DNA of 64,000 bases, taken from positions 1 through 64,000 of the IMG/VR virus record IMGVR_UViG_3300021961_000050, one strand, 5' to 3'. Source of the DNA: a virus. The position numbers and the translations under genes were made by a program. Shown here one piece after another: positions 1 through 64,000 of the stretch. Position 1 is the first letter of the stretch. The number at the start of each line of letters is the position of its first letter. Under the pieces are notes generated by a model. The model made no database searches. It had not been told where the DNA came from and saw only the letters and a program-made list of their open reading frames with translations.

Positions 1-2729
1 ATGTTAATATTAGCAGTTGATATATCTGAGGATACTGTGGTTATTTCACCATCAACATATCCTCTCATGTTAACATTGGCAGTTGATATTGTGGTTGTTA
101 TTGTTGTTGCTAAATTAGGATCATCACCTAAAGCGGCCGCTATCTCATTTAGAGTATCCAGTGTTCCTGGTGCAGAATCTATCAAACTTGAAATTTCGTT
201 GTCTACATAACCCTGCATGTTTGTATTAGCAGTGGTTATTACAACATCAAGATTTTCAAGTCCATAATCAACATATCCTCTCATGTTAACATTGGCGGTG
301 TTTATTTCATCAGTGATATTCTGTGCCACAACATTAGCATAAAATGTAACTTCTGTTTCTGTAAATAAAGCAACATTGGCGCCGTCTACAATAATCTCAA
401 CATTTCCAGGATCAATGCCATCGTCATTGACGGCTATTTCTGTATCATCTGCAACTAGTCCACCTGACGATAACCCACTAAGTTCAGAATTTAAATATCC
501 TAAGGTAACAACGTCTGTGTCTGCTACTGGATCAGCCGCTGATAGTGGTGCTTCAAATCCAGATGAATCTAATACGCTCAGCACACCATTTTCATCTCTC
601 AATGTCAAGTTACCCATGACAATGGTGTTACCTGCTAGATATAAATCTCTCCATCTTAAACTGTCTGAACCCAGATCATAGGTAACATTAGCAGTTGGTA
701 ATACATGTCCTGTTACGTTTACATTTGATGATGTTAGATAAACTTCAGCACTACCTAAACGCAGAGCACCTACAGAAGTAGAATCCACTGTTAGATGTCT
801 TACTTCAATGATATCTGTGGTCAGCGGAACTTCAGCAAAAGTAATAACATTGCCTGATATATTGTAAGCTGATGCTGGCTGTTGTATAGTACCGTTGATA
901 CTGACAAACACAGCGTCATTGGTTGATTCTTGGCTAAGTACAAAGGCATTGCCAACACCATCGGGTGTGATGATATCTGATGAAATAACTGCCTGGCCAG
1001 GAACTTTCCAAATTGTTCCATTCCAAAACTCAATACTATTTCTTTCAGTATTGTAACGGAAATATCCTTCTTCAGCTGATACAGGTCTTTCAGATTCTAA
1101 TCCTGACGGAATGTGCATGACACCGTTACTTGAAAATGCTACCAATCCATTAAGTGTTAAATTACCAGTGGTTGCACTAATTGTGTCATCTTCAAAGACT
1201 ATGTCTTCAACTGTTGTGGTCGTGTCATTGACGTTACCAACCAAAGTACCATCTACTGTGATTTCAATATAACCAGGATCAATGCCATCATCATTTAAGA
1301 TAATACTAGTGTCATCTGCAGACATAGTTGGTGATGCACTGCTAATAGCAGACTGTAGATATGATAGAGTAACTGCATCTTGAGAACTAACTGGATCAGC
1401 AAGATTAACAATGTAACTGTTATTAACATCAACTACGCCATCACCTGGACTTATTGTAATGTTTGATGTTAATGTAGATATTGTGTTGTCAATGAATGTA
1501 ACATTACCCACTTGTGTCAGAGTAACATTGGCAATGTTTGTGATACGACCTTTACTGTCAACTGTGATCTTTGGAATTCTATCTGCATACTCGTCATCAG
1601 CTGAACCATATATTCCAGCAACCACTCCTGTGTCAACTAATTCAACATTGATATTTGAATATGTACCGTATCCTACTACATCACCAGTAATTTGAAGATT
1701 TGAATTGTCTGTTAATGCTCGATTACCTGCTTCATATAATTCTGTGGTTATAACAGTGGTAGCGGATACCGTTCCAGTAACGTCGACATTGGCAATATTT
1801 GAAGATACTATAATGTCCCCACTGACTGTGGTTATTGTTGTATCATTGACATTAATATTTCCTACTCTATTTAGAGTGATAGTATTAGCTGATGTAGCAC
1901 GTCCTTTTTCATCCAATGTTATCTGTGCTATGCCAACATTAGAACCATACGTATCTGCTACAACACCAGTGTTAGCCAATGTTACAGCAATATTTGAGTA
2001 AATTCCTGTACCAGTAGCATCACCTGTAACAGAAATATTAGTTATTTCAGTTAATACTCTATTACCAGAATCGTACAATTCATCAGCATTAATAATTCCG
2101 CCTGAGGTATTTCCACTGAGAGAAATGTTTCCACCAACAGTGATACTTTCTACATTGATATTACCTAAATTAGTAATATTGTATTGATCCTGTGTTAGTA
2201 TTGTACCGTATATTCCTTGACTGCTGATAGTATTAGCGTATACTGATTCATACCAAAGAGTGATATCACCAATGGTACCTGACGAGTTTGAAAAAGGTAG
2301 TATTGATTCTGTTTGTATTGTACCTGTGGTGGTTATGTTACCATCAACAGCTAAACTTATTAAATTTCCTAAACTGGTGATATTAGGTTGAGCATTGGTT
2401 GTTAATGTTCCAGTAATACTGTCTGAAGAAAAATATGTAGCATTAATGTTGCCACTATAGATGTGATCAACATATATTTCATTCCACCAATTAGAATTAG
2501 AACCAATGTTGTAAGTTAAATTAGCTGAAGTATATAGATTACCGTCTACAGCTAATATATCGCCGCGAACTGTAAGAGGAGCCGTAGGTATTTCTTCGTT
2601 AATTCCCACATAGAAATTAGCGAAATCCATGTAAACTAATGTATTACCTGAAGTGGTGAATTGTAGATCTAGACCTTGTCTATCTAAATTTGGTAATAAC
2701 GCCGCTCCGGGTACACGTCCTATAGCCAT
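1..2729 (-). CDS. Large repetitive tail-fibre/virion structural protein, 3' end beyond the window
   Basis: Not in the ORF track. ATG at 2729 behind a GGAG RBS (MAIGRVPGAALLPNLDRQGLDLQF...). The segments I translated in this frame are open and it runs off position 1. It is T/S/N/G/V-rich, carries the fibre motif IDSAPGTLDTLNEIAAALGDDPNLATT and repeated TANVNMRGYVD units. Confidence 0.8.
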   Translation of the reverse strand, partial: MAIGRVPGAALLPNLDRQGLDLQFTTSGNTLVYMDFANFYVGINEEIPTAPLTVRGDILAVDGNLYTSANLTYNIGSNSNWWNEIYVDHIYSGNINATYFSSDSITGTLTTNAQPNITSLGNLISLAVDGNITTTGTIQTESILPFSNSSGTIGDITLWYESVYANTISSQGIYGTILTQDQYNITNLGNINVESITVGGNISLSGNTSGGIINADELYDSGNRVLTEITNISVTGDATGTGIYSNIAVTLANTGVVADTYGSNVGIAQITLDEKGRATSANTITLNRVGNINVNDTTITTVSGDIIVSSNIANVDVTGTVSATTVITTELYEAGNRALTDNSNLQITGDVVGYGTYSNINVELVDTGVVAGIYGSADDEYADRIPKITVDSKGRITNIANVTLTQVGNVTFIDNTISTLTSNITISPGDGVVDVNNSYIVNLADPVSSQDAVTLSYLQSAISSASPTMSADDTSIILNDDGIDPGYIEITVDGTLVGNVNDTTTTVEDIVFEDDTISATTGNLTLNGLVAFSSNGVMHIPSGLESERPVSAEEGYFRYNTERNSIEFWNGTIWKVPGQAVISSDIITPDGVGNAFVLSQESTNDAVFVSINGTIQQPASAYNISGNVITFAEVPLTTDIIEVRHLTVDSTSVGALRLGSAEVYLTSSNVNVTGHVLPTANVTYDLGSDSLRWRDLYLAGNTIVMGNLTLRDENGVLSVLDSSGFEAPLSAADPVADTDVVTLGYLNSELSGLSSGGLVADDTEIAVNDDGIDPGNVEIIVDGANVALFTETEVTFYANVVAQNITDEINTANVNMRGYVDYGLENLDVVITTANTNMQGYVDNEISSLIDSAPGTLDTLNEIAAALGDDPNLATTITTTISTANVNMRGYVDGEITTVSSDISTANIN
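51..296. repeat. 30-bp exact direct repeat (51-80 and 267-296) inside the fibre gene
   Basis: atcaacatatcctctcatgttaacattggc occurs twice and encodes the ANVNMRGYVD repeat unit. Confidence 0.85.
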
Positions 2730-2762
2730 CTAAAAACTCCTGTTACAGTATTTATCTGTAAA

Positions 2763-3185
2763 TTACGATGCGGTCGTGCTAGAGAAATTGTGTAATACCA
2801 AAATAGTTGCTGAACTTGTTGGAGTACTGGTAAATGTTATATTAGTAGTACCGTCAAATGTGTAGTTCACACCTGGATTTTGATAAACAGTATTCAAAAA
2901 TACAAGAACCTGTGCTTCTTCTCCACTGCTGTATGAATATGACATCGCCCCAAACACATTATTAACATTATCGCCTGTGAATGCGTCTTTAACTATTTGC
3001 ACACTTCCTTCTTGTGCTACTGATTGCCAACTTGAACCATCATAAAATTCAATTGAACTAGTAGATGTATTCCATCTTGTTTGTCCTACTACTGCTGGAT
3101 TAGGCCCAACAGAGTTAGTTCCCACTGGAATTCCTAAAGCATAACTTCCTGATCGAAATTTAGTATTTTTAAGTAAATGTCCCAT
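2763..3185 (-). CDS. Virion structural/fibre-associated protein
   Basis: 140-aa ORF with a GQTRWNTSTSSIEFYDGSSW motif and a VLVFLNTVYQNPGVNYTF beta module like those in the neighbouring fibre gene; translationally coupled to the upstream gene. Confidence 0.6.
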   Translation of the reverse strand: MGHLLKNTKFRSGSYALGIPVGTNSVGPNPAVVGQTRWNTSTSSIEFYDGSSWQSVAQEGSVQIVKDAFTGDNVNNVFGAMSYSYSSGEEAQVLVFLNTVYQNPGVNYTFDGTTNITFTSTPTSSATILVLHNFSSTTAS

Positions 3186-3496
3186 TATAAACCTACGTAA
3201 CTAACTGTTGCTGTTATAGCATTATCTGCTGATGCACTTGCTTGAAGTGTGTCATCATCTGTTAATACTAATTTTTCCATATCAACCACAAAAGTATCAC
3301 CACTTGTGATTTGTACATCTTTATAAATTTGTACATTAGCATCAACTGTGCCTGTGCCAGCTGGAACAGCATAGAGATCAAATGTTCTTGTTACAGAATC
3401 TGTATTACAAAAATACATCACTGAAACCACTGTATCTCCTGAACTGACATAGACATTTGATACTGATGTTGTTAATAGACTGTTAGTTATTGCCAT
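3185..3496 (-). CDS. Small beta-rich hypothetical virion protein
   Basis: 103-aa ORF with AGGA RBS in the late structural cluster. Confidence 0.6.
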   Translation of the reverse strand: MAITNSLLTTSVSNVYVSSGDTVVSVMYFCNTDSVTRTFDLYAVPAGTGTVDANVQIYKDVQITSGDTFVVDMEKLVLTDDDTLQASASADNAITATVSYVGL

Positions 3497-3504
3497 AGTT
3501 GTTC

Positions 3505-4134
3505 CTATAATATCAATGAAAAAGCAAACGATCTGCTTTTTGTTATTAGTTCTTTATTAGCGGCTTCCCCGTTAAGAACATAGACGCCTGACTGCCCCTG
3601 TCCCGGAGTATCTGCATAAACAATAGTTGCCCCACTTACTGCTACATTTGGAATTGGGGATGAGTTGTTTAATTGTATGTTACCATCAAATTCAATAATT
3701 CCATTACCACCTGCCACAATAGCATGATTTGAAACTCCAAGGTTACCACCTAAGAATGGATCTGGATCATCAGCTACCTGTGTTAGACCAGCACCGCTAC
3801 CTACAGAAGTAAGTATGTTAGCAAAAGTTGTTCCGTCTGTGGTTATTTGCCAACGATCAACGTATTCATTAAAAATTAGAGATACATTACCTAATGTGCC
3901 TCTATCAACAGCAACACCTGCATAGCCAAGAGTAACACCAGCACCTGGTTCACCTATGTTTAGTCTTAAAACATTGTCTTCAATTTCTGTGTTGGTTGAC
4001 GTAATTGATGATGATAATCCCGTAACTACTAGGTTACCTACAACTCTAATAGTTTCACTTTCTAAAGTAATATTAGCACCAGCTTCTGGTGCATTAATTA
4101 AATAGTTGCTATTGGTTTTTTTGATGATTGCCAT
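3505..4134 (-). CDS. Hypothetical virion/fibre-associated protein
   Basis: 209-aa ORF with a TEIEDNVLRLNIGE..GVAVDRG motif seen in phage structural proteins; ATAAATA motif upstream (~4157-4163). Confidence 0.6.
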   Translation of the reverse strand: MAIIKKTNSNYLINAPEAGANITLESETIRVVGNLVVTGLSSSITSTNTEIEDNVLRLNIGEPGAGVTLGYAGVAVDRGTLGNVSLIFNEYVDRWQITTDGTTFANILTSVGSGAGLTQVADDPDPFLGGNLGVSNHAIVAGGNGIIEFDGNIQLNNSSPIPNVAVSGATIVYADTPGQGQSGVYVLNGEAANKELITKSRSFAFSLIL

Positions 4135-4185
4135 TTATTTAAATTCCATTTTTTATTATTTATGCTAATCTTAAATCATCATGAC

Positions 4186-4214
4186 AAAAAAATAGCACCC
4201 GTAGGTGCTATTTT
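4186..4214 (-). terminator. Rho-independent terminator
   Basis: Minus strand aaaatagcacc-tacg-ggtgctatttt with an extended U-run, just after the 4230..4631 ORF. Confidence 0.8.
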
Positions 4215-4229
4215 GTAAGTTATAATAAC

Positions 4230-4631
4230 TTATGGTGCTAAAATAGAAACTGATACGTTTTCAACTTGGTCACCGTCAGCAATAGCTGAATAGCCACCGT
4301 TAACTGTGTCTAATGCTGTCCAATCAACTTTAGCATAGTCATCAAATTGTACACCATCATCTTGTACTAACACTGCTGTTTGATTGAAAAGTTTAACAAC
4401 AAAGTACTGACCACCATCTGAATCTAATGCTGTGATTCTCATTTCACCTTCGTTTGGTGCTGTTGTAACTAACAAGCAATCACTAGTACCTTCACTATTT
4501 GTTACATTGAAAGTTTTTGAACCTTTTTGTGAATTGATTGATGTTACTGTATCTTCAGCTGAACCACCTACTACATAAGCATTAGCATTAAAGTCTTCAG
4601 CAAGATATCTTTTATTTACTGGACGTCCCAT
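4230..4631 (-). CDS. Hypothetical protein downstream of the major capsid gene (possible head decoration protein)
   Basis: 133-aa ORF with strong AAGGAG RBS, its own ATAAATA motif and a terminator. Function is inferred from position only. Confidence 0.6.
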   Translation of the reverse strand: MGRPVNKRYLAEDFNANAYVVGGSAEDTVTSINSQKGSKTFNVTNSEGTSDCLLVTTAPNEGEMRITALDSDGGQYFVVKLFNQTAVLVQDDGVQFDDYAKVDWTALDTVNGGYSAIADGDQVENVSVSILAP

Positions 4632-4713
4632 TTGTTTTCTCCTTTTTTTAAAATGGCGTTCTAGGCCCTACGCGGTGGGTACCGCATAAGTTCATATGAA
4701 CAATAGTATTTAT
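4632..4713 (-). promoter_or_regulatory. Late promoter (ATAAATA, 4707-4713) followed by a structured 5' leader
   Basis: The leader contains the palindrome gttcatatgaac (4690-4701), the hairpin tatgcggt-accc-accgcgta (4669-4688) and ggc-ctagaac-gcc before the RBS. Confidence 0.55.
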
Positions 4714-4727
4714 TTTAAACTTAAAAC

Positions 4728-4750
4728 AAAAGGCCCATATAGGGCCTTTT
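4728..4750 (-). terminator. Terminator after the major capsid gene
   Basis: aaaaggccc-atata-gggcctttt inverted repeat with A/T tails. Confidence 0.75.
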
Positions 4751-4777
4751 GAGTAAAGTTCACTGCTAAACTTATTC

Positions 4778-5950
4778 TTATTGGAAAGATAAGTTAGAAA
4801 CTGTGATTTCTTCTAAGTAGTCAGCCGCATTACCAAGAGATGAAGCTGTGTTTGATAATTCAACATAGCCATATCTTGTCATAAAGCCTACTACTGGTTC
4901 AAATGTTGCTGGGTCAAGAACAACACCAGAAGACATTAATGGAACGTATGGGCAGTAGAATGCCGCCGCATCAGCTTCACTAGAACCTTTGTAACCTACT
5001 AATACAGGTTTGTCGTCTGCCGCATAACCGTCAACATACACTTTCATAGCACCGTTTAATGTACCAACGAATTTAGTGTTTGTTGGAGCTTCAAATGTAC
5101 CTTCTGTACTACGTGCAAAAGCAGAAGTAGTTGCAGATTGTAACACTGTTAATGAAGCTGGAGACACAACTGCCCAGTTACCTGCGCCACGACGTGTTCT
5201 TTGTGCAATCAAGTTAGCCGCACGGTTGATAAGAACTGCTAAAGCCGCATGTTCGTCACCAACGAATGTTGCTGTACCTGAAACTGTTGATTGGTTGTAA
5301 CCATAAGTAGAACCTGCTAAAGCACGTAATGAACTTAAGATTTCTTGATCAATTTCAACAGTAATTTCTTGTGCTAAAGCCGCCATAATTTCTGCTTCAA
5401 CATCTAAACCGTGCATAGATTGTGCATCTTGAGCGGCTTCAAATGTCCAACGTGCAGACAATTTACGTGTTTTTGCTTCAACAACTTGTTTTAAGATTTG
5501 AACGTTGATTCTGTTACCTGGAACACCTTCAAGTGTTGATGTTGAAGATGCTTTACCAGCTGAAGTACCAGAATATGCAGTTGCAATCTTAAATGGTGAT
5601 AAAGCTTCGTCACCAGCATATACTTGGTCGCCGTCTGTTACTGCGCCTGATGGATCAGCATAACGTACACGTAATGTATGGATCTGTGCTACAGGACCAG
5701 TCATTGGTTGTACGCCAACGATTTCATTAGCGATAACTGTTGGCATAACACGTCGAATCACTGGAAGAATAACTCTATTTAATGTTGCAACGTTACCTAC
5801 TGCTGTTGCACCACTAGTAGCATTCTCAACTAAGTGTTTCTTAGTGTTTTCTAAAATTACAGCCATTGTGGTTCTTTTAGAACCTTGTAGACCTTCTAAC
5901 AGGGCGTCTTTGGTCTCATTCCAACGGCCTTCTAATAGTTGGTTTGTCAT
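4778..5950 (-). CDS. gp23: Major capsid protein (T4 gp23-like)
   Basis: Motifs IVGVQPMTGP, VEAKTRKLSARWTFEAAQD, EIMAALAQEITVEIDQEI, AFYCPYVPL and GFMTRYG. Confidence 0.96.
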   Translation of the reverse strand: MTNQLLEGRWNETKDALLEGLQGSKRTTMAVILENTKKHLVENATSGATAVGNVATLNRVILPVIRRVMPTVIANEIVGVQPMTGPVAQIHTLRVRYADPSGAVTDGDQVYAGDEALSPFKIATAYSGTSAGKASSTSTLEGVPGNRINVQILKQVVEAKTRKLSARWTFEAAQDAQSMHGLDVEAEIMAALAQEITVEIDQEILSSLRALAGSTYGYNQSTVSGTATFVGDEHAALAVLINRAANLIAQRTRRGAGNWAVVSPASLTVLQSATTSAFARSTEGTFEAPTNTKFVGTLNGAMKVYVDGYAADDKPVLVGYKGSSEADAAAFYCPYVPLMSSGVVLDPATFEPVVGFMTRYGYVELSNTASSLGNAADYLEEITVSNLSFQ

Positions 5951-5981
5951 TTTTATATTTCCTTTTAATTAAAAGTTACTA

Positions 5982-7082
5982 CTATTTTAGCCCTGCTAAA
6001 CGTTTGATTTCAATAACGTTGTTATCGTCTTCTGTAACGTTGTTTTTAGCAGATTTATTACCAGTTACTTCCGCACGTCCTTCAGATAAAACCGGTTTTT
6101 CGACCTTTGCTTTAACTGGAGTATTGTTCAAAACTGCTGGCAAATACTTGTCATATGCTGATCTGAGTTTATCAGTCTGCACACCTTCGAGTAAGTCACT
6201 CATAATTGAGGCTTTCTCTTTGTTTAACGTACCAAGTAATTCATTAAGTGTGTCCTTACGGTCAGCACTTTCCTTGATTACTCGAATTTCACGTTCTTTT
6301 GATTCAACTAAAGTTTCTTTTTCATCAATTGCTTTTTTACTTTCAGCAATTATTTGATCTTTTTCATCAATTACTGCTTGAAGTTTAGCAAGTTCTTTGT
6401 TCTCATTTAAATGAGTAACAGCAAACTCATTAGCAAATGCTTCGAAGATTCTACGTCCAAACATGTTCTCGCGAGCACTTTGGATGTCTTCTTTTAGTTG
6501 AGCTAATTCTGAGCCTAGATTGTTTGTTACTGATTCTTTAACAAGATTAGCACTACGTTTAATAAAGGCTTTTTGTAGTTCAGCAAGTTTTGTTTTTGCT
6601 TCTGCTACAAGTTTAACTTTAGTTTCAACAACTGCTTTCTTGTCTTGATCAAACTCTTTGATCTCTTCAGCTAACGCATGGATTACAAATTTCTCTAGTT
6701 TAGCAATAGCTTCACTGTGAACTTTGCGATCTGCACGCAAATCTTTGATCTCTTCAGTTAATTTAGCAATTAAAAAATTGTTAAATTTTTCTGTGCTTTC
6801 AACCATTTGTTTTTTAAACTTAACACGGTCTTCAGCAAGAGCTTGTTTTTCTTCGGCAAAATCTTTGATTTCAGCGGAGAGTGTTTCAGTAACCATTTTG
6901 TCTAGAGCTTCAACCATTACTTTTTTGTCATGCTCATAGCGACCCGCAAACTCTTCACGCAATTCTGCACGAACTTGTTCACGTGTTTCATTTAATTTAG
7001 ATTCCCAAGCTTCAGTTATAGCAGTTTGAGTCTCTTCATTAATGATGCCACTATCTAACAATGGTTTGATAGCATCTAACAT
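5982..7082 (-). CDS. gp22: Prohead core scaffolding protein (gp22-like)
   Basis: Long E/K-rich coiled-coil protein between the protease and the major capsid gene, the canonical T4 order. Confidence 0.8.
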   Translation of the reverse strand: MLDAIKPLLDSGIINEETQTAITEAWESKLNETREQVRAELREEFAGRYEHDKKVMVEALDKMVTETLSAEIKDFAEEKQALAEDRVKFKKQMVESTEKFNNFLIAKLTEEIKDLRADRKVHSEAIAKLEKFVIHALAEEIKEFDQDKKAVVETKVKLVAEAKTKLAELQKAFIKRSANLVKESVTNNLGSELAQLKEDIQSARENMFGRRIFEAFANEFAVTHLNENKELAKLQAVIDEKDQIIAESKKAIDEKETLVESKEREIRVIKESADRKDTLNELLGTLNKEKASIMSDLLEGVQTDKLRSAYDKYLPAVLNNTPVKAKVEKPVLSEGRAEVTGNKSAKNNVTEDDNNVIEIKRLAGLK

Positions 7083-7091
7083 TGTGATCTC

Positions 7092-7733
7092 CTATTTAAT
7101 TTTCAGATCTTTGATTAAGCGTGTTACTTGCTCTTTCAAATATTTCTGTACTTTTTGATCTGCACTGGCTTCACGTGCCATTTCGAATACCTTAGCACCA
7201 CCACGCATATTCATCAGTCCTTCATAGATCGCTGTTGGATACGCATTAGGAGCACTAGGTTGTGCAACTACATCAACTGTGACTATTTCAAAGTCACTAA
7301 CTTTACCGTCAGCTTCGTTAACATTACCACTGCCACGTGAGCTAACACCAAGTTTTACACCACTTTCCAACATGGTCTTAACTAATTGACCCATTGGAGT
7401 TGGTAAAATCTTTAATTTGCCATAGCCGTTTGGTCCATCCATCCACATTTCTGTGATCATGTGTGAAACACGGTCTAGGTTAATTTTCAAATCATCTGGG
7501 TGGTCTACTTCGCCTAAGACGCTGTAGCCACCAGTGATTTGTTCATTAAGAGTAGAAACAGCAGTGGCAATTTCATTTACAGGATATACACGTTCATTGT
7601 GATTTTTAACACCACCCTGAATACATATACCTTTCATGTAGAGATTTTTGCCACTGCCGTCTTTGGTATCTTCTGCTAGAATTTCCATTCTAGCCGCGTC
7701 AAATGTCAAATTCTCTTTTAGATATAATGCCAT
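7092..7733 (-). CDS. gp21: Prohead protease (T4 gp21-like)
   Basis: Motifs NHNERVYP, LGEVDHP, INLDRVSH, GVSSRGSG and DVVAQPSAPNA. Confidence 0.95.
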   Translation of the reverse strand: MALYLKENLTFDAARMEILAEDTKDGSGKNLYMKGICIQGGVKNHNERVYPVNEIATAVSTLNEQITGGYSVLGEVDHPDDLKINLDRVSHMITEMWMDGPNGYGKLKILPTPMGQLVKTMLESGVKLGVSSRGSGNVNEADGKVSDFEIVTVDVVAQPSAPNAYPTAIYEGLMNMRGGAKVFEMAREASADQKVQKYLKEQVTRLIKDLKIK

Positions 7734-7747
7734 CTTAGTTTCCTAAA

Positions 7748-8509
7748 TTATTTTTTAAATGCTTTACCAGCATCAGCACCTGGTTTTGTTAAACCATCAT
7801 GTGGTAATTCGCCTTTTGGTGCAACTTTGCCTGCGCCTTTTTCATCGCCGCCTGCTGTTACATTAACTGCTGTACCACCCATGTCGTTTTTACCAGCTAC
7901 TGTTGATTTTGTGTTGTCTGCGCCTTCTTGATTTGATGGTGTAGCAACTTTTTCTACGTATTCACGTACAACTTCTTCTGTTGTTTCTTCTGTTGCTTCT
8001 TCAACTGCTTCTTCAGCAACTTCTTCAGTTGATTCTTCAACTTTTTCCTCGTCGCAGTCTTCATCTTTAGCTTCAGCCATTGGCATTTCAGCCATTGGTT
8101 CTTCAGCAGGCACTTCAGCAGGTGCATCACCAGCCATTAACGCATCAAATTCAGCTTTTAATTCGTCAAGTGCAGATTCTAAATCTTCAACACGGTCTTC
8201 AATTTCGTCATGATCTTCTTCATGCTCGTCTTGTTCTCCGTCGTTGTCGTAATCTAATTCCATATCAGCGTCAGCGTCAGCTTCTTCGCCTTCTTCTTCT
8301 TCTTCAGAAATGCCTTCTTCGTCAATTGCAACTTCGTCAGCAATATCACTTACTTCTTCTGTAGATTCAATTTCTGATAAATCTTCTTCGTCAACGAGAC
8401 TTTCATAGATGTCTCTAGACTTTTCAACAACGATGTTATGAAAAAGTTCACGTGCCTTTTCATCTTCATCATTGATGATGTGTTCAATCAATTGTTCAAA
8501 TTTGTTCAT
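7748..8509 (-). CDS. Highly acidic prohead core/internal protein
   Basis: 253-aa E/D-rich ORF between portal and protease, the position of the T4 gp67/gp68 core proteins. Confidence 0.6.
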   Translation of the reverse strand: MNKFEQLIEHIINDEDEKARELFHNIVVEKSRDIYESLVDEEDLSEIESTEEVSDIADEVAIDEEGISEEEEEGEEADADADMELDYDNDGEQDEHEEDHDEIEDRVEDLESALDELKAEFDALMAGDAPAEVPAEEPMAEMPMAEAKDEDCDEEKVEESTEEVAEEAVEEATEETTEEVVREYVEKVATPSNQEGADNTKSTVAGKNDMGGTAVNVTAGGDEKGAGKVAPKGELPHDGLTKPGADAGKAFKK

Positions 8510-8632
8510 TGCGAACTCCTTATATAAAGATAATTCTTATATACGGCCATAATCGTATACGTGTTATATATTTACTACTACTATTTAAAATGGGGGTTAA
8601 ATGCGTGTTTTTTGAGTGATTTTTAATGATTT

Positions 8633-8857
8633 TTATATAGTTGATGCAGAATCTGACCTAGATTGATACTGATTTTGTATTGATTCTATGTCATGCTCTT
8701 TTTCTAACTTACGTACATCATTGATAATTCTGAGCCTGTTAATTTGTGCCAAAGTGAGTTTAGTTTTTCTTAAATCGTCAAGAGACAATGTAGTGTTATC
8801 GTCTTTTTCTGTACGATAACCTTGCATTTCCTGATTAAAAACTTCTAGTAGATTCAT
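8633..8857 (-). CDS. Small hypothetical head-cluster protein
   Basis: Most likely ATG at 8857, directly after a GTAAATA late-type motif; contains RKTKLTLAQINRLR. Confidence 0.6.
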   Translation of the reverse strand: MNLLEVFNQEMQGYRTEKDDNTTLSLDDLRKTKLTLAQINRLRIINDVRKLEKEHDIESIQNQYQSRSDSASTI

Positions 8858-8876
8858 GTTAGTATTTACCAAAAGT

Positions 8877-10550
8877 TTATAATTCTGTTTCTGGGGGTGT
8901 ATCTGTGCCTGGTTCTTCTAAGCCACCTGGTGTTTCTTCAGTTTCGTCTGGTGGTACAAATTGATCCGTGTCTGCTTCAATACCCGCAGGAGTTACACCA
9001 ACTGCCCTAAGTCCTGCTTCTGGCGTTACGTTGTTTTCACCGTTTTCTTCTGCCCATAATTCGTCATTTGAATTTAGTTCTTCTTCGCTGAGATCTAGAT
9101 AACGTTTAAGTAAGAAACGTTTAGATAGATATGGAACAGGTTCTAATTGTGTAAATGCCTGTATCCTAACTGAATCAACTTCTGCCTGTCTGTATTTGGC
9201 AAAGTTTTGTGGTTCGTTAAAGTGTAATTCAAACAGACTGTTATCAATATTAATGCCTCTCCATCGCATGAACATCTTAAATTCTTGATCTAATTTGTCA
9301 ACAACAAGATTTTGCAAACGCATACAATATTGATTAAATCTCCACTCTTGGATGAGTGCAGTGGTTGTTCTACCATCACCAAAGGTTCTTTCACTGTCAT
9401 CTGATTGTGTTGGTAGATACGAACTTGGAATACGTAGACCACGGAACATTTTATTAGTAAAGTAACGTAGATCGGTAATTTCGCCTAAATTTTGGCCACC
9501 TGGAAATACATCAACACTAGAACCACGTCCATCTGCTGTTACAGGGAAGAAGTAATCTTCCATAGTGCTTAAAGGATTATAAGTAGCATCCATCATGTTT
9601 TGTCCGCCACCTGTTTGTGTTGGAATACGACGTTGATGGATTTCGTTTTTGATACGATCAACAAATGCCATAGCCATATGGCTTGGCATATTACCTACGT
9701 CAATCTTAAATATACGTCTCTCTGGAGCACGTTGTATACGATAGATAATGATAGCATCTTCAAGTAATTCTTTTTGTTTAAATATCTTAAATATTGATTC
9801 TAATACTGAATTACCAAAGGGCCAATTTAGATCAAGTCCTTCTGTCAGACTTAGATGTACCACATGTTCAGCATCAATTGCGGCTTCGTTTTGAGCATGG
9901 CTAAATCTAGTGCCGCCACTGTAGGGAACATTTGGTTGAGTGTATGCACCGCTTGGTCCGCCTACCTGCGGATGATTAACATAGCTGTCACTAGATGCAA
10001 CCGCTGTGCTAGTTAAGTTTTCAAAATTGATATTAATGTCACGAATCAGATACTGTTCAGGTTCTTTGCCTTCACTTTCATTAACAATAACTTTAGTGAC
10101 TTTGTGCATTTCTGTCCAAAACAATTTAAATGTTTCTGGGTCACGCAAGAATACCTGATCTCCATATTTGATCACATTACGGAACAATTTGAATAGACGT
10201 TTATTAAATTGATTAAGAGTCACCCATTGTTGTAGTTGCTCTTTGATAATTTTAACTTCGTTGTCTGTGGGAGTTTCTTTAAAATAAAGATCAAAACCTG
10301 TACCGTTTTGTGTATTAGTTTGTGTGCAAAATTCTGCAATAATGTCTAAGGCCGCATTAACTTCACTGTCCATATCCATTTGCTCATATTGATTATATCT
10401 TTCAATACGATTTGGATGACCAATATAGACTTCTGGTAATTGGCTAGCAAAATTTCTGTAACCAGGATCAATTGAAGAATTGGAGCCATTGCCCAATGGG
10501 CTCATTTGTCCGCTAGTATTTGGTGCCTTAAAGTATTTTTTCCACGACAT
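8877..10550 (-). CDS. gp20: Portal vertex protein (T4 gp20-like)
   Basis: Motifs LLEDAIIIYRIQRAPERRIFKIDVGNMP, MEDYFFP, GGQNLGEITDLRYF and GLRIPSSYL. Confidence 0.96.
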   Translation of the reverse strand: MSWKKYFKAPNTSGQMSPLGNGSNSSIDPGYRNFASQLPEVYIGHPNRIERYNQYEQMDMDSEVNAALDIIAEFCTQTNTQNGTGFDLYFKETPTDNEVKIIKEQLQQWVTLNQFNKRLFKLFRNVIKYGDQVFLRDPETFKLFWTEMHKVTKVIVNESEGKEPEQYLIRDININFENLTSTAVASSDSYVNHPQVGGPSGAYTQPNVPYSGGTRFSHAQNEAAIDAEHVVHLSLTEGLDLNWPFGNSVLESIFKIFKQKELLEDAIIIYRIQRAPERRIFKIDVGNMPSHMAMAFVDRIKNEIHQRRIPTQTGGGQNMMDATYNPLSTMEDYFFPVTADGRGSSVDVFPGGQNLGEITDLRYFTNKMFRGLRIPSSYLPTQSDDSERTFGDGRTTTALIQEWRFNQYCMRLQNLVVDKLDQEFKMFMRWRGINIDNSLFELHFNEPQNFAKYRQAEVDSVRIQAFTQLEPVPYLSKRFLLKRYLDLSEEELNSNDELWAEENGENNVTPEAGLRAVGVTPAGIEADTDQFVPPDETEETPGGLEEPGTDTPPETEL

Positions 10551-10594
10551 ATCTAATATTCTCTCACGTGCTATTTATTACTATATTTAACCTT

Positions 10595-12739
10595 CTAGTA
10601 AGTGTTGCTTAATATTCCTGATGATATATTATTGCTCTGTTTCATTGTTGAGAGAATATCATCAAGCACTTTGGTCTGCTGTGTGATCGCTGACGTTATT
10701 GTGCTACTGTCTAAACTTACAGGAATTGATTTATTTTCTGGTAATGGTACAACTGCTTCTGCACCGTGTAAGGTAGCTTGATATCCTGAAATTGGTCCTT
10801 CTGCTATTCCGCCTACTGCATATTCACCAAACATTTTATCAAAGGCCTTGGTTCCAGCCATATATCCACCGGTAGCAGTGACAGTGGAACCAACTAGTCC
10901 TAACCCACCAGTCATCGCCGCAGTTCCGGCTGTGAGTGCCGCACCACTTGCAAACCCAACTACTTCTCTAGCAATAGATTTTAACCAACTCTTTTCACCC
11001 ATAGTTCCCGATTCGTAACCAGCAGGAACGTCCAAACCAGCACGTTGCATCTGTTTGCGTAGGCCTGTTATGAGTTCATCTACAACTTTACCAAAACTAC
11101 CTAATTTGGGTGTTAATTCTTTTTCAAACATCAATCCTAAACGCTGTGCTTCATTTTCAATGTGTATCACAGTGTCAGTTAACCGATCTGTTGTTTTTGC
11201 CTGGCCGTCAACTGCATCATAAACTGATTTAATTCCTTCTTCATTCATTTTAAATGCTATGCTTTGCAACTCACTGTAGCCCTGTGACAGATCAGAATAT
11301 GTGCCAGGTATCATTGCTGATGCAAAGGCTACACCTTGGCCTAGTTGATTAGTGCTGTTGGCAAATTTAGTAAAGAATGGACTTACTGCATCCATGCCTT
11401 GACGCATGTTGAAACTACCACTCATGATAGCATCAGCTGATGCTCTGGCCGCTTCGCCAAATCCTGAAGTAATAGAAACTAGGTCTGTAGTTGTACCACT
11501 TAGTACAGTCTGCATGATAGCACGTCGTTGACCTTCAGGCAATGGTGCTAGGAATTGTGTTACCTGTGCAAAAAGATCACTCTGTCCTGTTCTTCTGGCC
11601 TGTTCCTCAATTTTGGCACGGAAAGCATAGTTTTCTGCTTCACGTCTGGCTTGTTCTGTTCTACGTTTAGCATCTTCACCTGTAATATCAGAAATTACTC
11701 TTAGATTATTTGCGTATCTTTCTGTGGCCTGTGCAATTTGCGGATTGGTAGCAGTGGCTAATGTGCCTGTTCTACGCATGTCTGCCATGACCTGTGCTAC
11801 TAGTTCTGCTTGTTCTTCGTAGCCATATCCTAATTTAAGAAGATTTTCTTGAATGCCACTGGATCTAATAACTCTACCAACGTCACCCATTCTACGTACT
11901 GCTTCGCCTACACTCAACCCTGTTTCTGCTAAAACTGACGAATTATTTTTAATAACATTAGCAAATTGATCTAGTCTTAATCCTGATGCATAGGCCGCAT
12001 TACGCATACCAGTCATACCATTGGCAAATAGAGCACCCGCCGCACTAGATTGATTAAAGACTTTAACAGTTTTTTCTACTTCCTTGGCTAGAACGTCTAT
12101 ACCAAATTTGGCCAATTCAGCACTTTTATCTGTGACAAAGCCAAGGCCTTCTGCTAATAAACTAGCACCAGCACCTAACCATTTAAATTTACCTTTACCT
12201 AATACTGCCGCGGCAATACCCAAATCACTAATAGCACTCAGTGCCGCTTTAGTCTGCTGTTGGGTAACATCAATAGCATTACCCATCATATTTGATGCTA
12301 GTCTAACACCACTAGATCCATCTTGCAGATCTGTAACTAGAGTCTTAACACTTTTAATAGCACCATTGACTAATATCTCACCTGTGGCTTTTAAAAATGC
12401 TTTAGCTACCGCCTGTTGGTTTCTAGCAAAATATTGATTGCTTATGCGTTGACGTTCAGTTTCAAGAGTGCTCCTGTCAATATGAGTATCAAGTTGTTCT
12501 ATTGCTTCATCAAGATCTTCTAATCCAGGTTTTAGATCAACTATTTTTTTATTAGCACCTTTGAGATTTTTATCAAGTTGTCCTAACTGCTTACTCACAA
12601 GGTCATGAAGACGCTGTTGCTTTTCATTAGCATCTGTGATATCTTTGATAGAGTCAACTGAGTCGTCTATCTGATCTGCGAACTTGGCAAGGGCTTCAGC
12701 CGTTCGCCTCATCTGTTCCTGGAGATTTTCTTCATCCAT
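10595..12739 (-). CDS. Tape-measure-like / baseplate-hub protein
   Basis: 714-aa A/G/Q-rich helical protein with glycine-rich hydrophobic segments and a C-terminal GGIAEGPISGYQATLHGAEAVVPLP motif typical of phage tape-measure-type proteins. Confidence 0.6.
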   Translation of the reverse strand: MDEENLQEQMRRTAEALAKFADQIDDSVDSIKDITDANEKQQRLHDLVSKQLGQLDKNLKGANKKIVDLKPGLEDLDEAIEQLDTHIDRSTLETERQRISNQYFARNQQAVAKAFLKATGEILVNGAIKSVKTLVTDLQDGSSGVRLASNMMGNAIDVTQQQTKAALSAISDLGIAAAVLGKGKFKWLGAGASLLAEGLGFVTDKSAELAKFGIDVLAKEVEKTVKVFNQSSAAGALFANGMTGMRNAAYASGLRLDQFANVIKNNSSVLAETGLSVGEAVRRMGDVGRVIRSSGIQENLLKLGYGYEEQAELVAQVMADMRRTGTLATATNPQIAQATERYANNLRVISDITGEDAKRRTEQARREAENYAFRAKIEEQARRTGQSDLFAQVTQFLAPLPEGQRRAIMQTVLSGTTTDLVSITSGFGEAARASADAIMSGSFNMRQGMDAVSPFFTKFANSTNQLGQGVAFASAMIPGTYSDLSQGYSELQSIAFKMNEEGIKSVYDAVDGQAKTTDRLTDTVIHIENEAQRLGLMFEKELTPKLGSFGKVVDELITGLRKQMQRAGLDVPAGYESGTMGEKSWLKSIAREVVGFASGAALTAGTAAMTGGLGLVGSTVTATGGYMAGTKAFDKMFGEYAVGGIAEGPISGYQATLHGAEAVVPLPENKSIPVSLDSSTITSAITQQTKVLDDILSTMKQSNNISSGILSNTY

Positions 12740-12764
12740 TTATTATATGCTCACTTTATTAGCT

Positions 12765-12794
12765 ATAAATACTTTTACCATATACTATATTTAT
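12765..12794. promoter_or_regulatory. Opposed late promoters between the tape-measure-like and gp26-like genes
   Basis: TATAAATA on + (12765-12772, the T4 late consensus) and ATAAATA on - (~12788-12794). Confidence 0.6.
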
Positions 12795-12805
12795 TGGAAA
12801 AAAAC

Positions 12806-13657
12806 ATGGAGAATTCAAATCAATCAAATCCATTGATGTCGCACTTTAGACAGCCTGCAATCTATTTAAAATTGCCATCTGAAGGTAGATATTGGGATAA
12901 TGATGCTGTAAACTTGCCCGTTAATGGTGAAGTACCAGTCTATCCAATGACTACCAAAGACGAAATCATGCTCAGAACACCAGATGCTCTACTAAACGGT
13001 GCTGGAGTGGTCAGTGTGATACAAAGTTGTATACCTGCTATCCAGGACGCATGGAAAATGCCCAGCATTGACGTAGACTCTTGCTTAATTGCTATACGTA
13101 TTGCTACCTATGGTAATGACATGGATGTTACTACAACTTGTCCAAATTGCAAACATGAAAATGATCATACTATTGACCTTGGACAAACTATGTCGCAGAT
13201 CAACATACCAGTTTATGATGTATTTGCCATTGGCGAAGGACTAGAGGCCAAGCTCAAACCTCAAAATTATTTTGAGATCAACCGCACAAATATGATTGGC
13301 TATGAAGAACAAAGAATGATGGCTGTGTTAGATAAACAAGATCTAACTCCAGAAGATAAAGAATCAGCAATTAGAGAAATTACCAGCAAATTAGTTGATC
13401 TGAACGTGCTAAATCTTGCTAGTAGCACAGACTACATTAAAACTTCAGACGGTACTTACGTAAACAACTTTGATCATATTAAAGAGTTTTATAGTAACAC
13501 TAGTAGTAAAATAATTCGCAAGGTACAGGATCATTTGGTAAAACTTGCAGAACAATCAGGACTTCCGCCTTATCCAACCAAGTGTGTAGAATGTACTACA
13601 GAATATAGTACGGAGGTTACATTCGACTACGCAAGTTTTTTCGTCAACGGCTCTTAG
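12806..13657 (+). CDS. gp26: Baseplate hub assembly protein (T4 gp26-like)
   Basis: YLKLPSEG..Y, PMTTKDEI, LIAIRIATYG, two CxxC pairs (CPNC, CVEC) and a C-terminal FDYASFF. ATG at 12806 preferred over TTG at 12794. Confidence 0.75.
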   Translation: MENSNQSNPLMSHFRQPAIYLKLPSEGRYWDNDAVNLPVNGEVPVYPMTTKDEIMLRTPDALLNGAGVVSVIQSCIPAIQDAWKMPSIDVDSCLIAIRIATYGNDMDVTTTCPNCKHENDHTIDLGQTMSQINIPVYDVFAIGEGLEAKLKPQNYFEINRTNMIGYEEQRMMAVLDKQDLTPEDKESAIREITSKLVDLNVLNLASSTDYIKTSDGTYVNNFDHIKEFYSNTSSKIIRKVQDHLVKLAEQSGLPPYPTKCVECTTEYSTEVTFDYASFFVNGS

Positions 13658-13872
13658 CACTCAGTGACGAGGAGGTTGCAAGCCTAATCAACCGACTCGA
13701 GAAAGAGGTAAGAGCCATACAAGACGAAACTATTAGGTTATGTTGGTACATGCGAGGTTCAATCAGTTATTCTGATGGTATGTTACTGTCACGATCTGAA
13801 AAAGAAATTATTGATCGTATAATTAAAGAAAATTTAGAAACTACCAAAAAAACCAGACTACCATTCTTCTAG
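13636..13872 (+). CDS. gp51-like extension, reachable by -1 frameshift from gp26
   Basis: Open -1 frame FFRQRLLALSDEEVASLINRLEKEVRAIQDETIRLCWYMRGSISYSDGMLLSRSEKEIIDRIIKENLETTKKTRLPFF*. It begins at the T-TTT-TTC heptamer; the first in-frame ATG (13750) would give only 40 aa. Confidence 0.65.
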   Translation, partial: FFRQRLLALSDEEVASLINRLEKEVRAIQDETIRLCWYMRGSISYSDGMLLSRSEKEIIDRIIKENLETTKKTRLPFF

Positions 13873-13879
13873 GTCAAGG

Positions 13880-13944
13880 TGTGGCATAAAAGCCACATGC
13901 GATATAGTTATCCTCTTGACAAAACTCAAAAAAGATGTTATATT
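13880..13944 (+). promoter_or_regulatory. Sigma70-type promoter with an upstream palindromic operator-like site
   Basis: TTGACA (13916-13921), 17-nt spacer, TATATT (13939-13944); palindrome TGTGGC-ATAAAA-GCCACA at 13880-13897. Confidence 0.6.
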
Positions 13945-14041
13945 ATAAGAGTAATATAACCTAAATATTACTTGCAGGTTAGAAGATGTAGATGATTAAC
14001 CTGTTTTTAAAACTTGGGGCAAATCCCCTGGAGGAAAAAAG

Positions 14042-14278
14042 ATGGATGTTTTAGCAAACGTTAAGAAGTGGGCAAGTGCTTTATGTGATGTAGCAGTATC
14101 GTTAATGGCTCTAGCTATTGTATTAGAGTTATTATTTGGTGGCGCAAAATCACTACCATTCTTACCTGTGACAGACGTTATTGGTTCTGTAACAGAAGTT
14201 GTTAAATCACTAGGCTCTGAAGGTTTAGTAGGCTTAGTGGCTGTTTGGGTATTATGGAATATTTGGAATAAGAAATAA
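14042..14278 (+). CDS. Small two-helix membrane protein
   Basis: 78 aa with two hydrophobic segments, a basic C-terminus, GGAGG RBS, and its own promoter and terminator. Confidence 0.75.
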   Translation: MDVLANVKKWASALCDVAVSLMALAIVLELLFGGAKSLPFLPVTDVIGSVTEVVKSLGSEGLVGLVAVWVLWNIWNKK

Positions 14279-14310
14279 TATTTGACAGTTAAGAAGTTCA
14301 ATTAAACAAG

Positions 14311-14340
14311 AAGGGCATGTCATATACATGCTCTTTTTTT
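14311..14340 (+). terminator. Rho-independent terminator
   Basis: aagggcatgt-catat-acatgctctt followed by a T-run. Confidence 0.75.
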
Positions 14341-14357
14341 ATGGCATAAGTATATAC

Positions 14358-14942
14358 ATGAAAGTAATCAATTGTCATTTACCAAAAACAGCTACAATTA
14401 CTACGCAAAAAATGTTTGGCAAAGAATGTGTTGTCTATGGTAAATCAACACTCAATGGAGAAATACCGGCTGGTGATGATGTTATTAGCTTTACGATCAT
14501 TCGTGATCCGCTAGAAAGATTTTGTTCAGCTGTAAAGATGTTTGTTAAAAAAGATAAATGTAAATTAACACAGTCAGAGATAATTGATATTGCATTAGAC
14601 AACGATTTTAGTGACAGACAACTTACACAAGGTAGAGTACCTAATAAAGTTCAATATTCTATTGCATTACACACTTTGTCAATGTTTCATCCTCACATTA
14701 ATGTGTTCTATGAAAATAAAACACCTAAAGCAGATAACTTAATTGATTTTAACAATTTTGTTGCCGAATTAGAAAACTTAACTGATCGTAAGTTTAACAA
14801 AATACCACATGAAAATAAAGGTGCAGAAGTTGATATTATATTAACAGACAGTCAAATGCGATTGTTTAATCAAAAATATCATCATGATATTTTGTTCTAT
14901 GAGAAGTTTTTGGAACAATGCAATTTAGTTAAGTCGTTTTAA
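14358..14942 (+). CDS. Sulfotransferase-family protein (Sulfotransfer_2-like)
   Basis: 5'-PSB-like HLPKTATITT, 3'-PB-like FTIIRDPLERFCSA, and C-terminal PHEN..Y..D..FY. ATG at 14358 preferred over the track start at 14328, which lies in the terminator. Confidence 0.7.
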   Translation: MKVINCHLPKTATITTQKMFGKECVVYGKSTLNGEIPAGDDVISFTIIRDPLERFCSAVKMFVKKDKCKLTQSEIIDIALDNDFSDRQLTQGRVPNKVQYSIALHTLSMFHPHINVFYENKTPKADNLIDFNNFVAELENLTDRKFNKIPHENKGAEVDIILTDSQMRLFNQKYHHDILFYEKFLEQCNLVKSF

Positions 14943-14992
14943 GATGTCTAACGACATCTAACTTCTTCGTTTGCACTCGAAGTTCTTTTTTC
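14942..14992 (+). terminator. Tandem hairpins at the convergence point; the second resembles a terminator
   Basis: agatgtc-taac-gacatct (14942-14959), then aacttc...gaagtt followed by cttttttct. Confidence 0.5.
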
Positions 14993-15029
14993 TAATCTGA
15001 ACACTTTAAACTAGAATACATTTTATATT

Positions 15030-15378
15030 GACTTACTCGTATCATCCAGATATAAGTCATAATTCACCTATCCGCAGGCAAATTATGACAACGCATCATC
15101 CGAGTACTGCGTCATACTAACTAAAAGAGATTGAGATCATACTCACGGAAGCGGTCACCCGGTACTCCCTACTCTAGATTCATGTGGCGGATGCTTGATA
15201 ATCCCTAGTTAGCGAAATTATCTAAGCACGTAGGTTGCTTTTTCTCAGAGCCTACATCATTTGGGTTTTAAACCTAATTGATATGCCTTGTCGTCCCGTT
15301 CCCAAGTCTACTCTTGGGAGTTCCACACGTTGCCGTGATCACCTCATAGGACACAGAATACATCTGCATCAGCGACTG
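15030..15378 (-). ncRNA. Putative large structured non-coding RNA downstream of the GIY-YIG gene (family not recognised)
   Basis: No ORF, and GC-richer than the flanks. At least 8 predicted helices, GNRA tetraloops on the minus strand (cacg-GCAA-cgtg, cgg-GUGA-ccg) and a 7-bp loop pairing (15206-15212 with 15117-15123). Boundaries are approximate. Confidence 0.65.
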
Positions 15379-15828
15379 TTAAATGTTCTTTAAATCTTCT
15401 ACTAATATGTTTTTGACGGAGCCGTTACCTAGTCTAACGTTAACGATCCCATTGTAGTTATCTTCTCTCAACAACACATGTTCTGTGATTTGAAAATACA
15501 CTTCCATGTAGTTGGTTTCTCCACGTGTTTTACAGAGATAGATAATTTCTCTTGTGAATTTATCTTTGCCTAGTTGGTCTATGTCTTTGGTGAGCCTGTC
15601 TGACGATCCCCAGTAATCCTTCCAATCTGTTTCTACTGTTGATCTACGTTTGTTCTTTTTGCCTTTTAGAGGTGGTCTCTTCTTTACTGTCCAGAAAAAT
15701 TTACGACCTACATAGTCGTGTCCATTTTCTGTATTTGTGATTCTATATACGAACCCATAGTTGTCACCGATATCCTCAGATTCAAACTCTTGATCGTTAT
15801 AAATCCAAGGATAATCGTATGACGCCAT
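15379..15828 (-). CDS. GIY-YIG family endonuclease (single domain)
   Basis: GFVYRITNTENGHDYVGRK motif, YWGSS, FTREII...E...N pattern; 149 aa with no extra DNA-binding domain. Confidence 0.85.
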   Translation of the reverse strand: MASYDYPWIYNDQEFESEDIGDNYGFVYRITNTENGHDYVGRKFFWTVKKRPPLKGKKNKRRSTVETDWKDYWGSSDRLTKDIDQLGKDKFTREIIYLCKTRGETNYMEVYFQITEHVLLREDNYNGIVNVRLGNGSVKNILVEDLKNI

Positions 15829-15834
15829 TATTAA

Positions 15835-16014
15835 TTATAATGAGTTTTTCTTGTCTTGGATTTCAGCACGTCTTGCTTTAGCAAGTTTACCAATTTCGCC
15901 TAACGCTTTACGAGCTCTAGCGGCCGCGGCTTTAACACCTTTACCATCAAATGCTTCAGACTCTTTGGTATATGCTTCTACGTGTGCTAAGATTTGTTCA
16001 TGTAATGTTGCCAT
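15835..16014 (-). CDS. Small basic histone-like (Hc1-like) DNA-binding protein
   Basis: Not in the ORF track (59 aa): MATLHEQILAHVEAYTKESEAFDGKGVKAAAARARKALGEIGKLAKARRAEIQDKKNSL, with AAGGAG RBS. Confidence 0.7.
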   Translation of the reverse strand: MATLHEQILAHVEAYTKESEAFDGKGVKAAAARARKALGEIGKLAKARRAEIQDKKNSL

Positions 16015-16035
16015 TTTTCATTTTCTCCTTGAAAA

Positions 16036-16254
16036 TTATTTTTTATCAAATGTTGGGCTAGTGAATTCTGCTGTAGGAAAGCGCCTTACGATTTCATTAC
16101 GATATCTAGCCGCTGTTTTCCGTGATACCTGTTTCAACAGGGTATCTTTGAGTTTATCTAAACTCCAACCTTTAATTCTTGTTTTGCCGTTTTTGGTTAA
16201 GTCTGGGTTTGCTTTGCGTTTACCAGGATGTACTCTTGCTTGTGGTCCTGCCAT
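16036..16254 (-). CDS. Small, very basic hypothetical protein
   Basis: 72 aa, K/R-rich, GAGG RBS, co-oriented within the operon. Confidence 0.6.
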   Translation of the reverse strand: MAGPQARVHPGKRKANPDLTKNGKTRIKGWSLDKLKDTLLKQVSRKTAARYRNEIVRRFPTAEFTSPTFDKK

Positions 16255-16266
16255 AATTGAATTCCT

Positions 16267-17370
16267 CTAATTAGTTTCATAACCTACTGCATAAGCTTCG
16301 TCTACCAGTGAACAGTGACATTTTTGTTCACATTCAACCCAGGCACGGTCATGATCATCGATACTACTAAAAAATTTATCCCATATAGGATTGTTCAAAA
16401 CTTTTTCTAACCCATTTGATCTTATATTGAGTTTATCTTTATTTACGCTAAAAAAACTGTCAGTAAACAATATTGATTTCCTTTCAGATTTTAGCTGATC
16501 ATAAGGAAAACTAGTCCAACTACAAGGAAATAATTGCCCTTCTGCGTTGACATATAGTCCTCTATTGCCTACTAGACACAGTGGTGTTACAAATTTATTA
16601 TATTCTTCTTTAGTTTTTAAAAATTGTACCTTGTTAGTGTCCATATAGTCTGTATTATCTAAAATACGTTCAGTAAGTTTAACAGAAAACCGTTCATATC
16701 TATGTGATTTACTAATATATTGATCACTAGGTTCAAATGGATCTACATCACCACCATAGGCATCACCATAAACAGACCCAAATTTAGTACTTTTAGTAAA
16801 CTGTATACTGTCGCACCCTATCAAACCAGCCTGATGTGCCATATCATCTAAATGTGCTTCATTGAATCTAAAAATTATTGTAGCCCAATTAACAAAAGCC
16901 TTGCTTTCTTTAGCCATGATAGACATGCCCTGCATAATACTAGACCAATTACTGTTTACACGATATAAATTGTTACTAGTATCATCATATCCGTCTACAC
17001 TAAAATTAATGCTGTCACGTTCGTTACAGATTTGTGCAAATTCACGCCACCATTCTTCACTGCGATAACTGCCGTTGGTTATAGTAAACAGATGTATATT
17101 GGGATTTGTCTCTTTGATGTAACGACAGATGTCTAGATACTCTTTATTATAAATTGGATCGCCTATGTCGCCACACATTGTGATACGTTTAACCTGATTC
17201 TTAAGTAGATCCTCAGTCATAAACGATTTAAAAAATTCTAAACTAATATCGCGATTAAGTTCAATTGAATCTTTAAATTCTGTGCGAGGACATCTAGGGC
17301 ATTTTAAAGTACACTTACTGCTAATTTCAAAGTGCCAATGATAAAGTTGCCAGGGGTATGTTAAATTCAT
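16267..17370 (-). CDS. Radical SAM protein with C-terminal SPASM/Twitch-like domain
   Basis: CTLKCPRC (CxxxCxxC), GDIGDP, TNGS, FSVDG; C-terminal C...GLYVNAEGQLFPCSW...CEQKC. Confidence 0.9.
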   Translation of the reverse strand: MNLTYPWQLYHWHFEISSKCTLKCPRCPRTEFKDSIELNRDISLEFFKSFMTEDLLKNQVKRITMCGDIGDPIYNKEYLDICRYIKETNPNIHLFTITNGSYRSEEWWREFAQICNERDSINFSVDGYDDTSNNLYRVNSNWSSIMQGMSIMAKESKAFVNWATIIFRFNEAHLDDMAHQAGLIGCDSIQFTKSTKFGSVYGDAYGGDVDPFEPSDQYISKSHRYERFSVKLTERILDNTDYMDTNKVQFLKTKEEYNKFVTPLCLVGNRGLYVNAEGQLFPCSWTSFPYDQLKSERKSILFTDSFFSVNKDKLNIRSNGLEKVLNNPIWDKFFSSIDDHDRAWVECEQKCHCSLVDEAYAVGYETN

Positions 17371-17996
17371 TTTGATACAGTTAACCTTTTGTACACATGT
17401 TCTCTGTCAGACAGGATTAAATCTAAACTAGGTATTAGATCATCAGTGATTAGATGCGGCATAGTATTGTATAAAATATCTTTTTCCTCCACAGGACCAT
17501 TACCTCTGTTGAAATGAAAGTTAGTTTTAGTTAATCCTGGATGCAACTGACAGATACCAATTTTTGTACTGACTAGTTCTCTAGATAGACTATCTAAGAA
17601 TGATTCAAGTGCAACCTTACTGGTACCATAGGCTACAAAATTAGGCCATACATAGTCAACAATAGTAGATCCAACAACAACAATCTTAGACCAATCTTTA
17701 AAATATCTTTGTTGTACGTACTTATGTACTAATCGCATATTGGCTAAAAGATTTACAGTAACAGTGTTGATGAAATCCTCTTCTTTTAATTTGATAAAAG
17801 GTTGACGCCCATTGGTATCTACACCAGCACAGAGTATGATGGCATCATAACTGGCTAAATTAACAGTGCTAATGTCAAAATTTGATAGATCTAGTTCATT
17901 ACGTAAAGGTGCCCAAAGCTCATGCCCTTGTGCCTCTAGATGTTGTTTAAAACACTGTCCTATACCAGAACTTCCACCTGTTAAGAATATTTTCAT
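17367..17996 (-). CDS. Short-chain dehydrogenase/reductase (SDR)
   Basis: TGGSSGIG Rossmann motif, CAG, YGTSK (YxxxK) and HPGLTKT; ATGA overlaps with both neighbours. Confidence 0.9.
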   Translation of the reverse strand: MKIFLTGGSSGIGQCFKQHLEAQGHELWAPLRNELDLSNFDISTVNLASYDAIILCAGVDTNGRQPFIKLKEEDFINTVTVNLLANMRLVHKYVQQRYFKDWSKIVVVGSTIVDYVWPNFVAYGTSKVALESFLDSLSRELVSTKIGICQLHPGLTKTNFHFNRGNGPVEEKDILYNTMPHLITDDLIPSLDLILSDREHVYKRLTVSK

Positions 17997-19762
17997 GACA
18001 TTTCCACATCAGTGTCATACATGGTAAAGCCATTTTCTTTAACCACAGTTAGTATATTGTTAACACGCCCTGCTAGTTCGTCTCTGTGCGACACTAACCA
18101 AATTGACTTGTTATGTTCACGAGCCATTTTCTTAAGTATAGCCATGGCACCTTCAACACCACTAGCGTCCATACCTGAATCAACTAACTCATCAATGAAC
18201 AACAAGTTGATTGGTTGATACAAACTTTCCCATACATCACGGAATGCCCACGATAACGATAATATCAATCTATTACGCTCACCCCTGGACAAGTTATCAA
18301 AGTCTAAATCTCTACCTAGTTCAGTGATCTCTACGGTTAGGTCATTTAAGAAAGTAACTGTATGTGGCAAACCTATCCTGTCAAGATACTGACCTAGGCG
18401 AGCATTTAGATAACTTAGATTCTGATCAATGATACGTTTTCTAACAAAACTATCTTTATTGGTTAGAAGTTTATATAAGAAGTCCTGATGTTCCTGTACA
18501 CGTTTGTGTTCATTGATAGGACCATAGTCCACTTCTTCTTCACTCTGTTGTGACATTTCCTCTATCTGTTCTGTGTAAGGATCTTCTTCTTGTTCTTTGG
18601 CTTTCAATTGTAGTTCCAAACTGCCAAGACTTGATCTATGATGAATAGCATCTTCTTCATTGGGGTAAAATGTTTTGGGCTTATCACCTGGAAGACCTAG
18701 TTCTTTTTCTGCTTCACACAATTCTTTATGTGTATTAAAGTGTCGCTCATGTTCTTGCTCAGCGTCTGCCAGACTGCCTTCTTTTTGTGTTAGTAATTCT
18801 TCATGTTTATCATCATGTACATCCTGGCCACAACTATGACACTTATGTTCACGTAGCAGTTCCAGATCTTCTTTGAGTTTTTCTATTGCTGACTCTTCAC
18901 GTTTATAATCTTTTTCTGCTTGGCGTATGGCCTTTTGCACTTCTTCTATTTGTCTAACAGTTTCGTTATATGCTTTTAAATCTTTGTGCTGTTGAATTTC
19001 ATGATCAATATCAATCTTTTGTAGTTCTTCTAGAGCAATCTTTAATTCATCAATGTCATCTTGATGTTTCTTTTGCCACAGAGTTTGTCTACGTTTGATA
19101 GATTCAACCTGTTCTTTCATTTTGCTGTTAGAATCTTGCACTGCTTTGATCTTATATTCTTCTTCTTTAATAGCATCACGTGTGACTTTTTGTTGTTCTT
19201 TAAGGGCTTCAGCCTTTTCACTTAACACAGTGATACCTAACAGTTGTTCAATGATAGCACGTTGATCATTAGGTTTAAGTGCTAAGAATGGTTCTGTATA
19301 GGTATTCAAAGCCACAACATGTTTGAACATGGTGTGACTCATGTTCAACATGCGTTCTATTTCTTTTTGAGTTTCACGGCTGTCACCTTGAGCATTGTCC
19401 TCAGCTTCTTGTTCCTCACCGCCAATGTAAAATTTTAGTATGTTGGGTTTGCGTCCACGTTCAATCTTATAGTCAATGCCATTCCATTCAAAGTCCACTG
19501 TGACCAGCATGGCCTTGGCATTGGTCTTATTAACTAAATTATCTTTACGAATATTGGTTAGTGCTTCACCATATAAAGCATAACTAAGGGCATTAATGAT
19601 AGTGGTCTTACCTGTGCCATTACGGGCGCCACTATCATCGCCTCCAAGATCAATATTTTTACCCAACACTAGAGTTAGATCTTTGCGATCAAAGTTTACT
19701 GCTTGTGTTGAATTACCAACACTCATAAAGTTTTTAACTGTTAAACTTTTTAATTTGAACAT
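17993..19762 (-). CDS. gp46: Recombination endonuclease ATPase subunit (gp46, Rad50/SbcC-like)
   Basis: KNFMSVGN, Walker A NGTGKTT, coiled coil with CHSC zinc hook, LSRGE signature, LLFIDE Walker B and LVSH. Confidence 0.95.
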   Translation of the reverse strand: MFKLKSLTVKNFMSVGNSTQAVNFDRKDLTLVLGKNIDLGGDDSGARNGTGKTTIINALSYALYGEALTNIRKDNLVNKTNAKAMLVTVDFEWNGIDYKIERGRKPNILKFYIGGEEQEAEDNAQGDSRETQKEIERMLNMSHTMFKHVVALNTYTEPFLALKPNDQRAIIEQLLGITVLSEKAEALKEQQKVTRDAIKEEEYKIKAVQDSNSKMKEQVESIKRRQTLWQKKHQDDIDELKIALEELQKIDIDHEIQQHKDLKAYNETVRQIEEVQKAIRQAEKDYKREESAIEKLKEDLELLREHKCHSCGQDVHDDKHEELLTQKEGSLADAEQEHERHFNTHKELCEAEKELGLPGDKPKTFYPNEEDAIHHRSSLGSLELQLKAKEQEEDPYTEQIEEMSQQSEEEVDYGPINEHKRVQEHQDFLYKLLTNKDSFVRKRIIDQNLSYLNARLGQYLDRIGLPHTVTFLNDLTVEITELGRDLDFDNLSRGERNRLILSLSWAFRDVWESLYQPINLLFIDELVDSGMDASGVEGAMAILKKMAREHNKSIWLVSHRDELAGRVNNILTVVKENGFTMYDTDVEMS

Positions 19763-19767
19763 AGTTT

Positions 19768-19796
19768 AGTATACTATAGATTTCTGTAGATGTCTA
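19768..19796 (-). promoter_or_regulatory. Sigma70-type promoter directly before the gp46 ATG
   Basis: TAGACA (19791-19796), 17 nt, TATACT (19768-19773), 5 nt, then ATG at 19762; no SD. Confidence 0.55.
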
Positions 19797-20790
19797 ATAA
19801 TAAGTTTGGATCATAGGTATCACTTTGGATACTGGTCAATTGATTGGTTACAATAGTGTCAATTGATTCAAATGCCACGTTGCCTAACTGTATGTCTTCA
19901 CCAATGGTCACATCTTTAACTGGTAGCAGAGTTAGTTCACGTAGATTATACGTACCAACGAATGTTTCTTTGATAAATGTTGCTTCTTCGTAGGTGATGT
20001 CAATATCTAATTTGACACGGCAGTGCATGTTTGTTAGTAGTAAATCTTCTGGCTTCTTAAGCACATCACTTAAATTATAAACTCTAAATCTGGGTTGATC
20101 AGGCCAAGCAAAGTGTTTTGCAGGTTGTCCCCACTCTAACACAGTCATACCTCTGTCATCGTCTCCAGCGTCTGCATAGTTATGTGGAAAGCAATTACCA
20201 ACATAGGTAATGTTCTTGTTGGTCTGGCGTTTATGGAAGTGTCCACTGAACATGTGTCCAACACCTTTGAAATGATCTCTGGATATCTCACCCACGTCAG
20301 GCATCTGCACCATAGCATTCATATAAAAGGTAGGCAATTCAAAATGTCCAAACATATATTCTGCTTCAATCTTTTGCACCTTCTTGTGATCATCGCCTAC
20401 TAACCAAGGCACAAAAGAAACATCACCTTCCTTGTGGAAGTCATTCATAATATGTATATTTGGAATGTGTCTAGCCCAGGCCGCTGACTGTATGTCCCGC
20501 TTGTCTCTGTAGTATAGATCGTGATTGCCTGGAATAAAGAATATGCGATCAAATGCCTTACTCAGTAATTCTATAGCGTTGAGGCTGTAGTTTAGTGTGA
20601 CAATGTTTATGGCCGCACGGTTGTTGTGCCAGTCACCTAACATTAGACAAGTTTCACAACCTTCTTCTTTGGCTTTTTCGATAAACCATTTTACAAAGTT
20701 GAGACAATCTTCGTTGTGTAGTTGACTGTTAGATTTCAGACCAAAATGAATATCAGTCAGAATCGCCGCTTTCTTAAATAAATTTGCCAT
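19774..20790 (-). CDS. gp47: Recombination endonuclease nuclease subunit (gp47, Mre11/SbcD-like)
   Basis: Metallophosphoesterase motifs TDIHFG, LGDW, GNHD, GHFE and SGHFH. Confidence 0.95.
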   Translation of the reverse strand: MANLFKKAAILTDIHFGLKSNSQLHNEDCLNFVKWFIEKAKEEGCETCLMLGDWHNNRAAINIVTLNYSLNAIELLSKAFDRIFFIPGNHDLYYRDKRDIQSAAWARHIPNIHIMNDFHKEGDVSFVPWLVGDDHKKVQKIEAEYMFGHFELPTFYMNAMVQMPDVGEISRDHFKGVGHMFSGHFHKRQTNKNITYVGNCFPHNYADAGDDDRGMTVLEWGQPAKHFAWPDQPRFRVYNLSDVLKKPEDLLLTNMHCRVKLDIDITYEEATFIKETFVGTYNLRELTLLPVKDVTIGEDIQLGNVAFESIDTIVTNQLTSIQSDTYDPNLLLDIYRNL

Positions 20791-20797
20791 ACAGTAT

Positions 20798-20826
20798 ATT
20801 ATACCTTATTAAAAATGGTTTGTCTA
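20798..20826 (-). promoter_or_regulatory. Sigma70-type promoter directly before the gp47 ATG
   Basis: TAGACA (20821-20826), 17 nt, TATAAT (20798-20803), 7 nt, then ATG at 20790; no SD. Confidence 0.65.
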
Positions 20827-22110
20827 CGCTTTTGGTAATTTTAATAATTTTATTATTGTCCCACAGATGTCATGGTGGGTAAAAGTTTCTAATTTGTCAA
20901 TGATCTTGGTCGTTTCATTATTGGCCAATGATTTTATATTATATCGCCAAGGACTTTCTAAAATATTAAATGATGTGTGATCAAAACTCTGTGTTGACGC
21001 CCAGTCTAGTAGTTCAGGTAACCAAAAGACATTCTGGGTATTAATGGTTGGATAAAGTTCAGTCTTAAATTGCTCTGACCTATGATCACTGTATTTTTTT
21101 ATATTGTTGCAGACTGTAGACCAAGTAGCACCTACACGTTGTTGTTCAAATCTGTCTTCAATGTCATCAATACTAAAACTTAATTTAATTTCTTTAAAAG
21201 ACTTCCAGTAATCAAAAAACTTTTCAGAATACACAGTACCATTGGTGTTGTAGTCTATCTTAATATTTTTAGACACTCCTAGATCAATTAATTTTTTTAA
21301 GAAATTAAAATGAGTTTTACTCATCAATGGCTCCCCACCATAGAGGTCTAGATATTTTATATTTGGTGCCAGTTCTAAAATTTGATTCCAAAATTGATCT
21401 GTGTCAGCCCATTTAACCTGATGTTTAAGATTATTTAGGTCTACCAATGACAGCAGTCCTTGCTGATAGTCTTGTTCAGCGATGGTTGAACTAGATTCTC
21501 TATTACAGATATTACAGGCCAAATTACAACTGTTGCCTAGATTAAGATCAAATAATTGTAAGTTATCAATAGTTTCATTTTGATAATCTATCTTATAATA
21601 GATATCTCTAAATTTGTGTTTGCCTGCCTGACGCATACTAGATTTACCTAGTTGTTCTTCAGTCCAACATTTATTACAACTAACAGGTTCTTTACCATTT
21701 AAAAAATCTTGCCTTAGATCCTTCATAAAGTCTGACAGATAAGCATCTTTAATAGAATCTTTATCTATATCCTTGTTGGGAATAGTTCCTTGAAATAGAC
21801 AGCAAGGTTGAAATTTACCTACAGTGGATATTCTTAAATTGATCCAGGGATAGATACAAAACTTTTTAGGAAGATTAAAGTTAACAATTGGCAATTGATC
21901 TACAGATTCAAATTGAATAAAAAACTCAGGAATATCAACAAAGTTTAAAAGTTCGTTGATGATTTCTTTTTGTGACTGATGGTAGACGATGACAAGCCGT
22001 TCATCATCGTCATATTCAAGTTTTTTAAGTGAAATCAATTGATCATAAAGATCAGATAGTGATTTTTGGTTAACAGCGTTAACAATGCCTAAAATTTTAT
22101 AATCATTCAT
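20824..22110 (-). CDS. Radical SAM protein with N-terminal SPASM/Twitch-like Cys cluster
   Basis: FCIYPW..QPCC..CNKCW followed by CNLACNIC, GGEPL, YNTNGT and FSIDD. Confidence 0.9.
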   Translation of the reverse strand: MNDYKILGIVNAVNQKSLSDLYDQLISLKKLEYDDDERLVIVYHQSQKEIINELLNFVDIPEFFIQFESVDQLPIVNFNLPKKFCIYPWINLRISTVGKFQPCCLFQGTIPNKDIDKDSIKDAYLSDFMKDLRQDFLNGKEPVSCNKCWTEEQLGKSSMRQAGKHKFRDIYYKIDYQNETIDNLQLFDLNLGNSCNLACNICNRESSSTIAEQDYQQGLLSLVDLNNLKHQVKWADTDQFWNQILELAPNIKYLDLYGGEPLMSKTHFNFLKKLIDLGVSKNIKIDYNTNGTVYSEKFFDYWKSFKEIKLSFSIDDIEDRFEQQRVGATWSTVCNNIKKYSDHRSEQFKTELYPTINTQNVFWLPELLDWASTQSFDHTSFNILESPWRYNIKSLANNETTKIIDKLETFTHHDICGTIIKLLKLPKA

Positions 22111-22122
22111 TAGATTAATAAA

Positions 22123-23007
22123 TTAGTCGTCGGCTCCATACCCACCGCCGCCAAAACCACTGTTCTGTCTAGTATAACTAGGTGCAAAGTTGTTCATTTC
22201 TAAAATGTCATCACGGATATTTTGGTTACGCTTTTCAATGTTTAACACACGAGTAAATGAGTTAGTGATTGCGGCCGTATAATAAGCAAACGGATTTTGA
22301 CTCTTTGCTTCATCAAACTGTAGACCAATTTGGCTTAACTGTAGTAGTGCCTGTGACTTCATTTCATCATTATAGGTATATCCACGCCAGTTTGATCTAG
22401 TGGCATAACGTTCACACAGTTTAATAAACATGTGAGCTAGTTTGTCAGTCATCTGGCCATGATCTTTTGAAAATTTACCTTTTTCCAAATCACCTCGCCA
22501 ATGACTTTTGCCTACAATAAATGGTTCAGAGTCTTCTGTAATTCTATAATGGAAGAACGGTGGAAAATTTACCTTAACATACTTAGTAGCACCTTTGGCT
22601 TTTTCAGGTTCGTCATCATATTCTGTAGTGATATCGTCATCTTCTGCTTCTTCTCTAGCCTTGGCATCTGCTTTGGCTTGTTTGACGTCGTCAATAGGAA
22701 TGTGTTCCCAGGTCATTACACGAAATACCAAATCAGTTAACGGAATATCTTTGGTAGGAATAGCGTATTCGTCTAATTTTTTCTTAATACCATTTAAGAG
22801 ATCAACCTCTTGTGCTTCTTTGGCTAATCGTTCAGAACGATTTTTGCGTGCTTCAGCAATATTTTTTTTATTAATAGAAGACACACTGTTTAAGATAATA
22901 TCATATTGTCCATCTTTTGTCTTGTCTACAAAAGAACAGAAGGTCAATTTGCTTTTATGTATCTCTTTAAGAATGTCTTTATTGTTTAGGTAATTTACTT
23001 TTCTCAT
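22123..23007 (-). CDS. gp55: Late-transcription sigma factor (T4 gp55-like)
   Basis: NYLNNKDILKEI and NWRGYTYNDEM...FDEAKSQNPFAYYT...F.R.L..EK motifs, next to gp46/47. ATG at 23007 with AAGGA RBS. Confidence 0.85.
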   Translation of the reverse strand: MRKVNYLNNKDILKEIHKSKLTFCSFVDKTKDGQYDIILNSVSSINKKNIAEARKNRSERLAKEAQEVDLLNGIKKKLDEYAIPTKDIPLTDLVFRVMTWEHIPIDDVKQAKADAKAREEAEDDDITTEYDDEPEKAKGATKYVKVNFPPFFHYRITEDSEPFIVGKSHWRGDLEKGKFSKDHGQMTDKLAHMFIKLCERYATRSNWRGYTYNDEMKSQALLQLSQIGLQFDEAKSQNPFAYYTAAITNSFTRVLNIEKRNQNIRDDILEMNNFAPSYTRQNSGFGGGGYGADD

Positions 23008-23035
23008 AAATTTTAGTTTCCTTTTATATGCTACT

Positions 23036-23064
23036 ATTATAATGCCTATAAATATATAAAACAA
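23036..23064. promoter_or_regulatory. Overlapping divergent promoters: sigma70-type for gp55 (-) and late TATAAATA for the baseplate operon (+)
   Basis: Minus: TTGTTT (23059-23064), 17 nt, TATAAT (23036-23041). Plus: TATAAATA at 23047-23054, inside that spacer. Confidence 0.6.
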
Positions 23065-23079
23065 GAGGATATTTATATT

Positions 23080-24081
23080 ATGGCAGATTTTTCAGGTATG
23101 TTCAAATCCGTAACATCAAGTGTTGGCGGTAGTGTCAGTAAAATTGGTAGTTCTGCGTTTGACCTATTAGATCCTAGCAAAGCACGTCGTGCTATATCAG
23201 GACTACTTCCTGGTGGCTTACCTGGTATTGGCAAATTACTAACAAACATTGGCTTTAGTCCTATGGGTGAAGCCGGTGCCATTGAAGACGATTGGCGTGT
23301 GCGTATTAGTTTACCTGATAAATCAAACATATTCTATAAAAATGCCGTTGAAACAGGTTCTCCTGAAAATTCATTAATGGGTCCATTAATTGAAACAAAT
23401 GGAGTGATATTTCCTTATCTTCCTAGTATTACAGTGAGTCATTTGGCCAATTACAATCCTGCCAGCCTCACACATAGTAATTATGCACAGCAATTTTACC
23501 AGAACAGTGAAGTGAGTGACATTTCAATATCGGGAGAATTTACTGTACAAAATGTAGCAGAAGGACAGTATCTAATGGCCGCTATCTATTTCTTCCGCTC
23601 AGCAACCAAAATGTTTTTTGGCCAAGGATCAAATGCAGGTAATCCGCCACCAATGGTATTCTTAGACGGCTATGGCAGTCATTACTTTCCGCATGTTCCT
23701 TGTGTAATCACTAACTTTACACACGTTCTTCCAAATGACGTAGACTATCTACAGATACCTGTAACTACAACATCACTTGAAGAAGTTGCAGTACCTGAAG
23801 AAACAGGTAATTTTGGTTCAGTACAAAATGCAGAATATGTTCCAGGCCTATTACAAAGTGAAACACAGAAACTACCATCATTGACAGGTGGCACACAAAC
23901 AACCAAAATGCAGTTTACTAACCTAACATCATATTCTAGAGTACCAACACAGAGTACGATAACTATTACTGTTAGACCAGTTTACAGTCGTAAAAATTTA
24001 CATGAAAACTTTGATCTTGATAAATTTGCCGCTGGTAAATTATTACAGAATAAAGACCTAGGCACAGGAGGATTCCTATAA
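23080..24081 (+). CDS. Baseplate/tail-tube initiator-like protein
   Basis: First gene of the baseplate operon with GVIFPYLPSI, FFRSATKMFFG, NPPPMVFLDGYG and VPCVITNF, a tube-like fold pattern. The specific T4 equivalent (gp48/gp54) is uncertain. Confidence 0.5.
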   Translation: MADFSGMFKSVTSSVGGSVSKIGSSAFDLLDPSKARRAISGLLPGGLPGIGKLLTNIGFSPMGEAGAIEDDWRVRISLPDKSNIFYKNAVETGSPENSLMGPLIETNGVIFPYLPSITVSHLANYNPASLTHSNYAQQFYQNSEVSDISISGEFTVQNVAEGQYLMAAIYFFRSATKMFFGQGSNAGNPPPMVFLDGYGSHYFPHVPCVITNFTHVLPNDVDYLQIPVTTTSLEEVAVPEETGNFGSVQNAEYVPGLLQSETQKLPSLTGGTQTTKMQFTNLTSYSRVPTQSTITITVRPVYSRKNLHENFDLDKFAAGKLLQNKDLGTGGFL

Positions 24082-24383
24082 TGGCAGTCAAGTACAGCAA
24101 AACTAGCCCTTATGCTAATACCGACACGTTTGGATTTTTCCTTGATGTTGCTACATTTAGAGACATTCCACGCGACCCTAGTGACGTACAATATCAAATT
24201 GACAATGTTTATCAATATCGTCCTGATCTATTAGCAAATGACCTTTATGGCGACAGTGCTTTGTGGTGGGTGTTTGCTCAACGTAATCCAAATACTATCC
24301 AAGATCCCATCTACGATTTTCGTCCAGGTGTTGTTATCTATGTGCCTAAAAAGGAAAATATAACAGCGGCTCTAGGATTATAA
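24081..24383 (+). CDS. gp53: Baseplate wedge protein (gp53-like, LysM-like)
   Basis: YQYRPDLLANDLYGDSALWWVFAQRN motif. Confidence 0.75.
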   Translation: MAVKYSKTSPYANTDTFGFFLDVATFRDIPRDPSDVQYQIDNVYQYRPDLLANDLYGDSALWWVFAQRNPNTIQDPIYDFRPGVVIYVPKKENITAALGL

Positions 24384-24384
24384 C

Positions 24385-27300
24385 ATGGCATCTCAAGAAT
24401 CAATTGATAAGGCCCAGGCGCTAAGGAAACAAATTGAAACGGCTGAAGCTCGTCGGGCTGAAATTAAAGCCATTACAAATCCTACAGATGCACAACAAAG
24501 AGAACTTAGAAGTTTAAATAATCAAATTTCTCATGCACAGTACCAGTTTCGTACAGATAAAGATTTATTAAGCCTAGCAAACGAAAATATGAGTGCAGGT
24601 GATAAACTTTCTGTGTTTGGACTTGCATCAGGAACAGTTGGTGGGCTTGATAGTCCAGTGGCCGCTACTGGTTTATTAGAAGCAGGTGTAGCATTACAAA
24701 GTGTAGAAGAACAGTTTGAAACAAAAACAGAACCAGAAACATCTAAAGGCAAACCTGACAGTACAGAAACAACAAAACAAAACACAGATGCAGTTGGAGA
24801 TCCTTTACCAAATCAACTACACCAATATGCAAGTTATGCCTATTCTCTTAGTTGGCACTTACTCACAGTAGATGAGTATAACAAGGTTGTGGAGACACAA
24901 GAGTATGTGGCAAACAAAGTGCTGGTAGCCAGTGCTGGCAGATATAACGATATTAAAACTGGTGATCGTGCATTCAACAGAAGTTCTGTGTTTTCTGATG
25001 ATTTCTATTTTGAAGGATTAGAATTTGATACAGTAATTGGCATAACTGAAATGTCAAGATCCACTAATGCCATCAGCCTTGATTTTACTTTAGTTGAACC
25101 ATACGGAATGACTTTAGTCAACAAAGTAGCAGAAGTATGTTCATCAAGCGAAGTGGGATCAATTGACAACTATACTCATGCACCCTATCTATTACAGATT
25201 GATTTTTATGGCATGGACGACACCGGCAACATTACAGGTATCATTTCTGGAATAACCAAACGAATACCAATCAAATTGGTTAGTATGGGTATAAACATTA
25301 CCAATAGAGGTAGTGAATATAAGATTAAAGCAGTACCATTTAATCATAGTGCTTATGATCTAACATCAGTACAGACACCAGCAAATTTTGAAATTACCGC
25401 ACAGACAGTGGCAGGTTTTTTTCAAAGTTCAGAATCTGAAAAAGAATTATTTAAAACTGTTGCTATAGAAGAACGATCAGATAACAATATTGCACGTAGA
25501 ACATCCAACTCTGACTTTGTTGGTCCTGATGGACAGATTAACAACAATGTTACAGAATCTTTGTTTGGGGCTGACTCAGCATATCTACTGTTAAAAGATC
25601 CAATTTATAAAGTAAAGAGTTACGGTAGTGCTATCAACAGTTGGAACCAACGATTAACAGAAACAAATAAAATACAATATCCTGATACTTACTTTTTTAA
25701 ATTTGATAAAACTATTGGAGAATCAAGCATAACCACTGAAGGTACAACTAGTCCTAAAAATACTAGTATGACCAATCTCAAAAATAAAAAAGAACCAATC
25801 AGTATCAGAAGAACTAATATTGGAGCATCTACTAGAGACTTAGACTATAATGTTACTACAATCTCTATTAATGCTGGTACTACCATTGACATGTTATTAA
25901 ACTACATAATCAGACACAGTCAATACATTAGAGAGCAAATAGTAATTCCTGAATCCTTTGCTACTACAGATGCGTATATTGCGGCTAAGAAAAAATTTGC
26001 TGATTCACCAATGTCCTGGTTTAAAATAGTACCAACAGTTAAATTAAAAAACTTTGACAAAATCAAACAGGTATGGTCACGTGATATAACCTATCACATT
26101 GTTCCATATAAAGTGTATAATACCAAATTAGATATTATGCCACAGAAAACACAGACCCATCCTGTCAAAGTCTATAACTATCTATACACAGGAAAAAATG
26201 ACGACATTTTAGATCTAGAATTAAAATTTGATTTCTTATACTTTACTGCTTTAACTCCATATAGAAGCCATCAGACCACTGTGAATCCTATGGCCCAAGC
26301 CACAGAAGAAACAAGGAATACCAATCCAGGCGGATACATGCCTCAATACGAGGGAGTAATATCAAATAACCCCAATGCTGTGCAACCTAATGTGATACAG
26401 CATCAATATAATTCGCGTGAATCAGCAACAGGACATCATATCACTGCTAAAGATCAAGCAGTGGCAGATGCGGCCACCAGTCTATTAAGTGGCAGTATGG
26501 GAGATATGATACAGGTTAAACTATCTATCATTGGTGATCCTGATTACATCAAACAGGATGATGTATTTTATCCACCTAGATATACAGTTGATGAAAAGAT
26601 TGACAATACAACAGACTTTGACCCTAGACTAACTGCAAATGGTAGCTTAATAACTGATCATGGTGAACTTTACGTACAAATTTTATTTAGAACACCTACT
26701 GACCTTGATGAAAGTACAGGCATGATGAAATTTGATAAAAATCAAATTGCTATGTTTTCAGGAATGTATCGTGTGGTCAGAGTCGTTAATAAATTTAGTA
26801 GAGGACAGTTTATACAGGATTTAGAATTGGTTAGAATGCCTAGACAAAGTGCCTATGACTATGTAGTAGGCAATAAACTTCGAGGTAGTGAATCTAAAAA
26901 AGAACGTACAGAAGATTTAAACATTGACAAAGGTATTGGTGCTGGAGACACCGAGATAGGTGCACCCGACGATTCAACAGCATCTACTGCACCAGGAGAT
27001 GAAGATGTCCCTACCCAAGCAGAACCACCAGCACCGGACGTAACGCCAGATGAACCTGAAACATCTCAAGTAGAGGACTTAAAAGATATTAGAGAAAATG
27101 CAGAAGAAGAACCAATAACAAATCAAAATGAACCAACATCTGAGGTACCACCACCGGAGCCAGTAACTCCAGTTACACTACCAGATGGAGTAACTCAAGA
27201 TAGGTTTGGCAGTTATCAATATAAAGGACTTACTGTGCCTGCAGGTGTAGAACCAGGATCTGCTGAATTTAATCGGACTATTACTGCAATTGATAATCAA

Positions 27301-27612
27301 CAAACTATACAGGTTCAAGCGGTTAATCCTAGCACCGGGCAGACAGCAACAAGAGAGTTTAATGGTGACTGGAAAGCAAGTAATATATCAAGAGCAGAAA
27401 ATAATGTTGACTTTGCTGAAAGTGAGCTCAAACGCTTTGACCAGAAAGTTAACAGTGGGTTCTTTGATCGAGATGGTAAAGGTATAAGTGCCGAGACTCA
27501 GGCTAAACTAGATGCCGCCCGAGAAAGATATGTGGCTGATGTTGCGGCGGCTAAATCCACATTATCACAAGCCCAGCAGGGTGATGTTGTTCTTACTCCA
27601 AATTCACGATAG
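24385..27612 (+). CDS. Large baseplate hub-like protein with N- and C-terminal extensions
   Basis: 1075 aa between the gp53-like and gp5-like genes; hub-type end motifs LSIIGDPDYI and FSGMYRVVRVVNKFSRGQFIQDLELVR, then a P/E/D-rich linker. Confidence 0.55.
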   Translation: MASQESIDKAQALRKQIETAEARRAEIKAITNPTDAQQRELRSLNNQISHAQYQFRTDKDLLSLANENMSAGDKLSVFGLASGTVGGLDSPVAATGLLEAGVALQSVEEQFETKTEPETSKGKPDSTETTKQNTDAVGDPLPNQLHQYASYAYSLSWHLLTVDEYNKVVETQEYVANKVLVASAGRYNDIKTGDRAFNRSSVFSDDFYFEGLEFDTVIGITEMSRSTNAISLDFTLVEPYGMTLVNKVAEVCSSSEVGSIDNYTHAPYLLQIDFYGMDDTGNITGIISGITKRIPIKLVSMGINITNRGSEYKIKAVPFNHSAYDLTSVQTPANFEITAQTVAGFFQSSESEKELFKTVAIEERSDNNIARRTSNSDFVGPDGQINNNVTESLFGADSAYLLLKDPIYKVKSYGSAINSWNQRLTETNKIQYPDTYFFKFDKTIGESSITTEGTTSPKNTSMTNLKNKKEPISIRRTNIGASTRDLDYNVTTISINAGTTIDMLLNYIIRHSQYIREQIVIPESFATTDAYIAAKKKFADSPMSWFKIVPTVKLKNFDKIKQVWSRDITYHIVPYKVYNTKLDIMPQKTQTHPVKVYNYLYTGKNDDILDLELKFDFLYFTALTPYRSHQTTVNPMAQATEETRNTNPGGYMPQYEGVISNNPNAVQPNVIQHQYNSRESATGHHITAKDQAVADAATSLLSGSMGDMIQVKLSIIGDPDYIKQDDVFYPPRYTVDEKIDNTTDFDPRLTANGSLITDHGELYVQILFRTPTDLDESTGMMKFDKNQIAMFSGMYRVVRVVNKFSRGQFIQDLELVRMPRQSAYDYVVGNKLRGSESKKERTEDLNIDKGIGAGDTEIGAPDDSTASTAPGDEDVPTQAEPPAPDVTPDEPETSQVEDLKDIRENAEEEPITNQNEPTSEVPPPEPVTPVTLPDGVTQDRFGSYQYKGLTVPAGVEPGSAEFNRTITAIDNQQTIQVQAVNPSTGQTATREFNGDWKASNISRAENNVDFAESELKRFDQKVNSGFFDRDGKGISAETQAKLDAARERYVADVAAAKSTLSQAQQGDVVLTPNSR

Positions 27613-27622
27613 GAAATAATAA

Positions 27623-29779
27623 ATGGCAATCAATCATAGATTAGGTACAAAAGTTAGTAAAAATCTTCGTCGTGAAGAAGCGTCTGCTACACGAATTGAA
27701 CCATATCCGTACATAGGTATAGTTAAAAATAATCTTGATCCTTCACGTAGTGGCAGACTACAGGTATGGATTCCTGACCTAGGTGGTGATCCGCAAGATG
27801 CTCAAAACTGGCGTACTGTAAGTTATGCTAGTCCATTTATGGGTACAACCACACATCCTATTAAGAATAATACTATTCCTAGTAAGTCTAATAAATTTGA
27901 TACTGTAAGCCATACCTATGGCATGTGGATGATACCTCCTGATCTTGACGTTGAAGTCATTGTAATATTTGTAGCAGGTGATCCTACTAGAGGGTATTGG
28001 ATTGGTTGCGTTAATTCAAATGTTAGTAAACATATGACTCCCGGGGTTGCCGGCAGTACCAAATATGATATTTCTAATTCTTCGCCTGAAACACAAAAAG
28101 CAATTACAGCTCTAGAGCGGGCTAATATACAACCACAACCTCCAGTGGTTGAGTTTAATGAGTACAACGAAAACGCATTTAAAAGCCAAGCATTTTATAA
28201 TAATAAAAAACCCGTACACGAATACCAATTTAAAAAATTAAGAGAGCAAGGTCTTGATTGTGATCCTTATAGAGGGGCAACTACCAGCAGTAGTCAACGT
28301 GAAACTCCTAGTAATGTTTTTGGTATATCAACACCTGGAAGACCCTACAATGATCCTGCAGATGACACAGAATTAGTACAAAAGATTTTAGACGGTAAAC
28401 TTAACGAAGACTTCTATAGATTTAACACTAAAAAAGGCGGACATGTCTTTGTAATGGATGATGGGTCAATAACTGGTGCTGATCAAATGATTAGACTACG
28501 CACAGCCAATGGTCATCAAATAACCATGCACGACTCAGCAGACATGTTGTATATTGCTCATGGCAGTGGTAACAGTTGGTTAGAAATGACCAGTAGTGGT
28601 AGTGTCAATGTTTACAGTAAAGGTAGCCTAAACATTAGATCTGAAACTAATATAAATCTACAGGCAGATAATAATGTCAACATTGAAGCAAAGAATAAAA
28701 TAAACATCAGATCAACAAACAAAACTCAGATGGATCTTGGAAGTTTTACTATGATAACAGCAGGAGCAATTAATCTTGCATCTAATGGTATAACCAATAT
28801 CAAAAGCCAACAAGGATTCAACGTTGATGCTACAGGAGCAATATCTGTTCTAGCAGGTGGCAAACTAGCATTAACAGGTAGTCAAATTTTAGAAAACAGT
28901 GGCGGTGAAAAGAAACTTAAAATGCCTAAACAACTTGTGACTAATAAATTTCCTGATGTAGGTCTGAACAAAGATGTTGGACTATATGTGTCAACTCCTA
29001 ACAGTTTTGACAGTGTGGTCACTGCGGCTCCTACACACGAACCATATGGTAGATTCCAACCTACTTGGTCACCAATTGACGCAGGTCGATTTGATGTTTC
29101 TGCTTATGCTACTAAAGAGAATTTAGATAAAACTGTACAGAAATTACCATCAGGTGAGTACACTGGATCAGTTGATGCTGTTAAAGATGCTAAAGGCACA
29201 GAAGTTAAAAATGCCGCAGGTGATAAACAATTAAGAGTTCAACCTACGTCTAATCAAACATTAGGTCCATTAGAACCTGATGACATGACAGCCTACTACA
29301 CACAGTTAGGACAGAGTGAAAGCAGTGGGGACTACACATCAACCAATGAGCTAGGCTATGTTGGTAAGTACCAAATGGGCCATAGTGCTCTAATAGACGC
29401 TGGACTAGTAAAATCATCAGTGACCAGTAATGCTGATCTTAATAATCCAAATAATTGGTTAGGAAAAGATGGACAACCTGCTAGCCTAAATGAGTTTTTA
29501 AATACTCCACAAGCACAGGAAGATGCTGTAAAACTTTACACACAGAAAAACTATAATACCTTGTTAAATAATGGTGGAATTACTAAAGAAATGTCAAAAG
29601 AAGAGATTGGCGGCATGCTTAGTACTGCACACCTATTAGGTGCAACTGGTGCTAAAGATTGGCGTAATACAGGAGCAGGTGCAGATGCTAACGGAACTAC
29701 AGGCACAGACTACTTCCAACGAGGTAAGTATGCTGTTAGTGTGTTAGGTCCTAAAGTGCCACAAATTAACGCTGGATAA
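27623..29779 (+). CDS. gp5: Baseplate hub/spike protein (gp5/VgrG-like) with C-terminal lysozyme-like domain
   Basis: OB-fold start GIVKNNLDPSRSGRLQVWIP; GHVFVMDDG and RTANGHQITMHDS beta-helix repeats; C-terminal ESSGDY..VGKYQMG...AHLLGA lysozyme/transglycosylase-like motif. Confidence 0.8.
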   Translation: MAINHRLGTKVSKNLRREEASATRIEPYPYIGIVKNNLDPSRSGRLQVWIPDLGGDPQDAQNWRTVSYASPFMGTTTHPIKNNTIPSKSNKFDTVSHTYGMWMIPPDLDVEVIVIFVAGDPTRGYWIGCVNSNVSKHMTPGVAGSTKYDISNSSPETQKAITALERANIQPQPPVVEFNEYNENAFKSQAFYNNKKPVHEYQFKKLREQGLDCDPYRGATTSSSQRETPSNVFGISTPGRPYNDPADDTELVQKILDGKLNEDFYRFNTKKGGHVFVMDDGSITGADQMIRLRTANGHQITMHDSADMLYIAHGSGNSWLEMTSSGSVNVYSKGSLNIRSETNINLQADNNVNIEAKNKINIRSTNKTQMDLGSFTMITAGAINLASNGITNIKSQQGFNVDATGAISVLAGGKLALTGSQILENSGGEKKLKMPKQLVTNKFPDVGLNKDVGLYVSTPNSFDSVVTAAPTHEPYGRFQPTWSPIDAGRFDVSAYATKENLDKTVQKLPSGEYTGSVDAVKDAKGTEVKNAAGDKQLRVQPTSNQTLGPLEPDDMTAYYTQLGQSESSGDYTSTNELGYVGKYQMGHSALIDAGLVKSSVTSNADLNNPNNWLGKDGQPASLNEFLNTPQAQEDAVKLYTQKNYNTLLNNGGITKEMSKEEIGGMLSTAHLLGATGAKDWRNTGAGADANGTTGTDYFQRGKYAVSVLGPKVPQINAG

Positions 29780-29787
29780 ATATTATT

Positions 29788-30165
29788 ATGGCTACAATGT
29801 ATAAAGGATTTAGTACAGTTGGTAGAAACAAGAAGTTTCGTTTAACTGACTTTGAACTAGTAAAACAGGATCTTGTTAATCACTTTCATATCCGTAAAGG
29901 TGAGAAGTTAATGAATCCTAACTTTGGCACGATCATATGGAACGTGCTACATGAGCCACTAACAGAAGATCTTAAAAGCGTAATTACTACAGATATCAAA
30001 GATATTGCTAATTATGACCCTAGAGTATCTGTTGACAAGGTCATTGTTACAGAATATGATCAAGGCATACAAATAGAATTAGAACTTAGATATCTTCAAA
30101 CTGATCAAACTAATTTAATGAATCTAAGATTTGATCGTCAAACAGAAAATCTTATAGCAAATTAA
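29788..30165 (+). CDS. gp25: Baseplate wedge subunit (gp25-like)
   Basis: RKGEKLMNPNFGTIIW..L.EP and YDPRV motifs. Confidence 0.9.
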   Translation: MATMYKGFSTVGRNKKFRLTDFELVKQDLVNHFHIRKGEKLMNPNFGTIIWNVLHEPLTEDLKSVITTDIKDIANYDPRVSVDKVIVTEYDQGIQIELELRYLQTDQTNLMNLRFDRQTENLIAN

Positions 30166-30213
30166 ATACGCACTTTTTTCCTTGAATAAATATAGTATAA
30201 CAGGAAAATAAGT

Positions 30214-33200
30214 ATGGCTATAACTACAAGACAAACAAGTTTATTAGTTGCTGAAGACTGGACCAAAGTCTATCAAACTTTTCGTAATGCTGACTTTAAG
30301 AGTTATGACTATGAAACTCTAAGAAAGTCAATGGTTGATTATCTCAGGTTGTATTATCCTGAGGATTTCAATGACTTCATTGAATCAAGTGAATTTGTTG
30401 CATTGATTGACCTATTATCATTCTTAGGTCAAAGTTTGGCATTTAGAACTGATCTTAATTCACGTGAAAACTTTATTGACACAGCACAACGTCGTGACAG
30501 TATCTTAAAACTAGCAAGACTGATCAGTTACAACCCTAAAAGAAATATACCAGCATCAGGTCTACTCAAATTTGACTCTGTGAGTACTACTGAAACAGTG
30601 TTTGACAGTACAGGATTAAATCTTGCTGGTTTAGTAGTTAATTGGGCTGATTCAGCCAACGACAATTGGCAAGAACAGTTTACTGCTATTATCAACGCTA
30701 GTCTTAATACTAATCAGGTTATTGGTAAACCAAGTAACACACAATTAATCAATGGTGTTACTAATGCTGAATATCAGGTTAATCTAATCCCTAATGTGAT
30801 TGGTACTTATAGTTTTCAACCAAACATTGAAAACGTGCCTATTACCTTTGAAGCAATAAGCCCTACTAGTTCAAATAGAACCTATATCTATGAAGCAGAT
30901 CCAAGACCAAATAGATCATTTAATCTTTTATATAAAAATGATAATCTTGGCAACAGCAGTAATAACACAGGTTTCTTTTTATATTTTAAACAAGGCGAAC
31001 TTAAGAGTGTTGATTTAAATTTTACTGAAAGTATTCCTAACAGAGTTTATAGTATCAATGTTGACAATATTAATAATAGTGACGTATGGTTATACAGTCT
31101 TGATTCATTGGGCAACGAAAGCACATTATGGGAACAGGTTCCTGCTGTTGGTGTTACCAATGTAATCTATAACAAAGGTACTAATAGAACAGTCTATCAG
31201 ATCAATACCAGAGCCAACGATCAAATTGATCTAGTATTTGGCGATGGTGCATTCGCCACAGTTCCTCAAGGACGGTATAGACTCTATTATAGAGTAAGTA
31301 ATGGCCAACAGTACAAGATTACACCCGATGAGATGCAATCTATAACTGTTCCTATTAATTATGTTAGTAAGACAGGTAGAATTGAAACATTAAATATAAC
31401 TGCTAGTTTGCAATACACAGTGGCCAATGCGGCAACTAGAGAAACTATTGAGGATATTAGACAGAAAGCACCTCAACAATATTACACACAAGATCGTATG
31501 GTATCAGGTGAAGATTATAATATTCTGCCTTATACCTTGTTCAGCAACATACTTAAAGTTAAAGCAATTAACAGAACAAGTTCAGGTGTAAGTCGCTATC
31601 TGGACGTTATTGATACCACAGGTAAGTATTCTAGTACCAACGTGTTTGCCCAGGATGGTATGCTCTATCGCAATCCTACGATAACAACATTCAGTTTTGA
31701 ATATAATACTAGAAATGATATCTATAGAGTAATATTCAATCAAGTAAAACCAATTGTAGCAAAACAACAAACATTACAATTTTTCTATGCTTATTATCCT
31801 TTACTAGCAGTCAGTGACGGTTACTGGCATAAATCAACAACCATTGCCAATGGTTGTACAGGATTTTTCGTCAACAGTCTTGATAGACCAATTCAGATAG
31901 GTGAAGGTGTAAGTAGTAACTATGGTTACATACTACCAAGAGCTATTGTTAAATTTTCTGCTGGTAGTGGTAATTACTTTGATTCTAAAAATAGAATACA
32001 ATCAGGTACTCCGTCAAAAGATGGAGACAAGTATTATATCTATGCGGCAGTACAAGATCTTGTAGGCGACGGAACCAATGGAGGACTAGGAAATCTAAGT
32101 AATGGCTCAGGACCTGTAACCATTAACCAAAACGTTCCTGAAGGTGCTGTAGCACAGGAAGTGTTTGCTGTGTTTAACAATGAGTTTCCTACAGATTTAA
32201 TCATTGAAATGATCAACTATATTGAAGCTTTCCAAGACTTTGGTCTAAGATATAACATGGAAACTTCAGCTTGGACTATCATTTATCCTGAAAATTTAAG
32301 TACAGCAGAGTTTAGCCTAACAAATGCTGGCAACACCAGTGGCAATGGTCTAGACAGTAGTTGGACTATTATCTTCCAAACAGTAGAACAGACCTATAAT
32401 GTGACTAGTAGAGGTCTTGAATACATATTTGAAAGTGTGAGAGAAACTAATTTTTATTTTGATAATGATGTTAAAATTTATGACCCAAAGACAGGATTAA
32501 CAATTAGTGATCAGGTTAAAATTCTTAAAATCAATACGAAACCAGACGATATAGAAGCATTAGCTTTGGACTATCCATGGTTTATCTATGATAAGATCAC
32601 TGAAGTTGATGGTTATGAGAATCCTAATAGAATTCAAGTAACATTCCCTGATACTGATAACGATGGTATTCCAGACAATCCAGAATTATTTGAACTCATA
32701 GTAGCACCTGATGTAAATTCACAAAACAAATATGTGTTTTTTGAAAATGTAGTTGGCTATGATAATTTTATCAACGAACAACCATATGACAATAACAGTG
32801 TGGTTACTGAGTATTCGTCATTGAGAGACATACAATCATCTGCTACATTATATACAGATGGTCAGATATTTTATGTACCAGATGATGACATATTTTATAA
32901 ATTAACAGTCAATGGCGCAGTATACACACTAACAGAACAAACAGAGTTTACAGCCAAAATTGGTCGTCAGGATATCTATTTTCAATATCGTCATAACTCC
33001 CCAAACTACAGACGTATTGATCCAAGTCCAAACAACATTATTGATCTTTACATATTAACCAAACAGTATGCTGACGATTATATTGCTTGGATACAGGATA
33101 CATCAAATACTGTTAGTGAGCCACAAATTCCAACAGGTGACGAATTAGAATTAGAGTTTAGTAAATTAGAAAAATATAAGAGTGTAAGTGACACAGTGAT

Positions 33201-33594
33201 CTATAACCCTGCAAAATTTAAACCTATATTTGGTGCAGAAGCAGATCCTAGTCTTCAGGCAGTGTTTAAAGTTGTTAAGAATGCTAGTGTGGTGGTTAGT
33301 GACAATGATGTTAAGACTTCTGTGATTGCGGCTATCAACAGTTATTTTGATATTGCCAATTGGGACTTTGGAGAAACATTTTATTTCAGTGAACTTAGTG
33401 CATACCTCCATAGTGTTCTAGCACCAAACATAGCCAGTGTGATTATTGTACCGTCAAGTCAGTCTAGCAACTTTGGTAGTTTGATGCAGATCAATGCTGA
33501 ATATAATGAAATCATTGTTAGTTCTGCAACAGTAGACAATGTACAAGTAATTGCGGCTATTACAGCGGCACAACTTAATCAAATATCTTTATAA
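30214..33594 (+). CDS. gp6: Baseplate wedge protein (gp6-like)
   Basis: DFKSYDYETLR, ENFIDTAQRRDSILKLARLISYNPKR, FGDG and ETIEDIRQKAPQQYYTQDRMVSGEDY. Confidence 0.85.
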   Translation: MAITTRQTSLLVAEDWTKVYQTFRNADFKSYDYETLRKSMVDYLRLYYPEDFNDFIESSEFVALIDLLSFLGQSLAFRTDLNSRENFIDTAQRRDSILKLARLISYNPKRNIPASGLLKFDSVSTTETVFDSTGLNLAGLVVNWADSANDNWQEQFTAIINASLNTNQVIGKPSNTQLINGVTNAEYQVNLIPNVIGTYSFQPNIENVPITFEAISPTSSNRTYIYEADPRPNRSFNLLYKNDNLGNSSNNTGFFLYFKQGELKSVDLNFTESIPNRVYSINVDNINNSDVWLYSLDSLGNESTLWEQVPAVGVTNVIYNKGTNRTVYQINTRANDQIDLVFGDGAFATVPQGRYRLYYRVSNGQQYKITPDEMQSITVPINYVSKTGRIETLNITASLQYTVANAATRETIEDIRQKAPQQYYTQDRMVSGEDYNILPYTLFSNILKVKAINRTSSGVSRYLDVIDTTGKYSSTNVFAQDGMLYRNPTITTFSFEYNTRNDIYRVIFNQVKPIVAKQQTLQFFYAYYPLLAVSDGYWHKSTTIANGCTGFFVNSLDRPIQIGEGVSSNYGYILPRAIVKFSAGSGNYFDSKNRIQSGTPSKDGDKYYIYAAVQDLVGDGTNGGLGNLSNGSGPVTINQNVPEGAVAQEVFAVFNNEFPTDLIIEMINYIEAFQDFGLRYNMETSAWTIIYPENLSTAEFSLTNAGNTSGNGLDSSWTIIFQTVEQTYNVTSRGLEYIFESVRETNFYFDNDVKIYDPKTGLTISDQVKILKINTKPDDIEALALDYPWFIYDKITEVDGYENPNRIQVTFPDTDNDGIPDNPELFELIVAPDVNSQNKYVFFENVVGYDNFINEQPYDNNSVVTEYSSLRDIQSSATLYTDGQIFYVPDDDIFYKLTVNGAVYTLTEQTEFTAKIGRQDIYFQYRHNSPNYRRIDPSPNNIIDLYILTKQYADDYIAWIQDTSNTVSEPQIPTGDELELEFSKLEKYKSVSDTVIYNPAKFKPIFGAEADPSLQAVFKVVKNASVVVSDNDVKTSVIAAINSYFDIANWDFGETFYFSELSAYLHSVLAPNIASVIIVPSSQSSNFGSLMQINAEYNEIIVSSATVDNVQVIAAITAAQLNQISL

Positions 33595-33611
33595 TGGATA
33601 GGTAAACATCA

Positions 33612-36600
33612 ATGGCCGTAAGAAAGACTCTTAATTTATTACCAGGTATATTCCGTACTGATACAAATGAAAAATTTTTATCAGCAACCATTGATCAATT
33701 GGTTTCAGAACCAAATCTTACCAGAGTACACGGGTACATTGGAAGAAAGTTTGCTCCTACATATAAGAAAGGTGATAGTTACGTTACAGAGTCAAGTTTT
33801 AACAGACAAAACTATCAACTTGAACCTAGTATAGTTGTTAAAGACAAAGAAGATAATGTTGAATTTTTTAGCAGTTATATTGATCTAATTAATCAGATCA
33901 AATATTATGGTGGTATTACAAACAATCATAACAGACTGTTTGACAACGAATATTATACATTTGATCCACACATTTCTCTTGATAAACTAATTAATTTTAC
34001 TCAGTACTATTGGTTGCCTAATGGCCCAGATCCAGTCAACGTAAGTACTGAAGGTGTTGACCTTACTAAAACATTCACCGTGACTAGAGATGCTAGTACC
34101 AATCAATACATTTTTGATGACAACGGCACAATTACTAATAACATTACACTAGCACGTGGTGGTAGTTATGAATTTGTTTTAGATCAAACAGGTAATCCTT
34201 TTTGGATACAAACAGAATTAGGAGTTGATGGTAAATTAAATTCTACTCCAACTATTAGTTCTAGATCTGTGTTAGGCGTCACCAACAATGGTGCTGATTC
34301 AGGAACAGTGACATTTAATGTTCCACAGTCTAATGCACAAGATAGATTTATTAAAATGGCATCAGTTTACAATGTAGACTATGCTACTCCATTGGCCTAC
34401 TCAGAATTACACAATCGTTACCTATCATCATTCTTAGAAGAATATCCACAATACGCTGGCATTACTGGCAATCTAGATGGAAAAACTTTAATTTTTATTG
34501 ATGTAGAAACATTAATCAACCTTGGTGAACCTGCGTGGACTGCACCAACTGTAATAAATCCTGATGGTAATCCAGAACCAACCTTAGATGCAGGTGTAAT
34601 AGTTCCAGATGCAGATCGTTACGGTGTGTGGAAAGTTGTATTTTCTTCTGGTGGTATTAATGATCCAATAATTAGATTAGTACCAGTACAATCAGTTGAT
34701 ATTAACGAAAAAGTTTTTATTAGATATGGTGTACTCAATGCTAATAAAGAATATTACAAAGATTACGATGGTTTCTTTCATGAAGTGCCATTACTTTCTA
34801 GTACAAAAAATACGTTGTACATACAAGATGAAAATGACACTGAAATTTATAAATCAATTAAAATTGTTGAACCAACAGGTTGGTCAATTGATGTTGACAA
34901 TGACATCTTAGGAAAGAAAACATACACCAGTCCAAATGGTATTGTGTTTACCAGTGGTCTTAAAATTAGATTTGGTACTGATGTTACTCCTAGTACCTAT
35001 GCTGACAAAGAATATTATGTTGAAAACGTTGGTGATAGTATTAGATTAGTTGATGTTGAACTAATGGTCACTCCGGAGACTTATTTAGATGAGTTAGCTT
35101 TAAATTATCCTGATGAAATATTTCCTGACTATATTACTATTGTACGTGGTAGTATTGATCTTAATGCTTGGTCAAGAAACAATCGCTGGTTCCATCAGGA
35201 CATTATTATAGCCACAGCAGGATATAATAACACACCTATTGAATTAGATCAAAATGCTCGTGCTAAGAGACCTATTGTACAGTTTGAATCAAACCTAAAA
35301 TTATTAAATTATGGTACCATTGGTAAAAGACAGATCAATATATTAGATACTACTACTGCTGACGCATTTAACGAGTTAGAAGGTAAAACATATACCATAG
35401 CAGTTGGTACAGAGTTATTTGACGGCATGCGTATTCTATTTGCCGCTGATAATGACCCATTGGTAAGAGATAAGATTTATGTTATTAATTTAGTACAATA
35501 TGAAGCAGACCCAGTTACTGGATTGCCTACTGGCGATTATCATATTAAATTAACTATTGCTGATGATGGTGATGCTGATGTCAATGACAGTGTAGTAGTC
35601 ACAGATGGTCCATATAAAGGATCCCAATGGTGGTATGACGGTAACCAATGGTATGAAGCACAACAAAAAACAGGATTGAATCAAGCACCATTGTTTGATG
35701 TATTTGATTTAAATGACAATAGCCTAACAACATATTCACGATCAACTTTTGCAGGTAGTAAGATATTTGGCTATAAAGTTAATACTGCTAACACTGCTGA
35801 CCCAATACTTGGGTTTGGATTAAGTTATAGATCCTTTACCACTCAAGGTGACATTGAATTTACTAACTTCTTCGATACTGATACGTTTGAGTATACCAAT
35901 GGACAAGATGTTATCGTAGATTCTATAGCTCAAGGATTCTTACATAAAATTACAGGTAGAGAAACATACTTAATAAAAAATGTTTGGCAAACTGTAGTTG
36001 AACCAAGCAAACAATACCAATTAATTGAATTTACCTATGATGAATACAACTATCCTTTTGTATTAGATATTACTCCACGTGCCGAACAAACAACCCCAAA
36101 TGTTAAAGTTTTTTTAAATAATCAATTATTAAAATCAACACAGTGGACTTTAAGTTCTAATAGAGAGTTGACTTTAACACCAACACTCAATGCTGGTGAT
36201 AAAATTATAGTAGCTGTCTTTAGTGATCAGGTTAGTAAATTAGGGCACTATGAAGTTCCTAGCAATCTAAACCTAAATGCACAAAATATTGATCTAGACA
36301 CATTAACGTTAGGTCAAATGAGAAACCACTTAGTGGCTTTGAGTGAAAATAGTAAAGAATTAGATGGCAATGTACTTGGTGCAAGTAATCTTAGAGATAT
36401 AGAACTAAAAGCACAAGGTGGTAATATTCTTCAACACAGTGCCCCTGTGCCATATTCAGCATTGTTCTTGCTAGATAAAGAAGCAAATTTTGTTAACAGT
36501 GTCAGACTAGCACAACAAGAATATTCAAAATTTAAATATAAATTCTTAGAACTTAGTTCAACTCTTTCAGGAGTTGACCCAACTGATCCTGTGGCCACTG

Positions 36601-39600
36601 TTGATTTGATTCTAACAGAAATTAATAAAATTAAAAATGCAACTTTCCCTTGGTATTACAGTGACATGGTACCATATGGTCCATTAAAAACTATTGTAGC
36701 AGATGTTGGGTATACTATCTTTGATCCATTGGTTAGATCATATGAAATTATTAATGTGTTTAATAATAGATTGTTAAGTAACCAGGCAATTTTAGTTTAC
36801 CTCAATGGAGTTCAGTTAGTAATTGATAAGGACTATTACTTTAATCAAGATCGTCCTGCAGTTACAATAAATGAAACAGTGACTCTTGAAGTAGATGATA
36901 TATTAACCATAGTTGAATATTCAAACACTGACGGTAACTATATACCTGAAACACCAACCAAGTTAGGACTTTATCCTAAGTTTATTCCAGAAGTATTTGA
37001 AGATGATACCTATAGAACTCCAGTAATTGTGATTAGAGGGCACGACGGAAGTCTAACTCCTGCATTTGGTGATTATAGAGATGACGTATTATTAGAATTA
37101 GAAAAACGTATCTATAATAATATTAAAGTACCAATGCAACTCAGCTTTGAAGATATCTATAATGTACTGCCAGGTAGATTTAGAGACAATGATTATACTA
37201 TCAATGAAGCAAACAGAATATTGTCTAAAGGATTTTTGAATTGGATTGGTAATAACAAAATTGATTTCTCAGAAAATGTAACATTCAAAAACAATGACGC
37301 ATTTACTTGGAATTACTCAGGTGTGCCTGATAGATTAGATGGCAGTGACCTGCCAGGTAGTTGGAGAGCCTGTTATCAATATTTTTATGATACAGATGCA
37401 CCAAATACACGTCCATGGGAAATGTTAGGATTTAGTATCAAACCAGACTGGTGGGAAGGTTATTATGGACCTGCACCTTACACTGGTGGTAATGCTTTAT
37501 TATGGGAAGATCTTGAACAAGGTCGTATTGTAGACGGTGATCGTGCCGGTATTGATCCTTTATTTGCTAGACCTGGTCTTACTACTATTATTCCTGTAGA
37601 TGCCAATGGTGGGCTAATACCACCAAGCAGTATCTTATGTAGAAATCTTAGAGCATCATCAGCTAGCAAGTCCTGGACAATAGGTGAACAAGGTCCTGCT
37701 GAAATTGCATGGCGCCGTTCAAGTGAATTTCCTTATGCTGTACAGATTGCTATGGCGTTGGCTAAACCAGGAAAATATTTTGGTCTAAACATTGACATTG
37801 ACGACTATAGAAAAAATAATGAATTAGGACAATTTATTAATAGTAATTCTCATCATATTAGACAAACTGATGTAAGTTACAACGGGTACTTAAATTCAGA
37901 AAATTCAATCTATAGAACTGCTAGTTATCTTAACTGGATAGCAGATCAATTAATTAATTTAGGTATAGATCCTTCTGCTAGATTATCATTGCTAGTTCAA
38001 CGTTATCAAGTCCAATTAGCCTATAAGATGGCAGGGTTCAGCGATCATAGATTCCTGCAGGTTCTAGCTGAGCAAAGTTCGCCATCAAGTACTAATGAAA
38101 GTATTGTTATACCAGATGAAAACTATGATATTCATCTTTACAAATCAACACCAGTTGACAGGCTAGTCTACAGTGCTGTGATTGTTGAAAAAACAGACAG
38201 TGGATATACAGTAAAAGGTTATGATGTATCTAATCCTTATTTTACTATCATCCCAAGTGTGGTTAATAGTAATGCTAGAAAAATTAAAGTTCTTGATAAA
38301 GAAGGTGTAGTATATCTAGACTACCAACCAATTAAACTTACAGTGCCTTATGGCTATGAATTTAAAACACTTCAGCAGACTGTAGATTTCTTAATTAGTT
38401 ACGAAAGATACTTAATGTCACAGGGTTTTACTTTTAACAAGATAGAAGAAGAGCTTGGTGAAATTAAAAACTGGAAATTGTCAGTCAAGGAATTGTTATT
38501 CTGGGCTCAACAAGGTTGGAATTCAGGTAGCATTCTAGTACTAAGTCCTATATCAAATTCTATTGCTGTTAGTACCATTGGGGCTATTGTTGACGAAGTG
38601 TCGGATAGGCAGTACGAGTCAAGAGTAGTTGACCAAAACTTTAAATTGATCAAACGTAACAAATATAATATCACACGTTCGCCTGAAGAGTTTACTCTAA
38701 CTTTAACTGATGCAAATAGCATAGTAGGTTATATAGAATTAAATCTTGTTCAATATGAACACACTTTGATATTTGACAATTCTACAGTGTTCAATGACAT
38801 TATTTACAAACCTGAATTAGGTAGTAGACAGTACCGTTTGAAACTTATTGGTCAAAAGACAGGTGATTGGAATGGTAGTATGTATGCTCCTGGCTTCATA
38901 TATGGCAGTGCTGTAACACAGACATGGAATTCAGGAAAAGACTATCTCAAAGGAGACATAGTCAAATATAAAGATCAATTATTTGTAGCATTGAATAATG
39001 TACCAGCAACTGCGGAATTTGATTTTACTAAATGGAAATTGTCTGACGCTGGGCAATTTAATAAAGGATTACTTACAAACTTTTCAAGTAACGCCACAAG
39101 ATCAAAATCATATTATGATTCTAAAGGTTACTTCCAAGATCAAAATCAGTTACAGTACAGTCATGGTTTGATTGGTTTTAAACCCAGACAATATTTGTCA
39201 GACATTGGCTTAGATGAAAGTACACAGATTGAATTCTATAAAGGCTATATCAAACAAAAAGGTACAGCAAACAGTATTGAAGCTTTGACTAATGCTCAGT
39301 TTAGTAATCTAGATAGTCAAATTAATTTTTATGAAGAATGGGCTATACGTGTTGGAGAATATGGCGCATTGGATACTAACCCTTACATTGAAATTGTATT
39401 AGATGAAAAAGAGTTTGGGGTTAATCCTGCTAGGGCAGAATTTTTAACAGCAGAAGATGCAGGTCTAGCAGATGGATTGACTAAGTTTAGTAAAACTGAA
39501 CTATATAGAACTGCTGAAAGTTTCTCAGGATATATAGCACTTAACCGTACGGACGAAAGTGACTATGATAATGATATACCAACAGCTGGTTATGTTAATA

Positions 39601-42600
39601 TTGATGATGTTGATACAACTATATTTGATCTAACAAACTATCAAGAACTTAATAGTAAGATAGATGAAATAGGCACAGGTTATAGAATTTGGGTAGCAAA
39701 AAATTTCAGTCAAGAATGGGACGTTTTACGTGTTACAGAAACTGATAACAATGTTATTGGTGTAAAAAATGATCTAGACGGGTTCGTAACATTTACATTT
39801 GAACAACCACATGGTTTAGAAAAAGAAGAACTATTCTTCCTTAAACAATTTATAACAGAGTTTAATGGATTTTATCGTGCTTATAAGATTGTTGATCTTA
39901 ACAGCATCATGGTTGAGTACGCAGGTGATACTACAAACCTAACATCAATTGATGGTCGCGGCTTATTGTTTAAATTAGATAGTATGCGATTTTCCTTTAT
40001 GGAAGACAGTCGTGTGTACGGATTAACTAATCCAAAACACGGTTGGAAGATTGGTGATAAGATTTGGATTGATACTGACGCGGCAACTAGCCTTGTACAA
40101 GGTCAGCCCGTTAACACTGTACAAAATACTTGGAAAGTTTATGAAAAACAACACCCGTGGTCATTGAAATCAGGCATTTCTAAACCAGTTGGTTTGCAAT
40201 CTAATGCAGATACCTACGGTAGTTCAGTTAGAATGAGTTATGATCTGTCTACTATTGCTGTGGGTGGAGAAACTGCATCTAGATATGACGTTATCACTGA
40301 TACAACAACAGCAGGAGTTGGCGAGGTTAATCTATTTGTTAGAAACTATGACAACGAATATGAACACTCAGTGGTTATAAGTCCATCAACAGGTAATACA
40401 TACGAGTTTGGATCATTTGTTGACTTTGCTATTGATAGATTAGGTGTAGGTTCTCCAGGCAGTGAGTCAGATTTAGGTTTTGTACATATCTACAATAGAC
40501 CTGAAGGGCAGGCTGGTTGGAATATTGGTCAGGTTGTTGTAGGTAATGTTGCTTCTACAGGTGACAGATTTGGATCATCTATATCATTTGATGAATCAGG
40601 TCGTTGGTTATATGTTGGTGCTCCTGGCAATGATCTGGTCTATGTCTACGGATTAGATGAAACCATAGAACTTGAATCTGGAACGGTACTACCTGACGGT
40701 GTAGACGTTAATGTGGCAATACCATTTACTCCACAGATCACAGACGATGCAGATTCACTATTAGTTAAAAATAAAAATACCACCTTTGTTCCAAACATTG
40801 ACTATGTAGTCGATGGCGGTAATATTCAATTTAATTTTGTTCCACCAGTAATTGAACTAGACATTATCCAACAACCTTACTATGTTTATGTTGACACACT
40901 TACGGGAAATGCAAGTAGTGAGTTTGGTTACTTTATGGATTCAAGTTTAGATGGTGCACAGTTAGGTATTGGTGTACCAAATGATCCAGTGACAGTTAAC
41001 GAAACAGTTGATAAGATAAAACATGGTAGAACATATACTATTGTGTCTAATGTAAGTACAGATTTTACCACAGTTGGTGCGGCCAACAATATAGTTGGTA
41101 CAACCTTTGTTGCCAATACTACCAGTTTGGTTGGAGCATTCACAGGTGATGGAACAGTTTCTACAGTATATGCTGGTGCAGGGTCAGTACACGTTTATGA
41201 TCGTGTAATTGAGGCATTTGATAGTACTGACAGCACTGACTATGTTGTTACAGGAACCATTGGTAGAATTTATAGAGTACTAGTTGATGACATAGAAGTT
41301 GATAGAAGTAGATATTCTATTGTTGGATCTAACACTGTTAGATTTATCACACCATTGGGTGTGGGCAAAGTTGTCTATGTAGAAACTAATGAATTTAATT
41401 TGCTTGAGCTATTAACTGGTACCATAGTACAAGAAGGTGCAAGATTTGGAACAAGTCTAACAATCTGTTCTAACAACTGTGCGATCTATGTAGGTGCACC
41501 ATATTATGACAATGGCTCATCATATAACACAGGATCAGTGTTTAAATTCCATCACAGAGGAAGATTATATGGTACTAACACAGGTAGTATACAAGATCCT
41601 ACCTTTGTACCAAACGACACAATACGTTTAGATAACTTTGAAGTTAAAGTCAAACTTAGACTCAGTGAAACAGTCACAGTATCAGAAGGTGATTTTATCA
41701 CACAGTCTAGTTCAGGTGCTAATGTTACTGTTACAGCAGACTCGCCTACTGGTGGTTCAGTAACAGTTTCAATATCTGATTATAACAATGCTAATGTGTT
41801 CACACTAGGATCTGGCGTGGTTTCAATCAATGGAACACCCACAACTGCTTATCCAAGAAGAACTACACTTGACGAATGGGTAGAAGATATCAACAGTGCT
41901 AACTTATTAGGTATCACTGCTGTTAACGAACACGGATACTTTAGATTAAACTCTGATAGAACTGTGGCTAAAAATTTATTAAGAACTCTGTCAGGCAGAA
42001 ATGTAACAGGCAGTGATGGAGTATATGCTGATTCAGGTATGGCTGTATTTGCTGAAATGCAGATCATCTTAAGTACATTTAACACCCCAGGGGAATTCTT
42101 TGGTACCAATGTTATTCTAGCTCGCAACGCTTACATGTTGGTCATATCAACAGGCAAAGGTACAACTAAACGTTACATGACTTTTGATGTTAACGAAACA
42201 GTATTTGATGATGAATCCACAACATTTACTGATCAAGTCAAAGGCGGCGGCAGTGTCTATATCTATGAGTTATACGATGATCCTAGAGACGCTGTAGAAG
42301 ATCCAGGACGCTATGCCTATGCTCAACAGTTAGATCCAGAAGAACTTAATCCTGGTGATGAATTTGGTCATGCTATTGACATTGTGGGCAATTATATTAT
42401 GGCCACAGCACCCAATGATGACACCAATACATATTTAGAGCTATCAGGTAACATCACAGTAGCGGCAGGTGATGTTATCACTCAACCAACAGCTGGCCTT
42501 GATGAATTTACCGCTTACTACAGTGTTGAAGAAGGAAATCGTATAGGTATAATCAACTATAGTAGTCAACAGATACTAACTGGTTCGTCAGACACATTAT

Positions 42601-45600
42601 ATGTTAATGGTGTAGACAGTGGGGTTTATCCTACAGATATATCAGATAATACAGGTAAAGTCTATCTATTTGAAAATCTAACAGGTGGTCGTGGTTGGAA
42701 ATTAATTAGTTATGAAACACCTAAGGTGGATATAGATTCTATCAATCGTATGTATATGTACGACAAGGTTTCAAATACTATTCTAGCTAACATGGAATTT
42801 ATTGATCCTGTTAAAGGTAAAATAATGGGTCAAGCTGAACAAGAAATTAGCTATAAAACAGAATATGACCCAGCTGTCTATAACATGGGCAGTAGAAGAT
42901 ACAATGGTGATTTACATTGGGGAGCAGAACAGGTTGGTCGTGTTTGGTGGAATCTGAACAAGGTTAGATTCTTAGATTATGAACAAGGTTCATTGACCTA
43001 TAGAAGTATTAATTGGGGTCGTTTCTTCCCAGGATCAGTAATTGAAGTTGCTGAATGGGTTGAAAGTACAGTACCACCAAGTCAATATGATATTGTGGTT
43101 AACGATGGAACTCCATTGTATCCAGATGACAGTGCTTATGTTCGCACAATCTATGTAGATACATCTGGAGTTATTACTAACAAATATTATTATTGGGTAA
43201 TTAACAAACCAAGTTTAGATAAAGTAAACTCAGACAGAAAATTACCAGTGACTACAATTAAAACCTTAATTGAAAATCCAAAAAGTTCTGGAGTACCTTA
43301 TGCGGCTGTGATTCACAATCAAGCTCTGATAGTGTACAATGCGTCAAACTATCTATCAGCTTCGGATACAGTGTTACACGTTGATTATGAATTAATCAAA
43401 AATTCAAATATTATTCACAGTGAGTATGAGTTAGTACAGAAAAACAATGGACAAAGTAGAGTTGCTCCAAAAGTCATTGATAAGATGATTGACAGTCTTG
43501 CAGGACTTGATATTCTTGGTCGTGTGGTTCCTGATCCAAAACTTAGTGTTGCAGACAGATACGGTATCAGCGTAAGACCTAGACAGTCAATGTTCAAAGA
43601 TAGATTTGAAGCCATGAAGAATTTAGTTGGCTACGTTAATAATATTTTTGCAAGTAATCCTATAGCAAAACAATATAGACTTGATAGACTATTAGATAAA
43701 GAAAAAGAACCAAACTTTAAATTAAATGAGTATAATCAACGAGTTGACTCTGATGAAGAATTAACTTACATAGACACAGAAGTATTAAATCCTGGGTATA
43801 AAGTTCTAGTTACCAGCAGTGTACAAAATGATGGCCTATGGACATTAAATGAGCTCAGCGAAGATAAAGAATGGATTTTAGTTCGCATTCAAAGTTATGA
43901 CACCACACTCTATTGGGAATATCAAGATTGGTATGCTAAAGGTTACGATCAAAATACCAAGACAACCTACGTTGCGGAATCTAACGTAGAAGCACTGAAA
44001 TTATCATATGGTGTAGGTGACGTTATTAGAATAGCTAACTCAGGCAACGGTGAATGGCAAATGGTTGTTGTTAATTCCAGCTCTGAGTTTGAATTAGTTG
44101 GTATACAAAATGGTACAATTAAACTGTTAGACATTTTGGCAGACTTTACAGATACCAATCTTGGTTTTGGTAATTCAGGGTATGATCTTGGTCGCTATGC
44201 ACAGAGCCCAAACATTGAAATTAGAAATATTCTAAATGCTCTACGTTACGATATTTTTACAGGTACACTAACAGACGAAACTAACAAGTTATTCTTTGTT
44301 ATGATGAACTATGCTCTTAGTGAGCAGAAATATATTGATTGGATATTCAAAACCAGTTTTGTTAGTATAGCACATAGATTAAGAAATCTTGATCAGTTAC
44401 CTAACTATATCAGAGATAATCAAAGTTATTATCAAGACTACATCAATGAAGTAAAACCTTATAAAACTAAGATTAGAGAATATCTTGTATCATATGACAG
44501 CTTTGATCAATTTGAAGGTTCAGTAACTGATTTTGATCTGCCAGCATATTATGACACACAAGACAGACTGTTTAGATCTCCAAGTGGAGAACAAGCAGAA
44601 AAAGATTCTCAACTTTGGCAACAAGATCAGTATTCACAATGGTATGGTAACAGAACACTGTTCATTGAAAGTATTCTTGTAGAAGATGGTGGAAGTGATT
44701 ACACAGAAATACCTACAGTTACTATTGTTGGTAATGGATCAGGAGCAGAAGCTCATGCAGTTATCAATGGTGATACTGGTGCTATTACCAGCATTGTTGT
44801 TGATAAGCCAGGAAGTGGATACACATTTACTCCTACTGTGATCATCAATGGTAATGGTACAGGAGCCAAGGCCTATGCAGTACTTAAAAATACTCAAGTA
44901 CGAGGCATTTCAACCACAATGAAATTTGATAGAATTACTTATTCATCAACTGTTCAGGAATGGGCTACAAATTCCTACTACAATGAAGGTGACATAGTAA
45001 GTTATCAAGGACAAGGATATCGTGTTCTGGCAAATATTACCACTGGATTAGTATTCACAAGCAGTGACTATGAATTATATTCATCTGAATTGTTTACTAA
45101 TGCCAATGACCGTATTATGGCTTACTATGACCCACAAAACGGTCAACCTGCCAAAGACTTAAAATTATTAGTTCCAGGGGTTGAATATCCTGGAGTTCAA
45201 GTTACAGGTCTTCCATTTACTAGACAGCCTGGATTCAATGGATCAGCTCTGGCAAATTTAATAGTGAATTCAAGTGTAACAGTGGCCATTGGTGATGTGA
45301 TTACTCAAACAGTACCTGATGTTGCTCTTTATCTATCTAGTTCTGTAAGTGTTACTGAGGGCGATTTCCTAACCCAAGGTAATGCTAATATCACAGTGTT
45401 AACTACTAGTTCAGATACCATGGAGATATTTGGTAATTACAACTCAGTTGTTGAGTTTGATGTAGAAGAAACAGCTAATGTATTCATTAATGGTGTAGAA
45501 CAAGAAATTACTACATTTGATTATTATTCTACAACTTGGAGTAATGTTGGTATTACTACTGCTAACATTATGACTCTGTCAGAACCAATGCTAACTGTTT

Positions 45601-47159
45601 CATCAGCATCTAGTGGACTAATAATTGTTGGTATATTAGACAGCACTGCTGATTTTGAAACCGGTACTAATATTAAGATCAATGGATCTGAAGTAGCATC
45701 TGAATTTGTAGATATTGAATATAGATCATTGATTACAGATACACCATACGATTCAACAACCTACGACGCTGTAGAATATGACGAAGATGGTAATCCAATT
45801 TTGTCTACTGCTACAGTAGATACTGTGATTAGAAGTACCTATGCCGACACAGCTTTGGGAACCCGTCCAGAAGATATTGATGTTGTAGGCGGAGCCTACG
45901 TAGACACATACTCAAGTCATGCACCTGAAGAACTAATTCCGGGTGTAATGTTTGAAACACTTGATATGAAAATTTACACCAACCTAGCAAGTAGTGGAAA
46001 TGTTGATATTGCTGGTTATAGAATATTCTACAACATGAGGGGTGAAGAAACATATCTAAGAATTTCTGATAGTTATACTACCATGTTAACACAGGAACTA
46101 GCATTAACAGACACAGTGATACATGTTGGTGATGCATCTAAAATGCCAGCACCAAATCCAGCTGGTGCTATTCCTGGCGCAGTCTTTATCAATGGTGAGA
46201 GAATTACTTACTTTGTAAGAGATTTAACAAACAATACACTAGGTCAGATTAGAAGAGGCACTTGGGGAACAGGTGCTCCTGAACTACATCCATATGGTAC
46301 TTACGTTGTTGATGGCGGACTTGATCAAATAGTACCTGGTGTTGAAATTGGTAATGTAGAAATTACTGCTAATACATCATTGACAGCAACTACTACAAAA
46401 ACACATAAATTTAGAGTTTTAGGAAATCTAACTGTTGATCCTGGAGACTTTATCACTGTGCCTGCTAGTGGATCTAATGTAATGGTTGTAGGTAAGAGTT
46501 TTGATGAAGAAGAAGTGATAGACATTGTAAAAATTACAGAACCACCAACACTTGATGAATTTGCAACTGTTGAAATAGTACTCAGTGCTGAAACAACCAT
46601 CTATGGACCAACGGCCTACTTTACAGAAGAAACTACAGGTGCTAACGTATTGGTATTTAATCCAGGAAGTCGCACAGACACTTTCCAAGGAAAATATGCC
46701 CCATTGAACCCTACTGGTACAGAATCATTGGTTGCCAATGTTGGTAATATATTAATCAACGGTGTAGATTCAGGACTAACTGCTGTCAGTGTAGACGAAA
46801 TACCACCAGTTGGTTATGAAATTGAAGTTAATGGGTCTAGTTTATCATCCAATGTTTACGCTCTTGCAGTGTCATTGTCAGGTGACGTTGGAGTGCATCA
46901 AGTTAGAACTGATGGTGAAGTAAATGTCTACGTTGGTAATGTTTTCCAAACTGCTAATGCCTTAAGTTGGTACAATGCTGGTGATGGGGTGTACACAACT
47001 ACAGATGGTACAGGATTAGAAGGGTCAACAACAATGGCCGCTGAATTTATTAAGGAACAACCTGCAATCTTTAATCAAGGTCTGGTGTTAGAAAGAACGG
47101 TAAATATATTTGACAATCCATTGATTACTGAAGACAGTGAGATAATTATTGAGGAATAG
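33612..47159 (+). CDS. Giant (4515 aa) baseplate/virion structural protein with propeller and carbohydrate-binding-like modules
   Basis: Single ORF after gp6 (gp7 position). FG-GAP-like repeats (FGSSISFDESGRWLYVGAPGND), two CBM5/12-like motifs (WNSGKDYLKGDIVKY, WATNSYYNEGDIVSYQG) and GSDYTEIPTVTI/GSGYTFTPTVII repeats. Confidence 0.75.
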   Translation: MAVRKTLNLLPGIFRTDTNEKFLSATIDQLVSEPNLTRVHGYIGRKFAPTYKKGDSYVTESSFNRQNYQLEPSIVVKDKEDNVEFFSSYIDLINQIKYYGGITNNHNRLFDNEYYTFDPHISLDKLINFTQYYWLPNGPDPVNVSTEGVDLTKTFTVTRDASTNQYIFDDNGTITNNITLARGGSYEFVLDQTGNPFWIQTELGVDGKLNSTPTISSRSVLGVTNNGADSGTVTFNVPQSNAQDRFIKMASVYNVDYATPLAYSELHNRYLSSFLEEYPQYAGITGNLDGKTLIFIDVETLINLGEPAWTAPTVINPDGNPEPTLDAGVIVPDADRYGVWKVVFSSGGINDPIIRLVPVQSVDINEKVFIRYGVLNANKEYYKDYDGFFHEVPLLSSTKNTLYIQDENDTEIYKSIKIVEPTGWSIDVDNDILGKKTYTSPNGIVFTSGLKIRFGTDVTPSTYADKEYYVENVGDSIRLVDVELMVTPETYLDELALNYPDEIFPDYITIVRGSIDLNAWSRNNRWFHQDIIIATAGYNNTPIELDQNARAKRPIVQFESNLKLLNYGTIGKRQINILDTTTADAFNELEGKTYTIAVGTELFDGMRILFAADNDPLVRDKIYVINLVQYEADPVTGLPTGDYHIKLTIADDGDADVNDSVVVTDGPYKGSQWWYDGNQWYEAQQKTGLNQAPLFDVFDLNDNSLTTYSRSTFAGSKIFGYKVNTANTADPILGFGLSYRSFTTQGDIEFTNFFDTDTFEYTNGQDVIVDSIAQGFLHKITGRETYLIKNVWQTVVEPSKQYQLIEFTYDEYNYPFVLDITPRAEQTTPNVKVFLNNQLLKSTQWTLSSNRELTLTPTLNAGDKIIVAVFSDQVSKLGHYEVPSNLNLNAQNIDLDTLTLGQMRNHLVALSENSKELDGNVLGASNLRDIELKAQGGNILQHSAPVPYSALFLLDKEANFVNSVRLAQQEYSKFKYKFLELSSTLSGVDPTDPVATVDLILTEINKIKNATFPWYYSDMVPYGPLKTIVADVGYTIFDPLVRSYEIINVFNNRLLSNQAILVYLNGVQLVIDKDYYFNQDRPAVTINETVTLEVDDILTIVEYSNTDGNYIPETPTKLGLYPKFIPEVFEDDTYRTPVIVIRGHDGSLTPAFGDYRDDVLLELEKRIYNNIKVPMQLSFEDIYNVLPGRFRDNDYTINEANRILSKGFLNWIGNNKIDFSENVTFKNNDAFTWNYSGVPDRLDGSDLPGSWRACYQYFYDTDAPNTRPWEMLGFSIKPDWWEGYYGPAPYTGGNALLWEDLEQGRIVDGDRAGIDPLFARPGLTTIIPVDANGGLIPPSSILCRNLRASSASKSWTIGEQGPAEIAWRRSSEFPYAVQIAMALAKPGKYFGLNIDIDDYRKNNELGQFINSNSHHIRQTDVSYNGYLNSENSIYRTASYLNWIADQLINLGIDPSARLSLLVQRYQVQLAYKMAGFSDHRFLQVLAEQSSPSSTNESIVIPDENYDIHLYKSTPVDRLVYSAVIVEKTDSGYTVKGYDVSNPYFTIIPSVVNSNARKIKVLDKEGVVYLDYQPIKLTVPYGYEFKTLQQTVDFLISYERYLMSQGFTFNKIEEELGEIKNWKLSVKELLFWAQQGWNSGSILVLSPISNSIAVSTIGAIVDEVSDRQYESRVVDQNFKLIKRNKYNITRSPEEFTLTLTDANSIVGYIELNLVQYEHTLIFDNSTVFNDIIYKPELGSRQYRLKLIGQKTGDWNGSMYAPGFIYGSAVTQTWNSGKDYLKGDIVKYKDQLFVALNNVPATAEFDFTKWKLSDAGQFNKGLLTNFSSNATRSKSYYDSKGYFQDQNQLQYSHGLIGFKPRQYLSDIGLDESTQIEFYKGYIKQKGTANSIEALTNAQFSNLDSQINFYEEWAIRVGEYGALDTNPYIEIVLDEKEFGVNPARAEFLTAEDAGLADGLTKFSKTELYRTAESFSGYIALNRTDESDYDNDIPTAGYVNIDDVDTTIFDLTNYQELNSKIDEIGTGYRIWVAKNFSQEWDVLRVTETDNNVIGVKNDLDGFVTFTFEQPHGLEKEELFFLKQFITEFNGFYRAYKIVDLNSIMVEYAGDTTNLTSIDGRGLLFKLDSMRFSFMEDSRVYGLTNPKHGWKIGDKIWIDTDAATSLVQGQPVNTVQNTWKVYEKQHPWSLKSGISKPVGLQSNADTYGSSVRMSYDLSTIAVGGETASRYDVITDTTTAGVGEVNLFVRNYDNEYEHSVVISPSTGNTYEFGSFVDFAIDRLGVGSPGSESDLGFVHIYNRPEGQAGWNIGQVVVGNVASTGDRFGSSISFDESGRWLYVGAPGNDLVYVYGLDETIELESGTVLPDGVDVNVAIPFTPQITDDADSLLVKNKNTTFVPNIDYVVDGGNIQFNFVPPVIELDIIQQPYYVYVDTLTGNASSEFGYFMDSSLDGAQLGIGVPNDPVTVNETVDKIKHGRTYTIVSNVSTDFTTVGAANNIVGTTFVANTTSLVGAFTGDGTVSTVYAGAGSVHVYDRVIEAFDSTDSTDYVVTGTIGRIYRVLVDDIEVDRSRYSIVGSNTVRFITPLGVGKVVYVETNEFNLLELLTGTIVQEGARFGTSLTICSNNCAIYVGAPYYDNGSSYNTGSVFKFHHRGRLYGTNTGSIQDPTFVPNDTIRLDNFEVKVKLRLSETVTVSEGDFITQSSSGANVTVTADSPTGGSVTVSISDYNNANVFTLGSGVVSINGTPTTAYPRRTTLDEWVEDINSANLLGITAVNEHGYFRLNSDRTVAKNLLRTLSGRNVTGSDGVYADSGMAVFAEMQIILSTFNTPGEFFGTNVILARNAYMLVISTGKGTTKRYMTFDVNETVFDDESTTFTDQVKGGGSVYIYELYDDPRDAVEDPGRYAYAQQLDPEELNPGDEFGHAIDIVGNYIMATAPNDDTNTYLELSGNITVAAGDVITQPTAGLDEFTAYYSVEEGNRIGIINYSSQQILTGSSDTLYVNGVDSGVYPTDISDNTGKVYLFENLTGGRGWKLISYETPKVDIDSINRMYMYDKVSNTILANMEFIDPVKGKIMGQAEQEISYKTEYDPAVYNMGSRRYNGDLHWGAEQVGRVWWNLNKVRFLDYEQGSLTYRSINWGRFFPGSVIEVAEWVESTVPPSQYDIVVNDGTPLYPDDSAYVRTIYVDTSGVITNKYYYWVINKPSLDKVNSDRKLPVTTIKTLIENPKSSGVPYAAVIHNQALIVYNASNYLSASDTVLHVDYELIKNSNIIHSEYELVQKNNGQSRVAPKVIDKMIDSLAGLDILGRVVPDPKLSVADRYGISVRPRQSMFKDRFEAMKNLVGYVNNIFASNPIAKQYRLDRLLDKEKEPNFKLNEYNQRVDSDEELTYIDTEVLNPGYKVLVTSSVQNDGLWTLNELSEDKEWILVRIQSYDTTLYWEYQDWYAKGYDQNTKTTYVAESNVEALKLSYGVGDVIRIANSGNGEWQMVVVNSSSEFELVGIQNGTIKLLDILADFTDTNLGFGNSGYDLGRYAQSPNIEIRNILNALRYDIFTGTLTDETNKLFFVMMNYALSEQKYIDWIFKTSFVSIAHRLRNLDQLPNYIRDNQSYYQDYINEVKPYKTKIREYLVSYDSFDQFEGSVTDFDLPAYYDTQDRLFRSPSGEQAEKDSQLWQQDQYSQWYGNRTLFIESILVEDGGSDYTEIPTVTIVGNGSGAEAHAVINGDTGAITSIVVDKPGSGYTFTPTVIINGNGTGAKAYAVLKNTQVRGISTTMKFDRITYSSTVQEWATNSYYNEGDIVSYQGQGYRVLANITTGLVFTSSDYELYSSELFTNANDRIMAYYDPQNGQPAKDLKLLVPGVEYPGVQVTGLPFTRQPGFNGSALANLIVNSSVTVAIGDVITQTVPDVALYLSSSVSVTEGDFLTQGNANITVLTTSSDTMEIFGNYNSVVEFDVEETANVFINGVEQEITTFDYYSTTWSNVGITTANIMTLSEPMLTVSSASSGLIIVGILDSTADFETGTNIKINGSEVASEFVDIEYRSLITDTPYDSTTYDAVEYDEDGNPILSTATVDTVIRSTYADTALGTRPEDIDVVGGAYVDTYSSHAPEELIPGVMFETLDMKIYTNLASSGNVDIAGYRIFYNMRGEETYLRISDSYTTMLTQELALTDTVIHVGDASKMPAPNPAGAIPGAVFINGERITYFVRDLTNNTLGQIRRGTWGTGAPELHPYGTYVVDGGLDQIVPGVEIGNVEITANTSLTATTTKTHKFRVLGNLTVDPGDFITVPASGSNVMVVGKSFDEEEVIDIVKITEPPTLDEFATVEIVLSAETTIYGPTAYFTEETTGANVLVFNPGSRTDTFQGKYAPLNPTGTESLVANVGNILINGVDSGLTAVSVDEIPPVGYEIEVNGSSLSSNVYALAVSLSGDVGVHQVRTDGEVNVYVGNVFQTANALSWYNAGDGVYTTTDGTGLEGSTTMAAEFIKEQPAIFNQGLVLERTVNIFDNPLITEDSEIIIEE

Positions 47160-47161
47160 AA

Positions 47162-48640
47162 ATGACTATTAAGATTAGCCAACTTGGAAATTTGACTACA
47201 TTTACAGATACTACCTATGTGGTAGCAGTTAATACTGCCGCCACGTTTACCACTGTAAAATCAACTGGATTGGTTCTAAAAGATTATGTATTAGGTGATT
47301 TACCAGATCAAGTTGCTAATTTAGAAAGTAACAGTACTACTTTTACTTCTAATATATCAACAATAGAATCAGACGTTGCTAATTTAGAATCGTCAATGAC
47401 TTCTGTAGAAGGTGATATTGTCGCTATACAGTCTGACATATCAACCATAGAAGGTAATATTGCTTCGTTAGAAGCCAATGCGGCCGCTCAAGCAGAATTA
47501 ATCAGTAACTTAGATACATTAGATCTAGCAAACGTAGAGGCCAATGTGGCCACATTACAAAGTGATGTTAATGATTTAGAAAGTAATGTTACTATACTAC
47601 AAGGTGATGTAGCATCCTTAACAGATGGTTCAACAACATTTGGTAATGTTGTTCCTACTGCTAACGTGTCATATGACCTAGGCAGTCCAACTGCGATGTG
47701 GAAAGATCTATATCTCAGTGGTAATACAGTTTACCTAGGTGGAGCTACATTAAGTTTTGATGGATACAGTGTCACAGTTGATCAACCATTATTGTCACTT
47801 TCTGGATCACAGTCATTTGGTATAACCACAGTTGAATCACTACACATTGATCAACAGGGATATGGATTTAGTGGCAACGGAAGAGTGGCTATTTCCACTG
47901 GTGCACTAGGCGACCCTTGGGGTGAAGGTGCATTAGTTGTTGAAACTAACAATCTTGAAGGCAACGGCATCGTGCCAAGTAATCCTGATCAATATACATT
48001 AGGTACCATTGATATTCCATGGCGCGATATCTACACAGGTAATTTAACCGTTGGTACTCCAACAACATTGGGAACATCAACAATACAGTTTCCAAACAAC
48101 GGTGCAATACTTGAAGGTAATCTAGGTGTTTATCCATCAACTTTTGTTAGAGCACCTGATAATGGTACAGCATTATTAACAGCCAGTTACACTGGAAATG
48201 TTAGTTTAAACAATTTTGTTGAATTAGGGGACACTGCTAATATAGGATTATATGGTGCAGGTGACGTGATACATAACTGGCAGTTTGATACAAGTGGATT
48301 AACATGGCCAGATGGTACAGTACAAACAACAGCCTCTCCAATGGTAAGACCTGTACTTACAGACAATGCTGGTAACTGGAGCACATTAACAGATGTGGAT
48401 CCTGATACGTATTGTGGATTAAATCTTGTGGATCCTCCGACGGCAACTGCTTTGGTAAATTTATTAGACGGCTCATATAACGGACAGACGTTTTTTGTTG
48501 TAAAAAATAATTCAGGAGGCAGTCAATTACTAATAACAATGACTACTTGGGATACTAGCACTAATTCTGTAGCTGTACTGAATAATATGGGTGAAGGAAA
48601 TTTTGTTTGGCAGGGTTCGTACTGGGTTAGATTGCCTTAG
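47162..48640 (+). CDS. Fibre protein with heptad coiled-coil stalk
   Basis: MTIKISQL start, ~110 aa of VANLES-type heptads, YDLGSPTAMWKDLYLSG and GLTWPDGTVQTTA fibre motifs. Confidence 0.65.
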   Translation: MTIKISQLGNLTTFTDTTYVVAVNTAATFTTVKSTGLVLKDYVLGDLPDQVANLESNSTTFTSNISTIESDVANLESSMTSVEGDIVAIQSDISTIEGNIASLEANAAAQAELISNLDTLDLANVEANVATLQSDVNDLESNVTILQGDVASLTDGSTTFGNVVPTANVSYDLGSPTAMWKDLYLSGNTVYLGGATLSFDGYSVTVDQPLLSLSGSQSFGITTVESLHIDQQGYGFSGNGRVAISTGALGDPWGEGALVVETNNLEGNGIVPSNPDQYTLGTIDIPWRDIYTGNLTVGTPTTLGTSTIQFPNNGAILEGNLGVYPSTFVRAPDNGTALLTASYTGNVSLNNFVELGDTANIGLYGAGDVIHNWQFDTSGLTWPDGTVQTTASPMVRPVLTDNAGNWSTLTDVDPDTYCGLNLVDPPTATALVNLLDGSYNGQTFFVVKNNSGGSQLLITMTTWDTSTNSVAVLNNMGEGNFVWQGSYWVRLP

Positions 48641-48667
48641 ATTGGTATAATATTAACAGAATAAATT

Positions 48668-49345
48668 ATGAATACAAATGCGATAAATAACAATATGGAT
48701 AACAAAATGCAAGAAAATCAACCTAAACGAGTGCCTGATGAGCAGGGCGGAATACAGGTTCAAGGTCATATTAAAATATTTGACCCAGAAACCAAAGAAG
48801 TATTCGTAGACAAACGCAACGCTATTCACTATGAAAACATGAGTGAAGCGATTGCCTACAGTCTTGCCAATAAAGCCACAAACTTTATTACAGAAATGCA
48901 CTTTGGTAATGGAGGCACCACAGTTGACCCAACTGGTGTTATTACCTACTTGCCTACTAATACTAATGTACAGAATGCAGACTTGTATAATCCGCAGTAT
49001 TCAAAAATTGTTGATGATACCAATGCGGCAAACAGCGATCCATTAAGAAATAAAATGTCAATTACGCATGTTCCTGGACAGATATACAGTGATATCGTTG
49101 TAACCTGTCTATTAGATTATGGTGAACCCAGTGGACAAGCAGTTTTCGATAATAGTCAAGACCTAAACGGTACTTTTGTTTTTGATGAACTTGGTCTTAA
49201 AGGCTATGACAGCTCAACTGGTGAAGCTGGAAAATTGTTAACACACGTGATTTTTAGTCCAGTACAAAAATCACTAAACAGATTAATACAAATTGATTAC
49301 ACAGTAAGAATTCAAACTTTAACATATTTGAGTTCTACAACATAA
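48668..49345 (+). CDS. Conserved baseplate/tail-associated protein
   Basis: GHIKIFDP..NAIHYEN, FVFDELGL and LLTHVIFSPVQKSLNRLIQIDYTVRIQ. The true start may be ATG 48695, after an ATAAATA motif. Confidence 0.55.
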   Translation: MNTNAINNNMDNKMQENQPKRVPDEQGGIQVQGHIKIFDPETKEVFVDKRNAIHYENMSEAIAYSLANKATNFITEMHFGNGGTTVDPTGVITYLPTNTNVQNADLYNPQYSKIVDDTNAANSDPLRNKMSITHVPGQIYSDIVVTCLLDYGEPSGQAVFDNSQDLNGTFVFDELGLKGYDSSTGEAGKLLTHVIFSPVQKSLNRLIQIDYTVRIQTLTYLSSTT

Positions 49346-49359
49346 TTTAGGATAATAAC

Positions 49360-50748
49360 ATGTCGTACATCATAAGAAAAACTAACGGAACAACATTAGG
49401 AACTATATTAGACGGTACCTTAGATACTGCGGCTACTAGTTTATCGTTAGTAGGTAGAAATTATAGCAACTATGGTCAGGTAATGACTGACAACCTAGTG
49501 TCAATGGTTGAAAATTTTGCTTATAACATATCACCAAGTAATCCTTTAGCTGGACAGTTATGGTACGACACTGGAACATCTAGATTAAAAGTATATACAG
49601 GTACACAGTTTAAAAACGTAGGTAGTTGTCAAGCAGAAATTAGTGCACCAATAACAACGGTAGCGGGTGACTTATGGTGGGACACTATAGAAGAACAGTT
49701 ATATGTCTATAACGGTACTACACCATACGCAGTGGCTGGATGGATTCTAGTAGGACCTAAATATAAAAAGACAAAAGGTATAAGCACTGCCCAATGGGAA
49801 CAGATTACAGATAGTTTATCAACAGTACATGATGTTGTATCAATTTACTTAAATGGTACAAGAACAGCAATTATTAGTAGAGACAGTGAATTTACTCCTC
49901 AAACAACTATCTCTGGTTTTACTACTATTAAAACTGGACACAATTTATCATCTGCACAGACACTTTGGGGTACAGCAAACAACGCATCCTATCTAGGTGG
50001 TGTACCTGCCGCAAATTATCTTAGAGCAGATGCAAATGATACCACTACAGGTTCTTTAGGTATTATTAATGACAGTGGTCTAACAGTTGGTGCTGGAAGT
50101 GATCTAACATTAACAGTTTCAGGAACAACAGCTGAAATTAGAAACGTTAGTTTAAATTCAGACATAGTGTTCTATACAAATATTTCCAGTACAGACACTG
50201 CGGTATTAACTGTTGATGGTAGCACAGGAAAAATAACAGTTGCTAGTGATCCAACAACTAACTTGGGTATTGCTACTAAACAATATGTTGACAACAGTTT
50301 TGTAGATTCAGTGTTAGGTGGTGTACCAACTACCACAACAATGCCTGAATTAACAGCAAATACCAGTGTTGCTACCACAGAATTTGTGATTAACAATTCA
50401 GGTTTCTTAAAGAATAAAATTTATGATGGTGGAAATGCTAATGTAGCAACAACATTCTTTACTGTGGTTGACACAGGAACGGGTTATGCTAATTTAGCAA
50501 TAGATGATACCAGTGTATTAACTGCTACATCCGACGGAGTTAATTTACTAAATGGTGCTACTGCGGTAACACAAACAGATTCTTATTTAAGTAGTGGTAA
50601 CGCTAGGGTAGCAACAACACAATTTGTTAAAACTGCTACACAATGGTGGGATGGCAGTGCTAAATTTGTTAGCACAGATGAGCCTGAAGCAGGTGTTAAT
50701 GATGCTGGATCAAATGATGGTGATTTTTGGTTCCAACGCGAAGCATAG
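49360..50748 (+). CDS. Short tail fibre-like protein
   Basis: LVGRNYSNYG..ENFA...P.NPLAGQLWYD N-terminus, ATKQYVD and VATTEFV fibre repeats; paralogous to the next gene. Confidence 0.7.
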   Translation: MSYIIRKTNGTTLGTILDGTLDTAATSLSLVGRNYSNYGQVMTDNLVSMVENFAYNISPSNPLAGQLWYDTGTSRLKVYTGTQFKNVGSCQAEISAPITTVAGDLWWDTIEEQLYVYNGTTPYAVAGWILVGPKYKKTKGISTAQWEQITDSLSTVHDVVSIYLNGTRTAIISRDSEFTPQTTISGFTTIKTGHNLSSAQTLWGTANNASYLGGVPAANYLRADANDTTTGSLGIINDSGLTVGAGSDLTLTVSGTTAEIRNVSLNSDIVFYTNISSTDTAVLTVDGSTGKITVASDPTTNLGIATKQYVDNSFVDSVLGGVPTTTTMPELTANTSVATTEFVINNSGFLKNKIYDGGNANVATTFFTVVDTGTGYANLAIDDTSVLTATSDGVNLLNGATAVTQTDSYLSSGNARVATTQFVKTATQWWDGSAKFVSTDEPEAGVNDAGSNDGDFWFQREA

Positions 50749-50790
50749 CATTTAAGATAAATAAAGTTATAGTTTAAGGTGTAAACAAAT

Positions 50791-52257
50791 ATGGCATATA
50801 CAATTACAACAACGGCAGGAACAGCAATAGCAACCGTTTCAGACGGTACCGTTAATACTACGGCAACCAATCTAACACTTATTGGTAAAAACTATGCTGG
50901 TTACGGTGTGTTTCTTAATGAAAATTATATCAAACTACTTGAAAACTTTTCAAATGGCTCAGCACCAAGTACTCCTTTAAAAGGCCAATTGTGGTATGAT
51001 GCTAACAACAGTGTTTTAAAAGTTTACAGTGGAACACAATGGAAACCAATTTCAAGTTCTGCCACTGGCGGAACTGCACCAACAGGTCCTGTTATTGGCG
51101 ACTTATGGTGGGATACTGCTAATGCTCAATTGAAAGTGTGGAGTGGTTCAACCTGGGTTATTGTTGGTCCAGCATATACTTCAACATCAGGAACATCAGG
51201 TGGCTTAGTAGAAACAATATTAGATAATGTTTCAGGTAGCCATGTTGTTGTTAGATTTTATGTTTCTAACACCACAGTAGGCATTATCAGTAAAGACGCA
51301 ACATTTACTCCATTAACTAGTGTTCCAGGCTTTTCTACTATCAAACCTGGATTTAATCTTGTAAGTTCTAGCACAATTACAGGTGCTCAGTTTACAGGTG
51401 ATGCTAGTAACGCATTAACACTTAACAATTTAACATCAGGACAATTTTTACGTAGTGATACTAACATCACAACATCTTATACACTTGACGTGGTTAATAA
51501 CACTGGTCTAACAGTAGGTGGATCAAGTGACTTTAATATTGGTGTTAGTGGCGGAGTTGTTAAATTAACAAACACAGTTAATAACAGTGATTTAGATATT
51601 GTTGTTAATAAAGGTAGTACACTTACACAGGCTATCACTATTGATGGATCAACAGCCGCAGTTACAGTCCCTGAGGATTTTAACGTAGGCGGAGATGTTG
51701 CAGTTATAGGCACCTTAGGTGTTACAGGTACAACATCATGCAGTACATTAACAGTTTCAAGCACATTTACTCCAACAGCTAATGCGTCAATTAACATTGG
51801 ATCTACCAGTAGTAGATGGAACTTAGTCTACGCACAGAGTTTTGTTGGAACTTCAGTTCAAGCACAATATGCTGACTTGGCAGAACGTTTTGAATCAGAT
51901 CATAGTTATCCAGCTGGCACAGTGGTTGAAATTGGTGGCACTAAAGAAATTACATCAGCAGTTCATGACCTTAGTGAATCTGTATTTGGTGTGATAAGTA
52001 CTAGAGCGGCATTTTTAATGAATGGTGAAGCTGGTACTGATGCAACGCATCCAGCTGTGGCAGTCAATGGAAGAGTTCCAGTTAGAGTAATTGGAAAAGT
52101 TAAGAAAGGTGATCGTTTAGTTTCAGCAGGGCGTGGACTTGCAAGATCAGCAACTAGAGACGAACTAACACCATTCAATGTTATTGGACGTGCTTTAGAG
52201 AATAAAACTTCAGATGCTGAAGGTATGATAGAAGCAATAGTTAAATTAAATTCATAG
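50791..52257 (+). CDS. Tail fibre-like protein with C-terminal intramolecular chaperone/peptidase-like domain
   Basis: Same N-terminal module (LIGKNYAGYG..ENFS..PLKGQLWYD); C-terminal AQYADLAERF...GRVPVRVIGKVKKGDRLVS. Confidence 0.7.
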   Translation: MAYTITTTAGTAIATVSDGTVNTTATNLTLIGKNYAGYGVFLNENYIKLLENFSNGSAPSTPLKGQLWYDANNSVLKVYSGTQWKPISSSATGGTAPTGPVIGDLWWDTANAQLKVWSGSTWVIVGPAYTSTSGTSGGLVETILDNVSGSHVVVRFYVSNTTVGIISKDATFTPLTSVPGFSTIKPGFNLVSSSTITGAQFTGDASNALTLNNLTSGQFLRSDTNITTSYTLDVVNNTGLTVGGSSDFNIGVSGGVVKLTNTVNNSDLDIVVNKGSTLTQAITIDGSTAAVTVPEDFNVGGDVAVIGTLGVTGTTSCSTLTVSSTFTPTANASINIGSTSSRWNLVYAQSFVGTSVQAQYADLAERFESDHSYPAGTVVEIGGTKEITSAVHDLSESVFGVISTRAAFLMNGEAGTDATHPAVAVNGRVPVRVIGKVKKGDRLVSAGRGLARSATRDELTPFNVIGRALENKTSDAEGMIEAIVKLNS

Positions 52258-52269
52258 GAATAGAGAGAT

Positions 52270-53211
52270 ATGGCATACGCACAAGGCGATTTAATTTTAG
52301 ATGATCATTATAATACCTTTGCAACAGGTAATGCAGACGGTACTACTAACCATGCTGTGGCAAATATTAACACTGTATGGGGTGTAGGTAATGGCAACAA
52401 AGGATATGGTCAGACATCAACGTTAAGTGCAGTCAGTGCAGGTAGTACTGTCACAGCAACTCAATGGTCAACTATGATTTCAAGACTAAATTCAATCTTA
52501 ACACACCAAAGTGGCGCAGGATCAGGATTAGGCTTACCAACTGCTGGTAGTACAATTACATATCTGTCAACATTGTCAACTAACGTTACCAATGCTTTTA
52601 ATAACAGATTAAATTTTACCACACGTGGTACTGCTAGTACAACCAACTATGATGGTACTTGGAACGTTGCGGCTCCAACAACCTTTTCACAAAGTAGAAC
52701 AGTAACATTTGCTAGTTCAGATCAAGCAAGATACTTTTTTAATGCAGGTGGACGTGTTGCTATAGTATTAAGTAGTCCAAGTGGCGGTGCAGATACTGCT
52801 AAAGAACAATCAATTACTGCTTTAGCAAACTCTGTTGGTACATTGTATATAGATCAAAGTACCAGTGGTAGAACAGGATCTGGCCAGACATTAAGTGTCA
52901 ATGGTTCAAGTATTGGATTTTGGGATTTAACAACATCAAATCAAACACTGATAACATTGACCTGTACCAATGCTAACTACACAACAAACACAGTTACTAT
53001 AGCGGCTCGTTGCACTGGAACGGCAGGTTCAAACGGTGGTATTGGTAATGTAATCACATTTGATATTACCTACAACGATGCGGCCAATGATGGTGCATGG
53101 AATGATGCGATTAACATGGTGTTAAGAGCGGCTGTTCAAATTACACCCCCAGAAACTACAAACTTAACCAATGTTTGGGGCACAGTGACTCCAGCGGCCA
53201 CAGCAAACTAG
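52270..53211 (+). CDS. Virion structural protein
   Basis: T/S/G/A-rich 313-aa ORF with GYGQ and ARYFFNAGG motifs; last gene before a terminator. Confidence 0.6.
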   Translation: MAYAQGDLILDDHYNTFATGNADGTTNHAVANINTVWGVGNGNKGYGQTSTLSAVSAGSTVTATQWSTMISRLNSILTHQSGAGSGLGLPTAGSTITYLSTLSTNVTNAFNNRLNFTTRGTASTTNYDGTWNVAAPTTFSQSRTVTFASSDQARYFFNAGGRVAIVLSSPSGGADTAKEQSITALANSVGTLYIDQSTSGRTGSGQTLSVNGSSIGFWDLTTSNQTLITLTCTNANYTTNTVTIAARCTGTAGSNGGIGNVITFDITYNDAANDGAWNDAINMVLRAAVQITPPETTNLTNVWGTVTPAATAN

Positions 53212-53240
53212 TTGACAGACTAACTTATTTGTTATATAAT
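53212..53240 (+). promoter_or_regulatory. Consensus sigma70 promoter for the modification operon
   Basis: TTGACA (53212-53217), 17 nt, TATAAT (53235-53240): a perfect match. Confidence 0.75.
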
Positions 53241-53267
53241 AAAAGGCACTTCGGTGCTTTTTATTTT
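53241..53267 (+). terminator. Rho-independent terminator ending the tail operon
   Basis: aaaaggcac-TTCG-gtgcttttt (cUUCGg loop) followed by a T-rich tail. Confidence 0.8.
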
Positions 53268-53296
53268 GGTTGAATTTCTAGAAGATAATTATATGT

Positions 53297-53611
53297 ATGA
53301 ACACTGTTGATCAATTAGTTGAAGAAATTAAGTTAGCCACGGATTATCAAACTAACAAAAAAATTCTTAAAGAAAAGATTCTAACAGATCTGCACATGAC
53401 TTATAATGGCGGACTCTTTAAGATTACTCCTGAGATATTGGCCTTTGTAACTACTTGGCCTGACGATGAATTGTTCTTAGAAGATGTCTACGAAAATCCT
53501 ATAAAAATTAATAAATTAGAATTTTTAGATCTATCTCGTCAGCATTATCAACAGACAATGAATACTTGGCATATAGAACATGAAAAAATCAAACGAATTA
53601 GAAAGGTCTAG
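53297..53611 (+). CDS. Hypothetical protein
   Basis: 104-aa ORF, first gene of an overlapping operon. Confidence 0.6.
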   Translation: MNTVDQLVEEIKLATDYQTNKKILKEKILTDLHMTYNGGLFKITPEILAFVTTWPDDELFLEDVYENPIKINKLEFLDLSRQHYQQTMNTWHIEHEKIKRIRKV

Positions 53612-54365
53612 AGGGGTTCTACTATTTGCATCTAATACAGAAACAGTTGACTATGTAAAAATAGCAAATAGATCAGCAAAATTAATAGAACATTTCTTAA
53701 ACGTACCTGTAACCATAGTATCTAATCAAACAACAAGTGCCAATAAAAGATTTTCAATTGACTCAGGCACATTTGAGCAATGGAATAATTTAGATCGTTA
53801 CATGGCCTATCAGTTAAGTCCCTATGATCAAACTTTGTTGTTAGATTCTGACTATCTTGTTCTTGACAAGAATCTGCTGAAACTTTTTGATGTTGTTAAT
53901 GATTACATCATTCCATTTAATAACATTAACATTGATAATTTGACAATGCCTAAAGACACCATGGGAACACACAGTTTGCCATTTCTTTGGGCTACGATTG
54001 TAGCATTTAATAAAACAGACAAAACAGAAAAACTATTTGATTTGGTAAAGCGTGTACAAAAGAATTTTAAATATTATACCAAACTTTATAACATTAAAAA
54101 TACCAATTACAGAAATGACTATGCCTTCGCCATAGCAGACAATATCATCAACGGATACACACAAGATTGCAGGCATTATCTACCATGGACTATGTTAACC
54201 GTGTCAAATAAAATTAAATCAATGCGAATTGAGGATGGATTAATTAAGATCAAAGAACAAGATAAAGCTCTGGTATCCCCCTTACAAAGCCTTCATATTA
54301 TGAGCAAACAATGGTTGTTGTCAGACGAATGTGAACAATTTATCAATGAGGCCATCAATGGATAG
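53580..54365 (+). CDS. Glycosyltransferase-like protein (GT-A, DxD)
   Basis: GVLLFA..VDY, AYQLSPYDQTLLLDSDY and YRNDYAFAIA, resembling the GT8/mannosyltransferase-like fold. Confidence 0.6.
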   Translation: MKKSNELERSRGVLLFASNTETVDYVKIANRSAKLIEHFLNVPVTIVSNQTTSANKRFSIDSGTFEQWNNLDRYMAYQLSPYDQTLLLDSDYLVLDKNLLKLFDVVNDYIIPFNNINIDNLTMPKDTMGTHSLPFLWATIVAFNKTDKTEKLFDLVKRVQKNFKYYTKLYNIKNTNYRNDYAFAIADNIINGYTQDCRHYLPWTMLTVSNKIKSMRIEDGLIKIKEQDKALVSPLQSLHIMSKQWLLSDECEQFINEAING

Positions 54366-55176
54366 ATTTAAACAACAACAGGGTTTTCTAACCATTGCAC
54401 AAAATACAACGGTTGATTATTTAAATTTAGCATATCACCAGGCTAAATCAATAAAACAAACACAAAAGATCAATAATTATGCAGTACTAGTTGATCAAAA
54501 GACATTTGAACAAGTCACTGACCTACATAGAACAGTGTTTGATTATGTTATTCTGATAGAAAATGATCAAGCAGAAAATGATCTTTGGAAACTGCGTAAT
54601 GAGTGGCAGGTTTTCAATCTCACACCATTTAAAGAAACCATTAAATTAGAAAGTGATTTAGTTTTTACAAGATCTGTTGATCATTGGTGGACTGCGTTAA
54701 GATTAAAAGATGTTTGTCTCAGTTACCAATGTAAGAATTTTCAAGGACAAACAGTACCCAAATCAAGATACAGAAAATTGTTTTATGATAATGATTTACC
54801 AGATGTTTATAACGGTATGATGTATTTTCGTTATAGTCAAACTGCGGCAGATTTTTTTAGGACTGCCAGAAAGATCTATGAAGAATGGCCCACAGTTACT
54901 AAAAATTTATTGAATTGTTCAGACAAAGAACCTACCACTGATGTGGTTTATAGTTTAACAGCAAAACTTTTAGGTAAAGAAAATTTTTACGTTCCAAGTT
55001 TAGATTTTTTTAATTTTGTACACATGAAACCACAAATACAAAATTGGTCAGATCACCAATGTTGGACAGACTATGTGTTAGTTGAACAAGATAATGCCAT
55101 GTTAAGAATTAATAACACCAATCAATACTATCCTGTTCACTATTATGAAAAGGACCTATTTAATGTCCAAAGCTGA
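54358..55176 (+). CDS. Glycosyltransferase-like paralogue (ExD in place of DxD)
   Basis: GFLTIAQN..VDYL, VFNLTPFKETIKLESDL, LPDVYNGMMYF and FVHMKP. Start at 54358 preferred over 54331. Confidence 0.55.
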   Translation: MDRFKQQQGFLTIAQNTTVDYLNLAYHQAKSIKQTQKINNYAVLVDQKTFEQVTDLHRTVFDYVILIENDQAENDLWKLRNEWQVFNLTPFKETIKLESDLVFTRSVDHWWTALRLKDVCLSYQCKNFQGQTVPKSRYRKLFYDNDLPDVYNGMMYFRYSQTAADFFRTARKIYEEWPTVTKNLLNCSDKEPTTDVVYSLTAKLLGKENFYVPSLDFFNFVHMKPQIQNWSDHQCWTDYVLVEQDNAMLRINNTNQYYPVHYYEKDLFNVQS

Positions 55177-55528
55177 AGAAGAATTTTTAAAGGCCATGCG
55201 GGAATATATTCCGCCATTGGTTAAACCTGATGAGTACCGTGCCTATTATGATGAAAATGGTTGGATTATATTCTTTGCGGCTAACCAATTTCCTCCAGAG
55301 GGTAATTGGATTAACATTGATAAAGATCTATATATCACACATAATTGGACTAACCTTAAAGTCATTGACAATGCTATCAAAAAGGTTGAAATTGACACCA
55401 GTTTTCGTGTACAATTAATTAAGAGTGATCATGGATTTAGGACTGTTCAAAATCATGCTGGTTTAATCTTAGAAGAAGACGAGGAATATTCTGATGTAGA
55501 CTACTATGACATCAGAAAAAACATATAA
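55163..55528 (+). CDS. Hypothetical protein
   Basis: Overlaps both neighbours in the operon; start at 55163 preferred over 55145. Confidence 0.55.
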   Translation: MSKAEEEFLKAMREYIPPLVKPDEYRAYYDENGWIIFFAANQFPPEGNWINIDKDLYITHNWTNLKVIDNAIKKVEIDTSFRVQLIKSDHGFRTVQNHAGLILEEDEEYSDVDYYDIRKNI

Positions 55529-56421
55529 TGACACAAATCATTGACATCGCAGATTTAGACTGCGTTTATCTCAGTTATGATGAGCCCAAAAAGGAAGAGT
55601 TTTGGATTAAAATTCAAAATATGGTACCTTGGGCAAAACGTGTAGATGGAGTAAAAGGTTCAGATGCCGCACACAAAGCCGCGGCCAATGCCAGTGACAC
55701 TGATCGTTTTATACTGATAGATGGTGATAACTTGCCTGACGCTAACTTTTTTAATCTACAGTTAACTTTGGATGATTCTAATAGAGATTCAGTATTTCGT
55801 TGGCGAGCAAAAAATGCAATAAACGGACTACAATATGGCAATGGAGGATTAAGTTGTTGGACCAAAGAGTTTATCTATAACATGCGTACACATGAAAACA
55901 CAGATGGTAAGGAAGAAAATGATGTAGAGTTTTGTTTTTATCCTAACTATTGGGCCATGCACGACTGTTATTCAACTACATACCCCAACCAGACTCCATT
56001 CCAAGCATGGCGAGCAGGATTCCGTGAAGGTGTTAAAATGAGTCTAAACAGAGGACGTAAGCCTACGGTGGAAGAATTTAAACAGCAGGTTCATGCACGT
56101 AACTATGATCATTTATGTATTTGGCAGACAGTAGGGGCAGACGTTGACAATGGATTTTATTCTATCTATGGTGCCAGATTAGGCACACATCTAACCATGT
56201 TAGAAGATTGGAATTATCAGTTAGTACAGGACTTTGATGAGTTAGCTTTGATGTGGCCTACTTTTCAAGATGCCACGCCTGATCATTGTAAGAATCTAGG
56301 AGAAAGTCTACGTACCTGTTTGGGATTAGACATAGTAGACATGGATCCAGAAGAAAGCAAATTTTTTAAACATCATTACAAAAGTAACTTTCATAATAAA
56401 GGTATAATGCTACGTGAGTAA
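55528..56421 (+). CDS. Glycosyltransferase-like (GT-A) protein
   Basis: LSYDEP, RVDGVKGSDAAHKAAA, FILIDGDN (DxD), NGLQYGNGG and AWRAGFREGVKM. Confidence 0.55.
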   Translation: MTQIIDIADLDCVYLSYDEPKKEEFWIKIQNMVPWAKRVDGVKGSDAAHKAAANASDTDRFILIDGDNLPDANFFNLQLTLDDSNRDSVFRWRAKNAINGLQYGNGGLSCWTKEFIYNMRTHENTDGKEENDVEFCFYPNYWAMHDCYSTTYPNQTPFQAWRAGFREGVKMSLNRGRKPTVEEFKQQVHARNYDHLCIWQTVGADVDNGFYSIYGARLGTHLTMLEDWNYQLVQDFDELALMWPTFQDATPDHCKNLGESLRTCLGLDIVDMDPEESKFFKHHYKSNFHNKGIMLRE

Positions 56422-57259
56422 GCCTATATTACCTTTTCTTGAAACTATGATTACACAGGTTTGTAATATCAGCTGTCTAGGTTGTACAAACTACAGTGAT
56501 CTGACACACCAAGGATACGTTAGTTGGCAACAGGGTAAAGAATGGTTAGAGCCATGGCTAAGCAGGATAGATATTCCTGACTTTGGCATCATGGGAGGTG
56601 AGCCTTTGATTAATCCTGAAGTTGAGCATTGGATCTTAGGTATCAGACAGTTAATGCCTAAGACACAGATAAGATTTACTACTAATGCTTTGTTGTTAGA
56701 AAAGAAATGGCATCTAGTAGATCTAATGTCAGAACTTGGTAATTGTGTACTTAAAATAACAGTGCATGAAAACAATCCTGTGATTGAACAAACTATAGAA
56801 AAGATATTTAACAGTTATGATTGGAAACCTGTTACTGAGTATGGCATTGATAGATATGTCACTGATAAAGATTTTAAGTTTCAAATTAATAGACCAAAGA
56901 CCTTTATTAAATCTTACAAAAATAATTATGCTAACATGATGCCATATTCAAGTGACCCTGTAAAGGCATTTGAAATATGCTGTCAAAAAAATTGCCCTTT
57001 ACTTTACCAAGGACGTATCTATAAATGTAGCACTAGTGGGCTATTGAAGGAAACTTTAGAAAGATTTGGTAATCCAAATTTTGAACAGTGGAAAGATTAT
57101 GTAACTGATGGTATTGGGTTTGATTGTACCAATTCTGAACTAGCAACATTTATAAACAACTTTGAAAAACCTGAGCAGATCTGTAGAATGTGCCCTACTG
57201 TAGATGATTCTGCTACTATAGATCATTATGCTACAGTAACAAGGGGAAAATATGCTTAG
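56414..57259 (+). CDS. Radical SAM protein
   Basis: CNISCLGC, GGEPLINP, TTNA; C-terminal C..C.LLYQGRIYKC...CRMC auxiliary cluster. Confidence 0.9.
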   Translation: MSKPILPFLETMITQVCNISCLGCTNYSDLTHQGYVSWQQGKEWLEPWLSRIDIPDFGIMGGEPLINPEVEHWILGIRQLMPKTQIRFTTNALLLEKKWHLVDLMSELGNCVLKITVHENNPVIEQTIEKIFNSYDWKPVTEYGIDRYVTDKDFKFQINRPKTFIKSYKNNYANMMPYSSDPVKAFEICCQKNCPLLYQGRIYKCSTSGLLKETLERFGNPNFEQWKDYVTDGIGFDCTNSELATFINNFEKPEQICRMCPTVDDSATIDHYATVTRGKYA

Positions 57260-58229
57260 TCTAGCATTAAGAGATAATCTTCCCTGGGATCAAGATTTAG
57301 TTTGGACGTATCTTTACCAACAATTAGAATCAGATATGCCTATCACAATAGATATTTGTCCTGAGGCTTGTTGTCTAAGATCTGCTGGTGTTTATGATTT
57401 GCTTGACAAATTTTGTGTTACTGTTGGATACAATAAAACCATTACAATTAAAACTGCTAATATGATCGAGTATCATTCAATTTACAAAATAGAACGGAAC
57501 GCAGGTAGTTGGTATGAACTTCCTTTACTACAACAATGGTTGAAAGATAATCCAATTATATATACAACTACTCCTTCAAAAATGTTTGGATGCTTTAACA
57601 GTAGAAATCACTGGTCAAGACTTTGGTTGTCAACAATCTTATACAATTACTATAAAGAAAAATCTTTATTAACCTACCACTATGATGGTACCGTTATAAA
57701 TTTTAACTACGATCTCTATATAGGTATTGACGATTTGATTAAAAGAGACTGTGAGCAAATTACACAGGCCTACAACTTTTTACAAAACTGTCCGTTGACA
57801 TTAGATCAGATAAATGAATATCCTATACAGCATCCTGCTAATATGTCATTGTTAAAATTTTATCAAGATCTATTTGTTGATATTGTATCTGAAACAAATG
57901 TTGCAGGGAATAGTTTTCTAGTTACTGAAAAAACCTGGCGTTCAATTATATCTAAAAGACCATTTATTGTGATGTCAAATCAGGGATTCTTACACCATTT
58001 AAAAAAATTAGGATTTAAAACATTTGATTTTTATTGGTCAGAAGAGTATGATCAAAACTCTGATAAAAATAGAATAAAACATATTATTGATTTATTAGAT
58101 CAACTGTCTAAACTAACATTGGTCCAAGTTGAAGAAATGTTGAAAGACATGGATGATATTTTAGAACACAATCTATCAGTGTTTAACAGTTTGTCTTTTG
58201 GTAGACTCAATGAGATTTTCAATGGATAG
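57252..58229 (+). CDS. Hypothetical protein, possibly GT-B-like glycosyltransferase
   Basis: FVDIVSET..LVTEKTWRSI..RPFIV..LKKLGFKTF..WSEEYD, reminiscent of the C-terminal TEK region of GT10-like enzymes. Confidence 0.45.
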   Translation: MLSLALRDNLPWDQDLVWTYLYQQLESDMPITIDICPEACCLRSAGVYDLLDKFCVTVGYNKTITIKTANMIEYHSIYKIERNAGSWYELPLLQQWLKDNPIIYTTTPSKMFGCFNSRNHWSRLWLSTILYNYYKEKSLLTYHYDGTVINFNYDLYIGIDDLIKRDCEQITQAYNFLQNCPLTLDQINEYPIQHPANMSLLKFYQDLFVDIVSETNVAGNSFLVTEKTWRSIISKRPFIVMSNQGFLHHLKKLGFKTFDFYWSEEYDQNSDKNRIKHIIDLLDQLSKLTLVQVEEMLKDMDDILEHNLSVFNSLSFGRLNEIFNG

Positions 58230-58968
58230 ACTGTTTACCTTTGGTTGTAGTTTTACAAAATATTGTTGGCCAACTTGGGCTGACATCTTAGCACAATCAG
58301 CTGAGCATTATGAAAACTGGGCAACTCCTGGTGGAGGCAATCAATACATTTTTAACAGTTTGATAGAATGTCATAAACGAAATAGTCTGACTGCCAACGA
58401 CACCGTAATTATAATGTGGACCAGTATCAGTCGTGAAGATAGATATATTAGAGACAAAGGATGGTTAACACCTGGTAGTATCTTCAATCAAACAGACTAT
58501 GATAAAAATTTTGTAAAAAATCTAGCAGATCCATATGGTTATTTGATTAGAGATCTAGCAATCATATCAGCTACACGCATGATATTAGATCAAATTGGAT
58601 GCCAATGGCACTTTTTATCAATGGTACCTATAGAATATCATGATGACAGTACATATTTTAAGAAAGATCTAAAGATTACAAAAGAAATTAAAGATTTATA
58701 TCAGATAGAACTTGATCTGATTAAACCTAGTGTGTTTGACACAGTGTTTAATGGGGATTGGTCCAGCAGAAAACATCTAAAACCACAGGTTGATGATAAT
58801 CACCCTACGCCTGGTGAACATTTAATTTACTTAAATACAATACTGCCTCAATATAATATTAGTAATGACACAGTTAATTTGGTTAAGTTGAGCGACCAAA
58901 TTGTATTAGACAATCTGCCATTTGATTGGCAGGGTTGGAAATTAAATCAATTAGGAATGAGATTCTAA
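58222..58968 (+). CDS. SGNH/GDSL-hydrolase-like protein
   Basis: LFTFGCSFT (block I), GGGN, IIMWT and C-terminal DNHP (DxH). Start at 58222 preferred over 58198. Confidence 0.6.
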   Translation: MDRLFTFGCSFTKYCWPTWADILAQSAEHYENWATPGGGNQYIFNSLIECHKRNSLTANDTVIIMWTSISREDRYIRDKGWLTPGSIFNQTDYDKNFVKNLADPYGYLIRDLAIISATRMILDQIGCQWHFLSMVPIEYHDDSTYFKKDLKITKEIKDLYQIELDLIKPSVFDTVFNGDWSSRKHLKPQVDDNHPTPGEHLIYLNTILPQYNISNDTVNLVKLSDQIVLDNLPFDWQGWKLNQLGMRF

Positions 58969-60362
58969 TGAGTGAAAAATCAAAATTTATGGCTTCCGCA
59001 GAGGATATGAAAGATCGTTTAGGAACGGCTCTCTGTTTGGCTAAATGGCAACAGGTCAGTCTACATCTTACCACAGGCATGACCAACTCATGCTATCATC
59101 CACCATTACACGAAATTGATCCTAGTGTGATTGAAATTAAACCAGCGGCCTTGCATAATACAGAACATAAAAAACAACAGCGTAAAAAAATGTTAGCAGG
59201 TGATCGACCCAAGGAGTGTAACTACTGCTGGCACATGGAGGATGCTGGACATTTAAGTGATCGTCATTATCGCTCAGGTGAACCATGGGCTTTAGAACAC
59301 TTTGACTCTATTGTCAATAGTCCATGGGACCAAGATGCTACTCCCAGTTATGTAGAAGTTAACTTTAATCATGCCTGTCAAATGGCCTGTAGTTATTGTT
59401 CACCACAGTATTCAACAGAATGGGGTAAAGACATAGAACGCTGGGGTGCTTACCCCACGTCAACACCACATAACGCACCTGAACATTTTCAAGGAAGACG
59501 CAAGCCTATACCTAACAGAGAACATAATCCCTATGTAGAAGCATTTTGGAAATGGTGGCCTGAATTATACGGATCATTGAAACATTTTCGTATGACAGGT
59601 GGCGAGCCCTTAATGGATAAGAATACATACAAAGTTTTTGATTATATTCTAACTTTACCTAAAAAAGATCTGCACGTTGATGTAACATCAAACTTTTCAG
59701 TAGAACCTAAACTGTTTAATCAATACATTAACAAAGTCAAAGAACTCTGTACAGATGAAAAGATTGAACACTTTATGCAGTATGTAAGTATAGACACAGG
59801 TATACCTAATCATGCTGAATACATCAGACACGGACTCCAATGGCAAAGATTTGAAACATATATTCATCAGTACTTAACCAGAGTACCTAATAGAAACAGT
59901 TTAACTTTTATTGTTACTCTAAATAATTTAAGTATACTAGGTCTACAAAGATTGCTTGAAAATATTTTAGAATATCGTAAACTATACAGTGAAAACTATC
60001 AACGCATTTGGTTTGATACTCCAGTACTACGTACACCAAATTGGCAGAGTCTACAGATATTACCACCAACGTATAGTAAGATATTAGAAAAAACCATTCA
60101 ATGGATGAAACTTCATCGCTTAGAAGAAGGATCTAATAATTTTGTTGGATTTAAAGATTATGAAATTCAAAGATTAGAAAGAGATCTTACTTGGATGCAA
60201 CGTGGTAAAAAACTCACTAAAGACTATCTACATAAACAAAGAGCAGACTTCTATAGATTCTTTAATGAATATGACAAACGTAGAAACATTAGTTTTGAAG
60301 ATACCTTTCCACAAATGAAAGATTTTTGGCAGGAGTGTAAATGGCATGCAGAAAATTCATGA
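58968..60362 (+). CDS. Radical SAM protein, N-terminal auxiliary Cys/His cluster
   Basis: CLAKW..SCYHP..CNYCW, then CQMACSYC and TGGEPLM. Start at 58968 (TAATG overlap) preferred over 58926. Confidence 0.9.
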   Translation: MSEKSKFMASAEDMKDRLGTALCLAKWQQVSLHLTTGMTNSCYHPPLHEIDPSVIEIKPAALHNTEHKKQQRKKMLAGDRPKECNYCWHMEDAGHLSDRHYRSGEPWALEHFDSIVNSPWDQDATPSYVEVNFNHACQMACSYCSPQYSTEWGKDIERWGAYPTSTPHNAPEHFQGRRKPIPNREHNPYVEAFWKWWPELYGSLKHFRMTGGEPLMDKNTYKVFDYILTLPKKDLHVDVTSNFSVEPKLFNQYINKVKELCTDEKIEHFMQYVSIDTGIPNHAEYIRHGLQWQRFETYIHQYLTRVPNRNSLTFIVTLNNLSILGLQRLLENILEYRKLYSENYQRIWFDTPVLRTPNWQSLQILPPTYSKILEKTIQWMKLHRLEEGSNNFVGFKDYEIQRLERDLTWMQRGKKLTKDYLHKQRADFYRFFNEYDKRRNISFEDTFPQMKDFWQECKWHAENS

Positions 60363-60501
60363 CAATACCTGCCCAGCATTTTTTAATGACGCTACAATAG
60401 ATCCTTCTGGTTCTTATAGTCCTTGTACTGCTTTAGGCGGTGGAGCATTTAAATTTCCTAATAAAACATTTAAAGAATTTAGTAAACTTTTAGATATTTA
60501 A
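60346..60501 (+). pseudogene. Internally deleted remnant of a radical SAM paralogue
   Basis: 51 aa: MQKIHDNTCPAFFNDATIDPSGSYSPCTALGGGAFKFPNKTFKEFSKLLDI*. It resembles the N-terminal C-P-x-x-F...G...PC start of the neighbouring paralogues joined to a C-terminal-like tail. Confidence 0.55.
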
Positions 60502-60505
60502 GAGA

Positions 60506-61852
60506 ATGCCAAAATTAGCCAACGAAACAGATTTAGAATATAAACGCAGAGTTATAGATATCAAGTCAGAATCATTCTGTGGAGCCAAATGGTATAACGC
60601 TACCATATGGTTAGGATCAGGCATGACTACCAGTTGTCATCATCCCTTACCACATGCCATTGATGTTAAACAAATAGAATTTAATCCCAAGGCCATACAC
60701 AACACTGTTGAAAAGAAAGAGCAACGCAGACAGATGCAGGTGGGAGAAAGACCAGCAGGCTGTGAATACTGTTGGAAAATTGAGGACATGGGCACTGATA
60801 AGATATCAGACCGTGTAGATAAAACCGTAATTTATACAGATGGAGAATTAGATGAAGCGTTCCAAAAAGATTACAGAGAAGACGTCAACCTACGAACTTT
60901 GGAAATTGCTTTTGATCGCACTTGCCAGCTGGCCTGTAGTTACTGCAATCCTGCTTTTTCCAGTACTTGGGCTAGAGATATCAAGCGGCAAGGCCCATAT
61001 AACGGACTCATTAGTGATGGTCGTAATCATTTCACACATACTCATACTAGCAGTCAACTTTTTAGCATTAACGATCACAATCCATATATTGACGCATTCT
61101 TCAAGTGGTGGGAAACAGACCTCCACAAAACACTAACTGAGTTACGTATAACAGGCGGTGAACCCTTGATGTCAGGATATACTTGGCAACTGTTTGATTG
61201 GTTTAAGGCAAATAGAGGGCAGTCAAAGACACGTATTGCTATTAATAGTAATCTAGCATTTGAACAAGATAAAATAGATAGACTGTTAGAAGCCGCAAAA
61301 GATGTTGAACTAGACATATACACATCATGTGAAGCAACATTTGAACGAGCAGAATATATTCGTGATGGATTAGATTATAACCAATGGTTCAACAATGTTG
61401 AATATTTGTTAGAAAGTAAAAAACTTAGAGGCCTACATGTGATGTGTACTATCAATAGTTTATGTTTAATCAGTTTGCCTAACTTCCTAAGACATATTAT
61501 ATATCTAAAGAAAAAGTACGGGCAAGATGCAATTAACTTTACTCTAAATATCCTACGCTTTCCTAGTTTCCAGTCACCATTGGTATTACCTAAAGAGTTT
61601 AGACAGGCACAGGCTAATAGACTAGGTATTGTTTTACACAACTATAGCGAACATTTACACGAGTTTGAACGAAATCACATAGAACGATTAATAGATTATT
61701 TAGAACTAGTAGACAAACCACATGCAGATGCTTTTGAAGAAAAGAAACTGACGCACGATTTTAAACAGTTTTATCAACAATATGACGAACGTAGAGGTAA
61801 AAACTTTCAAGAAACGTTTCCTGAACTAAAAGATTGGTATAAAACCTTATGA
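60506..61852 (+). CDS. Radical SAM protein, N-terminal auxiliary Cys/His cluster
   Basis: FCGAKW..SCHHP..CEYCW, then CQLACSYC and TGGEPLM; close paralogue of 58968..60362. Confidence 0.9.
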   Translation: MPKLANETDLEYKRRVIDIKSESFCGAKWYNATIWLGSGMTTSCHHPLPHAIDVKQIEFNPKAIHNTVEKKEQRRQMQVGERPAGCEYCWKIEDMGTDKISDRVDKTVIYTDGELDEAFQKDYREDVNLRTLEIAFDRTCQLACSYCNPAFSSTWARDIKRQGPYNGLISDGRNHFTHTHTSSQLFSINDHNPYIDAFFKWWETDLHKTLTELRITGGEPLMSGYTWQLFDWFKANRGQSKTRIAINSNLAFEQDKIDRLLEAAKDVELDIYTSCEATFERAEYIRDGLDYNQWFNNVEYLLESKKLRGLHVMCTINSLCLISLPNFLRHIIYLKKKYGQDAINFTLNILRFPSFQSPLVLPKEFRQAQANRLGIVLHNYSEHLHEFERNHIERLIDYLELVDKPHADAFEEKKLTHDFKQFYQQYDERRGKNFQETFPELKDWYKTL

Positions 61853-63165
61853 GTGATAAAGAAAAAGATTACTATAAAAATTATAACTACAATGATCGTA
61901 AGCCTATATATATTAACGATAGCGAGTTAAGATCTGATCAATTGGAAAGACTAACAGAAAGTAAAGTTTTTTGTTTAATTCCGTGGATTCATTTACATGC
62001 TTTTCCAGATGGTCGTGCTTATCCCTGTTGTCTCAGTGATATGAATCTTCCAATTGGCAATTTAAAAAAAGACACTATGAAAACTGTTTGGAATGGCGAC
62101 CCTTACAAAAACATGCGTAAAAATATGCTTGAAGAACAACCTTGTAAAGAATGTACCAAATGTTATGAACAAGAGCAAAGTGGTTTTATGAGTATGCGTA
62201 ATTCAGCCAACAAAAACTTTGGTCAACATATTGGTTTAGTAGACAACACAAAAGAAGATGGCACCTATGAAGATTTTAAAATTAGATACTACGACATCAG
62301 ATTTAGTAATTTGTGTAATATGAGTTGTCGTACTTGTGGTAGTCTCTTTAGTAGTAGTTGGTATAATGAAGAAACTAAATTGTTTGGTCCTAGGAATCAT
62401 CCACAGATCATGTATGCCGGTCGTACTGAAATGGATATGTGGGAGCAGATGCAAGAACATATACCCTATGTAGAGCAAATTTACTTTGCTGGTGGCGAAC
62501 CATTGATCATGGAAGAACACTATAGAGTTCTTAAAGAGCTGGTAAGGTTAGAAAGATTTGATGTTAGACTAATTTACAATACAAATTTTAGTAGACTTAA
62601 TCTTAAAGATGAAGATGTTTTAGATTATTGGAGTATGTTTGACAGTGTCAGTGTTGGCGCCAGTTTAGATGCTATGGGTGATCGTGCTGAGTATATTCGT
62701 AAAGGTACACGTTGGGATGAAATTGTTGAAAATAGAAAACGCATGATTGAAAAATGTCCTAAAGTAGATTTTTATATAAGTTCAACAGTGAGTATCTATA
62801 ACGCATTTCATGTCAGTGATTTTCATAGAGAATGGGTTAACCAAGGATTAATACAACCACAAGATTGGAATATTAATATTTTACAATTTTCTGACAGAGA
62901 TAGAATAGATGTGTTACCAAAAAACTATAAATTAGAATTAACTAAAAAAATTACAGACCATATCGCGTGGTTAGAACCACTTGACAAACTTAATAGAGCT
63001 ACAAACGGTTATAGAAGTATGTTAAATTTTTTAAATCAAGAAGACAAACAACATCTACTAGCAGAATTTTTTAGAATCAATGATAAAATGGATGTCTATA
63101 GAAAAGAAAGATTTGCACAGGTGTTTCCTGAGTACAAGGATTTAAGAACTTATGTCATTGCCTGA
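61849..63165 (+). CDS. Radical SAM protein with N-terminal SPASM/Twitch-like domain
   Basis: FCLIPW..GRAYPCC..CTKC, then CNMSCRTC, AGGEPL, YNTN and ASLD. Confidence 0.9.
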   Translation: MSDKEKDYYKNYNYNDRKPIYINDSELRSDQLERLTESKVFCLIPWIHLHAFPDGRAYPCCLSDMNLPIGNLKKDTMKTVWNGDPYKNMRKNMLEEQPCKECTKCYEQEQSGFMSMRNSANKNFGQHIGLVDNTKEDGTYEDFKIRYYDIRFSNLCNMSCRTCGSLFSSSWYNEETKLFGPRNHPQIMYAGRTEMDMWEQMQEHIPYVEQIYFAGGEPLIMEEHYRVLKELVRLERFDVRLIYNTNFSRLNLKDEDVLDYWSMFDSVSVGASLDAMGDRAEYIRKGTRWDEIVENRKRMIEKCPKVDFYISSTVSIYNAFHVSDFHREWVNQGLIQPQDWNINILQFSDRDRIDVLPKNYKLELTKKITDHIAWLEPLDKLNRATNGYRSMLNFLNQEDKQHLLAEFFRINDKMDVYRKERFAQVFPEYKDLRTYVIA

Positions 63166-64000
63166 TAAGATCTGTATGTTACCTTGGATATCAATGGAAA
63201 CGTCTCCAATTGGTACAGCACGACCTTGTTGTCTGGCCACAGATGAAATTACACAGTCTGATGGAGAAAAATTTAATCTTAGAGAACACACTTTAGAAGA
63301 AATATACCACAGTGACTATATGAAAGATCTTAGACAGCAGTTCTTAGATGGTAAACAACCTAAGACATGCCAACGTTGTTGGAGTGAAGAAGCCGCTGGT
63401 CGCACATCAAAGCGTATGAACAGTCGCATTCGTCTCAAAGAGTATTACAATCAAATTAATTGGACAGATACTAATCCTGATCAACTATGGTTCCTTGATC
63501 TTAAACTAGGTAACATCTGTAATTTAAAATGTCGTATTTGCGGATCATGGTCAAGTTCAAAATGGGCTAAAGAAGAAATAGACTATGTACCTGATCTTAA
63601 AGATCGTAAAGAGCACCTTGCTTATAAATTTTTACAGGCGGGTAGTTGGCCAAGAGAGAATCCAGACTTTTGGCTAAACATGAATACCCTATTACCTAAT
63701 ATCAAATACTTAGAGTTTACTGGCGGCGAGCCATTTCTAATACAACAGCACTTTGACTTTTTAAAAACGGCTGTAAGAACAGGACACGCAGAACATATTG
63801 AAATACATTACAATACCAACGGCACACAGTTTCCAGAAGATAGAGATCTATGGAAAGAGTTTAAACATGTTGAAATAGCATTTTCAATTGACAACACTGA
63901 ACAGCGTTTTGAATATGAACGTTATGGTGCAGATTGGAATGAAGTGCAGAATAATATTAAACGATTTAATGACATGCGTGGACCTAAACTGAGCACACAA
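63152..64000 (+). CDS. Radical SAM protein with N-terminal SPASM/Twitch-like domain, truncated by the window end
   Basis: Not in the ORF track. MSLPDKICMLPWISMETSPIGTARPCC...CQRCW...LGNICNLKCRIC...TGGEPF...YNTNGT...FSID; open to position 64000. Confidence 0.88.
   Translation, partial: MSLPDKICMLPWISMETSPIGTARPCCLATDEITQSDGEKFNLREHTLEEIYHSDYMKDLRQQFLDGKQPKTCQRCWSEEAAGRTSKRMNSRIRLKEYYNQINWTDTNPDQLWFLDLKLGNICNLKCRICGSWSSSKWAKEEIDYVPDLKDRKEHLAYKFLQAGSWPRENPDFWLNMNTLLPNIKYLEFTGGEPFLIQQHFDFLKTAVRTGHAEHIEIHYNTNGTQFPEDRDLWKEFKHVEIAFSIDNTEQRFEYERYGADWNEVQNNIKRFNDMRGPKLSTQ

What the first reader, a model, noticed from the sequence alone, without database searches (positions are those of the whole stretch)
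15030..15828. Large ornate non-coding RNA encoded immediately 3' of a minimal GIY-YIG nuclease
Seen: a 436-bp ORF-free gap (14943-15378) in an otherwise gene-packed genome, GC-richer than its flanks and dense with helices. These include gtcataatt/aattatgac (15056-64/15081-89), acgca/tgcgt (15091-95/15108-12), tgag/ctca (15132-45), ggaagcgg...ctccc closed by a GUGA loop (~15147-69), tgcttgataat/attatctaagca (15192-15228), gtagg/cctac (15230-55), ttgggtt/aacctaa (15261-77), tcccaag/cttggga (15300-19) and cacg-GCAA-cgtg (15326-37). The loop of the 15192-15228 stem (tagttag, 15206-12) is complementary to ctaacta (15117-23), predicting a pseudoknot. A repeated YGGATGAT motif flanks the 3' stem. GNRA loops put the RNA on the minus strand, starting right after the nuclease stop codon. 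Known: large structured RNAs occur in phage and environmental DNA (GOLLD, ROOL), and some compact nucleases use an adjacent RNA (IscB with HEARO/omegaRNA, TnpB with reRNA). Inference: this is a functional RNA, possibly forming an RNP with the single-domain GIY-YIG protein or the two small basic proteins upstream. I cannot match it to tRNA, tmRNA, RNase P or group I/II intron cores.
Basis: partly seen in the sequence, partly recalled or inferred. Interest (0 to 1): 0.88.

Follow-up and report, generated by a model that had tools for sequence, protein, structure and literature searches.

The report
Knotted phage RNA with twin words
The gene-free stretch behind a small nuclease gene of this uncultured T4-like aquatic phage encodes a real, knotted non-coding RNA shared by many related phages; it carries the same fast-changing seven-letter word twice, and its job and its partner are still unknown.

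Summary
Window 14943-15378 has no credible ORF. It encodes, on the minus strand, a structured RNA with a ~340-nt conserved core (15040-15378) and a ~95-nt tail.

On 45 relatives, 96.9% of 3486 pair cells are standard pairs, against 33-44% when partners are slid. 50 of 78 pairs show changes on both sides.

I found 129 distinct core sequences on viral contigs. All lie between gp46 and the convergent gp51/gp26 genes. None turned up in prokaryote genomes or cultured-phage records. No Rfam family matches this window.

Two copies of one 7-9-nt word flank hairpin H12. They differ between phages but were identical within 171 of 172 loci.

A small nuclease gene lies upstream in 114 of 114 testable cases (GIY-YIG 104, PD-(D/E)XK 10). 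Unrelated genes can sit between nuclease and RNA. GIY-YIG relatives occur without the RNA, and no neighbouring protein covaries with the word. The guide or RNP idea is therefore unsupported.

This scan had already found the same family on seven other genomes, and I reached the same reading. Function unknown. My best guess is twin docking sites for one unidentified partner.

The parts
15040..15378 (-). Conserved structured core of the RNA: 13 helices plus one pseudoknot. It begins at the stop codon of the upstream ORF.
   Evidence: Homologous at 70-90% identity in 40 of 68 GIY-YIG loci. nhmmer finds 204 loci and 129 distinct cores. Covariation.
15292..15366 (-). 5' domain. H1 is 15354-56 / 15364-66. 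H2 (15292-98 / 15345-53) encloses H3 (15326-30 / 15335-37, GCAA loop) and H4 (15301-06 / 15313-18). It also holds conserved single-stranded GAGGNGAU and UGGAAC.
   Evidence: H2 has 6 of 7 pairs with changes on both sides, H3 has 5 of 5, H4 has 5 of 6. This domain is replaced or diverged in PD-(D/E)XK-linked relatives. In L207 a Polynucleobacter-1 (RF01718) domain sits in its place.
15230..15274 (-). H5 (15263-65 / 15272-74) and H6 (15230-37 / 15246-55), joined by the invariant AAAUGAU.
   Evidence: H6 has 5 of 5 pairs with compensatory change and is 98.2% paired.
15192..15228 (-). H7 hairpin. Its loop CUAACUA (15206-15212) forms the pseudoknot with UAGUUAG (15117-15123).
   Evidence: pseudoknot helix 239-245/341-348 is 99.4% paired, with 5 of 7 pairs changed on both sides (for example AACUA/UAGUU to AAUUA/UAAUU in 5 sequences).
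15126..15175 (-). Three-way junction. H10 (15126-29 / 15172-75) encloses the near-invariant H8 (15147-54 / 15159-69, GUGA loop) and H9 (15132-35 / 15142-45).
   Evidence: The 29-nt H8 block served as the search pattern. H10 is 100% paired with 2 of 4 pairs compensatory; H9 has 2 of 4.
15095..15101 (-). Word copy 1 (GGAUGAU in this phage), in the apical part of the small, weakly fixed hairpin H11.
   Evidence: H11 stem is 74% paired.
15057..15088 (-). H12, a conserved 13-bp hairpin between the two word copies.
   Evidence: 98.5% paired, 5 of 13 pairs compensatory, many G-U pairs.
15041..15047 (-). Word copy 2 (GGAUGAU), 54 nt after copy 1.
   Evidence: Flanking stem H13 is only 57% paired in one register.
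14943..15039 (-). Tail: an A/U-rich, weakly conserved linker and two conserved hairpins. 14965-14982 is a T-run terminator for the convergent + strand gene. 14943-14958 (GAUGUC..GACAUC) is a possible weak terminator of the RNA itself.
   Evidence: Alignment. Terminator scan (+ strand 14965-14982). The true 3' end was not measured.
15379..15828 (-). Neighbouring gene: 149-aa GIY-YIG nuclease with the catalytic domain only.
   Evidence: Pfam SegE_GIY-YIG, E = 2.1e-38, residues 8-124. PHROG 447.

Best explanation
This is a gene for a large structured non-coding RNA of an uncatalogued family. The family is fixed at the end of the gp47/gp46 recombination-nuclease operon of a broad clade of uncultured T4-like aquatic phages.

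Shown:
- the fold, including the pseudoknot;
- the strand;
- the conservation and the fixed position;
- that two copies of one 7-9-nt word flank hairpin H12 and stay identical while the word changes between phages.

Inferred:
- The RNA is made as the 3'-terminal part of the operon transcript, because it starts at the stop codon of whichever ORF precedes it and its first hairpin covaries. It may then be trimmed to a stable species.
- The conserved pseudoknotted core is a scaffold.
- The two words are two equivalent docking sites for one trans-acting partner. That partner could be two copies of a nucleic-acid sequence, a dimeric sequence-reading protein, or a sequence-specific RNase for which the RNA is a decoy.
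- Both sites must therefore follow the same diversifying specificity.

The neighbouring nuclease is a habitual neighbour, not a demonstrated partner.
For: Fold: one search gives 96.9% paired against 33-44% slid, 50 of 78 pairs compensatory, and 0 of 500 shuffles reaching any measure. RNAalifold independently predicted 63 pairs, 37 of them compensatory.

Family: 96 stretches for the strict pattern and at least 120 for the loose one on viral contigs. That gives 204 loci and 129 distinct cores by nhmmer, plus 11 real among 119 metagenome stretches.

Position: convergent gp26-like gene downstream in 63 of 63 loci with long flanks, and gp46 upstream in 61 of 63.

Start: the conserved sequence begins at the stop codon behind GIY-YIG, SGNH-like, radical SAM or PD-(D/E)XK ORFs alike. 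H1 has one compensatory pair.

Twin words:
- Mutual information is 0.98-1.0 between equivalent positions of the two copies. No third column reaches 0.9 except an indel column (0.91) and a neighbouring column (0.98) within the H13 hairpin that holds copy 2.
- 171 of 172 loci have identical copies, and all 8 combinations of R-GAU-R-A-W occur.
- Divergent relatives carry other words, again twice: AGAUCAA, GACGAA, GUAAGAUA, AUGUAA, UGCGAAUAG, GGAAAAAGU.
- On a tree of 106 RNAs built with the words masked, the word changes at least 32 times.

RNA libraries: contigs of 4 metatranscriptome runs from 4 studies lie on the RNA, the nuclease gene and the Hc1-like gene at 90% likeness or more.
Against: - No partner was found. 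There is no complementary sequence inside the RNA, none at a consistent place within 3 kb, and none in excess in 1.28 Mb of flanks (own-word complement 109, other words 117). Nothing stands out in the 88-kb genome.
- No neighbouring protein covaries with the word.
- The words are only about 55 nt apart. Recombination between phages can carry both together, so the 32 changes on the tree are an upper reading. The firm minimum is one double change per distinct word, about 15 words.
- The small stems that would present the words as loops are poorly supported (74% and 57% paired).
- Transcription is not proven. The runs are contigs, give no strand or ends, and DNA can be present in RNA libraries.
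- A purely cis role as a 3' UTR is not excluded.
Confidence: 0.45

Rival explanations
1. The RNA is the cofactor or guide of the upstream small nuclease (GIY-YIG or PD-(D/E)XK, both lacking a DNA-binding domain). The twin words would aim two nuclease subunits at a nucleic-acid target.
For: A nuclease gene lies upstream on the same strand in 114 of 114 distinct RNAs with enough upstream sequence, and in 10 of 10 metagenome cases. Two unrelated nuclease folds occupy the same slot. The GIY-YIG protein is the catalytic domain only. The words are short, variable and guide-like.
Against: The whole gene order is equally fixed, so neighbourhood carries little weight. In about 20 distinct cases, 700-1900 nt of unrelated genes separate the two. 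GIY-YIG relatives in nrd operons and in cultured phages lack the RNA. The same words occur with both nuclease types. No GIY-YIG column tracks the word, with best normalised MI of 0.38. No target complementary to the word was found. To my knowledge, which is recall and not a search, no RNA-guided GIY-YIG or PD-(D/E)XK enzyme is known.
Confidence: 0.12
2. It is a cis-acting 3' untranslated element. It would protect the operon mRNA from 3' exonucleases and insulate the early/middle operon from the convergent late baseplate genes. The words would have no reader.
For: It is always the last element before convergent genes (63 of 63). It starts at the stop codon. Terminator-like hairpins end it.
Against: A 340-nt pseudoknotted, near-invariant core is far more than a terminator needs. 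A cis stabiliser gives no reason for two words to stay identical through about 15 or more word changes.
Confidence: 0.15
3. The RNA is processed at the two words. A sequence-specific RNase or the RNA itself would cut both copies and release, or circularise, the ~55-nt H12 unit. Alternatively the RNA is a decoy substrate that soaks up such an RNase. This is loosely like one unit of a type III antitoxin repeat (recalled comparison).
For: Two identical sites bound one hairpin unit at a spacing of 51-62 nt. A changing RNase specificity would drive both copies together.
Against: No joint or loose end at the words appears in the contigs laid, though contigs are poor evidence here. No ToxN-like gene is nearby. 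Only 7-12 nt are repeated, not the whole unit. No Rfam ribozyme matches.
Confidence: 0.12
4. The twin words act at the DNA level. Direct repeats flanking a palindrome would serve as crossover sites of a recombinase, as a replication or packaging signal, or as the target-site duplication of a tiny mobile hairpin. Identity of crossover cores is needed for strand exchange (recalled from lox/FRT spacers).
For: Direct repeats of 7-9 bp flank an inverted repeat. Identity with free sequence is what crossover cores show. Nuclease and recombination genes are next door.
Against: H12 keeps many G-U pairs on the minus strand only (383/414 UG in 35, 384/413 GU in 25, 391/406 GU in 38 of 45). This fits RNA, not a DNA cruciform. 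No recombinase gene is present. No relative lacks H12 with a single word left, as excision would give. A one-off duplication would decay rather than co-vary.
Confidence: 0.08

Closest known systems
Polynucleobacter-1 RNA motif (Rfam RF01718; Weinberg et al. 2010, PMC2864571. I saw only its row in the paper's table.)
   Same: An orphan structured RNA from Burkholderiales and freshwater/estuary sequence. In one relative (L207) a full-length RF01718 match (38.7 bits, cut-off 37) lies directly 5' of a segment homologous to the core of this RNA (nhmmer 54 bits). It sits behind the same GIY-YIG gene, where this window has its own 5' domain.
   Different: The model does not match this window or its genome at E <= 10. 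It matched none of 19 further loci at gathering score and none of 17 at E <= 5, the own locus included. RF01718 covers 141 nt and none of the pseudoknot core, H12 or the twin words.
Large orphan 'ornate' RNAs of bacteria and phages (GOLLD, ROOL, OLE, raiA, HEARO; names recalled. Kretsch et al. 2025, PMC12286853, seen as a search listing and abstract only.)
   Same: Several hundred nucleotides, many helices and pseudoknots, strong covariation, found by comparative genomics, partly phage-borne, function unknown.
   Different: No Rfam model of these families matches. This RNA is confined to one syntenic slot of T4-like phages. It has the duplicated variable word, which I do not know from those families.
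Paired recognition sites that co-vary with one reader: boxB of nutL/nutR in lambdoid phages with N protein, leader/body TRS cores of nidoviruses, take-off/landing codons of T4 gene 60 (all recalled, none tested here)
   Same: Two copies of a short sequence must stay identical while differing between relatives, because one reader or one nascent chain meets both.
   Different: No N-like reader was identified. No ORF crosses the region, so ribosome hopping does not apply. No RNA-dependent polymerase is involved.
Guide RNAs of compact nucleases (omega RNA of IscB/HEARO, reRNA of TnpB)
   Same: A large structured RNA next to a small nuclease gene, with a short variable segment.
   Different: The neighbours are GIY-YIG or PD-(D/E)XK, not RuvC/HNH enzymes. 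The variable segment is internal and duplicated, not a terminal guide. There are no transposon ends, and HEARO does not match.

Membership tests
Polynucleobacter-1 (RF01718) | Match to the Rfam covariance model at or above its gathering score (37 bits) | tested here: not met
   No match in the window at gathering score, at E <= 10 over 14800-15900, in the 88-kb genome at E <= 10, or in the own locus L001 at E <= 5. Among relatives, 1 of 14 (L207), 0 of 19 and 0 of 17 matched.
Polynucleobacter-1 (RF01718) | Homology of the 5' domain by position and architecture | tested here: inconclusive
   In L207 the RF01718 match (2580-2729) lies where this RNA has H1-H4, directly before the shared core (2757-2903). 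By eye both share UGGAA and ACU elements, but the helices nest differently. I made no alignment that proves homology.
Group I intron carrying a homing endonuclease | Match to group I models, a P3-P7 core, and flanking exons of a split gene | tested here: not met
   No Rfam intron match. Only 6 nt lie between the Hc1-like stop and the nuclease start. The RNA is followed by terminators and a convergent gene, so there is no 3' exon.
omega RNA / HEARO / reRNA guide RNAs | Adjacent IscB/TnpB-type nuclease, a variable guide at one end, and a model match | tested here: not met
   Neighbours are GIY-YIG or PDDEXK_15. The variable part is internal and duplicated. There is no HEARO match.
tRNA, tmRNA, RNase P, other housekeeping RNAs | ARAGORN or Rfam match | tested here: not met
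   ARAGORN finds 0 genes in the window and 0 in the 88-kb genome. Rfam finds none.
Type III antitoxin RNA (ToxI-like) | Tandem repeats of a whole 34-45-nt unit next to a ToxN-type RNase gene | tested here: not met
   Only 7-12 nt are repeated, once. The neighbours give no such Pfam or PHROG hit. The family's definition is recalled.
3'-UTR-borne RNA of an operon | Lies between the last stop codon and the terminator, co-transcribed, with a defined processed 5' end | tested here: inconclusive
   The position fits. Contigs from RNA libraries cover the RNA and the upstream genes. Ends and strand could not be read from contigs.

The most novel reading that the evidence does not exclude
The twin words are a programmable specificity code. 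Each phage lineage sets one 7-9-nt word, displayed twice on a rigid pseudoknotted scaffold, which is read by base pairing or by a dimeric reader. The purpose could be to aim the adjacent recombination nuclease, or to mark self against non-self among co-infecting phages or against a host defence. That would be a new kind of RNA-specified recognition system in T4-like phages.
Probability: 0.15. Interest if true: 0.92.

Novelty: new variant of a known kind. Interest (0 to 1): 0.78.

Why it matters
T4-like phages are among the best-studied viruses. Even so, a ~430-nt RNA gene sits at one fixed place in a large aquatic branch of them without a name, a model or a function.

Its core is as well supported by covariation as established RNA families. 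The duplicated, fast-changing word gives a concrete handle. Change one copy, both copies, or swap words between phages, and see what is lost. Whatever reads the word must exist twice or be bivalent, which narrows the search.

If not, it is still a new large RNA family worth a curated model, and it shows that Rfam's Polynucleobacter-1 is probably one domain of a longer RNA.

Tried and rejected
Coding region or decayed C-terminal domain of the nuclease. Rejected: no conserved ORF, indels of any length, and a substitution pattern that follows base pairs.

Group I intron with the nuclease as its homing gene. Rejected (see membership test).

Ribosome hopping as in T4 gene 60 (recalled). The words often read codon plus stop (GGA UGA, AGA UAA) and are 51-62 nt apart. 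But no ORF enters the region, a stop would follow the landing site, and several words hold no stop (AGAUCAA, GGAAAAAGU).

tRNA anticodon-loop pairing. The complement of the words puts a pyrimidine at position 37, by my own reasoning. No tRNA genes are in the genome.

CsrA-type GGA sites (recalled). Half of the words read AGA.

Partner inside the RNA. None found by mutual information or by a wobble-tolerant complement search in 12 diverse members.

Partner nearby. A peak of complements about 600 nt upstream was the GIY-YIG codons TTT ATC TAC in one word class only, so it is coincidence. There was no excess in 1.28 Mb of flanks. The own genome has 15 other ATCATCC sites against about 11 expected.

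RNAalifold's long-range helix 278-282/424-428. It competes with H10, which has compensatory support. I left it out.

sigma-70-like site at 15382-15355 as the RNA's own promoter. It is not conserved, and it would remove H1, which covaries.

Polynucleobacter-1 membership. Not met for this window (see membership test).

Genome collection of 185,579 species. 21 pattern matches, 0 real by nhmmer, best E = 0.065. Only the pattern was scanned, so divergent copies could be missed.

Cultured phages. blastn of the 436 nt found nothing. Of the 462 records with a GIY-YIG relative, I looked at 3 loci, and none has the RNA.

Neighbour gene 14328-14942. No relatives found by pattern.

Read laying. The bins 14500-14865 and 16025-16207 had no contig in any of the 4 runs, and 16269-16300 none either; 14866-14926 and 16208-16268 each held a trace in one run. 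This is no evidence of absence.

In one search my script listed 7 RNAs as 'no nuclease found'. All 7 are cut by the contig end, so the slice examined was meaningless. I count them as untestable, along with 8 that have too little upstream sequence.

Rows dropped. A1 holds the window plus 44 representatives (under 96% identity) of 59 unique sequences, out of 113 full-length loci then in hand. The tree holds 106 of 118 unique RNAs; the other 12 have words outside the R-GAU-R-A-W pattern.

The latter lists 8,495 unnamed structured-RNA candidates of 29-151 nt from IMG/VR, and pieces of this RNA may be among them. Its main text holds no 'GIY-YIG', 'T4-like' or 'nuclease'.

Searches for prior description were. 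Nothing on this RNA was found.
Full report
**What is there.** The window is the first 64 kb of an 88,224-nt IMG/VR virus record that CheckV rates 25% complete. It is a T4-like phage. A gp46-like Rad50 homologue lies at 17993-19762 (-), and a T4 baseplate-hub protein at 12794-13657 (+, Pfam T4_baseplate).

The finding covers a 149-aa ORF at 15379-15828 (-). It is a GIY-YIG catalytic domain and nothing else (SegE_GIY-YIG, E = 2.1e-38, residues 8-124). Behind it lies the 436-nt gap 14943-15378. The gap sits between convergent genes and holds only ORFs of 30, 52 and 31 aa.

**Is the structure more than chance?** Folding the single sequence says little: z = -2.6 on either strand. Relatives decide the matter.
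- The nuclease protein retrieved 68 viral loci. In 40 of them blastn finds the gap sequence at 70-90% identity.
- A 29-nt near-invariant block gave 96 stretches on viral contigs.
- With an nhmmer profile of the core I count 204 loci and 129 distinct core sequences.
- An alignment of the window plus 44 representatives (A1) was scored against a structure of 15 helices. 96.9% of 3486 cells pair, against 33.5-43.5% when partners are slid. 50 of 78 pairs change on both sides, 441 cells are compensatory, and 0 of 500 shuffles reach any measure.
Its pseudoknot (15206-12 with 15117-23) is 99.4% paired, with 5 of 7 pairs compensatory.
- Invariant G-U pairs place the RNA on the minus strand.

**Extent.** Conservation starts at the stop codon of the preceding ORF, whatever that ORF is. 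The first hairpin has a compensatory pair. I therefore infer read-through from the operon rather than a separate promoter. The sigma-70-like site at 15382-15355 is not conserved.

The well-conserved core ends after the second word at about 15040. An A/U-rich tail follows, with two conserved hairpins. One of these (14965-14982) is a T-run terminator for the convergent + strand gene. The real ends were not measured.

**Known families.** Rfam 15 gives nothing in the gap at gathering score. At E <= 10 it gives only three chance snoRNA hits. ARAGORN finds nothing.

Notes from earlier agents of this scan describe the same RNA on seven other genomes, and most call it a divergent relative of Polynucleobacter-1 (RF01718). 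I tested that:
- The model matches one relative, L207, at 38.7 bits (cut-off 37).
- That match lies directly 5' of the segment homologous to this core and behind the same nuclease gene.
- It matches neither this window or genome nor 36 further loci.

RF01718 therefore looks like the 5' domain of a related, longer RNA. This window's RNA fails the membership test.

The 2010 paper gives only a table row for the motif, and no later paper in the library names it. A 2023 catalogue of IMG/VR structured-RNA candidates of 29-151 nt may hold fragments of this RNA, but I could not see its supplements.

**Where it occurs.**
- Of the 63 loci with long flanks, all 63 have a convergent gp26-like gene downstream and 61 have gp46 upstream.
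- No syntenic locus with enough sequence lacks the RNA.
- The pattern found nothing real in one genome each of 185,579 prokaryote species: 0 of 21 matches.
- blastn found nothing in 50,697 phage records.
- Metagenome contigs added 11 real copies out of 119 matches.
- Contigs of four metatranscriptome runs (three salt-marsh runs from 2018, one marine run from 2022; four studies) lie on the RNA, the nuclease gene and the Hc1-like gene. This is compatible with expression but shows no strand or ends, and DNA carry-over is possible.

**The nuclease question.** Among the 129 distinct RNAs, 114 have enough upstream sequence. All 114 have a small nuclease gene upstream on the same strand. It is GIY-YIG in 104 and a 173-aa PDDEXK_15 protein in 10. 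The other 15 are cut by contig ends. Ten of ten metagenome cases agree.

That is a faithful neighbourhood, and two unrelated folds in one slot is suggestive. Against a functional pair:
- The whole neighbourhood is just as fixed.
- One or two unrelated genes are inserted between nuclease and RNA in about 20 distinct cases.
- GIY-YIG relatives at 60-64% identity sit in nrdA/nrdB operons without the RNA.
- The relatives in cultured phages (Melnitz, P-SSM4, phiM19; 462 records, all under 60% identity) have no RNA in the three loci I read.
- No residue column of GIY-YIG, Hc1-like, the basic protein, gp46 or the radical SAM enzyme tracks the variable word.

A small resolvase-type nuclease at the end of a recombination operon needs no RNA to explain it. 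That last point is my inference.

**The twin words.** Two copies of a 7-9-nt word lie 51-62 nt apart on either side of the conserved hairpin H12.
- In A1 the three variable positions of R-GAU-R-A-W have mutual information 0.99, 0.98 and 1.0 with the same positions of the other copy. No third column comes close, apart from an indel column (0.91) and a neighbouring column (0.98) of the H13 hairpin that holds copy 2.
- Over 172 loci with this word type, 171 have identical copies. One differs by one letter. All eight combinations occur.
- More distant relatives carry quite different words, again twice: AGAUCAA, GACGAA, GUAAGAUA, AUGUAA, UGCGAAUAG, GGAAAAAGU, and by eye AUCAGAA.
- On a tree of 106 RNAs built with the words masked, the word changes at least 32 times.
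- Because the copies are close, recombination can move both together. The safe minimum is therefore one concerted double change per distinct word, about 15.
- The constant letters before the copies differ (ACUC against AUCU), so gene conversion of a longer tract is unlikely (my inference).
- The small stems around the words are poorly fixed (74% and 57% paired). 'Loop' is thus a tentative description.

**What could read the words?** I found no complementary partner:
- none inside the RNA;
- none at a constant place nearby;
- none in excess in 1.28 Mb of flanks;
- none in the 88-kb genome.

Identity rather than complementarity between two sites means that one reader meets both. Recalled precedents are boxB in nutL/nutR with N protein, leader and body TRS of nidoviruses, crossover cores of recombinase sites, and the take-off and landing codons of T4 gene 60. 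The last three need an RNA-copying polymerase, a recombinase or an ORF, none of which is present here. The G-U pairs of H12 speak for RNA rather than DNA.

I therefore favour two equivalent docking sites for one trans-acting partner: a nucleic acid present twice, a dimeric protein, or a sequence-specific RNase for which the RNA is a decoy or substrate. I hold this at modest confidence.

**Verdict.** This is a real, widespread, uncatalogued large phage RNA with a pseudoknotted core and a concertedly evolving duplicated word.
- Its RNP idea is neither shown nor excluded, and on present evidence it is the weaker reading.
- The scan had found this family before on other DNA. My independent analysis agrees with those notes on the twin words and on the nuclease.
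- It narrows the Polynucleobacter-1 claim to a link through one chimeric relative.

Noticed in passing
window 4629-4700 (-): Full-length match to the Rfam motif freshwater-2 (RF02980): 60.9 bits against a cut-off of 49.9. It is the only Rfam match in the 64-kb window.
   Followed up: no
L207:2580-2903 (IMGVR_UViG_3300028400_000045): A full Polynucleobacter-1 (RF01718) match is directly followed by the conserved core of the present RNA, behind a GIY-YIG gene. The 141-nt Rfam motif is therefore probably one domain of a longer RNA. The 3' part of L207 differs, and I saw no twin words there.
   Followed up: partly
L015:3456-4265, L084, L120, L127, L164 and about 15 more loci: The junction between the nuclease stop codon and the RNA start is an insertion hot spot. 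It can hold a 265-271-aa protein with an N-terminal GCSF/GxSxxxG motif (SGNH-like by eye; no Pfam or PHROG hit), radical SAM proteins of 388 and 460 aa, or a 237-aa second GIY-YIG homing-type protein.
   Followed up: partly
phage records P-SSM4, P-TIM68, phiM7/phiM12/phiM19 and many cyanophages: The small GIY-YIG protein family (PHROG 447) is annotated 'NAD synthetase' in many deposited genomes. Pfam places it in SegE_GIY-YIG, so the deposited name looks wrong.
   Followed up: no
window 14943-14958, and the same place in most relatives: The hairpin GATGTC-N3-4-GACATC abuts the stop codon of the convergent gene. It is conserved across loci even where that gene differs. Its role is unexplained; it may be a terminator for the RNA strand.
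   Followed up: no
tails of L190, L192, L215, L231, L259, L274: Several divergent lineages carry a short CGCTTCGCT-like motif in the otherwise unconserved tail after word copy 2.
   Followed up: no
window 15340-15348 (-), RNA 5' domain: A conserved single-stranded GAGGNGAU. In this phage it is GAGGUGAUC, by my recollection a 9-nt match to the complement of the 16S rRNA 3' end. It could be a ribosome- or S1-binding site or a RegB-type GGAG site. This is pure speculation.
   Followed up: no
L270:3434-3541 and L211:745-852: A weak sub-threshold match to RT-17 RNA (RF03020): 24.6 bits against a cut-off of 40.4, E = 1.8. The two loci give the same score. It is probably chance.
   Followed up: no
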